A stretch of DNA of 64,000 bases from Haplodiscus bocki (GCA_965655095.1 OZ296653.1:45818001-45882000), one strand, 5' to 3'; positions 1 to 64,000 are shown, numbered from the stretch's first letter. The notes: generated by a model not told the origin, from the sequence alone. Numbers and translations are program-made.

Positions 1-883
1 GAAATGTACAGAAAAAGACCCAGGTTGTTGTTATATGGTAATCTCGTCTTCTCTTCGAACGTGGGACAGTTGATTGTGCAGTTTTCCAAAACTGGTTCGG
101 TTAAGACTGCGTCCTTGCACCTCTAGGTACGTCTTTGAGTAAACCAGCAAATAGAGCCAAGTTTGTCAACTTGGACAATCTCCATTTTGAGGTCCTTGTT
201 TCTCGGCTGCAAGACTCTAAGACGTCAGTTTTGTTGGGAAAATCTTTTAGCTGTGCCAATTTGTCCCTGTTGCACACAAGTTTGGATCAATCCGGCAGGT
301 TACTGTTTTCGTGTGCGTAAGATTATCTGAATCCTCCATCTTCTATGTTTTTTTTTTAAAATGAACCCAAAAGCTAGGCTCATTTTCGCTGCACAATTAA
401 AGCTGCTGAAGAAATGCTCAATTTCTTTGTCCACAAATTTTACGTTGAGGCTCTTTATAGCATAATTGAAGAATTTTGTCTCGCACGTTCAGTTCAGAAG
501 CTAGGAGGAAATGTTGACGTCAGCGCAATTCATCTTCAAGATTCACATCACCAACTTCGCTGATGATATCGTCCAGATCAACAATTGCTGTTTTGATAAG
601 GAAGCCAAGTTGGGTGGTTTTTTCTTGACGTAAAGCGTAAATTCCTGGAAACTTTTGATAGAAAAGTTTACACTGGATAGTAACGACAGGTTTTGGGGCG
701 CTGTGTTTTTTAGCAATGTGAAAATTCAAGTCATCTTGGGAAGTAGTGGAGAAATTGGGACGTTGGGGTACAATACAAGGTTCCAGCTGAGAATCTCTTC
801 TAGTGCCGTACAATATTGTTTCTTGTGGTTTGGGTACCACATTTTCCACTTGTCATTTTTTCTTTTCGGTTTAATAAAGGCAT
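1..883 (-). pseudogene. N-terminal part of Polinton protein-primed DNA polymerase B ORF (C2H2-like fingers followed by pPolB N-terminal region)
   Basis: ATG at 883; MPLLNRKEK..KCGTQTTRNNIVRH*KR..LYCTQRPNFSTTSQDDLNFHIAKKH (degenerate C2H2); downstream LLKDVP/GCKDAVLTEPVLENCTINC..PYNNNLGLF resembles the LP..L......IN..N.DN.C motif upstream of Polinton pPolB; stops and frameshifts; catalytic domain would lie left of the window. Confidence 0.6.
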
Positions 884-1559
884 TTCGATAATGATTGTTT
901 CACAGAACGATCTGAAACAAACGTGAAGATTGAAGCGAATTCACTGTAACAATGCAAATCAAATATTGGCAAATTTTTTTTAGCAAGTAATTTCAAATTT
1001 TTTCCATATTCGGAAATTTCCATAAAAGGGAAGAGCAACTGTAAAAGGCAAGACTAACCATGAAAGGCAAAACCGCGAGAGCTGTCAATCATTCCGTTTC
1101 ATTTCGAAAATTGACTGTATGTTAAAAAAAACTTTGATTAAAGGGATGATACCGCTTGTCTGTGAAAGCCTTTCATGTGGAGTGATGTGAAAGTTCACCT
1201 AGTATGCTGACAGGTTGTCTGAGAAAATTATTCAAAAGAATTAACCTTCCCAGACAGCGTGTTTGTTAAAATTACTCATGTGGGACAACTTTCCCTTGGT
1301 ACATAGACAACTTGGCTCAAAAAATTACTCAAGTGGAACAAATTTACTTGATATGGAGAAAGTTTGTCTGAGAATTTCAAAATTTTAATTTGTTTGTTTT
1401 GTTTATTTGAGTCTCAACTTTCAATCAAAAAGACTCCATGTGAGGAACAATATTTGATTTTTGTACAGATTGTGTAGTGTAGAAGTTCAAAATTTTCGAT
1501 TCGTGGACTTATCAACATAAGTTCCTGTAGATACCTAGTTAACAAATGAAAGCTTTTAA

Positions 1560-3148
1560 CCACTGAACTTCAACTTCATTTCTAACTATCCGAAAAGATA
1601 TATTAGTATCTGATTTTTTAAAATTCGAAATCCGCATTGTTCTCACCGCTCCACCACCGACAACTTCTTTTTGCAAAATTTACTGACTAAAAGTAATTGA
1701 TGTCTGTCAAAAAGCAAATTACCAATTTGTGCAAACTTTTTTCATCTTACCAAGGAGTACCGTTGGAGTTTTTTGGCCGAAACTGACGTAGATACTTTTT
1801 TACCACAACATTTTTGACATTTCCCAGTCTCATCATCGAATAGTACGTGTTAGCGAAGGTTTCAACAAAAGTTCGTTTACATTCAAGTTGTTCCAATTGT
1901 CCGATTTAAAGACATAGCAGCGTTATATCATCCAGGAAGAAGCTAATATATACAAAAAGAACTCAGTTCTTTGTTCGAGAGTTTGCGCAATTTCGTCAGC
2001 ACTTTTGATACAGCGAGCAAGTGTTTACAAATTCCACTACCGAAACCATAAACTGAGATTGGATCTACAAAGTCAAAAGACAATCCTTTTGCGCAAAATT
2101 CCAACGAAGTCATTGAACATCCAAATACACAAATTTGTTTATCATTGAGTTTTAGAGAAAATAATTCCTGCGTCGTTTTCATCACAAAATTTGAACTGCA
2201 GTGCAATCATTTTATTTTTACAAAAATTGTCAATTTTGACTATCGCCAAATTCGCCATTTCTACAAGAACCGATATTACGTTTCAAACAAGTGTGAAATA
2301 ACTGAGAGAATTCACAATGTGTCGCGCATTCAACCGGATTGTGGGTAAGATAATAGCACTATTAATCTCATTGGGGACGTGTAATGTCCGGATACAAAGT
2401 GTTCGGGTAAACATTGCTGCACAAAAAGCCTTTTCAATCTCTTGGCAGAAGCGATTATCAATATCTACAATGCGCGTCTGTGTGCCAGGTGCGCAATATT
2501 CCTTTTGAAGATCAAATGAATTCCATTTTTTTGGCGTTTGGCCAAGGGGTTTACATTTTTGAAGAGTTTCTAGAATCATTTCAAGAAGTTTTTAGAGTTG
2601 TTTTTTGTCCTGAAAAGTGTTCTTTCAACAGTGAAAAATGCGAATCTCTTGACGGTTATGTAACAACGCCGAGATCCATTCATGGCTTCGGAAAGTGTAA
2701 AGCCTGGTTGTTTGTTCACAAAGTTTTTTTTACCTGACAAGAACACATAAGGGCGACAAAACCAGACAAAACACGCTTTTTCTCTGCTAAAAAGTAGATG
2801 AACGTGTTACCCGATAGACAATTGTTCCCTAATGTCCCATTCCAATCAGCCAAATAAAAGAAGAAAAAAGTATGTGTGGACAACAAAGTAAAAGAGGCTA
2901 TAGGAGATGTGTATTGTCCAACATGTAGAAATAAAAAGTGTGCTTACATTTGAACCAATAGAACGTCTAGTTTCTACGACTGTAAAAGGTGCAAAGCCTG
3001 CTGCCACATTTTGAATATTCTTTTCAAGGACCAAATACCGACAGTTATGTAGTTTGGCGGCGAAAACACGCATTGCTTTGGTAAAAAGACGAGTCATGAC
3101 TACGAAAATGAAAAACCATCGCTTTTTTTGAAGGAGTTTCTCCGCCAT
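1560..3148 (-). pseudogene. Cluster of decayed Polinton accessory ORFs of unknown function
   Basis: Broken minus-strand reading frames (1943-2206, 2283-2579, 2846-3148), some Cys-rich, located between pPolB and the structural block. Confidence 0.4.
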
Positions 3149-3392
3149 TCACAATCAACCACACCCGAAGCTGAGCCAAAAGAAGCAAAAATCCTCCAAT
3201 TTATGGCCTAGTCGTGTCGACTTCCCATTGGTTGACACAGTTAAGCAGCAAATCCTTTCCAGACTCATTTTAGTAACTTTCAGTCTACAATAAAGCAACA
3301 TGATTTCCGCAGTCTCCAATGACGGTATTGAGTAGTCTCTTGATTTTGGACAAGGTTCAGTTACTCTGACTGTAAAAGATCTTGTCCAGGAA

Positions 3393-3830
3393 ATGACAAA
3401 AACTCCCCACGAAAGTCCATTGGCTGCTTATAGGTTGTTGTTGTGTGAAAAACAAGACTTTTTAAACAACCATCTAGCGCGAGTTTCAGTTACTCCTTAC
3501 CAGCAAGGAACACATGAAACGAGGGACGAAGTACTTTCAAACGTAGGTGCACAAAATATTGACACAAGCGGTTATCAGGCTTCTGATCTGGACGATAATG
3601 GTTTTTACTGGGAAAAGGATCAGCTGAGTGTAAACGCTGTCTTTACACCAGGCATTGATACCATCTTATCACCAACAGAGTTTGACGACTTGGAGATGGG
3701 AGGTTCAGCAGGAAACCCCTTTCTGCTCAAAGAGGAGGACAAGGGGAACTCTCCTTCAAAACACCAGTCTCTGAGAGACCAACAAGGCCCCCTGCATTCC
3801 TCAGAAGTTGTCCGTTTGGAACAAGACTAG
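3393..3830 (+). pseudogene. Acidic Polinton accessory ORF, unknown function
   Basis: 145-aa frame rich in D/E (SDLDDNGFYWEKD, TEFDDLEMGG); probably frameshifted at both ends. Confidence 0.4.
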
Positions 3831-4249
3831 AAATTGTTCCTGATTGTGTTTATAGAAATTTGTTTCAATAAACATTACCGTGTTTGTGTTTTAATATAAT
3901 TTTCAATTAACGTATTTCATTTATTCATAACCTTTCTCAAAAATTAATCAGACATGTGTGAGACAGATGCTGTTCTAGTATCGATATCAATACTTTTACT
4001 AGTAGCAGCAAGTTTCTGAATATGTCAAGCCCATACAGCGTATAACGTGGTAAACCATAGCGAAATCAAAATCAAAGTTCTTGCGAAAATGAGTACAAGA
4101 AGTAGTGTTTAACGGTGGCGAATGCCAATATCTAGCTGACGAAGATATTGTGGGCTGTATTTGCATATGGTTTTTTGGAGCAAAACGATGTGAAAAGTAT
4201 ATGTGGTGGGACTAAGTTAGAATTTAAGATTCAAAAGGATGAAAAAAAA

Positions 4250-4385
4250 TGAGTCGAAATCTGACGAGCCGAAAGGTTTTGACTCGAAATCCGACGCGTT
4301 GTAGTTTTTTCAATTCAAAATCTAGCGCATTGTTTCTTTTCAAAATCAAAATCCGACGCCCTGGGTTTTTTTCCAAACTCAAAGT
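4250..4385. repeat. Degenerate ~30-33 bp tandem repeat (AAATCCGACGCG core) in Polinton intergenic DNA
   Basis: aaatctgacgag, aaatccgacgcg, aaatctagcgca, aaatccgacgcc recur at ~30-33 bp spacing. Confidence 0.6.
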
Positions 4386-5274
4386 ATGATTTCTAAATCG
4401 TGTTGTCAGATTCTGGCTGAATTATCATGTACATTATCAGTATCAAAGGACAATTTGTTCGAAACTGACAACGACTGTGATCAAAAAGCTTTTTTATGAG
4501 CGTGCAGAATGTGTTTGCCTCACATTTGTTATTGTTTTTTTCCTATTGCGTTCTTTATGGCAATTGGAATTTTGATGGGTGTGATGACATTAACATTTGC
4601 AATACCAAGCGATTAAATAAAAATCTGATTGGAGTTCAAATAATGGTTTTCTCAGAAAGATTTCATTTTGAAAGATACTAAATTACTAGTATAATAAACA
4701 TGTCCATCTAGAAAACAATCTGTATATTTTATCACTTCTAATTCGAATTTAGTCTTCTTAAAATTTTCGATTCTGTCTGCAAAGACTGATACTTTATTCT
4801 GCCTCGACTGTTTAACGTTTCCTATTAGTACAATGTGATATCTACATTTGGGTAGGAACCACATCCTCTCAGCGTGGCGGGTGGTATATCATTCTTCACT
4901 CCTAATGTATTTTCCGTATGTGTTTGCAGAAATAAGAAGAATGTTTTCTGAATAAGTTGTTCAGAAACTGGGAATCACTTTTAACATTACAGCTGCCATC
5001 TGATTGTTGAGTCGTTTTCTCATCAATTGAATCTGAAAAACAAAGCATTTTACTTTTTGTACAAACCTCCAAAAAAGAAAGGTTCCATGTATGGGAATGT
5101 CACGTCACAATAACCAAAAAAGTAAAGATTTTCCTTATATGGAAATGTCAGGTTACAAGGACCAAAAAGAAGCATATAAAAACAACAGCTTCTACGTCGT
5201 ATATCATTCTTAATCTTTCATCGTCAGAAAATATTCTTTTCTTTTCAGCTACCAGCGTGCTATTTCCTTCACCT

Positions 5275-5860
5275 ATGGCATACAAAACTACTGCTTGCTT
5301 GGGCAAGTTAACTTGTACCGATTATGTGGAGTTTGGAAAATTTCAAGACAGATTTGGTCGAATTTTTTGGTCTAAAATTGACTCCAACTACTTGGATGTT
5401 AAACTAAAGGTGTTCAAGAGAGACGGTAACATAGACTTTCGCCTGGTCCAAATTCTTACAATATGAGAAGCAGCTTTCAACCGGTTCAAACGATCAAAGT
5501 ATGAGCTGGTTATTGCAGCTGAAGACTTTGGTAGATAGGCAAAGTTTTCAACAATGCTGATACCAACGAGGTCCAAAGACATGGATGAACAACTGAAATT
5601 GGCTCACAAGGTGATTGACGTAGTGGACCAAGAAAATAGATAGATTTGTGTGACTCTGATGCGGTACAATGTGGAAAAGCAATAGAGTTCATATGCTCAA
5701 GTCCGATTACTTGCAAAGAAGAAGGAGAGAAGTTTCGAGAAATTGTTTCAGTGAATTAGAAACTTGAAGAGTTTATCTTTATACTTGATGTAATGGATTC
5801 CGTACCAGACAAAGTTCTTACTAATAAACCCATTTGCAATTTCCTACAAAAAAATTGCAA
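5275..5860 (+). pseudogene. Polinton accessory ORF, possibly tandem PC4-like ssDNA-binding domains
   Basis: MAYKTTACLGKLTCTDYVEFG..YLDVKLKVFKRD..FRLVQILTI*EAAFNRF and a second similar half (ICVTLMRYNVEK..YAQVRL..LEEFI); beta-rich then helix pattern recalls PC4; TATA at ~5176. Confidence 0.4.
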
Positions 5861-6009
5861 CTCTTTACGTCTTATCATTTTTCTTTAGTTGTAACATTGG
5901 AGATATTAGAAAGCTAGTTCTCAAGCTGACAACAAAATTGGGACTTTATCATATTGTACTTACAACTCCGAAAAATTCTGCCAAAAATCATACACTAACT
6001 GCAGCCGAA

Positions 6010-6336
6010 ATGAAGCAATTACCAGAAATCGAAAAAATTGATTCCAAAAAGGAAGTTTCCTGTCAAAAACGCACAATATACAATGGAAGACGAAAAAGTG
6101 TAAACTTCAAGGCTGATACAGACAACCTCAATATTGTCGCGTACCGTTACCGAAACAATTTGTACCCCAACAATAATGAAATTGTTGTGAAATTGACAGA
6201 ATACCAGTCACTGTTGGTGAAACGAGTTTACCAATTGAGTTACAGTGACTTATTTTTCAATCGGTGCATTGTACTGGACGAAACAACTGTTCATAAGGAA
6301 AACAATCACCGTCAGGAATGGATGTTCTCTTTCTAA
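6010..6336 (+). CDS. Polinton accessory ORF (possible PC4-like)
   Basis: Open frame MKQLPEIEK..LNIVAYRY..EIVVKLTEYQSLL. Confidence 0.3.
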   Translation: MKQLPEIEKIDSKKEVSCQKRTIYNGRRKSVNFKADTDNLNIVAYRYRNNLYPNNNEIVVKLTEYQSLLVKRVYQLSYSDLFFNRCIVLDETTVHKENNHRQEWMFSF

Positions 6337-6725
6337 CGAGCATTTTCCGATTGTCTCCGGGCTTAAAATCGTCTTTTGAACACGATGGTGCTCGTAAAAA
6401 ACCCTTTTTTTATATGCAAATTTCTGTTGGCATTCTAGATTTTCTTTAGTTGAGATGGACCCAAAAATTTATATTTAGTGGAACTATTGGTTAAGGTGAC
6501 ACCTACTTGGAGTTCTTATTTCGTCATTTCAAAGTTTTTGGACTCAATGCATTACTCCATGATGCTGCTGGAGCATTGAGGGCACATAGAAGCAAAAGTT
6601 GTGGTTTTTGGTACATGATTGGACCAGGACCAAATTCAAGTTTGCTTGGTCACGTGACTGGCCTACTCTTTTGCCGTTATGTAAAATTCTTTCTGCGACC
6701 CATTTCCTATTCTGTCGACTTTTGA
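6318..6725 (+). pseudogene. Putative phospholipase A2-like (PLA2X-type) accessory gene
   Basis: GLNALLHDAAG (HD dyad in a helix) followed by GxWYMIGPGP; 5' half broken. Confidence 0.35.
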
Positions 6726-6731
6726 AGCAGT

Positions 6732-7110
6732 ATGTCTTGCATTGTACTAGATATTGAGCTGGCAGATGAAAACGTTATAAAGGAGTTGGGAATTTTTGTT
6801 AATGGGAATGTTCAGAGATACTCATTTCGTCCTCCTACGAAAAACAAACCCACAATGCAAAAAGTTTGGTGCTCAAGAAATGTGCACGGAATTTTGTGGA
6901 GCATGGGACGTTTGCATTACAGTGAGCTTCCTATCAATCTTCCTAGAGATGTAGAGGGTGAATATTTAGCAACAGCAACAGAAAAATGCAAGCTTTTTGC
7001 ATGTTTAATGGATAAATACGTGGAAAACTTGGAAGATCATGGCTGACCCAAAGATCAAGATCTCGTTGAAGAATAGTGGATTTGCTCGAGTTACCCATTC
7101 AGACACAAGA
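6732..7110 (+). pseudogene. DEDD-family 3'-5' exonuclease-like protein of Polintons
   Basis: VLDIE..IKELG..HGILWSMG..Y..L..EK..VENLEDHG(C)P pattern. Confidence 0.6.
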
Positions 7111-7117
7111 CCAGACA

Positions 7118-8040
7118 ATGAACAGTTATTTCTTACAAAAAATATCGCGTCTTTGTATTGTTGGTCGTTCGGTCCGTCTGAGACGGGCAAAACACATTTT
7201 ATTTACAACTGGATCAAAGTTGGATTGTTTCAACATCAGTTTGACAAAATATACTTTTTTATCAACACTCGCAACAAATTTACGATGTTATTGAGAAAAA
7301 CTGAGAATCTCGAGTTTGTTCAAGGTGTAAATTTTGAACTTAGTTCAAAAATTTTTAAAAAACAGCCCTACAACGCACTTGTTAATCTTGGACGATTCAA
7401 AAGAAGATGTTTGCAATTCAAAAGCGTTGGTTGATATTGCTACTGCTGGAGGACATCGTCGATTGAGTCCTGTTTACAAAAAGGACTGTTTGTTTCATCA
7501 AAGGAAACTTGGGCGAGACGTTGAGCCGTTGAGCTCCAGAACAAGCACAATGTTCGCTTCGAATCTCCTTGTGACGTGATGCAGTTCAACGCACTCAGTG
7601 CCTAGTTGGGCCCCGGATTGAAGCTAGTTGATCGCTATCAAGGCGAAACGTCTGTACCCTACGGTCATTTGTTGACTGATTTGTCGCTTCGAAGAGGCGA
7701 TCGATTACGTTATTGTACAAACACCGGATGCATTCCCTCAAAGTTTCATATCCCGGACCGGATGAAACCAGCAAAATTTTTGATCAAAGAATACACAGAA
7801 TTTCTCTACTCTACAAGTGTTCCAATCAATTTCCCACAAATGCAGAAGCCATTTCCTTCAGTGCATAGTAAATCTTCTCAAAGGGAACCTGCAAAGTATA
7901 ACAAGACACACGTGACAAAGTTTCAAAACCAAGTTCAGTTGCTCTCTCTGGAAAAAATCACTCGGAAGCAAAGAAGGGACGTTCTCGTGTCTGAAAAAGG
8001 CCTACAACTCATAAAATCATTACTCCTCCCGTCATTAGCC
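7118..8040 (+). pseudogene. A32/FtsK-like DNA packaging ATPase
   Basis: Walker A GPSETGKT, FDKIYFF, Walker B LLILDDS, ATAGGHRRLS (GRH motif), PYGHLLTDLS; several frameshifts. Confidence 0.85.
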
Positions 8041-8052
8041 ATTTGTCTTGAC

Positions 8053-8467
8053 ATGGAACAGTTTGTCCTCGTTCCTGCTTCTGTAAACAACAACAAGTGT
8101 TTGAATACTCAGACAGTTACAAAGCCGGAGCTTCCAAAGTATCAGGTTGAATCCCAAAATCCCACGTACCAAATTGTTTCGCTCAAAAAGGAAATAAACG
8201 AAAAGCTGCTTGCCAAAGCAGACCATCTTGTCGACAAACTTCTATGTTGTCCTCATATAAAGCTCTCAAATTCGCAGACTTTAATATTGGATGATGTGCA
8301 AACTGGAGTTTGTCTGTCAGACGTTGCTGAACAACATCGACGTAACAACGCAGACGTTACAGACATTTACTACTTTACTTGACGCTGCTGGTATATCTGA
8401 AACTTTGGTTCTGAATCAAAATACCAAAGCCAAAGAAAGAGAGAAAAAAGGGTCCCTTTCAAAATAA
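8053..8467 (+). pseudogene. Conserved-looking Polinton ORF between ATPase and integrase
   Basis: MEQFVLVPASV..LVDKLLCCPHIKLSNSQTLILDD..; frameshift near 8380. Confidence 0.45.
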
Positions 8468-8469
8468 GA

Positions 8470-9363
8470 ACGTCAGAAGCTGCAAAGGTTGTACACTCAA
8501 TGCCATGCTACTAATGGTTCTGTGCGCAATCTAGTGAAAGCTAGCAATCTGTCAGTATCAAAGGTGAGACAATTTTTGCATTCAAAATATTTTTGTTACA
8601 CAATTTACTCTTGCCACCCGTAAATTCAGGAGAATGAAGGCTCCTGCTAGATTCAAAAATGATATTTTGTGTAAGGACTTAGCATACGTTGATAAACTAG
8701 CCACAGATAATAACGGTGTCAAGCATGTTCTAGTTCGTCAAGACCTGTTTGAGAGAACCGTAGATGCAAGAGGAATGAAGACAAAAAATTCCAGGGGAAC
8801 AGTTCGTGCATTTTTGACCAAGATTACAAAAAAGAATCGACCCCAAAAAATTTGGGTCGACAAGGGAACAGAACTTGCTGGAGAGTTTGAAAAACTATCC
8901 AAAGCTGAAGGAATACAAAGTTACTCTACAATGAGTCAGACCAAGGCTGCATTTACTCAAGGCACAATACGATCACTGAAAACTATACTTTACCGCTACA
9001 GTAAAGATAATGGATACAAGTATATTCACAAATGGACTCAATTCGTTACAAAACTGAACTCTAGATGGAACAGCTCGATAGACTTGATACCAAAAAATTG
9101 TTAAAAAATCCGACTTTTTGTCCATTCTGTACAGCAGACCACTATGAGAGTTTAAAAAACCCAAGTCCAAAGTTGGAGACAGAGTTCGCATTTCGAAGTA
9201 TGATTTACGTCTCAGGAAGGGCTGTAAACGACAGTGTACACAAGAACTTTTCCAAATTGCTGCAATTTCTTTCAAGAAATCTCCAACATACACAATAAAA
9301 GACGAACAGGACGAGATTTTCCATGGTAATTTTTATCAGAAATAGTTGATCAAAGTCATTTAA
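8470..9363 (+). pseudogene. Retroviral-like (rve/c-integrase) DDE integrase
   Basis: CKDLAYVDKL..VLVRQDLFERTV, IWVDKGTELAGEF, QGTIRSLK (degenerate ERxxRxLK), C-terminal KVGDRVRISKY..RKG..YTIKDEQDE. Confidence 0.9.
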
Positions 9364-9364
9364 C

Positions 9365-10170
9365 AAAGGAATCATTCACAAAACAGTTGGCTTTTAATGC
9401 CTTTGCACAAAGTTTTCCCGACTACACACTCAGTTCTCTTACAAGCTTTTTACCGGAACAACTGAATCTGGAATGTGAAAGGTAGGTTGTAATTTCGCAA
9501 ATATCCTAACCATCAGTGTACCAAAAATTTACAGAGGGAAAGTTCATGTTTTTTGACCAGAAACTTTCATAGTTGTCAGATTTCTACTAACTGGAGCCTG
9601 GTCCATACCCTTGCATTACGGATATTGTTGGAGCTATGAACAATCTCATTCAGGAAAGACCCAACCAGAGCGAAAGCTGTATCACATTTAAAGCGTCTGG
9701 AAGAACTCAAAAAGTTGAGATTCTACCTTGCAAAAGCAGGATCTGGTCTCGCAATTTTTATTATGGACCTGGAAAACATTTCGGAAGTAATATTGGTAAA
9801 GAATTCGGAGTGATGCTGAGAGAAAAATATCCTCACAAACCAAAAGTCGCTTACGACATTGTCTGCATACACTCTCTCTTCATGAACACGGACTTTATTG
9901 AACACAATATCGTTAGCGACACGAAGGCCCCGTTGCTGCGTTGTTTTCCTTCTATTTCACAGCTCAAGGATGGACACATAATAACTACGACGCATTACAT
10001 GAACTAGCTGACCTTTAGTAGTTTACAGATCATACCGGTGCTCAAAAAATCTTTTCACAGTATTCACATTGACTTGAGAGATACGAGCGGTGAAAAAATA
10101 CCTCTTGTATGTGTCGGTGTCACTCGTTTTCTCTTGATGTTCAAAAAAGCCTCCAACATTCATTTCTTAC
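9365..10170 (+). pseudogene. Minor capsid (penton-like) protein
   Basis: SF..L..NA....FPDYTLSSLTSFLPEQLNLE..*VVISQIS*PS N-terminal motif; TDFIEHNIVSDTKAPLLR and FHSIHIDLRDTSGEKIP C-terminal motifs. Confidence 0.75.
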
Positions 10171-10187
10171 ATAAAAGGTGTCATGAG

Positions 10188-10549
10188 ATGGTTGCTTCAA
10201 AACAAATAGAGATTCCATTCTATAGAAGTGTTGGCCGACAACGTGGACATGGATTCGGTGCACTTGCACAAGTTATTGGTCGAACTTCAATTGAATATTT
10301 CCGTAAGTATATCGTCTCAGCTGCAAAAGGCGTAGTTGCCGACTTGTTGGATTTTGCTACTCCAGTAATTGCACTGGTTGCTAATGGTAAAAAAATTCGA
10401 AACAGCTGCAAAGAGTGGGAAGACCAACTTTGAGAAAACAGTTGGGTAGTGGTAGCAGGAAAAAGACTGGAAGTAGATTCATTCCAACAAAATCTGCAAA
10501 AGAAATCAGTGAATCGCGAAGTCACATTTTCACAAACATTCCCCATTAA
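10188..10549 (+). pseudogene. Basic virion core-like protein with QRGxGFG motif
   Basis: FYRSVGRQRGHGFGALAQVIGR followed by an amphipathic helix; position between penton and hexon. Confidence 0.6.
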
Positions 10550-11905
10550 TCTTTTCGAGCAAACTTCGTTACCAACTTTTTGTCGCAGTTTCTGAAAATC
10601 TTGGAGGGAAAGTCCCAATAGTTGACAATGTGTTGTCCCACGAGCCAAAAATTTATCCTACTACCTCGCTCGATGAAAACTGCATAGAGTTTGAATTTCA
10701 AAGAGATCGGAACTACTATTTTGATTTAAGACAGACTTGGTTTTGAAGCTGAACGTTGTCAAGGGTCATGGCTATGAGACATACAAAACCAAAGAAATGA
10801 AAAAAGAGCCCACAAAAAGAAGCAAATCGGATGAAGAAGCGACTGAGGATGAGAAACATGAGGCTGCAGTTCTTCTCTTTACTCAAGTGAATAACAATTT
10901 TTTGCACTCAATTTTTTCCAATGTTGAAGTGTACCTCAACAACCAGCAAATTTACAACTTTAACGAATTGTATGAGCACAGACTTTACACTTCTAACAAA
11001 CTGAATGGGGCTATCTCTGAATACAAAGGTGTTTTTCACTTCGAGTGGTACGACTATAAAAAAACTTCCCGATTAAATTACAGAAACGCCTTTGTTTCAA
11101 GCTTTTTTATAAGGAGAAGGAAAATACTTAGGAGACCCGATGGCTTCATGTTGTATGGTAATTTGGGGGTTGAATTTTTCTCCACTTCTGAATTGCTAAA
11201 TCCAATTTTGAAAATTAGGCTACGACTAATCACAGCCAGACCTAATTTCTACATGATTAACGACAACCCCAACCTTAGTCTTGGAATTCTTGATTCTTCG
11301 CATTACACTCGTCGTATTACCCTCAAGGCTGATCATCACAAGAAACGAATGGACATGCTGGCTGATACCGCTGTGGAGGTCAACTATCTGTAAACTCTTG
11401 CAAAGACTTTCATCCTTCCTGTCAGACAAAACCAGTTCATTCGAGAAAAAATTTTCGACAATGCTTCAGTTAATCAGATTGCTATTGCAATGAATACAAA
11501 TCTTGCGTTCACTGGATCATACACTGAGAATCCATTATGGTATCAAAAAGTTGATCTCAGACAAATGAGAATACTCAGAAGAGATCAGCCAATCATAGAC
11601 TGTGATGCTGCTGATAATTGCCGCCTTCATGTTACGACAATGGAAGCAATGAACTTTCAAGGTGATATACCCTCAATCCCAATTGATAATTTCAAAGACC
11701 ACTATGTACTAGTGTTTGATTTGACTTTGATGCAAGATGCTACTGAAAATTGTCATTACTCAGAATTAATTGGAGAACCACTGAGCCTGGAGCTAAAAAT
11801 TACTTTACGTTTCCTCAAAAACACGTAATTGAACTCATTGTAATGGGAGAACGAATGTCTTCGGTTGCAATTGACAAGTTTGGTGTTGTTGGAAAAAATA
11901 TCTGA
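10540..11905 (+). pseudogene. Major capsid protein (double jelly-roll, hexon-like)
   Basis: IYPTTSLDENCIEFEF..YFDL, NNFLHSIFSNVEVYLNNQQI, AFTGSYTENPLWYQ, HYVLVFDLT, C-terminal ELIVMGERMSSVAIDKFG; frameshifted. Confidence 0.85.
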
Positions 11906-11906
11906 A

Positions 11907-12290
11907 ATGGATAATGTTTCTTTGCAGCAAAAAATCAAGCGTATCCCAATACTCACGTCCGGTACCGTGGTTCATTTTCCTCTAACTATGTTCCGACTCT
12001 TGACAATGACACTTTTGCCATTTTAAATACGCAACCCGTCAATATGCAGGGTGAGCTTTGGATAATGATTGCAAATTCTCGTCAAATATTGTTTTTTTTG
12101 GAAGCTCCCATGGTCGTATGATGTACAATTTTCTCAAGCCGAAAAATGGAACGATGATCTCAGAACCACTACAGTCACATCCCAGCGTTTGCAATATCTG
12201 CACGATAAATGCAGCTTCCTTTTTTTTAAAATTCCGACAACAAGAAATTACAGGTTTTCATGATGTTAGTGTACTCTGATTCCTATTTAA
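11907..12290 (+). pseudogene. Adenain-like cysteine protease (capsid maturation)
   Basis: YRGSFSS..ILNTQP..QGELWIMIA (GEHW with His lost), FFGSSHG, LQSHPSVCNIC; frameshifts. Confidence 0.75.
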
Positions 12291-12639
12291 TTAGGTTAAT
12301 TATTTCAATTTTTCTAGTGTAAATGTGCAGGTTATACAATGTGTTTGCTATTAATTGCACGCTCTAGGTAACTTTTTGAAACATTGATACAATTTTATTC
12401 CATATCTTTTAGTCATATCGGTATCTGCTGGCGTGAAACGAGGTGGCAGTATTTCATTTCATGGTTGGTGTTTGCTTTTATGGCTGGCTTTTCCTTTTAT
12501 GATCTTTCGATGTATGGTATATCGTAGTGGATATTACTCGCTACACATTTTCGGCCATTCTTATTCAAGTTGTTACAATCTGTACGTTAATTTGAGATTA
12601 GGCCGTTAAGCTAATATTCTGCAGGCATCACCGAGGTAT

Positions 12640-12750
12640 ATCCTATATTAACACATTATCGAACTATACCTTATTTTAATACATTATCGAATTATACCCT
12701 ATCTTAATACGTTACCGAACTAAACCCTATCTAATTACATTGCCGAAGCA
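12640..12750. repeat. ~28-bp tandem repeat x4 in Polinton subterminal region
   Basis: cctatattaacacattatcgaactata / ccttattttaatacattatcgaattata / ccctatcttaatacgttaccgaactaaa / ccctatctaattacattgccgaagc. Confidence 0.8.
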
Positions 12751-12964
12751 TCTTTTCACAAAACATTCAGTCACAACAATTTCCGCATGCATTATAACTA
12801 GTCCGCGCCGTCATAATTATCCGCGGGAAAGGGCCTCCAAGAAAAAATCAGTTTAAAAATTCTTTTTTCGAAAAAGTCTCACAGTGCCGAAAATGAGCCC
12901 ACTCCCCATCGCTATATATATTGCTGAACAGACTCGGCTTGTGTCCAAAACCAGAAAATTGTCG

Positions 12965-13150
12965 GCAGAAATGAGCACGAAAGCCCTAAACTTCGTCAGC
13001 CATTCAGAATCGAGCACGAGAATGCCATTAAATTTCGTCAGCCAATCAGAATCGAGTATTACGTCACCCGAGTCGTCAGCCAATCATCGTCGATCATTAC
13101 GTCACCCGAGTCGTCAGGTAATCAGAATCGAGCAATACGTCACCCGAAAG
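12965..13150. promoter_or_regulatory. Repeated CCAAT + TACGTCA (CRE-like) modules in the putative terminal inverted repeat
   Basis: agccattcagaatcgag, agccaatcagaatcgagtattacgtcacccg, agccaatcatcgtcgatcattacgtcacccg, taatcagaatcgagcaatacgtcacccg. Confidence 0.5.
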
Positions 13151-13273
13151 CTCTCGGTTACGGTGGAGGTCCCTTCTCGGCTCTCGGCTTGAGCCGGCTT
13201 GCTATAGCCTCTCCTAATACATAAGGACCTTCATTCTCCCCCACTTGGTATGCTCACTCTTCTGCTTGTGTCA

Positions 13274-13378
13274 GGAGATTTTGACATAGAAGATTTTGAC
13301 ATAGGAAATTTTGACTCAGAGATTTTGGCATAAGAGATTGTGACTTGGGAGATCTCAACTTAGGAGATTTTGACTTGA
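13274..13378. repeat. 15-bp minisatellite x7 (GGAGATTTTGACATA consensus)
   Basis: Direct tandem copies visible in sequence. Confidence 0.85.
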
Positions 13379-13449
13379 AACCCATTTCTACGTATATGCT
13401 GGTAATATGGACAATAATGTTCCTTCTTTTCCACCTATATGTAATCTCT

Positions 13450-14150
13450 TCCCCGAGTTGACCACTCAGGGCCGACACAGGGCATTCTTAGTAAGATAGA
13501 GATGGTGTACAGGAAGCCAAGAATAACAGTTTACGGGGCCAGAGATGCACAAATGGGGTCTACTAAGTGATCTTTGGGGCCGTAGTAAGTCATCTATGGC
13601 TCAAGTGGGTACATAATACATATATTTCATGTTCTGATAAATTATGCATTTCACCAAAAACAAAGCATGTTCAAGTCTTGGAGGTAAAATCTGGTTAACT
13701 TTATCCTCGTTGAAGGTATTTTATCCTCAAGCCTCTTAAAAATATCAGGGATAAGGAGTTTTTCGAAAAACATATGTTTCGTAATGCCTTAATTTGTCTG
13801 AATAGAAATAAAAAATGAAACAATTCTTTTCAACAAAAATTACTTTGTCCTTTTGGATAAAATGATTTATACCGTTTTCTGAACATAAGCGAAACGCTTG
13901 TTCCTGAATCGACTGTTACTTTTTTTCTACGTTTTTTAGAGGGAAAAACAAAACTTGGAAAAAAATATCTTGATTTGAATTTTCTCTCATTGGGGTGCAG
14001 GGTGCTCTTACTACGGTGCATACCTGGAGACAAGGAATTCTTACTAAAGCCATTGCTTTGCACAGGGAATTCTCACCAAGTTGTTGTTATGGGTTCTGCC
14101 AATGACAGGGTGGGGTTACACGGCTGTGGTGTTCTAAGTTAGCACTTGGA
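13450..14150 (-). repeat. Dispersed ~700-bp repeat, copy 1 (inverted relative to 49255-49940)
   Basis: Shared blocks: ttggca.aacccataacaa.aacttg, ttagtaagaat, tatccaaaaggac, ttggtgaaatgca, catagat.acttact, ct.agaatgc.ctg. Confidence 0.7.
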
Positions 14151-14274
14151 TGGTACACTTTTATCATCTTCCGTCAAAATTGTTTTCTCAAAAGAAATTT
14201 TTCAATTCAGTAGTCGGCGGTTTTTTCTGTTTCCTGAAATTTCCCACGAGGCGCAGATTTTCTTGCAGAGCCGC

Positions 14275-14362
14275 TAGCACCTTGACTAATACAAAAGCGT
14301 GGGCCTCACCGCGGTTAGGAGATTAAAGGTGGCGGGTTCAAATCCCGCTTTCCGCCATGTTT
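14275..14362 (+). mobile_element. tRNA-derived SINE-like fragment
   Basis: B-box GGTTCAAATCC in a T-arm-like stem, ends GCCATGTTTTTT; related copy at 26700-26775 (-). Confidence 0.55.
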
Positions 14363-14619
14363 TTTACTCATTCTTAGATACTCGTCAATCCATTCTAAAT
14401 TTTTAGAACTAAAAAACAGTCTTTTTCGACAAAACTTAAGGTTTTTTGAAAAATGAGTCCATTTTTCTCGAAAGTCTTCTATTTTCCGACCCAACTGAAG
14501 AAACTCAGCATTTCTCAGTGTTTTTCGAAAAATTGAAAAAAAAGTTTCTATTTTTCCAAAAAAAGCCGAAGAGTTATAAAATTCTATAAGTCGGTCAAAA
14601 AATTCATGTAAAAATTTAA

Positions 14620-16923
14620 AGTTTTTCCAGTTTTTGGGTATAAATTTTTTTCTTTACCCTCGTTTCTCCGGTGGTCAAAAAATGCGATATTACTTCAAAA
14701 ATACTTCTACTGGAACGTGTCTTTGTGATCCTCACATTGAGGGAACACCGAAAAAGGTAATTAGTATTGAATTTCCGCAATGTTGCAACTCCTTTTTTTT
14801 CAAGAATACAAGGCTCAGTTTTTTCATTTAGGCCCATCCAGGATCGTTCTACCTGTGAAAGAGTACTACTTTGAAAAATCGGTTGTTTTGTGTCTTGTCG
14901 CACAATCTCCATTGTCCGAAAATTCTGCAAAATGCCATCACTATTGAGGCATTTCAATATTCAAACTGCAATTTCTCCGCAACTACGGTTTGAGTTCATC
15001 AATGAAAATCTCAAAGGAGAGATCTGTTTCTCGTAGAGGGGGATTCGATTGAGAAACCATTGATATTAAACCTTGGATCAAAATCTTGATAGTCCAATTT
15101 TCCCAGGGAACTGTTAAAAAATGATTCATGGCGATTATCGAAATAGTGTTTCTCTGTAACTACAGTTTTGATTTTCTTTATGGGGGTCACAATCAGCAAC
15201 TTTACACTTAGAGAAAAGGATTTTGAGTCAATTTTCAGTCAACTGTTTTTCCACATCAAAATCCGGACACTCCCAAAAATCGATTTCTTTATTTTGCTGA
15301 CTTTTGTACATTTTCACTCTCATTGTTTTCTGTCACTATAGGCTGAATTTTTCCAGCAAGGTCTCAATCGACAGCTTGAAACATTTAAAGTACGATTCAG
15401 TTAGGTATTAAAACGTTTTCATTCTTGCCTCAGGTTTTTCATTGTCCAAACAATCCAAAAAAGCAAACCTTTTTCATTCATCTCTTTATTCAAACTCTTT
15501 TTTCTTTTTAACTATAGGGTTAATTTTGCCGTCAAGGTCTGAATAGAACAAATATTACATTTGAAGGACAATTACTTTTAGATGTTGTGTTTTATAGACC
15601 TTGAATTCTGAAATTAGGAGTGTGATAGTCCGAAAATTCCAAATTGTGCTACCAGTTTTGACATCACGATATTCAAATACTTTCTCCTACGTAACTACCA
15701 GTCTAAATTCCTTCACGAAGGTCCATATCGACAGATTTTTAGCGGCAGAGGTAAGTTGGCTGCTAAAAGTGAACGTTTTCTACTTTGTGTTCGAAAATTG
15801 TTAGTTCAGGAATGCCAGACATATGCTAATGATTTTGACAACTTTTCATCTATTCCACCTACTAGTGCCCCGTAACCAATGACTCAACTCCTAGCTGCAA
15901 TTTATCAATCTTTGTTTTTTTTGATAGACTACTCGATTTGATCATAAGTGATTTCGTACCTTCGTATCTTGTGTCGCAATCCTGATTGTCCAAGAATGCA
16001 AAGAAAGCTCCCAATATTGAAAAATATTTTCATTCAAATTCATGTAACTCCATAACTACAGGCTTGATTAAATCTACCAAAGGTAGTAATCGAAAGTTCT
16101 TTTTTGTTGGAGTGAAATCGGGCTAAAACACTAGCGACCCTGATCCTGAAAAAATACTTGGAATTGAAATCGCCAGAAGTTCTTATACCCGGATAATTTG
16201 GACTGAACTCGATTTTCAAACTTGTTTTCCTTCAAAAATATTGCGTTGAGCTCTCTCTTCATGGTCTCAATGTCTAATTTTCTACGTTTTCTGCATCGTT
16301 CTATTAAAAAATGTGGCTTATCATCCACTCAATGGAATTCTGAGGGACCAGAATTAACAGAAAGTGATGTTGGTCTTGACATGCCTGGAAAATCAACCTC
16401 ATATTTATTCAGCTCTACCTCCTGCAATTTCACTTCACTGTGTCGATCGATTACTTTTTACTTGAAGCAGACTGTTCATTCCTAAAAGTCATAAAATTTC
16501 TCTTTCACATTAGACTTAGAGCCCTGATTGACCAAATGTGGCAAAAGTTTTATTAGTGTTGATTTATCTTGAAATTCCACACCGACTTTCGCGAAAACGC
16601 CATTTTCGAATTCGTATATCAAAGTCCGATTTGACGGTGACATCTTTGTGAATGTTTCTTACATGAAACAAACGCTAATTGTGTCCTTTAGATGAGATTT
16701 TTGATAAACTGAACATGCAAAAATGTTCAATTAATGTTGTTAGTTTGTCGATTATCAAGCTGATTAATCTCTAAATCAATCGGCTTCAATTCTTTCGACA
16801 AGATTTCCATCGAGATGTTTTTGGTCAGTTTTGGTTTATGTGTAAAAATGATTTGTTATTTGTTCGACCACTTTTCTATCCGCCACATTGACGGAAAATA
16901 TCGCAATGCGACTGCGCCTCTTG
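14620..16923 (+). mobile_element. AT-rich repeat family with internal subrepeats, ending in a Helitron-like hairpin + CTTG terminus
   Basis: Recurrent (minus-strand) motifs ATTGAGACC and CAATCAGGG, also seen at 24100-26400 and 50150-52800; terminus cgcaatgcgactgcg-cctcttg|tt, repeated inverted at 49167. Confidence 0.45.
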
Positions 16924-16959
16924 TTTTAAGTGGAATTAATGGGGTCTCATGGTCAACTA

Positions 16960-17620
16960 AGGCGTTTTTTTGTCGGTGGTATAATGACGACTTGTTACTA
17001 TTTTCCGACCATATTCAAAATATGGGAGGCAGGTCATCCACTCAAATGAAGCGTTTTTACCCGATATTTGCCAATTGCGTTCACGTTTTTACCGATGTCC
17101 GTTTACGTTTGGAAATTTTTTTGAAGCACCTAAAATGTTCGTCTGGACACGTGGAATGCAGTTCTGACAACCCTGCCGAAAACGTTTTTACAAAAAATCC
17201 GGAAACTTTTTGCTCAAAATCTAAAAATAATTATAATCTTCTCAAAAATTATATATTTTTCCTCAAAACGTTCTTCTGGACACGTAGGATGCAGTTTCGA
17301 CATCCCTGCCAATTTTTTTTGGTTTTTTTTCGGAAAAAAAGTTGGGTTTTTTTTTCTGAGAAAACGTGATTTTTTCAGAATCGGTTAAGGTGGCAAATTT
17401 GCTGTAGAGTGCGCATCAAAGGAATTTTATTTAATGAAAATGTTTTTTCCACTTTTAGTGGTAAGTTCTTGCAAAAAATCAGGAAGTTTTGAGATTTGGA
17501 AAAGTTTCAAAATTTGACGAAGAAAGTTTTTTTTTAAGAAAAAACGCTTTCTTCCTTTCAAAAGGCATCTTCAACAAAATTGTTGGGCGGAAAGTATGCC
17601 GGTGCTAGCCGGCCGTCTTG
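16960..17620 (+). mobile_element. Non-autonomous Helitron-like repeat with GGACACGT.GAATGCAGTT subrepeats
   Basis: Two subrepeats at ~17145 and ~17278; terminal hairpin gccgg-tgctag-ccggc then cgtcttg|tt; related subrepeats inverted at 51080-51340. Confidence 0.5.
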
Positions 17621-18463
17621 TTAGTGAGTTGCCAAAAAATGTGTCCCCTGGTTTATTAGTGTATCAGCCCAATGTTTGGAATATTAGTTTTCTTGACAAG
17701 CCTTTGCATATTTTTGGATTATCTGGCATTACTTGCCAAGATCCTAATTTCCGTGATTTTTTTTCGGTTTTTTTGGCGAAGATTTAGCAGAAAAAAATTC
17801 ATTTTCTCGGCAAGATGAGCAAAAAATTAACTATACAAAATCCTCAAATGTTGCTACAATATTATTCTTTTACTGTTTTTTTTTGAAATACCGAATCAGA
17901 TTTTTCACACATAACCTATATGTAACTATATTATATGTTACAACAATTAACATATTTTCCAATCTATTTTCCCCAAAAAAACAGGCAATCAGGACAAAAA
18001 TGGTGCACCGAACTTGTTATACCTCGACGTGGTAGCTTATATCTACATTGAAGTTAGAAAAAAATGAAATCTGAAACTTTCCAGTTTACCTTTGATTTTT
18101 TTGACAAGATCTTGGCATGAAACCGAAAAAACCAAGACATTCAACAGCGTTGGGAGCAAAAAAAGCTTTTCTTCCCGATAAACCGCCGTTACAGTTGTTT
18201 TTTCACAGGTCAATAGTCAATTTTCGTAATAACATCTTTGACAGTTGTTCTTGGTTAAAATGGCAACTATTGGAAAAGGTCAAAATACATGTAACATGTA
18301 ACCGCAATTTATTATTTCTTTTGCCCGAATTGTTCAAAATGGTATTTACAACTTTAGGGACCACTGGATTCCGAAGCATGAACAAAACACTTTTCTACCT
18401 GGGGTTATATATTCTGAAAATTCCAGGTTAATCTTTGAAATGATATCTATTGCGCAAATCTAG

Positions 18464-18660
18464 TGGATGATTTACCAATTGAAAAATTTTATAGACCACA
18501 AAACAAAAGCTTTCATCCTCTCATTTTGTACAACCGGGTTCCCAAAACCGGAAGTACAACATTGGCTAACCTCATCTACTTGACAGGCGCCAAAAACAAC
18601 TTCAATGTTGCTCTGGCAAACTTCTCAAGAATGGGTGGAGTTCTATCGCTCGATGATCAA
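18464..18660 (+). CDS. HS2ST1: HS2ST-like exon A (5'-PSB loop)
   Basis: ILYNRVPKTGSTTLANLIY...LSLDDQ; acceptor ctag, donor gttagt. Confidence 0.9.
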
Positions 18661-19009
18661 GTTAGTAAAGATTTCAAGTGATTCCTAATCCATATATGAT
18701 ACATATACCCAACTAACCAATCATAAACAAACTAAAACATCATAAACTTAAGCAACTGCCAATGCAACTTGATTATCGAAGCTCGTATGGTTACATTATG
18801 GTATGGTTAGGGTATGGTAGTTACTACTTTTCGGAAAAGAATTTTATAAGGTAGTTTTGATTGAATTAAAGATGCAAAATCATTGAAAATACCAAATTCT
18901 CAAATACCCAGAAAAAAGCAAATAAATAAAAGATGTGAATTTTAAGCACACTTTTTGTTCACGCTCTACGGTTGATGCGGTTATCCGGTTAGGTAAGGTT
19001 ACATATCTC

Positions 19010-22000
19010 ACCGAAGAATATGCATTTATATATTCTTGTTTAGAAACATTGATAAACTATGACTGTTTTAAGTATTTGAACCGAACCTGAACACCGATAC
19101 AAAAAATAATGAAGTAGATGCAATAAAATTTTGTAACAAACCCTTTTTCTCCTTTCATATTAGATTAAAACATGACACAGACAGCAAGATTTTACCACTA
19201 GTTTGGTTCGAAAGATTTTGTTTGTACAAATTTCTCCCAGCAACTACGGAGAGACATGACCGAAGATAAAATTCAGAAACCGTGCCTTGACGACAAAGAA
19301 GAGTCGGTAGGTGAGTCTATTATTACTGACAAGGGCTGGAGAGGCTCAACCAGTACACAAAGAGAAAATGCAATATAGACACTGGACCACTAATCGAAGA
19401 AAAAAACAACCGGAACACATCTGAACACAAAGGGAACAAGATTCAGCAGATCTTCCTTTGGGCAATGGGACACCAAGACACTCATCAAGTAACAAAATCC
19501 AAACACCGAACAGACTCGGACAAAAACAAAGTTGACAAATTGCTGATATTGTAATATTGCTTGCCGAAAAGAGAAAAATACAACTTTTGCGGAGATTTCT
19601 TTTGGGCCAAACAGTCTGATAGAGAAACACCAGAAAACCTTTCAGAGACACTGATGAACCTCAGCAGTTTATGATTTCCTCAATGTCAGCGCTAAACTAG
19701 TTCACTGAAGTTTCATCACATTAATTACCGGAAAAAATGAAAGAAGAAACTGATAAAACAAAAAGTTTTAGATGTAACGGAAACAATGGAACAAATAGAC
19801 CAGAGTACGTTGGACAGAAAAAAAACGGAACGGACACAATATCGGAGGGTTTGAAAGAGCAGATAACCTCAACAAAAGAAGAAGAAATTAAAGACAAATT
19901 GATACAAAAAACAACTGACACTTGAAAACACGGTAGAAAGTCGGAAGAGAAACACAAAGAGAGAATTTGCAGACACACAAAATTGGGAGAGCAAAAAAAA
20001 ATATTCGACCCGGAATTCTTTGTTATGACTGTGTAAAAAGGAACACTTCGCAAGAGCATGCAAAAATGAACGACAGAGACCACAATAGACCATGGAAATT
20101 ACCGATCCGGCGAACAGGAAGAAATCAAAAAAACTTTTATTGGGAAGTTGAGAAAACTTTCAAACGAGAGAAAACAATTCACGTACAAAGGAATAACTAT
20201 CACAATGATGATGGAAACTGACGAACCCGAAAGAGTTTCACACTTTTGTCACACATGTACTGCTTTTTGACGCCGGATGGCTGTTTACATTAACACAACA
20301 ACAATAAATATGAAAAAAAAGTCAAAAAAAATTCATCAGTACGCAACAAATACCAGGACAACGAGAATGAAGTAGAACGTTTCGGAAAGATTGCGGTGGA
20401 ATGCGAGAATGAAGGAATCATAAAGCTTCTGCATATTCCCATCACCAGGAGCAAAGACCTCAAGCCGTCACTCAGTATGGACTGCCTACGTGAAATTACT
20501 TGACCGATAAAAAATACGCACAAGTTGACGAAAAGGATCGACCTGGCAAAAAAGTAGGTAAACATCGAATTTCAAGGACTATTCAAGTTCACCCCATCAC
20601 AAACGATACCAAAATCAAAATCCAACTAAATCAGCGACTTCCTCCGGTGAAACAGAAAACCACACTAATAACACACCTACAATAATACATGGAAAGAGAA
20701 ACATGCACCGGACTTTGAAAAATTTTCAAAAATTGAAGAAATTTGTTTACTATATTCGTTGTTCATATCCGTGAGAAAAAAATTCAGTGAACCTTACAAT
20801 ACGTTCAATAAAAATGCAGGACAGGGGTATTAAATTGAGATTTCATATGCCGAACATTGGAAACTTGCTGAAACAAATATTCACAGAGAAAACGAACGAG
20901 CAAATAGTCTTTTTATGAATAATAAAGAGAAGATCGTGAACTCGCATACAGCCAGTTAAAGCTATCCGATGGAACCAGCCAATATTTTAATTTTGCAAAA
21001 ACACGGTTAAAAAATGGGCTGATCTTACAGATTCTAGTGGAAAAGTTAATATTTAGCGATATCCGGACAATTTTTTAAGATAAAAATGTCTGGCCGTTGA
21101 AGTACCAGCCGTCATTATGGCTAGAAAAATCAATAGTAATAACAACGGGAGAGAAACAGATTAACCATATAAAATTTTGCCAGATCCTGAAATAAAGCCA
21201 GCAAAACAAAAGTCGAACGCTTCTTTACGAACCCAAGATGGCGGGGTTGCGAAATCAGTGATCAGGGAATACAACTGATCAGATAAAACATTAAAGCAAT
21301 ATTACATTTGAATTCGCCGTTATCAGTCAAGGAACTGAATTCATTCCGTGGAGCTGTTAATTACAACGAAGAAGTCCTGCTTTTTTTTCAAAATTAAAAC
21401 CGACCAGCTGAGACAGTTATTGATCAATAGAAACGCACTGGATGTGGACTGACAAAGAAAAGGGAGATTTCTGCAAGAGGAAAAAATTAGAACGGCAGTA
21501 CCGACTGTGGTACACGTCATTAGGAGCGGAAGTTACAATCTAAGGGACAGGGACACTCAGGAAAGAACGGACACGAAAAAACAATGTGGCGCAAGGAGAG
21601 TAATGAAACATTACCGCCAATGGCAGGAGCGGTTAGATATTTGATTGCAGATATTTGATTGGAGATATTTCGCTTTTATCTTCAAATAACAACGGGGCCT
21701 CTACATACCGTTCATTATTTGTTAGAACCATTAATAAAATGCAAACGAGCTTGACGACAGAACAGTGCTCGAACATTATGATGGCTGGACAGACTAGAAG
21801 ACTTTTTACAATTTTATACGTTAAACTGTTGGAAGGAACCTAACGGTCAAGCAAATTTCGAGGAAATACCCCATGGAGAAGCCATATAACGATGATATTT
21901 AAAAGTTGGATTTTTCATTAAAAACAACTTTGTAAAATTCAAATCTAAACTATATTTACGGTTGAATCCCACAGAGAAAAGTGAACTTTCGATCCACCGA

Positions 22001-23960
22001 CCAAAATAATGACACAACTTTAGCGACGATCGACACTATTTTAATGACGAACGATAACAGAATCATTACATCTGAAGGTTTTAAAAAGCAAGTAGTGGAG
22101 GTACTACACTTTGGTCATCGCGCTTCTACAAAAACTTGTGCGGACACTAGCTTGAGCTGTTGCTCCAGATTCGAAAAGGACATTGAACAGCAAAGAAATT
22201 TCTGCACAGTCTATATGGGGTCCGGCCGAATTTATATTATCAATCACTGTCAACGGATAAAAATTAAAACATGGGTTCTGGGAGCGGCGGGACGGAAAGT
22301 AAAGAATACTTTTCTCTGGAATTTTACACAAAAGAGTGCTCTCTGTGGACTATCTTCTTTTTGTCAAGAGTAGATTCAATAAATTGCCTTTACATTGGTT
22401 ACAGAAATCAATCGAATCAAAAGACAGGGCCAAACTTCAGAAAGGCTATGTCAATTCATTTAAAGTACCGTAGAAAGGAACCTGGCACCGGGTTAGCGCA
22501 ATTTTATCCGAAACAAAAAGATTTTATAAAAAGAGAAACAATTAGATTGCTCAAAGCTCATCGAAAATACACATTGGAACAACTGCGGTGGAATGCACAA
22601 TAAAATCTCCGAAACACCTGATATTAGAGAAAATGGAAAGTACCTTTGTTTTCCCAGAGAGCCTAAACCGAATGTTGAGAGATTACTCTTTACCAAACAC
22701 ACCGGATTTCAATCACACCGTTTGAGGTACTGCACAAGGAAAAGTTGAGAACCGAGTTGACCAATTTATCTATAGATAACGAATGCTGCCTATCGGACGG
22801 TTTTCAAATGAACAATTCTGTCTCACTTGAGCAAAATTTGATACTTATGGGTTGGATTGCAGAAGAAGTGATGAATGACATTGTGATGGCCATATAAAAA
22901 TTTCATTTTGTTCGGCGCAAAGATCAACAATGTTAAAACTGCAAAAACTGTCGGAGAAAAATTGAAACGTCCAATCTCATTTTTCGATAGAATAACTCAA
23001 ATATGGAATGGAAGTAGAGAGACGAGCCCAGAATAGATAGACAGGAGCAAAACCACGGTCCGTACCACTGATAATATAATTTTACATCGGAAAATATTTT
23101 CATCACAGAATAAAAATCAGTTTTCAATCAAAACAGACAGAAAGAGAGAGAGAAAGAGAGAGGAGAGAGAGAGAGAAAGAAAGGGAGAGAAGTGTTTTCC
23201 AACTGGCATAAACTCATAAACAGGGCGGAAAATTTGTGACTGCTTCGAATTCAACTGAACAAGAAGCCAAGCTACATGGCGGAGTCCCCACCAAGATCGA
23301 AAAAAATCGAATCAGAGAACATGGATTGTGTGTTAAGACATTGCTGTGAAAAATCAGTCGGGTGGCAAACCTGTGATTGTTGATGTCGACGTTCAGATGG
23401 AAGCAGAAGAAAAAAATACGATCCTTGCATTGCTAGCGAAAGATTCTGGCGAAGAAATCAACAGTAAAACTGTCAATGGGGCGGGAACAATAAATCCAAT
23501 TGGAGTTTCCAAATTACGGAGATCTCCAAAAAACTTAGTCTTTGGAAGCTCTGAAAAAGACCACTTGTTTTTGAAATACCAATTGCATTTTAACTTTTTT
23601 ATACAGAGGTTTGACCAGGCAGCAACCCTCGAAACCGAGAACAATGACAAAGAACGAACTACTTTGTGACCACAACCCGGATAAGGATGAGTAGAACTTG
23701 GAAACTAGGTTGACAGTAATCTGTTGAGGTAGATCCATTAGTTCAGTTATGTAACCGTAACTTGTTTGACCGAAGGAAATGTAGTCATTTACTCTTCTCT
23801 ACAAAAATTGAATCACCATGGTTTGTTTTACAGACTTGAACCGAACCTGACCTTTTCAAGAGTAGGTTCTTGGTAAAGGTAGAGGCAGAAGAACTATTGA
23901 GCAATCTCTTTTTCTCGTTTTGTATTAGAATGGAACAGTTCAATCTTCTAACAGTTTTGA
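19010..23960 (+). mobile_element. Highly decayed Ty3/Gypsy LTR retrotransposon in HS2ST intron
   Basis: Gag knuckle remnant (CYDC ~20020), protease-like FDAG (~20265), RT/RNaseH/integrase remnants (VLHFGH..K integrase zinc finger ~22100); matching LTR remnants ~19010-19200 and ~23770-23960 (shared ttgaaccgaacctga). Confidence 0.65.
23135..23190. repeat. GA-rich microsatellite
   Basis: gagagagagaaagagagaggagagagagagagaaagaaagggagag. Confidence 0.9.
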
Positions 23961-24099
23961 CGCGCAAGTCAATGTTAGAGATCACTCCCTGTTAATCACC
24001 CCAGAAGTAACAACTTACGATCAACGTTTGGACCCGGCTCTACCAGAGACAAAATGTAGCAAGTCGAATGGTTGCTCAAAATGCCATGCTTCAGAAACA

Positions 24100-26400
24100 G
24101 GGACTTTGGGAGAGAAGTTCTCTCAGAAGTTAGTTTTCAAGTATTCACAATCCTGTCTTTTTTTCCTCAACTAAACTGTTTATTAACTCTAACACAACTG
24201 GTATTCTTGTTTCCTGAATACAGTGTGAAGAAGCACTTCGACTGAGGAAATTAAAAAGAATGTATAATCTTATCCAAAATTAAAACATTGTAAATCAATC
24301 TGCAAAACATCGTTGCTTTTTGTCACTCCTGGGAGACAGAATCAATCCGAAAATTTTCAAACAAAGTGAAAATTGCGTAAGAGTCAAACAAAAGTTGGAG
24401 TCACACCGAGATTGTTTCCGTCAATATATCGTGTAATAAATTGACCAATCAAACAAAAATTCTTATTTTGAAAAAACCCAATATTGGCAAAACAAACCTC
24501 GATTGAGACCTTGTCGGAAGAGTTCAAGTCGCTTGCCTTAGAGCTTTTTATTTCAAAAATCGACAGAATCGAACTAAAAACTGAACGTTTCCGCATGCTC
24601 AACCAATGAAAATTCCAATCCGAACGACACAATCAGAGATTGTTCCTTATAGGATTCATCTAGAAATGTTTTACCGTCAATTCAGTTTTTTATGGAATAA
24701 CTGAAGTTTGTGGTTTTCTTGAAGGACGAGTTGGAACATGGAGATATCTCAATATTATTGGCACCATTTTCAGTCAATTAGGACTCCCATTCCGGTGTAT
24801 GGGACAAACTTCATGATATTTGAGAAAAAATAGCCTGTCTCAAAAAAACTGAAGAATGACAGTTTGATGGAAATTTGCAGCTGGTTAAGCCGGTGAAATC
24901 TGAGTTTGAATATTGAGTTATGTCAGGACTAAGAGCATCTCCGGACATTCTTGGTCCATTAGGATTCCACTGAAAGGATGAAAATTAGGAGTTTTTGTAT
25001 TAGTAGTCCGACAGAGGTAAATAATTTTAGAATAAGAATATAAAGAAAGAAATCAAGTCTTAGTTTTGAAAAAAAACATGAGATCTAAAGTCAAAGTTAG
25101 TAGATATTAACATTAATTCCGCAGTATTTTGTCAATCAAACATCCAACTCAAGAAACAATATCAACGCTTTTGACAAAAAGTTCGTGGACAATTAAGGGA
25201 GTGTCCAATGAGACCATGATGAATGAAATTAGGCTTCTAGCTACGCAGAAAGAAATTGGCACATTTCGGGATTTCAGGACTATCAGAGTTTTGATCTCTA
25301 AAAAAAACAAAACATTCTCAAACCTTTTTTCCCCCACAAGTGTTTATCATTCGATTTAAACTTTGTTGGAAGCAGATATAGTTACGAGGAAATATGAATT
25401 TGAAAATGGAGTTGAAAGGAGAAAATTTGGAGCCATTGGACAAGCAGGAATTTTAGGACTGAACAAAAAGAAAAATCTATCAATCAAATACTTTCATAAA
25501 AGTCGAATGTTTTTACTTGACACATTGATGGGAGAAATCAAGCCAGTAGTTAAGGAGAAAATGAGTTTGATTATCGGGATAAATCTATATTGAAACCTTT
25601 TATTGGAAATTTTGGACGATCAGAATTTGGAGGCAAGGTTAAGGAAATTAGTTTTCAATTCAATGTTCTTTTTGCTAGCCAAAGTTTTCCATGGAGACTT
25701 GTGTGTTGAAAAAACCTGTAGTGATGGAAAATTATGAGTTTGAAAACAGAGGTGAATCTTCATTTTAGCACTGTTTGGAACTTTCGATTTGTCAAAGATC
25801 TGATGCAAGTGTCAAAACTTTTGGTTTCTCTGTCAAAAATTCTTTTTGAAGTCTATTTTTTTGATTAAGACCTTCATAGAGGAAATCAAACTTGTAGTTA
25901 CGGAGAATACTGACAACGAAAATAGAGATAAATCGGTCTTATTTGAACTTTTTGGGGTTTTTAGACAATCAGGGTTCTGATGCAAGAAAATAGTTTGACA
26001 ACTTCTTCATGGAATGGCTTATCACAAGTTGGAATTTTCCGGTTGAAATCTTGGTGGAAGAACTGAAGTCAGTACCCATGAAGACGTGAAAAGTTTGATA
26101 ATCGATTTTCTTCAAAAAAATAAGGGTGCTTTTTTCGCATTACCGGTCCATGAAGATTCTTACGCAAGAAACAAATTTTTTTTTGCAATTGAAAACTCTT
26201 GTACAAGTAGCAGGTTTCCAATTGATACCTAGATGAAAGAATTCAGTCTTGTGTTTTCAATGAGAAAAGTGAGTTATGGCATCAAAGAAAATCATTAGTA
26301 CTTTTGCTTTTTGGTAATCCCTTATTGTGGGGATCACAGAACGATTTATTTCAATAGAAGTTTTACTGAGTTGAAAATGTTTTTTCTGACCTTGGAAAAA
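24100..26400 (-). repeat. Second copy of the AT-rich subrepeat family (opposite orientation to 14620-16923)
   Basis: cctcgattgagaccttgtcggaagagttcaagtcgcttg matches the reverse complement of ~16775-16815; tatgaatttgaaaatgg matches the reverse complement of ~16600-16617. Confidence 0.5.
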
Positions 26401-26699
26401 CTATGATAATAAAAAAACTGATGCTCTGAAACTGGAAAAAAAAAGTTCAATTTTTTCATGTTTAATTGAGTTTCTCAACAGGTTAAAAACCTTTTTTTGG
26501 GGGTATTTTTGGAAAATCAGTTTTTTTTCTCAATGTTTGGAAAAGTATTCAGATGTATTGATTTGTTTCTTTCACGTCGGAAATTGGAAATTTTTCGATA
26601 AAAAGCCCACTTTCATAAAACACTAACTTTTGTCGATATAACCCTGTGTTTTGTTTTTTTAAAAAAGGAATGTTATAATTATGTACGGATATATACCAA

Positions 26700-26775
26700 A
26701 CATGGCCAACAGAGGGTTTCGAGCCTGCCATTTCTGGCTTCCTAACCTGGCTAATATCCACACATAAGTATTATA
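26700..26775 (-). mobile_element. tRNA-derived SINE-like fragment
   Basis: Reverse complement taatac..gtgg..ggttagga..aaatggcaggctcgaaaccc..gccatg aligns with the 14275-14362 copy. Confidence 0.5.
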
Positions 26776-28159
26776 CAAGACGCCAACCATTCTGAAGACG
26801 ATTCTACCTGTCATGGGCGAATTCAGCTAAAGAATAACACCTACTATTGAATTGCATTTTTTCGACGGAAAACAAAAATGCAGGCTGCTAGTTATTAGCT
26901 CTAGATGTTGAGTCCGTGGCTTTTGAGTTTTTGTCTTATGCACTTCTATTATTTCAAAAAAGGGTGGTGAAAGTGGAAGAGAGACAAATATTTTTTTTCT
27001 GGGAAATTGATCAAAAGCAATTTTGCAAACTTCCATGCCATAAAGAAATTCCATTTGAATGAGAATAGTGGACTAGTGTGAGATGGCCAATTTTCAAAAT
27101 TTCCCCAAAAGCTAAGTCGGTATACCTAATCTCACTTACTTCTGATCTTCTCCGAATTCAAAATGAAGTTTCATATTTTTCCTTGTTTGACCATGCAACT
27201 CAGAACGAGCTCACTGCGTGGCACCCGCGGTAAATAGGATCCTGAAAAAAACATATCTTGTTCATTTGATGGTTTCTATCAGAAGAATTGAGTTAGATTG
27301 AACATATGAAACATTCGAAAGTAAGCTCGTCACCAAAATATGTTTTTCGATTGTTTCCGATAAAAATAAATAATCTACTGAACATTTTTTCTCCCATTCA
27401 AAATTTTTTCACTTTTGGTGAAGAAAAGTGTTCCCTTATCATTTTTTCGGGATATTTTGCTGAAAAAAATTAATCTTTAACTCTTACAGATGAATACTCC
27501 GACGAAAAAAAATGTGAATTGGTACAGAGTGATCTTTGGTAAGTCACCTAGTTCAGTATAAAAGAATGTTTTTCTGCGATATTGTCAGCGAAAAATCTGA
27601 TTACCAAAAAACTAAAACAACCAATTTCAAAATTACCTATTTTGCAAAGTACTTTAAAGGTTTGTAAGTAAAGAAAAGATTTTTAACACTAACAAAGAAA
27701 AGCTCCTTTTTACCTAAAGGTAGATATAGGTTTTCGGGGCTCCTGTTTCCCTGTCAACCGAGGGTCCCATATGTGGGCGGTGAGCACAAGAACTTGCCGT
27801 TGGGGTAGTTTTCGTCGACTATCATGCGCCAATTGGTTGAGCAACTATGTAAGGGTTGAGGTCTGCTCATTAAGGGGTTCCAAGTTTGCCCCAGTTGTTT
27901 CCTCAATATGTTCGGGTCAAACCCGTCTGTTATTTGCGTTGTTCTCCTAGGCTTCAGACTGTTCAGTTTCGTTAGTCAAGTCTTCTGTTTACAGATTTTA
28001 TCGGATGTACATTTCGGTTATACATTTCACCATTTCTAAGGGTTCTGCTACTGTGGGAGAAGCTCATGCAATTAATTTACGACTTGAAGTAAGGATTTGA
28101 ATTTACGAACTTAGTTAGTAGTTGTGTTTAATATAATACTAGTTTTATGAAAATACAAT

Positions 28160-29749
28160 TGTCGCAAGACACCTGCAAAATCTGCGGGCAAGAGCTGCCA
28201 AAGGAAAGGAACATCCCCAGATCATCAGGAGACTAAATAAAACTGAACAAAAACAATGAACTTTACGTTTTATGCATATATTAATTTCATATGAAGTAGC
28301 TGATTCGTATTATAATACGTATCATCCCCGTGTACGGATCCACATTGGGACGGAACTGTTACGGAACAAACAAATTTTCACTTAGTAGTCCACTTAGATT
28401 TTAAAAGGCGCTTTAATTATTTTAATTTATATTTATTTAATGTATATCGGCCTTTTCAAAAGAGATAGAGTTCAGTATTTTAGTTATATTGACGCTGTCG
28501 ATGATATTGATAGATAGCAACCGTAGTGAAGTAAAAAAAGACGTCAAAAGTGGAAATTTGTTCCGTACGTCTTCCGTCAGTAGCAACCTGGTGATGTCAC
28601 ATTAGAGTTCACTCCAACTACTGTGCTACGTTAATGTGTAGTTTTAGCCAATTACGGAACTGTTCCCTGTTCTCTCATTCAGCAGCACTGCTACAAGTGA
28701 ATATGGAACCGTTCCAGTACGGTTTAATAGAAATGAGAGACGGGCTAGGAACACTCATAGTTCAAGTCCAGTTTACACCTCAAATGAAGCGCAGTATACT
28801 GACATATAATTTTACGCACTTAATCATGAAATCTTGAACTCTTATTATTCGAATTTTTATTTTGTCCCGGGAATCATCCTAATATATTAGAATTAAGGAA
28901 GAACCCTTCGATTTGTTGTTTTTAGTAAAATTTTTTGTGTCCGCACGAGAATAGCTACTTTGATGTCCGATTCTGTTGGATTAGGTCCATACATTTTCTG
29001 TCGAAACATGGAAAAAACGGAGCCTGTGAGGGAACAAAGGATAGAAAGGTGTTTATTTCCTGCCGGAGTCCGCATTTTCTCTTTGTATGTAATATAATTA
29101 AAATGCTTCTTCCTATTTGTACCTTGGAACGGCATGTAAACAATTGTGTTTCCCGTCAGGGAAAAGGTATAAATAGGACAAACGAAAGTACTGCTTTTTA
29201 ACATTCCTATTATCATTTTATTTTTCAATTGACTGTCTATATCGCCAGTAGTTGTTATCTCGAAGAGTTACATTTTGTTGTACTTTCAAGTTTAGTTAAA
29301 AATACGAAAAAAATTCAATCTTCACTACCGCCCAGCATTTTTTCTTCGAAAAATAGCAACATTGAAAAAGGAGAGGAAGTTGTCGGCCGTTACTAGAGAA
29401 ACAAAAGCGGAACAACCTAGGAACGGCCAGTCACGAAACAAGAATCAATGAGGAATACATAACTCAAGTTTCCCAGGATATTGAATGCAGGGTCATTTAA
29501 AAATTGTCCTAGGAGCTCAGCAGGATAGATTCCCGCATTCTGGGTGCTCTGTCTAAATTAGGCGAATTTCTGTTGAACCCGCAGGTACGGACACAATCCG
29601 GAACCGTTCGGGAGTATCTTGGAACACAGACGTAGAAAACCAGGAGCCAAATGGTGATCTTTCCCAGAATGATCCTCATCCTGAAGTGGGATCCTCCGTC
29701 TATCAGTCCCATCACTCAGTTGATTCAGAGCCGGACGAGGCTCCTCAAA
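28160..29749 (+). mobile_element. Solo LTR (~1.59 kb) with exact 5-bp TSD ACAAT
   Basis: ACAAT|TGTCGC...CCTCAAA|ACAAT; internal TATAAATA ~29168; decayed ORF ~29353-29749 runs to the 3' end. Confidence 0.75.
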
Positions 29750-30190
29750 ACAATTTTAGATGCAAATGGATGTAAAGTGATGTGGTTGTTTCTGGCTAAC
29801 GAGGATGCGCACATAGTGAGATGAGAAGTATCGTCTGCAACGTAAACAGGTTGCTGGCAACTATTCGTCAATCACTGGTTACTGCTGGTGTATCGTTTTG
29901 GTTCAGGAAAAGGAAACAAAACTCTGATTACTGAATTGAATATTTTCCTTTCGAATTTTTTTTCGACGGAAAATGCTGATTTTTCTACTATTGTCAGACG
30001 AGAATGCCTTGTGTATGTAGAGAAATTCTTTAGATAACTCATTGGGTCCCAAAGCTGGGGTCAGAGATAACTTAACTTATTACTGCTCAGAGATTCAGTT
30101 AATTAAGTTCTCTCTGGACCGTGCTAAAATGTCTATCTCTTGATCCATCTTTTCCACTAGAATTGCCAAGTATCATCTCTGGAAGGATAA

Positions 30191-30429
30191 CCCGGGTTGA
30201 GATCTGAGAGACATTCAGCTCCGATTCAGAAACTCTCCGCAATGACGAGTGCTGTTTCAGTGCTGTTCATTGCCTGATAATCTCTGAAGAGCGCTGATTC
30301 AGCTGTGATCAGCACTGAATACAAAAATTTCAGAGAAAAAAAATTAGCCCTTATTAGAGCTGAAATTTATGAAATCTCTGAAACAACGCCGCTGTTAAGC
30401 GCTATATTGCTCTAGGCCTTCAACCTGGG
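30191..30429. mobile_element. MITE with CCCGGGTTGA terminal inverted repeats
   Basis: cccgggttga ... tcaacctggg; internal CAGCGCTG-type palindromic subrepeats. Confidence 0.75.
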
Positions 30430-30659
30430 CAATCAAGAAAAAAGTTGGTGGATAAAATTTATCGGTTGAAAACTTCAAACTTCAGCATCGTGAAGGTGAT
30501 AGCAAAAAAAAAGAAAATTGTGGAACCAAATCACGGAAAATCTGATTTGTTATCACCTAAGTTCAAAAAGATCGATAAAGAATACGACATTGCTCAAGGA
30601 ACAGGTGTATCAAAGGACAATGTGAACAGACTGTGTCCAAATTAGTCTGAATGTTTCAG

Positions 30660-30745
30660 ATAAATTTCGTGCGCAACATATCACATTCCGCTCAAACTCT
30701 GCCTGTGGTGGTGCATGGTCACTTCCCTTTTATCAATTTCAAAAA
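30660..30745 (+). CDS. HS2ST1: HS2ST-like exon B (catalytic HGH)
   Basis: INFVRNISHSAQTLPVVVHGHFPFINFK; acceptor tttcag, donor gttagt; too short for the ORF track. Confidence 0.9.
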
Positions 30746-32643
30746 GTTAGTTTCATGTCGTCTTGAGCATTCAATAAAAGCAGTTTTACCTGAAATCAAA
30801 GAAAGTAAGCAAACTGGTTTTGTTTGAATCTTATATATTTTTTTGTATCTGATATGTGTGTTAAACTTGTATCATACTGCGGCTATTTGATGTTTTACTT
30901 TCAGCCATAAACTCTTGTGCAATTTTCACTTCACTTCATAGGTCACTATATATAACTACCATATCCATATTCCTTCTATGTTGCTCAACTCGGGATGTTA
31001 TCACCTATGATGCTGAGATGCCAATTGTTTTGACGTCAAAATTCAAGTCAAAATTCAAGTCTTTTGTAAAATAAATGACTTTTCGCATCGTCTGAGCATA
31101 AAAGAATGTCATCTTTGGCTAATTTGAATTCGAAAATCTCAAAAAACAATTCCGCTGATGAATCATCACCGTCATTTGCAGATCAAACTTTCTATTATGA
31201 AGCAGAAAATCCAGAAAACATCAGTCATTCCACATCAGACGTAACTTTGCCTGAAATAGAGATCATGACGGCATCCAGCATCGCCACTGATTCGGTGTTG
31301 TGTCAGAACAACTCCGCTCCTGTCTTTTTACCCAAAATTTGCACTTCGAAAGAGAGTAATTCAACCATTACCAACCAACTTGGAAAACGAAAGTCAGAAC
31401 TCTGAACGACTACTAATCGATAAAAATAACCGGCAGTTTCAGTGACAATTAATTTTCAAAATGAAATTTTTGGACAATTTTCCCACTTGAGAAAATACTT
31501 GCAAAAACAGAACATTGTTAAATTTTAATCTAATTTTTTACTTCCCTTTCAGAAATAAAATTGGACCAGTATTTCCGACGATATCCTAATTTTTACGCCT
31601 TTTCGACCATTTTTTGGACTTTTTGCTGAAAATATTTTCATACACAAGAAAATTTTGAAAACTCGTCTGATGCTTTTCTGTAGTCAACGATGTCCTCGAA
31701 AATTTTCCACTTTAACATTTAACACTTTTTCAGGAAACAAACTCCTGAGTAGCAGTCGAAAAAAATTGTTTGCTATGCTCAATCTTAGTACCTTGGGACT
31801 GAGTTGTCAATTCAGTTTTCGTTTGACCGCCTAAAGAGTTTGTTTCCTGAAAGAATGTTAAGGGTGAAAAGTTATAGAAGACAACATTGGCTGCAGAAAT
31901 CATCAGTCAAGCTTTCCAAATATCTAGTGTATAAAGAAACTTTCGGCAAAAATTGCAAAAAATGGTCAAAAACCCGTAAAGTTCAGTGTATAATAACTTT
32001 TCAATTACTGATTCAAATTCCTCACAATATGCACGATTAAAAGTTAATTTAAATTCTATGAAAATTTTGTTTTACAAGTTTTTCCCAAAGTGAGAAATTG
32101 TCTACAAAATTTGGACTTGAAAACTGACTCTCATTAAAAATGAACTGATTTTTATTTTTGTCAGCTAGTGTAGCCTTTTCAATTTTAACACTCTGGGTGG
32201 AAATTCATTGTTAGCATACGGTTTGGCACGAAAGTTGGTCACTCCCAACGTGAACGTTTCTTCGTGAAAAGTCGGCCGTACTGCTTTGACTTACTTTCAT
32301 CTCGTTCATGTCTGAGCGATGAATTTCCGCAAAAGTCGCACTGCCTATCAAAACTTAGAAAAATTGGCCCTATAGGTCGAGTAATGTTTGTTCGTATCGT
32401 CTACTCTACTGTCAACTTTTTTGGGCCAGGAACGAAACATTCATTGATGGTTGACAATAAGCTTCTCTTGCTTATTAATCGGTCACCTAAAGCTACAGTA
32501 ATTATCGGTCGGATTTTTATTACACTGAAATCATCTAAATTTTTCACAAAATTGAAGATGAAATTACTTTCATCTATCCAAGCTAAGAATCTCATATCTG
32601 AAGCCAATTGCAAAAAAATTAAATTGTAACCATTTTTTGATAG

Positions 32644-32782
32644 GTTAGGCTCTCCGGTCTCACCTTTGTACATCAGTCTAGTGAGGGATCCGATACAGCG
32701 TTTAGTGTCGTCATACTACTTCAAAAGGTTTGGTGACACATTTAACGGCGACAAACGTCACAGCAGATACAGAGACGTAATG
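32644..32782 (+). CDS. HS2ST1: HS2ST-like exon C (3'-PB motif)
   Basis: [25 protein letters not shown]; acceptor tttttgatag; donor gttggt at 32783 (alternative in-frame gtaatg at 32777). Confidence 0.88.
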
Positions 32783-32880
32783 GTTGGTTATAGTTAATTT
32801 ATCATAAAAATAGATTCAAATCTTGATTATAAAAATAGATTGAGTGATAAGTTAACGAATTTCTTGTTGGGTTAATGCAG

Positions 32881-32978
32881 AGTTTTGACGAATGCTGTGC
32901 CAGAAACCTCACAGAGTGTAGTTCCCAATCTTTGTGGTTACAGATTCCTTACTTCTGCGGAAACTCTCTTCTATGCTC
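32881..32978 (+). CDS. HS2ST1: HS2ST-like exon D
   Basis: SFDECCARNLTECSSQSLWLQIPYFCGNSLLC; acceptor tgcag, donor gtgagt. Confidence 0.92.
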
Positions 32979-33361
32979 GTGAGTCCAAACTATAATATTA
33001 TTTTCAGGTCTCAGCTTTAAAAGATTAACTTTCAACATTAATGAACATCAATTACTCAAAATTTTGAAAGATAAATTGAGAAGTGAAATTTTTTATGTTC
33101 AATGAAAAATTAAGGATGAAGAACATTCGTGAGTCTTTTTTCCGTTTCTGGTGGCTAACATTTTTTGACAACTAAGATTTCATGGGGTCTTGTTTCAACT
33201 GTGATATTTTTAGTAAAGTCAAGTTTCTCAAGAAACCCTTTTGCAACATAATGCGAAATCGATGTATTCAAAGTTAGGACATTTTATTCTTGATTTTGGA
33301 CGTAATTTACTTCTTTAGCAAAATTTCGTAGAAGCAGACAAATAAATTTCTTACTTAAATC

Positions 33362-34459
33362 TCAGTTTTTCTCAGCTTCAGACATATTTTCGTGAATCCA
33401 CGTGGTCACTGTAGACACCTTCGCATATACACCGGGGTAGTTTTTCTTCGCACATCCGTTGCCCCAGGAAACAAGACCTGCCACAAAAAACTGCCCAGAC
33501 TTTTGTTTACAAACAAGGGGAGCCCCGGAGTCCCCTTGACATGCATCTGCTTGTGAATTGAGGTACCCTGCGCATATCATGTAATCAGTAAAGTACTTCT
33601 TCTTATGGTTGAAAATGTCTATACATTCGTCTCGTGACAGTATTGGTATATAAATTTCTTGTAAAGTTTTTGGGTAGTTTGTAGTTTGGTAATCCGTTAC
33701 CCCCCAACCTGCAACAAAACACATATAGTCTGTGGTAATATTCAGTCCGTATTCAGGCAGACAAATTGTGTTGCAAAAGTAGTTTTTTTTGACACGTTCG
33801 TTCAAAACAACAATAGCAAAATCGAAGTTTGCGGTGTCAAAATCGTAGTTTGGGTGAAGTTTGTAGTTCTTGATTGACAGTTTTTGAGTACTGGGCTCAT
33901 AGAACTCAGGGTTTGTATGATATTTCCCAGCATATAAAGAGTATTCTACAGGCACATCGAAGCAGTGAGCAGCTGTGAGAACCACTTTCGTGCTAATTAA
34001 AGCACCTGTGCATATAACATGGCCGTTGTGAACAAATTGAACCAGCCAGGGAAACTCTGCACTGGATTCCGGAGCGTGACCTCTAATGATTCTTTTGCCG
34101 ACAAACGAAGTTTTACGTTCCAACATTTCCATCTTGAGAAGTCTTGTGTCTGAAGTCAACGGAATCCGAGTTCCACATGTTCCGGTTGAAAATTTAGCAT
34201 CGGGGAAGCAGTCGTAGCTAGTGATTTTGTCGCAACTCCGGGCGTCTTTCGAAGGTCCAGAGCAAAAGGGCAATTTTCCTTGACACACTCGGGTTCTTGT
34301 TTCAGTAATGGCAGAATTAGGATGGCATAGTTCTGAACACTCTTCGGACCATGGACCCCATTCGCTCCATCGAGACCATTTCGAAAGAAGATTTTTGCAC
34401 AGAATCGGGTCGATAAAAATTAATAAGAACAGTAAAATATGCATATTACAACTTTCCAT
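33362..34459 (-). CDS. Secreted TSP1-domain trypsin-like (S1A) serine protease, intronless, nested in HS2ST intron
   Basis: ATG in strong Kozak context (GCCACAATGG) at 34459 (ORF-track start 34531 is TTG); signal peptide HILLFLLIFIDPILC; TSP1 WSRWSEWGPWSEECSELC..RTRVC; activation site KR-IIRG; triad TAAHC / NFDFA / GDSGAP; S1 Asp in DACQGDSG; AATAAA on minus strand ~33283-33288. Confidence 0.95.
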   Translation of the reverse strand: MESCNMHILLFLLIFIDPILCKNLLSKWSRWSEWGPWSEECSELCHPNSAITETRTRVCQGKLPFCSGPSKDARSCDKITSYDCFPDAKFSTGTCGTRIPLTSDTRLLKMEMLERKTSFVGKRIIRGHAPESSAEFPWLVQFVHNGHVICTGALISTKVVLTAAHCFDVPVEYSLYAGKYHTNPEFYEPSTQKLSIKNYKLHPNYDFDTANFDFAIVVLNERVKKNYFCNTICLPEYGLNITTDYMCFVAGWGVTDYQTTNYPKTLQEIYIPILSRDECIDIFNHKKKYFTDYMICAGYLNSQADACQGDSGAPLVCKQKSGQFFVAGLVSWGNGCAKKNYPGVYAKVSTVTTWIHENMSEAEKN

Positions 34460-34605
34460 TGTGGCAGTCTGCAATGGATACTGAAACACAATTTGTTCTT
34501 CAAGACGTGTGTTTTGAGAGCTAACATTCAATGTTTTTCAAACTTCAGTAAATGCGTCGATGTTTGTCAACAAAATGTCATGTTCATGGGTTTGACGTTT
34601 TTTAG

Positions 34606-34766
34606 TGAAAAAAGAAGTTTTGAAGCATTGGAGATGGCGAAAAGACGAGTCGAAGAAGAGTATCTTCTCGTGGGGATGACCGAAAAGCTGGGTGCGTTCG
34701 TTGAGACATTGGAAGCCTTACTACCTCAACAATGCCATGGAATTTCTCGTCTATACAAAACATCAA
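34606..34766 (+). CDS. HS2ST1: HS2ST-like exon E
   Basis: EKRSFEALEMAKRRVEEEYLLVGMTEKLGAFVETLEALLPQQCHGISRLYKTS; acceptor ttttag, donor gtgagc. Confidence 0.92.
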
Positions 34767-35155
34767 GTGAGCCAAACATGAAACTTCAAAGCATGACTAA
34801 ATTTCAATCAAAGGTTTGCATAACTAATGCTTAACAAATGTGTAAACAAGTTGTACATAAAACTTTTGTCAGAATATTGGCTGAAGAGGTGGAACATTTA
34901 AATTTATAAACAACTACAAGGAACATGGCCTGAGAATGTAAGTTTCCTGTGAACAAAATCAGTTGATCGTTTCATGTCATTAATATCTCATTACAGTGAA
35001 TGAAATAAAGGAATATTCTGTGCAAGTCGTACATAAACCGTATCTACCAAACTTGAATCATTTTGTCGTTCCTTGCAGAAGGTTCGGGCTGAAGAATATT
35101 GCTTTAGCCCTTTCTTGAAAAATATTACCATAGTGAAAAATCTAGTTCAGTATTT

Positions 35156-35340
35156 CCCGGGTTGAGGTCTCAGAGGATTTCAGCGCCGACCAGCGCTGTT
35201 TCAGTTCTAATTCAGCCCTGGAAAATCAATTTTTAGAGCAACAAATTAAGCACTGAACAGCGCCGTTTCAGCGCTGATTTCTTCTGAAACAAATCTGTTT
35301 CAGCGCGGATTTTCTCAAAGAGCTCTAAGTAGCGTACATT
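35156..35340. mobile_element. Left arm of CCCGGGTTGA-family MITE
   Basis: cccgggttgaggtctcagaggatttcagcgc; inverted match at 47659-47689. Confidence 0.65.
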
Positions 35341-35537
35341 TTTTGAGGAATCAAGATGACAATTTTTGGCTGATTTTTCAGAACTTTTTTCAAAATTTTC
35401 GAAGAATCTCAATTTTGAGGTACATAATTCAAATTTGCAGCCCTTATTGCTGATATTCTTAATCAACGAAAAACACTTGAAATATAGAGCAGTACCTACT
35501 ATTATTTTTAACAATCTCTTATACTAAGAGAAGCGCT

Positions 35538-38500
35538 CAGTTTTTTATTCTTTAATGCAATCTCTCCCTCTTAAAATGTTCAGTTGCAGTATCTAACCAC
35601 TTTTACATACAAACAATTTGATACAACATACAATTCTTATCAAACACCGTTATTCAATTTCATTGCAAAAAACGTTTCAAAAAAACAACTTCCCCATGAA
35701 CTATATTTACACAAAAAACAATATAATAGAATATACTCTTACATTACGATCCTTACCAGACTTCAATCGATAATTTTTCATTTAAAACCGATATTGTTTG
35801 CCCTTCCACCTCCCACAAATCCAGAAAGCTTAGCCAGCCAGAAGTCTGAGAAACCCCCCATAACACTCCGCAATCGTTGTCAAGAAAAGGAATGCAAAAC
35901 ATTCTACTAAAGAGCCCAGTAACTCTTTTTCCTAAAAATGCAAAGCATTCATTTAATTTCTGTTTATATTCGATTGAAAAAAAAACTATTTCAACTGTAA
36001 AACACGTGCCTTAAAAAAGACCAATCCCAAAAGGAAAATGTAAAAATGTAATCGAAACAAACGCTTAAAGCAGCTGGCCACACATCCAAGAGATAAGTAC
36101 AATTGAACTTTTGTCATGGGTTGAACAGCAAAATCGCGGTCGGTAAATTGCTGATAGGAGTGGGGTTGCTCAAGTTACTTTAAAAGTAAAGCCAGTTTTT
36201 AGCGTGATGTAGTTTTCGTTTTTTCAAACTGCCTCAAAGCTTTTTTCACCGGGACTTGCCCTGCGATAACCCTAGATGTGCTCCCTAGCAACAATCATTG
36301 TAGACAGCAGATAGGGCCCGTGAGTTAGAAAAATTTACTGAGCGTACGCTAACAAGCAACTTTTGTTGGTAAACCCGTCACAAAAAGTTCAGTCTATCTC
36401 ACTAAACTCAAATAAACACTTAGAAAAAAAACGTTTAACTGTAGAAGAATCACCAAAGTTTTGTCTTTTTTGGGTCATCCCCAGTCCGTCAAAGGCCTTT
36501 TCAGACCCCTTGAACAGTCAAATACTTTGTATCTAACTTCTCTTTAATCCGGCTCGTTGTTCCATAAGCCCACTATCCAACTAACCCTTATATTTTGAAC
36601 CGTACCCCACCAAGCAAACCACCTCCGCAGTACTCACAAACTGAAGGTTAGGCCTACGTTTGGATGAATATTTAGCGTTGAGTTTCAAGTTTTTCATTTT
36701 GGCATTGTTTTTTTGATAGTTTTGCGCTAGGTTTTCCTTTTTACACATCTCAACAAATTCTATTAAATTTGCTCAACAACAACTTTCGGAAACTAAGAAT
36801 GTCGCATTGGGCAAAAACAGCTTTAGTTCTGATTGTTTTGTGGGAAAAGAATAGTCTAGGTCGCATTTGATTTTCAAATCGGATTACAAGCCAACAACCG
36901 ACGGTGAGTAGATATTTTTGAAAGATCCTCATTGAAGATCTGCCAAATTGAAGGTTTTAAGTTAACTGAGAACTTCAACTTTTCCTACAACAGGCACTTG
37001 CCTTCACGTCTGCCCAATCGTTCGGTTGTATGGGAGCATTGACCCTAAACGTTCCACCATAACCAAACGCGCCAAATACGCTATTGAATATCTCTCTCTA
37101 CCTTGCGTCAGATAGGTCAGTAACAAATTCCTGAAGAAAATCAAGTCCAAGAAACGACTTCACTCACCCCAAAACAATATAAACCTCCTGTTACATCGAA
37201 TTTCTGAGGATATCCATTACAACTGTTAATCAAGTGACATACAGATTCTACCCGATTACATTTTTCCAGTTTTAAGTTGTACGTCTACGACCGTCCTCCG
37301 TTCGGCATTTTTTTCACAAAATTGGGCGTTTTTTGTTTAGTTAACCACAAAGAACTTCTTGCAAAACTTCTCATAGCGTTCGGTACACCTGGTGTTTCAG
37401 TAACAATTCATCTGACATTCTCCAAGCATCCTTAACTGCATCAGACGCTTTGAGTAGCGGTTGTAGAACACTCTTCGTCACGTCAGCGAGGAGACGACGA
37501 CCATTACGTTTTTGGAAAACGCCGGGCAACAGCTGATACATAAACAAAGGTATTTGGAGCGGATCCGATGACTTTATCAAAGTTCAGGCGTACAATTTTC
37601 AAAACGTCCCCCAGAATGACCTTTATCGTGAAATTATTCCTGTTGCGCCGAACTGGAACAGTTTTTTTGGCGTTTCAGTGAGTACCAGCACTTTCGAATC
37701 GACAATTATGTCAACCAGCACGTTTTTTGCGAACTGGTTGACTATCTTGCCATGAAAATCAGTTAATATCTTGACAACTCTATTATTCTTACAATGAAGG
37801 ATTTTTAAGTTTGAAAACATGACCTAAACTCAATCTGAAATCGAACTAGGAGCAGAGGTGGAAGAAAACATACAGTGGCAGCGCCGAAGGCCCTGAAGTT
37901 TCCATGAAGTCCACTTCGACACTTGGAGCGGCCTCCCACGGTGCCAGCAGTTATGCTGGCGGCACACCCTGAATTTTCAGCTATCTATCGGAGAGGAACT
38001 TCAATTGTTCCGTTTGTTGGCCTGCCTGGAGGACCTCTCGTCCAAGCAACTATACGTCCAGCATGTCCATGCCCGAATCTTTTAGTGGTTGCGGAGAATT
38101 CGACGATTGTCTAAAGCAATCCAACACAGCAACCATGCTGGCCAGCTGGTGTTCGGCGGAAAAAGAGCATCAACCCCAAAACTCAGCACTTCAGATGAGA
38201 GATAATGGATAAAGAGATGCATTTCTACACAATTTTGTCCCCATAGGGACAAGCTGATCAGGGCGTACACAAAGAAGCATTTCAACTGATTTAGAGAACA
38301 AATGTCGATTTTTTCAAAGCGCGTCTGAGAACGACCAAGCAGCAACCGGTACGGGAAATCGCCGATTTTCTTTGCAATGTACCAGCTTTACCACGTCGCA
38401 TTTATCTCGCCAGCCCAGACTTGATTGATCAAATTTTTCTCAGGAGCTTCGTCGAAAGTTTAGTGAGTCTAACTTTCGTTGGGAATTAAAGGAAACGAAA

Positions 38501-41500
38501 CGAGACCTGCGACAGTGGAAGAAGACTAATGCTAGCAATAGAACTTGTAACGTTCATTACACTGGAAAGAATAAACTATCACGGATCCACCAGCCAAAAC
38601 AACTTTAGTTTTAAGATTGTGACAGCGCATTCCCTCAGTCCGACAAAATTGACGACCTGGCAATGTCACTACGAACAACGTGGACAAAATTTAACGCTCA
38701 AGAGACAAAAAATGACATAAACAGGACATGAGTTGAATTCATGGTTGAAAGCAGAGATTTTAACAATTCACGGGACCACACGCAAACCAATTTTGATTCT
38801 GCAGACCAAAACTATGCTCTCAGAAGGAAAATGGAACAATTCGAATGATTAGAAATTTAAATCGATTCGTATGGAGCTTAACAGCCGAACTCAAAGCAGT
38901 CGATGGAACAATTATTAATGTAACGGATCCAAAGATCAAAGACACGATAAAAACAAACCAAGCATTCTTCCAACAAGCACGCAGAACCAGCAAACATTGG
39001 GTTTTAGAAAAAATAATTTCCAAAACGCATACACGTACAGAGTCAGCCATGTCGTTTTTGCGGACGATCCAATCACTATTCACAAAGTTTCAAGCATGCT
39101 TCAATTGCATCGGGCACTTTCGCTATCATTCCAAAGCGATTCCAAAAAGAAACCGTTAAATTGAACCAGTCTGCGCAAAGGAGTTTCAGCGCAGACACTT
39201 ACAGAAAATGACGCAGAACAAACAAAAAAATTAAGTTCTAAAAGGGATCCTCGCATTCTGTGTAATGTGTTCAAGAGTGCAATTACTTAATTGAAGCAGT
39301 GTGTGAATATGGGGCAAGCATTTTTTTCCCAAATTCAGAGATCTCTGATGTCCTGCGGAAGACAAGCTAGAGCAAACTGGGTGCGTCTTAACGTTGGCGT
39401 CAAGGAAAATGAACATGAATCTCATGTCTTAGGGAACACTGAGACTGCTAGCTTTTTGGGGATAGATTTTGAAGTTAATCAATTCGATCCGCTGTTTTCG
39501 CGGATGGAAAGGTTGCTCAATCCAACCCATTCTGTTTGGATGTATTACAAGACTTTTAACTATCACACCAACATAGTTTTTGGAATTATAGCAAACCGAA
39601 ACTACCCTCGTGCCTGCAGGCTATACCGGTATCCTCCAGCACATAATTTAAATTAGAAGAGACCAACCTGTCACCCTCAAGGCTGTCTTACAGCCCTGAA
39701 ACAAATATCCCCCCGTGAAAAGGATGTTTCTCTTCCAAATATATTGTTCAATTACACAGAAGAAATTATTGCGATTGCTTTGGAGAAAAAAGCAGACTCT
39801 GATGTGATTATATACAAAAATCTACACAAATTTTTCTGAAGTCGTAACTGAAAGCATCTTAAAAACCATTCTTTGTCCAACAAAACCTTCACGCAGTCAA
39901 CAACTCAGTAAGTATGACTTACTTTAAGAAATTGGCATAGTTAATTGATCAAGGTATTAGAAAGATTTAGACAAAAATTCAGTGACTGAGTGGAAGAAAT
40001 TCGCTGTGTCTTCTCCAAAAGTGAGTGCGATTTGTGTACAACAACGCAAAGAGGTACCGGATTAAAGTTTGTTCAGGTGTCAAAACTACGTCAATTATCC
40101 GAACCGAAAGATGCCTCTACAATACAAACAACACCCCCAAAATAAGTCACAGGGGGTCCATTCTTGGAGCAGGATCTGATCAATCCCTTTTACTCTCCAG
40201 GAAGCACCCCTGCCATGCACATGGCAAGTGGCGTCTTTTAATTGACTACCGCCAAATCAGTAAACAATCAAGGAAATCCAGCTGGCTAGAATCTTCCATA
40301 CAAGTATTTATGATACAATGGAAGTTAGTGCCTAGTTCTCAGAATTGATATGACCGCCGGAATTCATCAAGTCTCATTGGAGTTGAGAGGTCAAAACTAT
40401 ACCACCTTTAGCACACTTTTCGGATCTTTCACCTGGATCACCATGCCAGTGGGACTCACAGGCAGTCCTAAGACTTTCAGTTTAATTCAACAAAAATTAG
40501 TTGGCCTCACGTGCACGACGAGCCTATCATGCCCGGAAGATTACTTTTTTCATCGAAAAGCTCCTGAGGAACACACTTCAGGCCTTCAAGAGATTCTTCA
40601 ACGCTTCCGTGAGGGCAACTTCATAATTAACCCATCACAAGATGCTTTCTGTCAAACGAACATTTAGTTTTTAGTTCACGTGGTCAGCATGGATGGCCTG
40701 CAGCTTGACCCTAAGGAAAATGCGGCAGTGAAAAAGTTCTCCCTTCCACTGAATCAGAATTATGTATGTTCGTTCATGGGTTCAGCATCATACTACCGAC
40801 GTTATGGACCAGAATGTGTCGCAACTGCCCACCCTCTCCGCGAAGCGAGTGAAAATTCGTCCGTGTTATCGCAGAGCTCGAAATCACAAGAAAGTAACCA
40901 GTGTCGGAAGGCCCGATAGACCTCAACACTGATTCTGGCTCTCCCATCACTACAACAACCTTTAGTCTTGTAAACTTTTGGGAGTGAATCAATTCCCAAT
41001 GGTAGCTGTTCTGGCCCATATAAAAAACAGTTTCAGCGTGCTATCTGACAAGTTTTCAAAGGATTCTTTGAATCTCAGTCCAAGTTTTCAGCAACCCGTT
41101 GGGAACTCCTGGCCATTGAAAGTTTACACTACATTTCCGTCACTAATTGTTGAGACGCAAATTCACCATAGTAACGACAACCGAGTACTCCCTTGGCTAC
41201 TGAACTTCAAACATTCGAATCGGAGGTCGGCTCGTTGCTTGCAAAAACTAGCATCTTTTCATTACGGAGTTTGCCATTAACCAGAGTTGTCACTTGGACA
41301 CTTCGATGGCCGTTCGAGAACACCAACTCCCACCGTAAATTTGATCAGTGATGAGCCCTTCCGATAAGACTTTCTGACCCCAGACAAAATCAACCTGTGG
41401 GAGCATCCCAGAATCATACAGCGAAATGAGTATTATCATGCATCTACTAGCGGCCCTGAAGAATGGCCAAACCGAGAAACTCCTCATGCCAAACAACCAT

Positions 41501-44500
41501 TTTCTGAAAAGGAAAATGTCTCGACCTCAAACCAAAAAAGTCGTCGGTGATGTAATCCAATTGACCAACTCTATCGCTTACTGTGCTTTCGGTGACTTCA
41601 AACTGTAAGTTGCAATACCCAAAAACACATCGGCTACTCACCTTGTTAACCGTAATCACAGACTAGCTCACATGCGGGATCAATTGGTACCAAATGAACA
41701 GAGATATATTTGTCATTTAAAAATCCATCAAAAATTTCATGACAAAGCGTCTTGTGGCACCCTCCTGACATCACTGGAGCAATTGGGAATGCATGCCCAA
41801 AAACGAAGATGTTTCCCCAAACCAGCAAGCTTTGTATCGCGTTTTGCTTCGACAAACTTGAATGAGACAAAGTACGATTATTCAGTCACGACCCATTCAA
41901 AACTTGCTATTGCTGCCATTATTGTTTATCTTGGCCAAAAGCTTCACAACACTTCCTACCACAAGTCACAAAACAAGGCATTTCATTCGGTGCAGCTCAG
42001 AAGTCCGAGAAGCCTTGATACATAAAAGAGACTATATAAGTAAGGAACATGTGCCGGGACACAAAAACCTAAAAGGCTGGCGTCCTTTCGGCGAGAAGAT
42101 GTATACTCAATTATTAGGTCCCTACCTTCACGAAAACCCTCTTTGCCGTTAGTTTGAACCAAATAACGGCAACGGACCATACCTACTACAGATAGTCCCT
42201 CTAGCTTTAGTGTCTGAACTCATCACTTTGTTTCACAATTCTGCAGCAACTGGACATCTCGGCAAACAGAAGGCAGTTGAGAAAGTCCGTCGACGTTTCT
42301 AGTCGCGGTGATTCAAAACGGATGTGAAGCAACCTATCCGTTGTTTTGACAATTGTCAAAAACGAGCTGGACCTCCGAAGACACCCCAACATTCTCGTGT
42401 GGAAAACTAGAGATCTACCCCTTTCGCCATATTGGCCTACAATTTCCTGGATTACTTCCAATGTCCAGCGGCAACCAATACATCATGCAAACCAGGAATC
42501 TTTTCAGTAATTGGTACGAAGCAGTTCCACTGCCCGGCCAGCGTGAGGAGACCACCGCCCTAGCTTTAATCGAAAGATGGTGCTGCTGTTTTGGATGTCC
42601 CAGAGTACCCATGTAGACCAAGTCCGCATAATCGAATCAGAATTCTTCGAAGCAGCGTGATGCAACTACTAGAAGTTGACAAGGCAATAACTACTTCTTT
42701 CCGTTTGTAGTCCAATTCCATTACTGACCGCATGAAAAAAACGGTTTTGAATATGCTTCCTAAAAAACTTGATTATGATCAAACAAACTGTTTTACTTGA
42801 GTCCCTCTCGTAGGGTAAAGTGTAATCGCTCCTCGGTTCATGAGTCTACAGGATTTACATCATACTTTCTCATCTTTGGACATGAAATGTCTGCCACTTG
42901 ACATAGTGTACACCTCTACCGCAAGAAATTAGCAAACTTTCTTGAGTAATCATGCATTGAAACAACTAGAAGCGTTTCGCAAAGCTTTTGAGCTAGGGAG
43001 ACCCACGGAGTACGACTGCCCGACAGCTGCGTGGCAACTCTTTATGTAACAGCAAAAGTCCATGGACCAAAATACAATGAAGGCGATCCGCGATCCGGTG
43101 CTCCTCCATTATCCAGTTCCAAACACTGATTGTAGTCCCAAGTCATCCAGCCAAAAGCGAAGGCCCTACCGTCTCACTTGAGGTTCAATGACTTGAACAA
43201 CAATATGGAATATTTCATCACTGTTGAACACTGTGTTGTCTGGTGCGATCGACTTGAACGATACCACGGAGCCGTAGTTCCGCCATCACTATTTTTTAAG
43301 CGTGATCTATCTACCAAAGGTGCTCCAACCAAAAAACAATCTCATCAGCTCGATCACTCCCATTTTGAGTGTTTTAGCTTTCCAACAGATTTTTTTCCCT
43401 CTTTGTCACCTCCTGTTCCTGTTTTGGTCTGAAACCCATCGCCAATTCCGTACCCGAATTCATTTTCAGCGTTCCCTGCCAACAAAGCTTCTGCCAATGC
43501 CTCTGGCTCCTCCATCCTACCAAGCTACTTTCAACGCTTCCACACTCCCAGCTCATTCGCAATCTTCCTATGGTAATTCACCCATCCCTGGACGCACTCT
43601 TCTAGTAGAGAACTTCAATACGACGCCTGACCGTTGAGGTGTACAGTGTGTCGAGCTATCGCTGTAAACACAATTTGAAACAAAGTACCTTTTTTTCAGT
43701 TCAGGCAACCTCTCCGTCTCCCCAATACACAAACATTGAATTGGCTACTGAATCAAGCGAACCCTTTTAAAAGTCCATACTATCACCTGTGATTGCAAGA
43801 ACTTCGACGCAACTCCACGAACGTTTTCTTGGCGAATCCTCCCCCAACATCCACAACAGAATTACGCGACGCCACTGTGGCATACGGTAAAACTGAGACA
43901 CAAATTAAAGCCTGATTGCCCAACCACACTTTTATCCACACGGAAAGTCGGAATGTCAAAAACTGCAGTCACAAGAGGCAGCTCTAATCTTCTTCAGCGC
44001 TTTTTTATACAGCCAATGCCCAACGCCAACTGATCTTTGAAAATGGGTTCTTCAGAAAACGCAAGACGCGAAAGGCATGGACGACCAAGCTCTCGGTGGT
44101 TCATGCCCTCACTCTTATTAGTTTATGTTCTAACCAATGTTCAGTTTACCACTCATTTGAGCGACGCATTTCAATAACACCTCAAGGATGGTTCATCGTT
44201 TGCCTTCAAATACCAAGCTGTGATGCGAAAGTGAGTGTGAATTTTGTGTGTTTTCTACGTTGCCGCCGAAACACATCAAAACGGTGTGAGACGCGTATAC
44301 ATTTCTTGAGACGAGAGGCATTGGGAACTCACTGAATGAGATGAACACAACTAAACGCTGCTGGGCTGACCTAATTACAAACCTGTAAAAACAACTTGTC
44401 GACAGCTCAAAGACAAAGGTGCCCTGTTTACAAAAAAAGATTGAAGGCGCTCAGATTGAACAAGAATAGTTGAAACCAACGGCCGCTTCCTTCATGTCAA

Positions 44501-47200
44501 TTCCCATTACACATCACAGCCCTTCGAGTAACAAACGACGAGTGGGTCTCACAAGGTTTCCTTCCCCACCTACAGATAACGCTTTTGCGACCGAATACTT
44601 CCCTACAACCAATTGCCTGAACCCTAAACCAGGACCTCCTAAAACTCTGCCTGACGTCACCGACACTGCTGTAGAAGTGGATTTGACGGAGAGCGTCGCC
44701 ATGTACAAGTTCTTTCATGGAAAACTTCTCCTCCGTTGACCACATGGAGCAGGACATCCCCGAAGCACGCAGACAGGCATAGACCACTCCAGCACAACTG
44801 AGTGAAATACATGAACCGGAGGCTTCGCAAAAGTTGAGTCCCTCACAACCGAGAAAGAGCAAGTCTAGTTCAACTTACGAGACGTCAACGCCGCCCACAA
44901 AGACCTGATGCAGCACTCAATGGAGCAAATAGAGACATTCGGTTCCCTACGGAGCAAATTATCAGGCAACTGATCGACCTTCGAGCCGAACCTTCCTTCT
45001 CTCCAGGAGCTGCTCTTGACGCTCAGGGCTGACTTCGATGAAGACCTGAATTTCAATGATACCTTGTATCATTTTGCTAGTTGTTCTCCACAGGCCTAGA
45101 ACGCCATACTATGTGCAAATGTCTATCGGCTGCTTAAAAAATGGCATCTGAATCATTCCAGAACCGTGGAAGACCCCCTTGTCGAAGCGGCAGGGCCTCA
45201 ACCTCGATGTTCACATTATTCAACCAGAAACGACCACGACAGAAATTCACCAGGTGTTCGAGCATTGCGGGCCCATAGTCTTGCAACGTTTACTACAATG
45301 CCCTCAGCGTTTTGCTGGAAGTGTATTCCTCGGGGACCTAATGGAAGTCCGATTCGTCAGGGTCTTCTCGAATAACCTCAACCGCTAGTTTTTTCCACTA
45401 CGAAGATTAAGCTTCTTTGTCTCTGTTTTTTTGTGCGAGCTTCTTGGTTTGTGTTGGAACTATTTTCCGGAGCCCCCACACCGTTTTTGCTGCGTCTCGT
45501 GTGGCCTTCACCAGGCCTGTCGCGTGTTGTGTTTTCTTTTGCCACAAAAAATTTTGTTTGGTAGTGAATAAGTCCCGCTAATGCGTATCATTGGTTTCCA
45601 GTTCCTTAGCTGCAGCTGTGAATACCCTGAATGGTGGTGTCTTCGAACGCTTAGCAGCTATTCTTGGACTACACTTGGTTAGATGCTCTGTCGGATTCCC
45701 CCTTTTTGAACACTCTTTTTTTTCAACATCGAAACCTTCCGCGCATCAACAAAAACAACTCACAACTCATGATCATCTTGTGACATAACACCATTAAAAT
45801 CCACTTTACTCACACCCCTCCAACCTTTACAATCTCTTAATTTCACAAGAGCTCGTTGAAGAAACGTGCGTTCTTCCTTGGAAATCAGCATTATACTGAC
45901 AACAGAAAGACTCTCGTGCTGTTCTCGAACAACTGCAACACTTCTTCTGGGCTATTCATGCGGTCAGACAACTCTTGTCACACCGCATACTCAAGGAAGA
46001 CAATCTAGGTTGTCACAACAGTGATCACCATTTGAACAACGGTTTGGAAATCAGCTTGTACTTTCTGATTTCCAGACACGTTAATGGCCTCAAATAGTTG
46101 CCCAGCAAGTCAACCGGACTAAGTAACAGCCGCCTCAAATTTCAATTCAGTCGCCTTCAAGCCTTACTGCAGCCATCTGATCCTTAACAATCCCTTAATT
46201 CTTATTCACGCACAAGTGCCACAGCTAAAACTACGACAACAACAAAAGTTGCGGCACTATTCCGTCTTAGTCAACGTTGACAAGCCCTTCATTTACTTCT
46301 CGCCAGCCGTCTTGCCTTTTGGTGGCTCTTTTTCAATCTCTTTCTTTGGTTGTCTTCGAGGGGACATTGCTTGCTCAAGAGAGCTCTGCTTTTCAATTGC
46401 GAGGATGCAACTCTACAAAAGGGAGAATGACCTTGCGATCCTCGCCGAACTGTGGATTTAGAAAAACCACAAACCCCTGAATTACCGAGCAGTCGCCACT
46501 TTGTTAATCTTACTGAACCTACTAAAGATTGATCATTTTTTTATATAAGTGGAAGAGCGACGTACTATAATCTTTCAAGCAATCTTTAACCTAAAATGTC
46601 AGGTAGACAATGACCAACCACTTTTACATACAAACATTTTTGTACAACATACACTTTTTATCATACTCTGTTTTTTTTATATTCACTGCATAAAACAAGT
46701 TTAATAAATGTTACTTCCCCGTGCTCTAGCTTTACACACATTACAGTATAATTTAATTTATTCTTACATTACAATCTTTCACTTGATTTTTTTTCATAAC
46801 TGATCATTCAATACCGATAGCTTCTGCCTTCGACCTCCCGCAAATACAAAAATCTGAGCCACCCAAAAGTCTCAGAGACACCTCATAACACCCCACACCC
46901 GTCGTGAAAAGAAATTTCTACTGAACTACCCAGCCTCCTCTTCATGGAAATGTAAGTCTTTTAAATAATTTCTGCATTCATTTGCTTTTTAATTAAGACT
47001 ATTTTAACTGTAAAACAGTTTTGAAAGTAGAGCAGTCGCAGAAAGAAAAGTATAATCGAAATGAACCATTAAAACAACTATCCGAGATCCGAGAGAAAAA
47101 ATAAAACAGAAGTCTTGTCATGCATTTAACAGCAAAATTTGGTCGTTAAGGCTAAAAAGTGGTGAAGAATAAAGAAGTCATGTTGCTGCTTTTTTACGGG
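35538..47200 (+). mobile_element. Decayed Ty3/Gypsy LTR retrotransposon (~11.6 kb) in the largest HS2ST intron
   Basis: Direct repeats 35540-36150 and 46561-47150; CA end plus PBS-like TGGCAGCG at 37873-37883; gag knuckle CFNC..GH ~39106; RT WRLLIDYRQ, MPVGLTGSPKTF; RNaseH; integrase GNQYIM..FSNWYEAVPLP; PPT-like AAGTGGAAGAGCGA ~46547. Confidence 0.85.
40200..42950 (+). pseudogene. Gypsy pol remnant (RT-RNaseH-integrase)
   Basis: Motif remnants in RT-RH-IN order with many stops and frameshifts; YxDD degenerated to CPED. Confidence 0.85.
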
Positions 47201-47479
47201 CCAACGTTTTAACCTAAACTCAACCTTCTGGGGTTTTTGATGCTACTCTAGAGAGAAATTTAATATGGCCTAAGTTTACAAAGTATTTTCTTTTTATTTT
47301 TGTGGACTGAACTCTCAAAGTTGTTAAGGAAAATTCGACTTTTTGCTGTAATTCAACAGAAAATTGGAAAAGTTTAATTATTTTGTATACCTGGAATGCC
47401 ATTGTGTTTACCACTTTATGCAGTTTCATCACTTTTTGACTAGGTTATCTCAATTTGATATTCTAATACACGTTTGTTA

Positions 47480-47689
47480 ATATCAGAGCTGGTTCAGAGT
47501 AAGTCAGGGCTGCTCAACGCTAAAAGTGGAATGTGTCAGAGCTAAGAAAATCAGCGCTGAAAATTTTAGTTCTGAGCAGAACTGATTAAAAAAAATCAAA
47601 ACTGATCAGGTCTTAAACAGCTCTGAAAAATGTCAGATCTCTGAAACAGCGCTGTTGAGCGCTGATTATCTCTGGGACTTCAAACCGGG
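47480..47689. mobile_element. Right arm of CCCGGGTTGA-family MITE
   Basis: gcgctgattatctctgggacttcaaaccggg; CAGCGCTG subrepeats. Confidence 0.65.
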
Positions 47690-48248
47690 TCGCAAGCAGC
47701 GGCAAATAATACTGTATATTCAGTGAAAATCCTTTCACAGAGATATGCAGCTACAAAAAAGAAGCAATAAACTGCAGGGTCTCATTCGGTGAAATTTTTG
47801 TTTTGATGCTGCAAAACTGTCTTCAACTGTTTAAATCAGAACGATCTTTGCATATAATATATGTTATCATGGTATAACATATGATATCATAACACTGTAT
47901 TTTATATTGTGAGACAAACTTGAAACTAACCGTGACGGAATGAAATCATCCGGCTTTTGTATGTTTTTCTTCAAACAGTCTCAGAGAATTATTTTTAATT
48001 CACATTTCTGAAATTCAGCTGGCAACTATTCATCTGCTATTTTTTTTTCATGAAGAGTTACTGAGATTAATCTTTAATTTTTAATTTTTTCTTTTTCGCA
48101 ATCTTTAATTAGAGTTTCTCGTAAGTTTGCTTTCAAAATTTTGCACGCAAGCCATGCCACAAATTTTATTTCAAAAAGTGAAAGGAGTGCTGGACTTTTC
48201 AGTACAAATTTTTAATGTTCTTGGAAATTTTACTAATTTAATTTTTAG

Positions 48249-48460
48249 GTGTGAAGAAACTTCGGAAGACGAGGCATAAAGATAAAATCAACTCTACGAC
48301 TTTTGCGACTCTATCCAATTCGTTCGAGTATCAACTGGAGAACGACTTCTACAATTTTGTGGCAAGAAGTTTCCTGAAAACCTTAAATCGAATCCGAAAC
48401 CGAGAAACGCGGGCAAACGATTTTCCTTTCAAATTTGAAAAAATCCGATTAAATTCGTAG
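48249..48460 (+). CDS. HS2ST1: HS2ST-like terminal exon F
   Basis: VKKLRKTRHKDKINSTTFATLSNSFEYQLENDFYNFVARSF...FKFEKIRLNS*; branch-like tactaat plus tttttag acceptor; AATAAA ~48615. Confidence 0.9.
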
Positions 48461-49166
48461 TTGTAATTGAACGCAAGTTCTCCTGTTACAAAATACGATG
48501 TTGTGTAACTAACTGCCAGGCAGCAAAGTTGATAGTGAAGCCAAGCTTTATTGTTGGCATACAAGGAAACTTTGATCAGTTCGGTGATTCAAACAAAACG
48601 AGAGGTAACTCTGCATTCAAACCAACAAACTTTATTGAATTCAAATCTGTACACAGTATTTATTGGACACAGAGAATAAAAACTAAATTTGCTCCCTTTT
48701 TATTTCACTCACGAACTTCATTTGATAGTCTTGATCAAACTAGTTAGTAACTCAAAAAAAACTGAAAAACAAAAAGCAAGTTCCATTTAAGACACAAGTG
48801 AATCTCTCTTTGCGGAGAACATATAGATGTTTCACTTTTTGAACTCAGTTGGTCGCAAATTCAGGAGAATTTGATCAAACACAGATTTTTACCTCTTATG
48901 GAGGGTTTTAAACATCATATGGATTTGTCTGTTGACAAAGTTATGAGAAATGTAAAAGAATCTAAGCACATTAACCTTAGGATGTATAGAATATAATACA
49001 ATGCAAATTTCACCCATGAACAAAACAAGAACGTAAGATTAACTTCATAATAAAAAGATACGTAAATTGGAAGACGTAAAGAGAGCAAGACTCAAGCTTA
49101 AATATCGAAACAAACCTTTAGGAACTATTTTAACACTTTTAATCACAATTTAATTCAATAAGGCAA

Positions 49167-49225
49167 CAAGAGGCGCAGTCGCACTGCGATTATTTCCGTC
49201 AAAGAGTGTGAAAATGATTTTACCA
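49167..49225 (-). mobile_element. Helitron-like 3' terminus (hairpin + CTTG), inverted copy of 16870-16923
   Basis: Reverse complement ttgacggaaataatcgcagtgcgactgcgcctcttgtt; perfect 6-bp stem cgcagt/actgcg. Confidence 0.55.
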
Positions 49226-49254
49226 TTATCAGGTAAAAAATTTATCACCCCAAA

Positions 49255-49940
49255 GAAAACTTACAACGGCGCAGCCCTGTACTTGGCAAAACCCATAACA
49301 AGAACTTGATAAGAAAGCCCTGTGCTCAGAGATGGTCTTAGTAAGAATGCTCTGTGCCCAAGAATGCACTGTAGTATTATTATCCCGTGGAACAAAATTG
49401 GGACCAAAATCTCTTTTTGATTAGTTTTTGGTTTACCAGTACAGAAATGAAGCAAAAAATCACTGGTCACTTCCGAACCAACTGTTTTGCGTAGGTTGTG
49501 AACGGAAACAACGATCGTATCCAAAAGGACGAGACAAAAGGATTTTTGAAAAATTTTGTTAGTTTTGAATCTTTCATTAGGCAAATTGAATATATAGAAT
49601 TTAAAAAATTGAAAAAAAAATCATTTTCGAAACTTTCAAACATGCTTCTTTGCGATATTTCCAAAAAATATTTTATCCTCACACTTCAGATCCGGCGATA
49701 GATTTTCAACGATTCTTGGTGAAATGCAAATATTATCAGAACGTTACACATTTATGTAATGTGTACGCACGGGCTACATAGATAACTTACTTCGACCTCA
49801 AAGCTGGACCCAGGGAAAAGTTACTAAACCCGCTGGGTGTATCATGGGACCCATAGTACCGTACTAGGTCATCCCTGGTTGCCCTGTACCTTATACCTGT
49901 CTTGCTAAGAATGCTCTGCGCACCGCTGGGTAGTCAACAA
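49255..49940 (+). repeat. Dispersed ~700-bp repeat, copy 2
   Basis: Colinear similarity with the reverse complement of 13450-14150. Confidence 0.7.
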
Positions 49941-51079
49941 ATGATTTTCACAAAAAACGTTTGACTGAACAGAAAATTGTTGTGAAGTCAGCCAAATGAA
50001 CAACACAAATAACAAAATGTTTTGTGATAGTTGTAAGATATGGGTTTCCAAGGCAATTTTAACTTAAAAAAACTGAAGAAACCCATAAATTGAAACCTAC
50101 AAAAACTAATACCTATCCATTTGCTCCACTCCTGAATCAGTTTAAGAACTAAGTTAGTACCTGCTAAACCACAATTCTACAATGCAAAAATTTCGTTTTT
50201 TTAACGAAAGGGAAACCTGTTTCAATAAAAGAAACCTTGAAGACCTTTTTAGATCTAATGAGACATTGTTGGAACAATTCGACATTTCCAACCGAAAGCA
50301 ATCCAAAATGATGAGTTGGAATATCAATAAAATAACAAAAGCAGCTGCACTTTTAGCCATTTTTTCCCTATCATAAAAAATCTGTTGCTTGTAAAAAATC
50401 TATAAAATTCAATTCAGAGAACCTTCTAATGAAAGAAAGCTGTAAAATAATACATTGATGAAAGAAATCAAGTCATAGTTATTGAGAAATATGATTTTGA
50501 ATATCGCATTGTGTCATAATCAAAAGCACTCTTCGCAGTTTTCAAACTATCAGGGCTCCAACCGAAGAAACAATCGACTGTTTGTCTATTGAATAGTCCT
50601 CCTCCATTGAAAAGCTGTCGATTCAACTCATGATGCAAAAAATACAGCTGGTAGTTTTGAACGCAAATGAACTTGAGTACAGAATTCTGTAAAAATTATC
50701 AGCATTTTCGGCATCTTTGCCATATCTGGAGTCAAACACGAGGAGAAAAAGATTGTTCTGCTTTTGTAAGATCGTCCTCAAAAAGAAGGTTGTCCGCTAA
50801 GATCCTGACGAAAGAATTCAACCATTTAGTTCTGGCTAAAAGTGAGTTTCCAGAATAAGCAGAAACAATAGTTTTTTTTTCTCTTTTTGGCATTCAAGGA
50901 TCATACATGATAGATGGAGGTGATCCAGAAAAAAATTGTGAATTTATTTTTATGATTTTGGTTCCCGATGATACCAAAAAACTGATACCGAAGCACAGAA
51001 AAGAGTTAAAAAAAATGACTTCTACTTGCCCTTTCCAAAAACGATGTATCGTTTTTTCGCCTATTTTGAAAACCCTGAT

Positions 51080-51340
51080 GTTGTCAAGACTGCATTTTAC
51101 GTGTCCAGAGGAAATTCTTCTAGAGCGAAAATAATTCTTTGTTGACTGTTTCAACTCTTTGATTTTTTTTCGAAGTCTGATCGAAAATTAGTTGGCTGTT
51201 TTTTACCAAAACTGCATTCAACGTATCAAGGGGAACATTTTGAATGACAGATTTTTCGGAACTTTTTGAATCTTTTCGAAGTTTTTCCAGACTTCCGGGT
51301 TTCTGGTTATTCAAAACTGCTTTTATACGTGTCTGCAGGA
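51080..51340 (-). repeat. GGACACGT.GAATGCAGTT subrepeat family (inverted copies)
   Basis: actgcattttacgtgtccag, actgcattcaacgtatc, actgcttttatacgtgtc. Confidence 0.65.
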
Positions 51341-53559
51341 GCTTTTGGCGCAAAAGGTTTTCCAACATTTGCAGTTGACGCTGCCAGAAATTGCAAGTCA
51401 ACGGAGAAAAAAGTCCACCCTCTGACAGAAATGTTTTCCCTCAACAGTATACATTGCCACGGAAATAAACAAGTGCAATAGCACTACAAAAATTTATGCA
51501 ATCACCTGCCCATTTAAACTTTCAAACGCAGAGAGGGAACATTCGACAAAATACAGTAACCTTTGGCCATATTGCTTTGTAAGACTTTTGCAATCTTAAT
51601 TCCAGGTGGTGATTCATTCGTCATCCATGGTATTCAACTACGCAATTAGATTTAGCAGTCCGAAGTTTCCCTGTTTTTCCAAAGAAGAGTAAAAAACTAC
51701 ATTTGAGTCATTCTTTTCTTCTCATGCCGACTAAAAAGGGCCCTTTTTCATTATCGGGCAAATATAAAGCTTCCTGGAAAGCATGGAGTACTGCTCATGG
51801 TTGGAGAGACAGCGAAGTTGTAATGAATTTCAGACGGAATGCTTCTTTTCATTGTCTGCATCAAGAACTCCAGAGAAAACCAGAATAAGACATAAAAAAC
51901 TCAATTAAACCAACTGGAAATTTTCTTGATAAGGTGGTGAATCAATATTGATTTCTGTTCAACGCTCATAATATAACGCATTTAACCTGGCAAAACAATT
52001 GAAGCTAGCAAGTTTCCTTGTTTTTCCTGAAAAAAAGTTGAGCCTAGTCTTATTGATCGTACTGCATGCCTCAGGTCTTAAACAACGTGCCATTCTCCGA
52101 CAAACATTGACCGAACAAGGAACTGAGGTCGAGTTATGGACTGTTCTAGAGACGACCAAAATGTTCGAAAGAATTCAGTAAAAATTGAATGTTACAATTT
52201 CATCAACAGTTTTCCCAACAAAAACCATCACAGTACGATCGAAACTCAAGAAACTATAATTCACTCGCTGTATGAAGATCGAACAAAGTTTATCTCTGTT
52301 GAAGTATCATCTGTTCAGCTTTAATTTTCCCGAACTAAATTCCTTAGAGTGTTTTACCTTTAGAATTCCGTCAGTATAATCCGCTTCTTTGGGACATTTA
52401 TCATTTACCTTCTTTTCCAAAAAAAATCAAGTTGTTTATGATCCAAAATTCCGCAGAGCTGTGGCAAGTGTAATTCAGGTTGAAAGCCGCAAAACTGTGA
52501 AGAGTATCATTGAAAGGAAGTTTTTTGAAATATTTGTTTGAAAGCTCGAACCAAAAACAAGCAGAGAACAACAAAATGAAAAAAAAAACAGAGCTTTCTT
52601 TGGTTTTTGAATAACAAACTTAGGTTCGATTGATGCTCAACTGTTGTGCTTGTTGAATGATTTGAAAATAGCAAAGGATAGGTAAAAATTTGCGAGTTCC
52701 ATTGTTTCTGTTAATGGTAATTTTCGACAAATTCTCTGAGATGGTCTCAAATACCTTACAATGCTCAAAAGCAGCTTGTTGAGTTGGTTGGACGGTAGTA
52801 ATCATGGGTTAAAACCAAACTTACTTGATTGACCTGTCGGTGGGAGAAAAACTGGCCAATTTCTTAAGAAAAAACAAGTTTGTTGGTTGTTGTTCAAAAA
52901 AGTTAGCACTTTTTTTTTAAAAAAAGGCATCAAACAAAATTGAAGAAATCTTGGAACGTTCAGAAGTCGGATCTACTAGTCTTGAGGAATGTTTTCAGAG
53001 CGGATAATTATGTCAAAAAACCTGATAATTTTGAGTTTTGTTCCGGCCTCGGCGAGAAATTCCCGGTTCGTGCCAGTTGTTTCATTGAAACTAGCCAAAA
53101 AATCTTGGAAATTTTTTTGGTGGTTTCTATCAGCAAATATAGCGGACATAGAAAGGCACAGGCGAAAATTTTGAAGAGCAGTGCAAGTGCCGGCAAAAGT
53201 TTGGTCTGAAAAAACCGAATGGTTGACCATCGGAGAAAAGATAATAGAATTTGTTTACAATATGTTGCTATGCTTCGCATTACGTGAAATAAAAAAGGTC
53301 AAAACTAACTATTTTTTGGGAATATACCTTGCAAAACTTAAGCTCGCGAAAAAAATTTGCGATTATTGGCTGACAAAATTGAAAGTCTGTAAAAATTTTT
53401 ATTGCTTCGATTCAAGATTCGCCGACCTTTCACAACCCGGCTCACCCAATTAAGTACGCATACTAATCCTACATAGGGCCATCAAAGAGACTGTGAGTTT
53501 CACATGAAAATTCTGTGCCCATAAGATTGTTTAGTTCTTCTTTGTGCCCGTAAACTGGG

Positions 53560-56300
53560 ATCTGACAGTTTTGGAGGTAGGTTGTTTATCTCAAGCCAAG
53601 CAGTACCTCGTGGTCATCCATCCTGGTTACTGTTTTCTCTCAATTTAACGCTTCTAGTAACAACTTTGGACAAAATTCCGGAAACCCGTAAACAACAGAT
53701 GTTACTCCTGATAAAAATCGATGTCAACGAATATTTATAATGAGGCACAGGAACTTCAGATTTTCTTGTACAATAAAACCGGTGGCAACCAACCATGAGT
53801 CTCAACAAGTAATGAAAACATGGGATTCCACACAAAGAGAACTGAATAATGTCAACTTCTCTTACCTTAACAAAAGTGCTTTAACATCAAATATTCATCT
53901 GTTCCTTCTTGGAACCGTCTTCAAACAATGTAACTCTGCCCTCGATACTACAAAAAATGTACTTTGTTCAAATGAAAACAGTTTCCTCCATTTTTTTCCA
54001 GAGACTCTCAGGGACGTCTCTCATTCAGTATAACGTCTTTTTTTTTACCTCAGCAAAAAAAACAGGCAGAGTCTTGCTCATTGCCTTTTTCAACTGTTCC
54101 TGTTCGGCAGCTCAACTAACATCAAGTCTCAGAAACTCTTTAAGAATTACTTCACTGAATATGTTACTTCCTCAATCAATCCCACCATTAAACAACTCTT
54201 CCCACCGCTTCATCGAAATTAACTCGCTGCGAAGAAGATGGAGTCCAAATCCATGAACCTGATAAACTGTTCAGCAGCGGATACTGCGCGCATCTCCCAG
54301 AGTCCATCACACATTTTGCTTTGGTATGATGGGTTCAGGAATTTTTTTTCAGATTCATATTACGGGTATTCTTACAATAACACAGCCACCACTGCATCTG
54401 AGTCATCCTAGAGTAGGTCAAAATAACGAGGAAGAAACTGTATTTAGTTCTTTTTGTACCGGAATTGCCGGGTGCTTTTTGTTTCTATATAACTCACAGG
54501 AAGAAAAAAATTCTGTGATTTTCCGCTGGCAGCAACAGCGCACCACATTCTGTTCCAGTGCCTTCAAACATTCAAGAAGTCCTGCAGCACCTTATATCCA
54601 CTGATCCAGCGCTTCAAAAATTTGTTGGTTGTTGAAATTACTTTCTCTTGTCAGAGGTCCATGAGGCTTTTTCTAACTGTGAAGATCTTCTAACTTCACT
54701 CGTTTATTCGTCCGACAATTCGTAGTTATAACTTATGTTCGACAATGATTACCTACTTTTCTTTGCAATCGAACGGTTAAGTGTTCAAAACCTGGGCACC
54801 AGAAGAAGTCATGGCGTAACTGCTGTATGCTGCACTTTTTGTCTAAGTTCTTAAAAACGAAGGTCATCCTGTAAGTCTATCCGCTCAGACGAAGGAGATT
54901 TTATTCACACGCTTCATCTTCATCATCTACATGATAACTTTTTTGAGGACCTTCAGAAACCGAAGTGGCAACTTTCACAACATTCCTCGACACTAGTGGC
55001 AGCAACTTTTGGCGGAAGTCTCGGGAAGTACATCAATCCTTCAAAATGTTTGCAATGTTACCCGGTATATGAGCAGAAAATTTTGTTACTCTAGCTCTTT
55101 TGGGCTCCAGACAACTCAAACTTGATTTGTGTACTTTTGTCTTCTTTCAGTGAACCTCAAACAATCTTCCTTATGCTGGCGAAAAAAATGTAGCAGGTCC
55201 CCCACTAGTTCCTTGGCTCTATACGTTTGGTCGTGGGCTCGATCGCGCGTGTCAACTTGTGTAGCTGTGGCATAGGTTTAGGTCATAACTGAGCTTTAAA
55301 GGTTCCTAGTTTACAGAGTAGAACCCATGTAAGACAATACGTCAACACTTTGCTGCATCGTTCTTTAATGATGGCCCGAAAGACTTGTTAAGTTGCACCT
55401 GGTGACCGATGATGCTTCCCTTGTGTCCTTTTCCTTCCACATGGGTATGCATGACTACCGAAACTTGGGTCATTTGTTCCTTCGTTTGGGGAAAAATGAA
55501 TGAGACGCTGCCACATTAACATCTAAAGTTTTCAAGGCCTCCAGCATGTCTTGCATTGACCTGCAGTTTACGAGGTTCTTACTTATCACAACTTGGACTG
55601 CTTCTATTTTGTCTGCCATCTTGCGTGTCGAAAAGCCGCAGAGTTACATCTGTTGTTGGTAATTTTTATGTATTTTTCTGACTTTCTGGCATAGAGAGTT
55701 CTTCCTTGCAGAAAATTTTCGGACTACACATTTCAGACGTGCAGGCTACTGGAACATAACCTAAGATTTTTTATTGACCGTAGTTACCAGCAGTTCCAGA
55801 ATTATGCAAAGATTCGTCAGGAAACCTAACAGTGAACGTCGAAACGTTATTGGTGTCATTTCATCCGATGTCACTTCGTCCCTTGTCTATATTCCTACTG
55901 TTATTTTGGGTGGTACAGAGGTTAATTTATTGTGTTTAGCTCTGCCAATGTGTTTAGCTCTGCTCAATTTATTGAGGTTGTGCTCTTCAGAATAGCTTAT
56001 TTTGATAAACGAGCTGCCCATGTATGTTTGTCGGCTTAGTTTTTTCTAGACATACGAAATCCTTCAAATTTTTGATTTTGACACTTCAAATTCTGCAAAC
56101 ATTAACTTCCTGTCTTTGTCATCAACTTTCGACTGGCGACTTTCTACAGAACAAATAACGTTTTTCTCAATTAACTGGGCACAGATCTGACATCTCAGTT
56201 GTTTTCAAGGAATTTCTATTTTCCGGTTTTCTTTTTCTCACCTTTTTGAGTCACGTGTTCTCAAAACGGGCCTAAGAATGTGTCCAAAACAGATACAGCT
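53560..56300 (-). mobile_element. Heavily decayed coding-like sequence, possibly the 3' part of an LTR retrotransposon
   Basis: GC-richer, broken minus-strand frames; weak GPY/F-like remnant (GYVPV...SPKIF) ~55700-55770; no decisive motif. Confidence 0.25.
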
Positions 56301-57135
56301 CCTGGGGAGGCCAAAGGTGTGTTTTATATATCCCTAAGTAGCGAAATTGTAAACAGTAGCAATCCTCAACTTTCCTGGCTGGCTCTAGTTGCTCTTATAT
56401 TGATATCAGCAGCGTAATGAACATGGTTTTCCGTTTACAATACATATCAGATGAATTTCGGGTGATCAATACTTAAGAAGATATTCAATTTTGTAATTTC
56501 GAGTCGAAGAAACACGTCGTTTCCCGAAGTCGACTACTGAGTAATTAAAAACTGTCACAATTAGACTAATTGTCCGCAAAGGCACATTTTATGCTATCTA
56601 GTTTTCGAGGACGTTAAATGCGAAATTTGAAGTCGATACAACAGTGGAAATGGATTTGAGTTTTCTTGAAATTTGAACCAAATTTTGTTTGGGAACCCCT
56701 CAAAGTTTGGTACCACTTTATGAACACTACCCGTTGCATGTTCATCATAAAATAAGACCAAGTTTTCTCAGTTAAGTATGACTAGAAATCAAGTTATTTG
56801 CGGTCGTTTGACCTAGTTTCATTTCTTTTCTGGAACCCGAAAGATCCGAAGTTGGCATGATTTCAACACAAATTCGGTGTCTCGATACTTTTTTGAGTGC
56901 TTTCCTAGTTTAAACCTGTCCAAAACTGCTAAACGAGTACCTCAATTTATCTCATTTATGACTTTTAGTGTACTCAATTTTTTAATCTGTTGTGTAAATT
57001 TTCGGTGGTTACTGAGTTCCTGGGTCCAAAAATGGCGCAAAATGAGGCATTAACAGTTCAAATTTTGGGCCTGCAATTGTACTTGATGTGGTTTTCGGGT
57101 AAGTATAGAAGAGTAACTCAAAAAATGTAATAGAG

Positions 57136-57210
57136 ACGGCCTGTAGAGGGATTCGAACCCACACGTATGGGTGACTTAACCGGGCTGACTAGGCGTTTTC
57201 GCAATATCTG
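57136..57210 (-). mobile_element. tRNA-derived SINE-like fragment
   Basis: Reverse complement contains GTGGGTTCGAATCCC B-box; no complete cloverleaf. Confidence 0.5.
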
Positions 57211-57854
57211 AGGCAGTATGAGTGCAGACTGGCATTGCAGACGATAAGTCTGCTTTGCAAAAAAAAACTAAATAAACACTGCCTGACATGGGTATTATGT
57301 ATTTTTTGGTGAAGATAAAAAACTCCGCTACTGAAACGAATTTGTTCTTCGCAAATGCTTTTCGACGGAAATTAAGACACCGCTACCTGCACGGTTGGTC
57401 TTTGAACCTCATGTTAAAATTTTCAGAGCAGAACACTTCAGTAAATTCTCTCGAAACATTCACCCAAAACTGGAAGTGCCTGGAATGAAGGTTAACAAAA
57501 GAGTGAAAGGAACAGTTTAGGAGACAAACACTTGTAAAAATGGATGCCCAGATATCTGGGAAAATACGGAAAACACAAAGGTTATTGGCAGAAAAAGGAA
57601 CCAGAACTATTATTCTGGGAGATTCGTGAGAACACTGGTGCCAGTGATGAGATCTGGCAGACAAAGAGCTACGACAGTTGTCTAATATATGTAGTGAACA
57701 AACGAAACTGTACAAAAAAATCGGTAGGTTGTTTTCCAGTGAAGCTAGGATAAAACAATATGACGTAGAAGTGACTCTAGGAGAAATTTTTGAGCCTATC
57801 CAGCGTACATAACAGAGATCGCCGCTGCGATTGAGGGACCCGTATGAGGACGCA

Positions 57855-59462
57855 TGTCATGCTCGCATGAAGCAAATACGAACTATATAACTATGCGATT
57901 AGCCTATGTCCTATTATGAAGACTCTACGTATATCTAGTATCACTAATGCATACGAACATTTTCAACTTTAAAATTTATGTGTTACAACTTCCTCCCTCA
58001 ACGATAGGAACGCGTTTATGTACTATTTATAAAAGTCGAGAGTGACCTTAAACACCCCTCACTTGATGCTACACACTTTAGCCGTAAAATTGCAAGCATT
58101 TGAAAGTGAGCTATAACACACCTCATTTCATCGCAGCCATAATCGCGCTACATTTAAATTACAAATTAGGATTTGCCGCAGTACACATCACTCTAAAGCG
58201 CTGTACAACCACGATAAAAGTAATCCATTGTATAGAGTGAGCTTTACCATACATCACCAGCGCATCTGCTCAGTAATATCTGCCAATTGGAAGTGAGCAG
58301 CCTCACGCATTACTTCAGTGCAATTTGCAGTGATCACTGTGAAAATTGCTTATTAGAGTGAGCTAACCTACACTTCACTCCAAAGATACAGTTTGATCAA
58401 AATCATCATTTAAAGTGATCCATATCACACACAGCTTCACAGCGCAGTAAATTTAAAAGTCGTATCACACCTCATTCTCAATTATTACTATTTCACTGCA
58501 GCAAAGTGCATTGTTGAGAGTGAGATTTAGCAGATTTCAATCTAGAGTTATCTGTTTAAATGCGCGCAGGAAGTGATTTAATGTGTATTAGAAATATTAC
58601 CGACGTGATTTCCAGCATTTATGCAGTCAGTGCTAAGTAAAGACGATCAATTACAGTAAGCCGCACGTAAGCTCTTTTGAGTCATCTCGAACAATTACTA
58701 TCAACAATAAATAGTGCTTTTGGTCGTGAATTAGTTAGAATAGCTAATTAGTGAGGCTACCGTCACATCACCCCACGCGGTCAAATCCATGGAAACTTAA
58801 TTACAGAAGAAGGTGCGACAAAGAAATGCATCAATTAATGTGGATAATTGGTGCTAGTTGAATTACTCCGAAGGTTAGGTGTAAAAGTGATGTCCAATGA
58901 GAAGCACCCAAATAGTCACGTGACTTAGTTGCGACCGCAATTAAGGCACATCTGACTAGGCGCGACTACCCGAATGAGAATCAGATAGAACGTCAGTGAG
59001 AATAAATCAAAATCCTCAAAACTTAACTTCCAGCCTTGCATAGTTACTATTAGTCATAACTTGGATTTGTACATTTTTACTACTCCCTTGATCATTCAAT
59101 CGATATAACTAAACCCTCATTAAACTTCAATATTTCAACAACCAGCAGCTTTTTCCAGTTTTTGAGTGAAGAGACTAAAACCGGCACGCAAACATTTGAG
59201 AGTTCCTCAGAGACTATTGAACTAAGATCAATTCAGGAAACGGAAATAGAGCCTGCATTTGGCGAAACGTCCGTTACTGAGCTCACCTTGAGATCAATCG
59301 ACGAAAGGATCAAACAAGCAGCTGATCCGATACTTAAGAGAGTAGAAGAACTGTGTGCTCTTCTAGCGAGTCGGACCGAGAAGGAATCCACTGGCAACAG
59401 TGAAGCGTCCGGTTCGAGGCGAGACCGTGAGTTCTCCAGCCCCTCGCGCAGCCGTTACGACA
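57855..59462 (+). mobile_element. Solo LTR (~1.6 kb) with internal repeat array and 3'-terminal ORF
   Basis: TGTCAT...ACGACA ends; flanks ACGCA/GCGCC (3/5 match); ORF from 59162 runs through the CA end; same size and layout as 28160-29749. Confidence 0.55.
58035..58535. repeat. Degenerate ~57-65 bp array with conserved (A/G)AGTGAGC..CAC..TCA core
   Basis: Core motif at ~58038, 58102, 58233, 58290, 58354, 58411, 58455, 58518. Confidence 0.65.
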
Positions 59463-60429
59463 GCGCCAGAGACTTATAATGCACTCAAAAACACGAATTT
59501 CCATTTTATTTTGGCAAAACTTTGAAAACCTTACAAAGCCATATCAACCAAACCTAATTAATAACAATTGGATGTTTGAGCCGAAAGCTCGAATAGAATC
59601 GAATAGGAGTGCCTCTGCTACCAAAATAAGTTCAAATTACAAAAGAGTCTCTTTCTTCTTGGTCAAGTTTTGATATGGATCCGAAGCTTTATCTACAGGC
59701 CAAAGACCACTCTTATCCGAGCGAGAGCTTTTTGCGCTGCAGTCCAGTCTGTTATTTATTTAACTGAATTTTGAGTACATTAAATAAGTGCTCTGTTAGT
59801 GTTTTCTGGTCACCATTAACACTTTAAACGTTTGCGATACGAAATTTAGGCCTAATTGTGATTAATGATACCCTCCTGAACAACTCAAAATATGTGCAAG
59901 TATTTCTTCTGATCTTAAAACAACTTCTTATAATATTCTGAAGGTCAAAGTATTTAATTTTTAAGTTATTTTCTTCAGAATTTTCGCTTATTCCTTTCTA
60001 GTGGAATAATTTGAATAGATTTTAACTAAAGTTATTCAATCGGTGCTTCACATTTTCCATCGCTTCTTCCTTGGAAAACTGTGAATCGTACTGGACTGTT
60101 AACGTTGAAAGAAATTTCGCACTTCGTGAGATCTATTCAGGTAATTGGCGTTTAAAAATTGAAAGATGAAGTGGTGCCACACACCAAAAAGGTTCAAGCA
60201 GAAACAGACAATTGCAACCTAAAATTTTGATCGAGCTTCAACATTATCTGGAATCAGTGAATCAGCAATTGAAATATAAACCTGATCTAGCAAATAGACA
60301 CAAGTTTTGAGAGAGTTGTCAAAAAGGGAAGCAAAATGGCTTTGGGAAGAGGAACACAATGCATAGTTTCAGGTCGTACCACACACTCTAAGAGAATATA
60401 TTTATGTCAACACATCTTATTAAAAAGTA

Positions 60430-61060
60430 AATGTTGTGCAAGCTGTGTCATGCTAGTTATGAAGAAACGGGGGCCGAAAGAAAAAGAAGAAGGGAAACCA
60501 GTTGCTTGTATTTGAAGAAACTTCAATAATTTAGAATCAGTCATTCCAGTAAATTTAGTGAAACGTTTTCGTAAAACGACTTGGAATTACTAGCATTTGT
60601 ATAGTCTGCTGAGTATTTTACAAAAAATGTGTGTATAGAACCAAACTTGAAGTTGAACCAAACCATAAGTCTTTTTAGTCAGTGACGTTTAAAAGTAGTG
60701 GTAATAAAATATTTTCAAGAGCGCTGCATTGATCCAAGGAAGTTGGTCCGTCTGAGCCGCCTCGGAACCTTTCTCGAATTTTAAATTGGTACCTTGACGC
60801 CGTGTTCTTTGTTTTTGGTATATCAAAACGTCTAGCAACGTCTTGGCGAAAGAGTGACTGGGAAACGATGCAAGAACGTTCATAATGGGCTTCAATTCAA
60901 AAGTCAATTTTCAAGTAACTGGAATATTGGTAAAGCGAATCTTGAAAGCAATCATCTCCAGAACCTCTGCGTCATTGGAGCTGCGACGGTTTCTCCAAAC
61001 CGAAAATCGACAATTTAACAGAAAAGCACATGCAAATTTTTGTGCTTAGAGCAAAGAAGG
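60430..61060 (+). pseudogene. Internally deleted hAT transposase remnant
   Basis: CKLC (BED-finger-like) ~60437, IDPR ~60728, LEYW ~60919 and RTSASLE/RRFSK ~60960-61000 (hATC dimerization motif) in the expected order. Confidence 0.45.
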
Positions 61061-61245
61061 AAAAGAATTTTAATCGAATCTTATGTTGTCAGACAAAGGA
61101 CAGTCAAGTGTGTCTCTTCTGGCAAAATAAAAATGTTCAAACCGGAATTGGAAAACCTCGCTGTATCTTCTCTGAACTACCAATGCTTCTTTTTTCAAAC
61201 CCCATCAAGTGGAACAGGCAATCAGAAAAAGACCCGTAATAAGTA

Positions 61246-61400
61246 CCCGGGTTGAAATTTGGGGATACGCCGCTATTTTGCCGGTAAACTCCACCAGCGC
61301 CGCTAACTTTCTATTACAACGCCCTAAACGCCTTTATAGAACAAGGACAGTCGTTGATTCCTCTCGCGTTACGGTCGAACACCGTTAACGTTGATATACC
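61246..61400. mobile_element. Left end of another CCCGGGTTGA-type element
   Basis: ta|cccgggttgaaa followed by CGCCGCTA subrepeats. Confidence 0.4.
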
Positions 61401-62199
61401 AAAAAAACGCGTCTGCAAAAATCTAAATTTTTCACATCATGAAGAATCAAAAAGTCATGGTCATTCAAATTTTCTCGACAAGGGTTGCGTATCATTCAGA
61501 GCAATATTTCTTCGATAGAGTGGGATACAAATATCAACAACAACCAGCGAAGAATGTTAAAAATGAACACGTTAAGACGATTTCTTAGTTCGAGTTTTGC
61601 AAAAGTTCCGACAATCTTATTTCCCAATTTTTTTTTCATTCTCTTCGTGTCTTCAATATCATGGTGCCCCGAGTCATAGTTCTTCCTGTTTACTTTTCAG
61701 ACGCTGTTATGAACTGTGGCTGATTTCAATTTGCAAAAAGGGAATTTTCCAGATATTGAGAGTAAATTGACTGAGATAATGGTTTCCTTTATGTTCCCGT
61801 ATTAGCAGCGTTAAGAAATTGCCAGTCTTTTTCTAGTATAGCCGCGTAAGTTACTACCGCTATTTTTCCTGTTAATAACCGCTTCTTTGGCTAATTTTGA
61901 CCATCGTTAACGCTTTTATATCGAAAATATTTCAGCCAAAATTTTGACATGGTTACCAGTGATTCCAAGTACCAAAACAACTCGCTTCACAGGGCCATGA
62001 ATTCAAATGACCATTCATCTTACACGGACTGAATCTACCAGAAGGGGCTGAATACCTCGGCTTACGTCTATTGCTTAACTTTAAGATCGATGCGCTTTCC
62101 ATGGTAGGTAATGGCGGAACCATATAGAGCCGGGCTTGAAGTTTGTTTCTGCTGCCAACATCGCGCTAAACGGGAAATGCAAATTCGGTTGAAGGGGAT

Positions 62200-64000
62200 A
62201 TTCCGACGTCCCACCATAGGCCCATTTTCTTTACAGTCTAGCTTCCCGAATACTTACCCAGAGTGCACCCCTCAAAAGATACAACCTAAAGAAAACAGAC
62301 TTGAATAAGTGGAATAAGGTGTCGGTCATGCTGGATTCCCTCATAACAAAAAAAAGAACCCAGAACCCAGATAGAACACTTATAGCAACTTCAGCAAAAA
62401 CGTAGACAAAGCTGCATGCAGCTCGATAGCTGCAGGAAGCTGAGAGAAAATTGAGTTCGTCGGGTCTTGAAAGACTGAACAAATAGCTGTTGCTGAAGAG
62501 TGACACGTCCTTCAGCAGAGATTTTTTCTTCAGGGAAATCTTCAGCTTATCCAAAAATTTGTATCGCTGTGTCTTACAGATTCCATTGGAATACAGTGAC
62601 AGAAAAAAAGAAACACCAAAATGGACAAGAGAAAAGTCTGGAAAGTAGAAACTCACAAACGGTAAACCACTGGAAAGCATAGCTGCTATAGTACCAGTTC
62701 AAAAAGCTACGAATTTGAAGAAAGCAGAAATTCGTTCGTAGAAAAGACCACACCAAGACGTGACACGAAAACTCTTGAAGGAAAACACTGATGATTTTCC
62801 GCCTTCCAAGCAAAACAACATCGAAAAATTCCTGCAAAAAATCTTGCAAAGTAACACACAAGGATTGGACAACATATTGAAGGAGATGTGTCGGGCGTGG
62901 AATGGTTGCTCAGTTTCCTGCACTACTGTGTGCGAACGAATATACGCATAAACTGGCGTTGTGGGAAACTGCCGAAAGGCCAAAATGATCTGAACGAGAT
63001 TCAGGGTTATATATCATTGAACAATAGCTTTGTTGTGTATCACTTACAAAGTTTCAGTGAAACTGGTTTGCGAAAAAACGTTTGTAAGCCATTTGTGAAC
63101 CCAAAATCGCAGAGGAAAAAGTTGGTTCTCCACCAGGTAGAAATTTGTGTGACAAATCGCTCAATTTGACACAAAACATTCCAAATTGATTGGAGGAAAA
63201 ACTCGTCACAGTTGAAGCGTTCGTGGACCTTGCTGCAATCTATAACACAGCTCAACATGATCAGAATGTTGTGCAAAGAATTCGTGACCAGCCAAGCAGT
63301 CTACAATTCCGAGTAGATATAAATGGTAGAATTAGTGATTGGAAAACCCAGAAGACCTGGCACCTCTTCTTTTGAATCTCCACACTGCAGATATTCCAAA
63401 CTTCACGGAATTGAAGATTTTTATAAACGTACATGTCCCAGCACTGGAAATTAAATACGAACACTTCGGTAGAGATGCAAATTATCCAGAGACCGTTCTT
63501 CATATGCAAGGTTTTTTAAAGCAGAGATTAGCGAAACAGAGAATGCAACGAAAATAGAATTGATTACTTGGCACAAGGAATTAAAAGAAGCAAATGGACA
63601 AGTAAATGCTTACAGGAATGAAGGAAAGCTCCTGCATGAGGAAGCAACTTCGGACCTGGGAGTTTTCTTAGATAGAATCTTAACTTACTAGCAACATATT
63701 GAAAAACTGAGGAACAAGGTTACTGCATGCGAGGCCCTGTTGCGGAAGTTGGGTAATACTTCATAGAGCTGCTGTGCTACCACGCTGAGATCGTCTGCCT
63801 TTTCAATATTATACGCACACGCACACTTTCATCAGATCACACAAGAGTTCTAGTAGTTTCAACCACATATCAGTCACCGCTCTTATCTGTGGCGCGTCTT
63901 CTTTTGACGTTACGTGGGGTACCTGAGCTGCTATCAGCGCTGCTGACTTCCGCCATAGCTTGTCCGTTTAGGCTACTTGTCATCAGTTTCAGCAGTGTTT
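62200..64000 (+). mobile_element. Decayed coding-like region, possibly the 3' region of an LTR retrotransposon
   Basis: Broken + strand frames with coiled-coil character; G-rich PPT-like gtgggg ~63914; no diagnostic motif. Confidence 0.2.

Follow-up and report, generated by a model that had tools for sequence, protein, structure and literature searches.

A TSP1-like and trypsin-domain protease gene nested antisense within a short intron of an HS2ST-like gene in the acoel Haplodiscus bocki

More than one in ten mammalian genes host a nested gene (PMC11694760). Among metazoans, intronic antisense nested genes resemble the gene described here in that the whole coding sequence is contained in one host intron, on the opposite strand, with host and guest presumably unrelated in function. 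Nested genes usually occupy long introns. By that measure the 1.6-kb host intron is unusually short, and its guest, with a start codon only 146 bp from a host exon, fills two thirds of it. The closest single counterpart is found in Convolutriloba macropyga, in which a protein annotated as 'anionic trypsin-like' (XP_075240501/2, isoforms X1/X2) is an ortholog with 57–59% identity, a matching architecture and the same antisense nesting. It differs in its longer N-terminus and in a linker interrupted by a phase-1 intron; the host intron there exceeds 13 kb, and ~1.46 kb separates the gene from host exon E.

Outside the acoels, the LDLa-TSP1-trypsin proteases of echinoderms (Asterias rubens P0118 and Anneissia japonica P0117; NCBI 'suppressor of tumorigenicity 14 protein homolog') likewise carry TSP1 directly upstream of the S1A domain. 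Their linker (CFP[D/E]AK...CGTR) and activation site are homologous to those of the acoel protease, and they are 32–34% identical to it over ~90% of the acoel query. The echinoderm proteins differ in possessing 4–5 LDLa repeats and are encoded by multi-exon genes of 9–10 kb; the acoel protein is reduced by comparison, with a single divergent TSP1-like repeat between a predicted signal peptide and the protease. No sulfotransferase was found near the echinoderm genes, which stand alone and are not nested in one. The sea star and feather star loci (L025 and L026) share their downstream neighbour, an LDH/MDH-like dehydrogenase gene with Ldh_1_N and Ldh_1_C domains on the other strand, and this adjacency is conserved microsynteny across echinoderm classes.

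A third parallel comes from Drosophila, in which Pipe, an HS2ST-family sulfotransferase, acts upstream of the Gd/Snake/Easter cascade. There too, an HS2ST-family sulfotransferase is associated with extracellular trypsin-type zymogens, but the genes are unlinked and the proteases carry clip or other domains instead of TSP1. The role of Pipe was shown genetically, whereas the acoel pair is known here from sequence alone.

The window, the 64-kb stretch of H. bocki DNA analysed here, carries, on its plus strand, six exons of an HS2ST-like gene. Exon A (18495..18660, 5' boundary approximate) bears the PAPS-loop motif NRVPKTGST and was placed by its HS2ST1 match and splice phases. Exon B (30660..30745), containing HGH, was placed by homology to the loci of relatives and by phase; exon C (32644..32776), with RDPIQRLVS, by homology, a weak Pfam match and phase. 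Homology and phase also defined exons D (32881..32978), E (34606..34766) and F (48249..48460), the last of which carries the stop codon. The donor of exon E at 34766 was picked by homology together with the end of the match to L021, an ENA locus described below. All six exons are phase-consistent. Host N-terminal exon(s) were not located among plus-strand open reading frame pieces examined exon by exon.

The host exons were searched singly, not as a joined protein. Against the solved chicken HS2ST1 (3f5f/4ndz), exons A (E=8e-7), E (E=7e-7) and F (E=0.2) gave collinear matches. Identity of ~45–50% over two exons suggests that, among HS2ST, UST and Pipe, the host is an HS2ST. To our knowledge, HS2ST is the sole member of its sulfotransferase family in the PDB. 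Single exons gave only sub-threshold matches to Pfam Sulfotransfer_2 (weak, in exons A and C), and the short host exons of the window went undetected in a genome-wide PF03567 search. PAPS-binding and catalytic motifs were found in the exons; their functional roles are presumably those generally known for sulfotransferases.

Intron D/E (32979..34605, plus strand) is 1627 bp long, in phase 2, and has GT..AG boundaries, with a GTGAGT donor at 32979 and a 3' end reading ..TTTTTTAG at 34605. A Ser codon is split across the junction, two bases coming from exon D and the third from exon E, so that the host frame is continuous. The first-pass annotation had described an antisense TSP1-trypsin gene in this intron, filling about two thirds of it, with no transposon remnant recognised. 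The open frame, its Pfam Trypsin match and the phase-matched flanking exons bear this out: the protease coding sequence takes up 1098 of the 1627 bp (67%), wholly within one host intron with canonical, frame-preserving splice sites. The rest of the intron on its non-coding 3' side occurs once in the 1.5-Gb genome, and contig read depth is flat across the intron.

The protease is encoded on the minus strand by an open frame of 389 codons (33362..34531), of which 365 are counted from the ATG at 34459; the coding sequence (33362..34459) is a single exon of 365 codons followed by TGA. It is the longest open reading frame of the window, in which only five reach 150 aa or more. With a stop frequency of 0.066 per codon, an open frame of this length would arise by chance with a probability of ~3e-12 per start, or ~4e-7 expected per window. 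A putative AATAAA poly(A) signal was read from the sequence ~75 nt past the stop (33283..33288, minus strand), and the 3' end of the transcript would fall ~290 bp short of host exon D.

All features of the protein are encoded on the minus strand. A signal peptide is predicted at about residues 1–22 (34394..34459), with the hydrophobic stretch HILLFLLIFIDPILC. The ATG and N-terminus are conserved in L027, a further ENA assembly. The trypsin (S1A) domain (33395..34087), defined by Pfam and sequence motifs, matches PF00089 with 198.4 bits against a cut-off of 20.6 (E=1.8e-58, residues 125–355, profile 1–220/220). It holds the complete triad, invariant across orthologs: H165 (33965–33967, in a TAAHC context), D213 (33821–33823, in DFAIV, as in D-x-A-[IL]) and S311 (33527–33529, in GDSGAP), with D310 adjoining the catalytic Ser. 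The S1 pocket is trypsin-like, with D305 (33545–33547) six residues ahead of the Ser in ADACQGDSG, and with SWGNGC and YPGVY supplying two pocket Gly. The Asp at the base of the pocket implies a predicted specificity for cleavage after Arg or Lys. Ahead of the domain lies a linker (34091..34207), assigned by sequence, orthologs and echinoderm homology, in which the CGTR cysteine, C95, is followed by a zymogen activation site, KR|IIRG (residues 122–127). Cleavage after R123 would leave a new Ile N-terminus. The site is invariant among orthologs, and the protease carries an ICLP cysteine in addition to the linker CGTR cysteine.

Between signal peptide and linker lies a TSP1-like repeat (residues 28–84, 34208..34378), recognised by motif columns and hhalign. 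It displays a W-x-x-W ladder (WSRWSEWGPWS), an RTR layer and six cysteines (C41, C45, C59, C66, C76 and C84), all invariant across orthologs; the glycine of CSxTCG is replaced, the motif reading CSELCHP. On PF00090 the window protein scored 12.9 bits, under the cut-off of 21.6, although 1–46/49 of the profile was spanned. Every ortholog was also sub-threshold (13.7–17.2 bits against 21.6). By hhalign, the acoel N-terminal module matched echinoderm TSP_1 with 97.3% probability (E=2.7e-11, 44% identity) in an alignment that takes in the following linker; the echinoderm domains used as target themselves pass Pfam, with 36–39 bits on PF00090. AlphaFold2, run on the whole protease from an alignment of only five sequences, gave a pLDDT of 52.5, with residues 1–135 below 50 and an unusable N-terminus. 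We accept the module, on profile evidence, as a divergent TSP1 repeat, because it aligns with Pfam-valid echinoderm TSP_1 domains. The TSP1 domain named by the first-pass annotation thus stands as profile homology, but not by its own Pfam score.

The proteins closest to the window protease are an ENA protein with 98% identity, two further ENA proteins with 64% and 73%, and the C. macropyga protein with 59%; all other relatives are at most 39% identical. There is no near paralog in its own genome, the best being 32% identical. The functional residues and TSP1-like columns are all invariant among the orthologs, and five assemblies, representing four lineages, all preserve the open frame. Pairwise identities group the window gene with L027 and L022, and L021 with C. 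macropyga.

L021 and L022 are ENA loci, presumably acoel, and were searched with translated open reading frames of the window. In both, the protease is flanked by homologs of host exons A–D on its downstream side and of E–F on its upstream side, in the order seen in the window and on the strand opposite to the protease. In C. macropyga, the NCBI annotation places a 391-residue Sulfotransfer_2 gene across the trypsin gene, which lies on the other strand, and exons E and F are again upstream of the protease. Host exons A–D were not found there in the 10 kb beyond the protease, so that the nesting in this species is taken from the NCBI gene span alone. Because the same antisense layout occurs in L021, L022 and C. 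macropyga, the nesting is older than the split of the four sampled lineages. The first-pass annotation had allowed for its being absent from relatives; it is present in three other species.

L027 (5025–13428) corresponds to window positions 31045–39372 as a contig of ~90% identity over 8.4 kb. Its divergence from the window is uneven, amounting to 12.5% in 34767–39372 and 3–5% in 31045–34766. L027 may represent a divergent haplotype or a sibling taxon.

Synonymous differences between the window protease and those of L022 and L021 are saturated (pS 0.75–0.77), while dN is 0.15 against L022 and 0.33 against L021; for L022, the two exons were counted apart and the counts then summed. Over the short distance to L027, the coding sequence shows 26 substitutions and no indel, with dS 0.067, dN 0.013 and dN/dS 0.19. 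Of these substitutions, 11 are non-synonymous, compared with an expectation of 79% (binomial p=5.7e-5). The protease is thus under strong purifying selection on both time scales.

We consider the best explanation, at a probability of about 0.8, to be that the locus holds a functional, acoel-restricted gene for a secreted mosaic serine protease, which has resided in the HS2ST-like intron since before the four-lineage split and has been kept there by inertia. The gene would have entered the intron, or have been enclosed by it, before the four acoel lineages diverged. Its product would leave the cell as a zymogen, to be activated through cleavage after R123 by a protease of trypsin type, which may be the enzyme itself. 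By homology with proteases of the ST14/TTSP type, a disulfide between the linker (CGTR) and ICLP cysteines may then tether the TSP1-like propiece, which might target the enzyme to matrix or glycan ligands.

That the open frame is untranscribed or decaying is hardly credible. Four sequencing runs, all from one study, cover the locus; none is recorded as RNA, which is the one point in favour of a pseudogene. Against it stand the intact frame across assemblies and lineages, the dN/dS of 0.19 on the short scale, a dN far below saturated dS on the long scale, and the two annotated splice isoforms of C. macropyga, which suggest transcript support in that species. Contigs of the four runs were compared over 30400–36000. 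They cover introns and exons alike and contain no splice joints, and are thus DNA-like. In run X2, contig depth is ~3x higher over the protease than in the flanks. An RNA origin of this run was considered and rejected, since introns are covered and contig ends coincide with those of other runs; polymorphic pooled DNA explains the pattern. Also in X2, which comes from another sample, contig depth is near zero over exon D and adjoining intron (32831–33204), compared with 60–70 over the protease coding sequence. This gap is probably due to a diverged or indel-bearing allele in the pooled sample.

A retrocopy was among the readings offered by the first-pass annotation. The absence of introns from the coding sequence, in the window and in the L021 ortholog, and the compactness of the gene, alone in a short intron, speak for it. 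An ancient retrocopy would mean that a processed protease mRNA was inserted in the intron and recruited a local promoter. The orthologs speak against this. In L022 (10814–11335), a 522-bp phase-0 intron (GTATGT...CAG) separates Q267 from E268 (LQ|E), at a site where the window gene has none, and three paralogs in the genome of the window (L008, L011 and L012, probably of one S1 subfamily) have an intron acceptor at exactly this codon boundary. In C. macropyga (L023, 10409–10960), a phase-1 intron follows ...GADP in the linker between TSP1 and protease; its two acceptors, 9 nt apart, give rise to the NCBI isoforms X1 and X2. By event count alone, two intron gains are as cheap as four losses. 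Because its position matches that of the paralog introns, we favour the LQ|E intron as probably ancestral, with the intronless state of the window gene derived. Neither acoel intron position coincides with those of the echinoderm gene introns that could be mapped.

Further points also weigh against a retrocopy. Neither a poly(A) tract nor a target-site or flanking duplication is visible in the sequence around the protease. A search for an intron-bearing parent paralog, suggested by the first-pass annotation, yielded none in the genome, the best paralog being 32% identical, and trypsin domains encoded whole in a single frame are common in this genome. The first-pass annotation had also considered that the retrocopy might have captured a bidirectional promoter. 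The 5' end of the protease faces exons E and F, and the host promoter must lie upstream of 18.4 kb, on the downstream side of the protease and at a distance of at least 16 kb; this geometry excludes a shared bidirectional promoter. In all, we consider a retrocopy origin unlikely.

The functional nested gene that we favour would be transcribed from its own promoter, which would occupy the spacer or else lie beyond it, across exon E and intron E/F. The spacer between ATG and exon E (34460..34605, minus strand) measures 146 bp, close to the ~150 bp of the first-pass annotation. The window and L022 share an identical 22-nt block; a further block (AAGAACAAATT...) can be recognised in the window, L022 and L021 alike despite the saturation of synonymous sites. 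Against L027, the spacer has 2 mismatches in 146 bp, compared with 3–12% in neighbouring non-coding DNA. The spacer probably harbours 5'UTR or core-promoter elements of the protease and/or branch-point elements of the host. Two 3-bp insertions (AAC at 34484 and GTG at 34506) were seen in alternative haplotype contigs of runs X2 and X4, within this otherwise most conserved stretch.

Overlap of the protease promoter or 5'UTR with exon E, as foreseen in the first-pass annotation, is plausible. The distance from ATG to exon E is 146 bp in the window and ~147 bp in L022, but reaches ~375 bp in L021 and, in C. macropyga, ~1.46 kb; judged by this spacing, overlap with exon E is not a conserved feature, because the distance differs in the latter two. 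The same distances bear on the proposal of mutually exclusive expression, in which transcribing the protease across or close to exon E would alter how the sulfotransferase pre-mRNA is spliced or elongated, or the host would act likewise on the protease. An ATG 146 bp from exon E, with a 5'UTR or promoter that probably overlaps the exon or its acceptor/branch region, would suit such antisense regulation, and mammals provide documented cases of crosstalk between host and nested genes (PMC11694760). The close spacing is absent from two of the four species, however, and we regard such regulation as unlikely.

A tighter relationship would be a functional module in which the sulfotransferase makes a 2-O-sulfated glycosaminoglycan that is bound by the TSP1-like repeat of the protease, nesting serving to maintain co-inheritance or co-regulation, by analogy with Pipe and the protease cascade downstream of it. 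TSP1 repeats can bind heparin, and the W-x-x-W and RTR motifs of the protease are invariant. The conservation of the nesting in four acoel lineages at saturated dS, and that of the spacer abutting exon E, would also be in line with a module. But an intronic gene is hard to separate from its host and stays in place by default, and for this reason conserved nesting is no argument for a functional link. In addition, L021 and C. macropyga have not kept the spacing to exon E, no sulfotransferase adjoins the nearest TSP1-trypsin genes outside the acoels, and the antisense, head-on layout favours interference over co-transcription. We consider a module of this kind very unlikely. A broader proposal, that acoel HS2ST-type sulfotransferase and TSP1-bearing protease form a conserved antisense pair with coupled expression, one locus controlling both 2-O-sulfation and the protease that reads it, we hold to be highly improbable; coupling of this sort could operate through head-on mutual exclusion or shared enhancers.

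Under the reading that we prefer, of a functional protease gene kept in place by inertia, head-on transcription of host and guest within the same cell would be predicted to cause interference instead of co-expression, and the linkage of protease and sulfotransferase would be historical, not functional. Several observations can be set against it. The runs that cover the locus are DNA-like, and the TSP1-like repeat scores under the Pfam cut-off and has an unusable AlphaFold2 model. The conserved spacer beside exon E could represent shared regulatory sequence, and a functional link, too, would keep the pair together while synonymous sites saturate.

We conclude that the gene is real and belongs to known kinds, and that its functional coupling with the sulfotransferase is speculative. 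The locus adds a well-supported, lineage-specific protease, predicted to be secreted, to the sparse annotation of acoel genomes, and presents it as a reduced form of the echinoderm-type LDLa-TSP1-trypsin architecture. It is also a clean example of a nested gene that has stayed in one short intron while synonymous sites became saturated, and whose orthologs differ in intron loss. Were coupling true, the locus would rank among the rare instances in which the gene for a glycan-modifying enzyme is linked in the genome to that of a protease potentially reading the modification, and would form a genomically hard-wired analogue of Pipe-controlled protease cascades; the findings do not require it.

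The two large introns of the host were also described by the first-pass annotation as filled with transposable elements, and dispersed repeats are indeed present in both, with 1461 and 551 first-look candidates. In intron E/F, positions 35075–35448 form a very high-copy repeat, with a contig word depth of 900–1800 compared with ~40 in the flanks, and with numerous loose ends and internal joints. A 320-bp dispersed repeat occupies 39501–39822. The block at 40000–47000 in the same intron has a higher G+C content (0.43–0.47) and strongly negative GC skew, and is free of long open reading frames and tandem repeats; within it, ~42.8–44.5 kb matches one other site in the genome at 65%. At 24387–24999 lies a dispersed repeat of ~600 bp with more than 40 copies at 67–72% identity, some of them clustered in tandem on contig C2 near 147.30–147.33 Mb.
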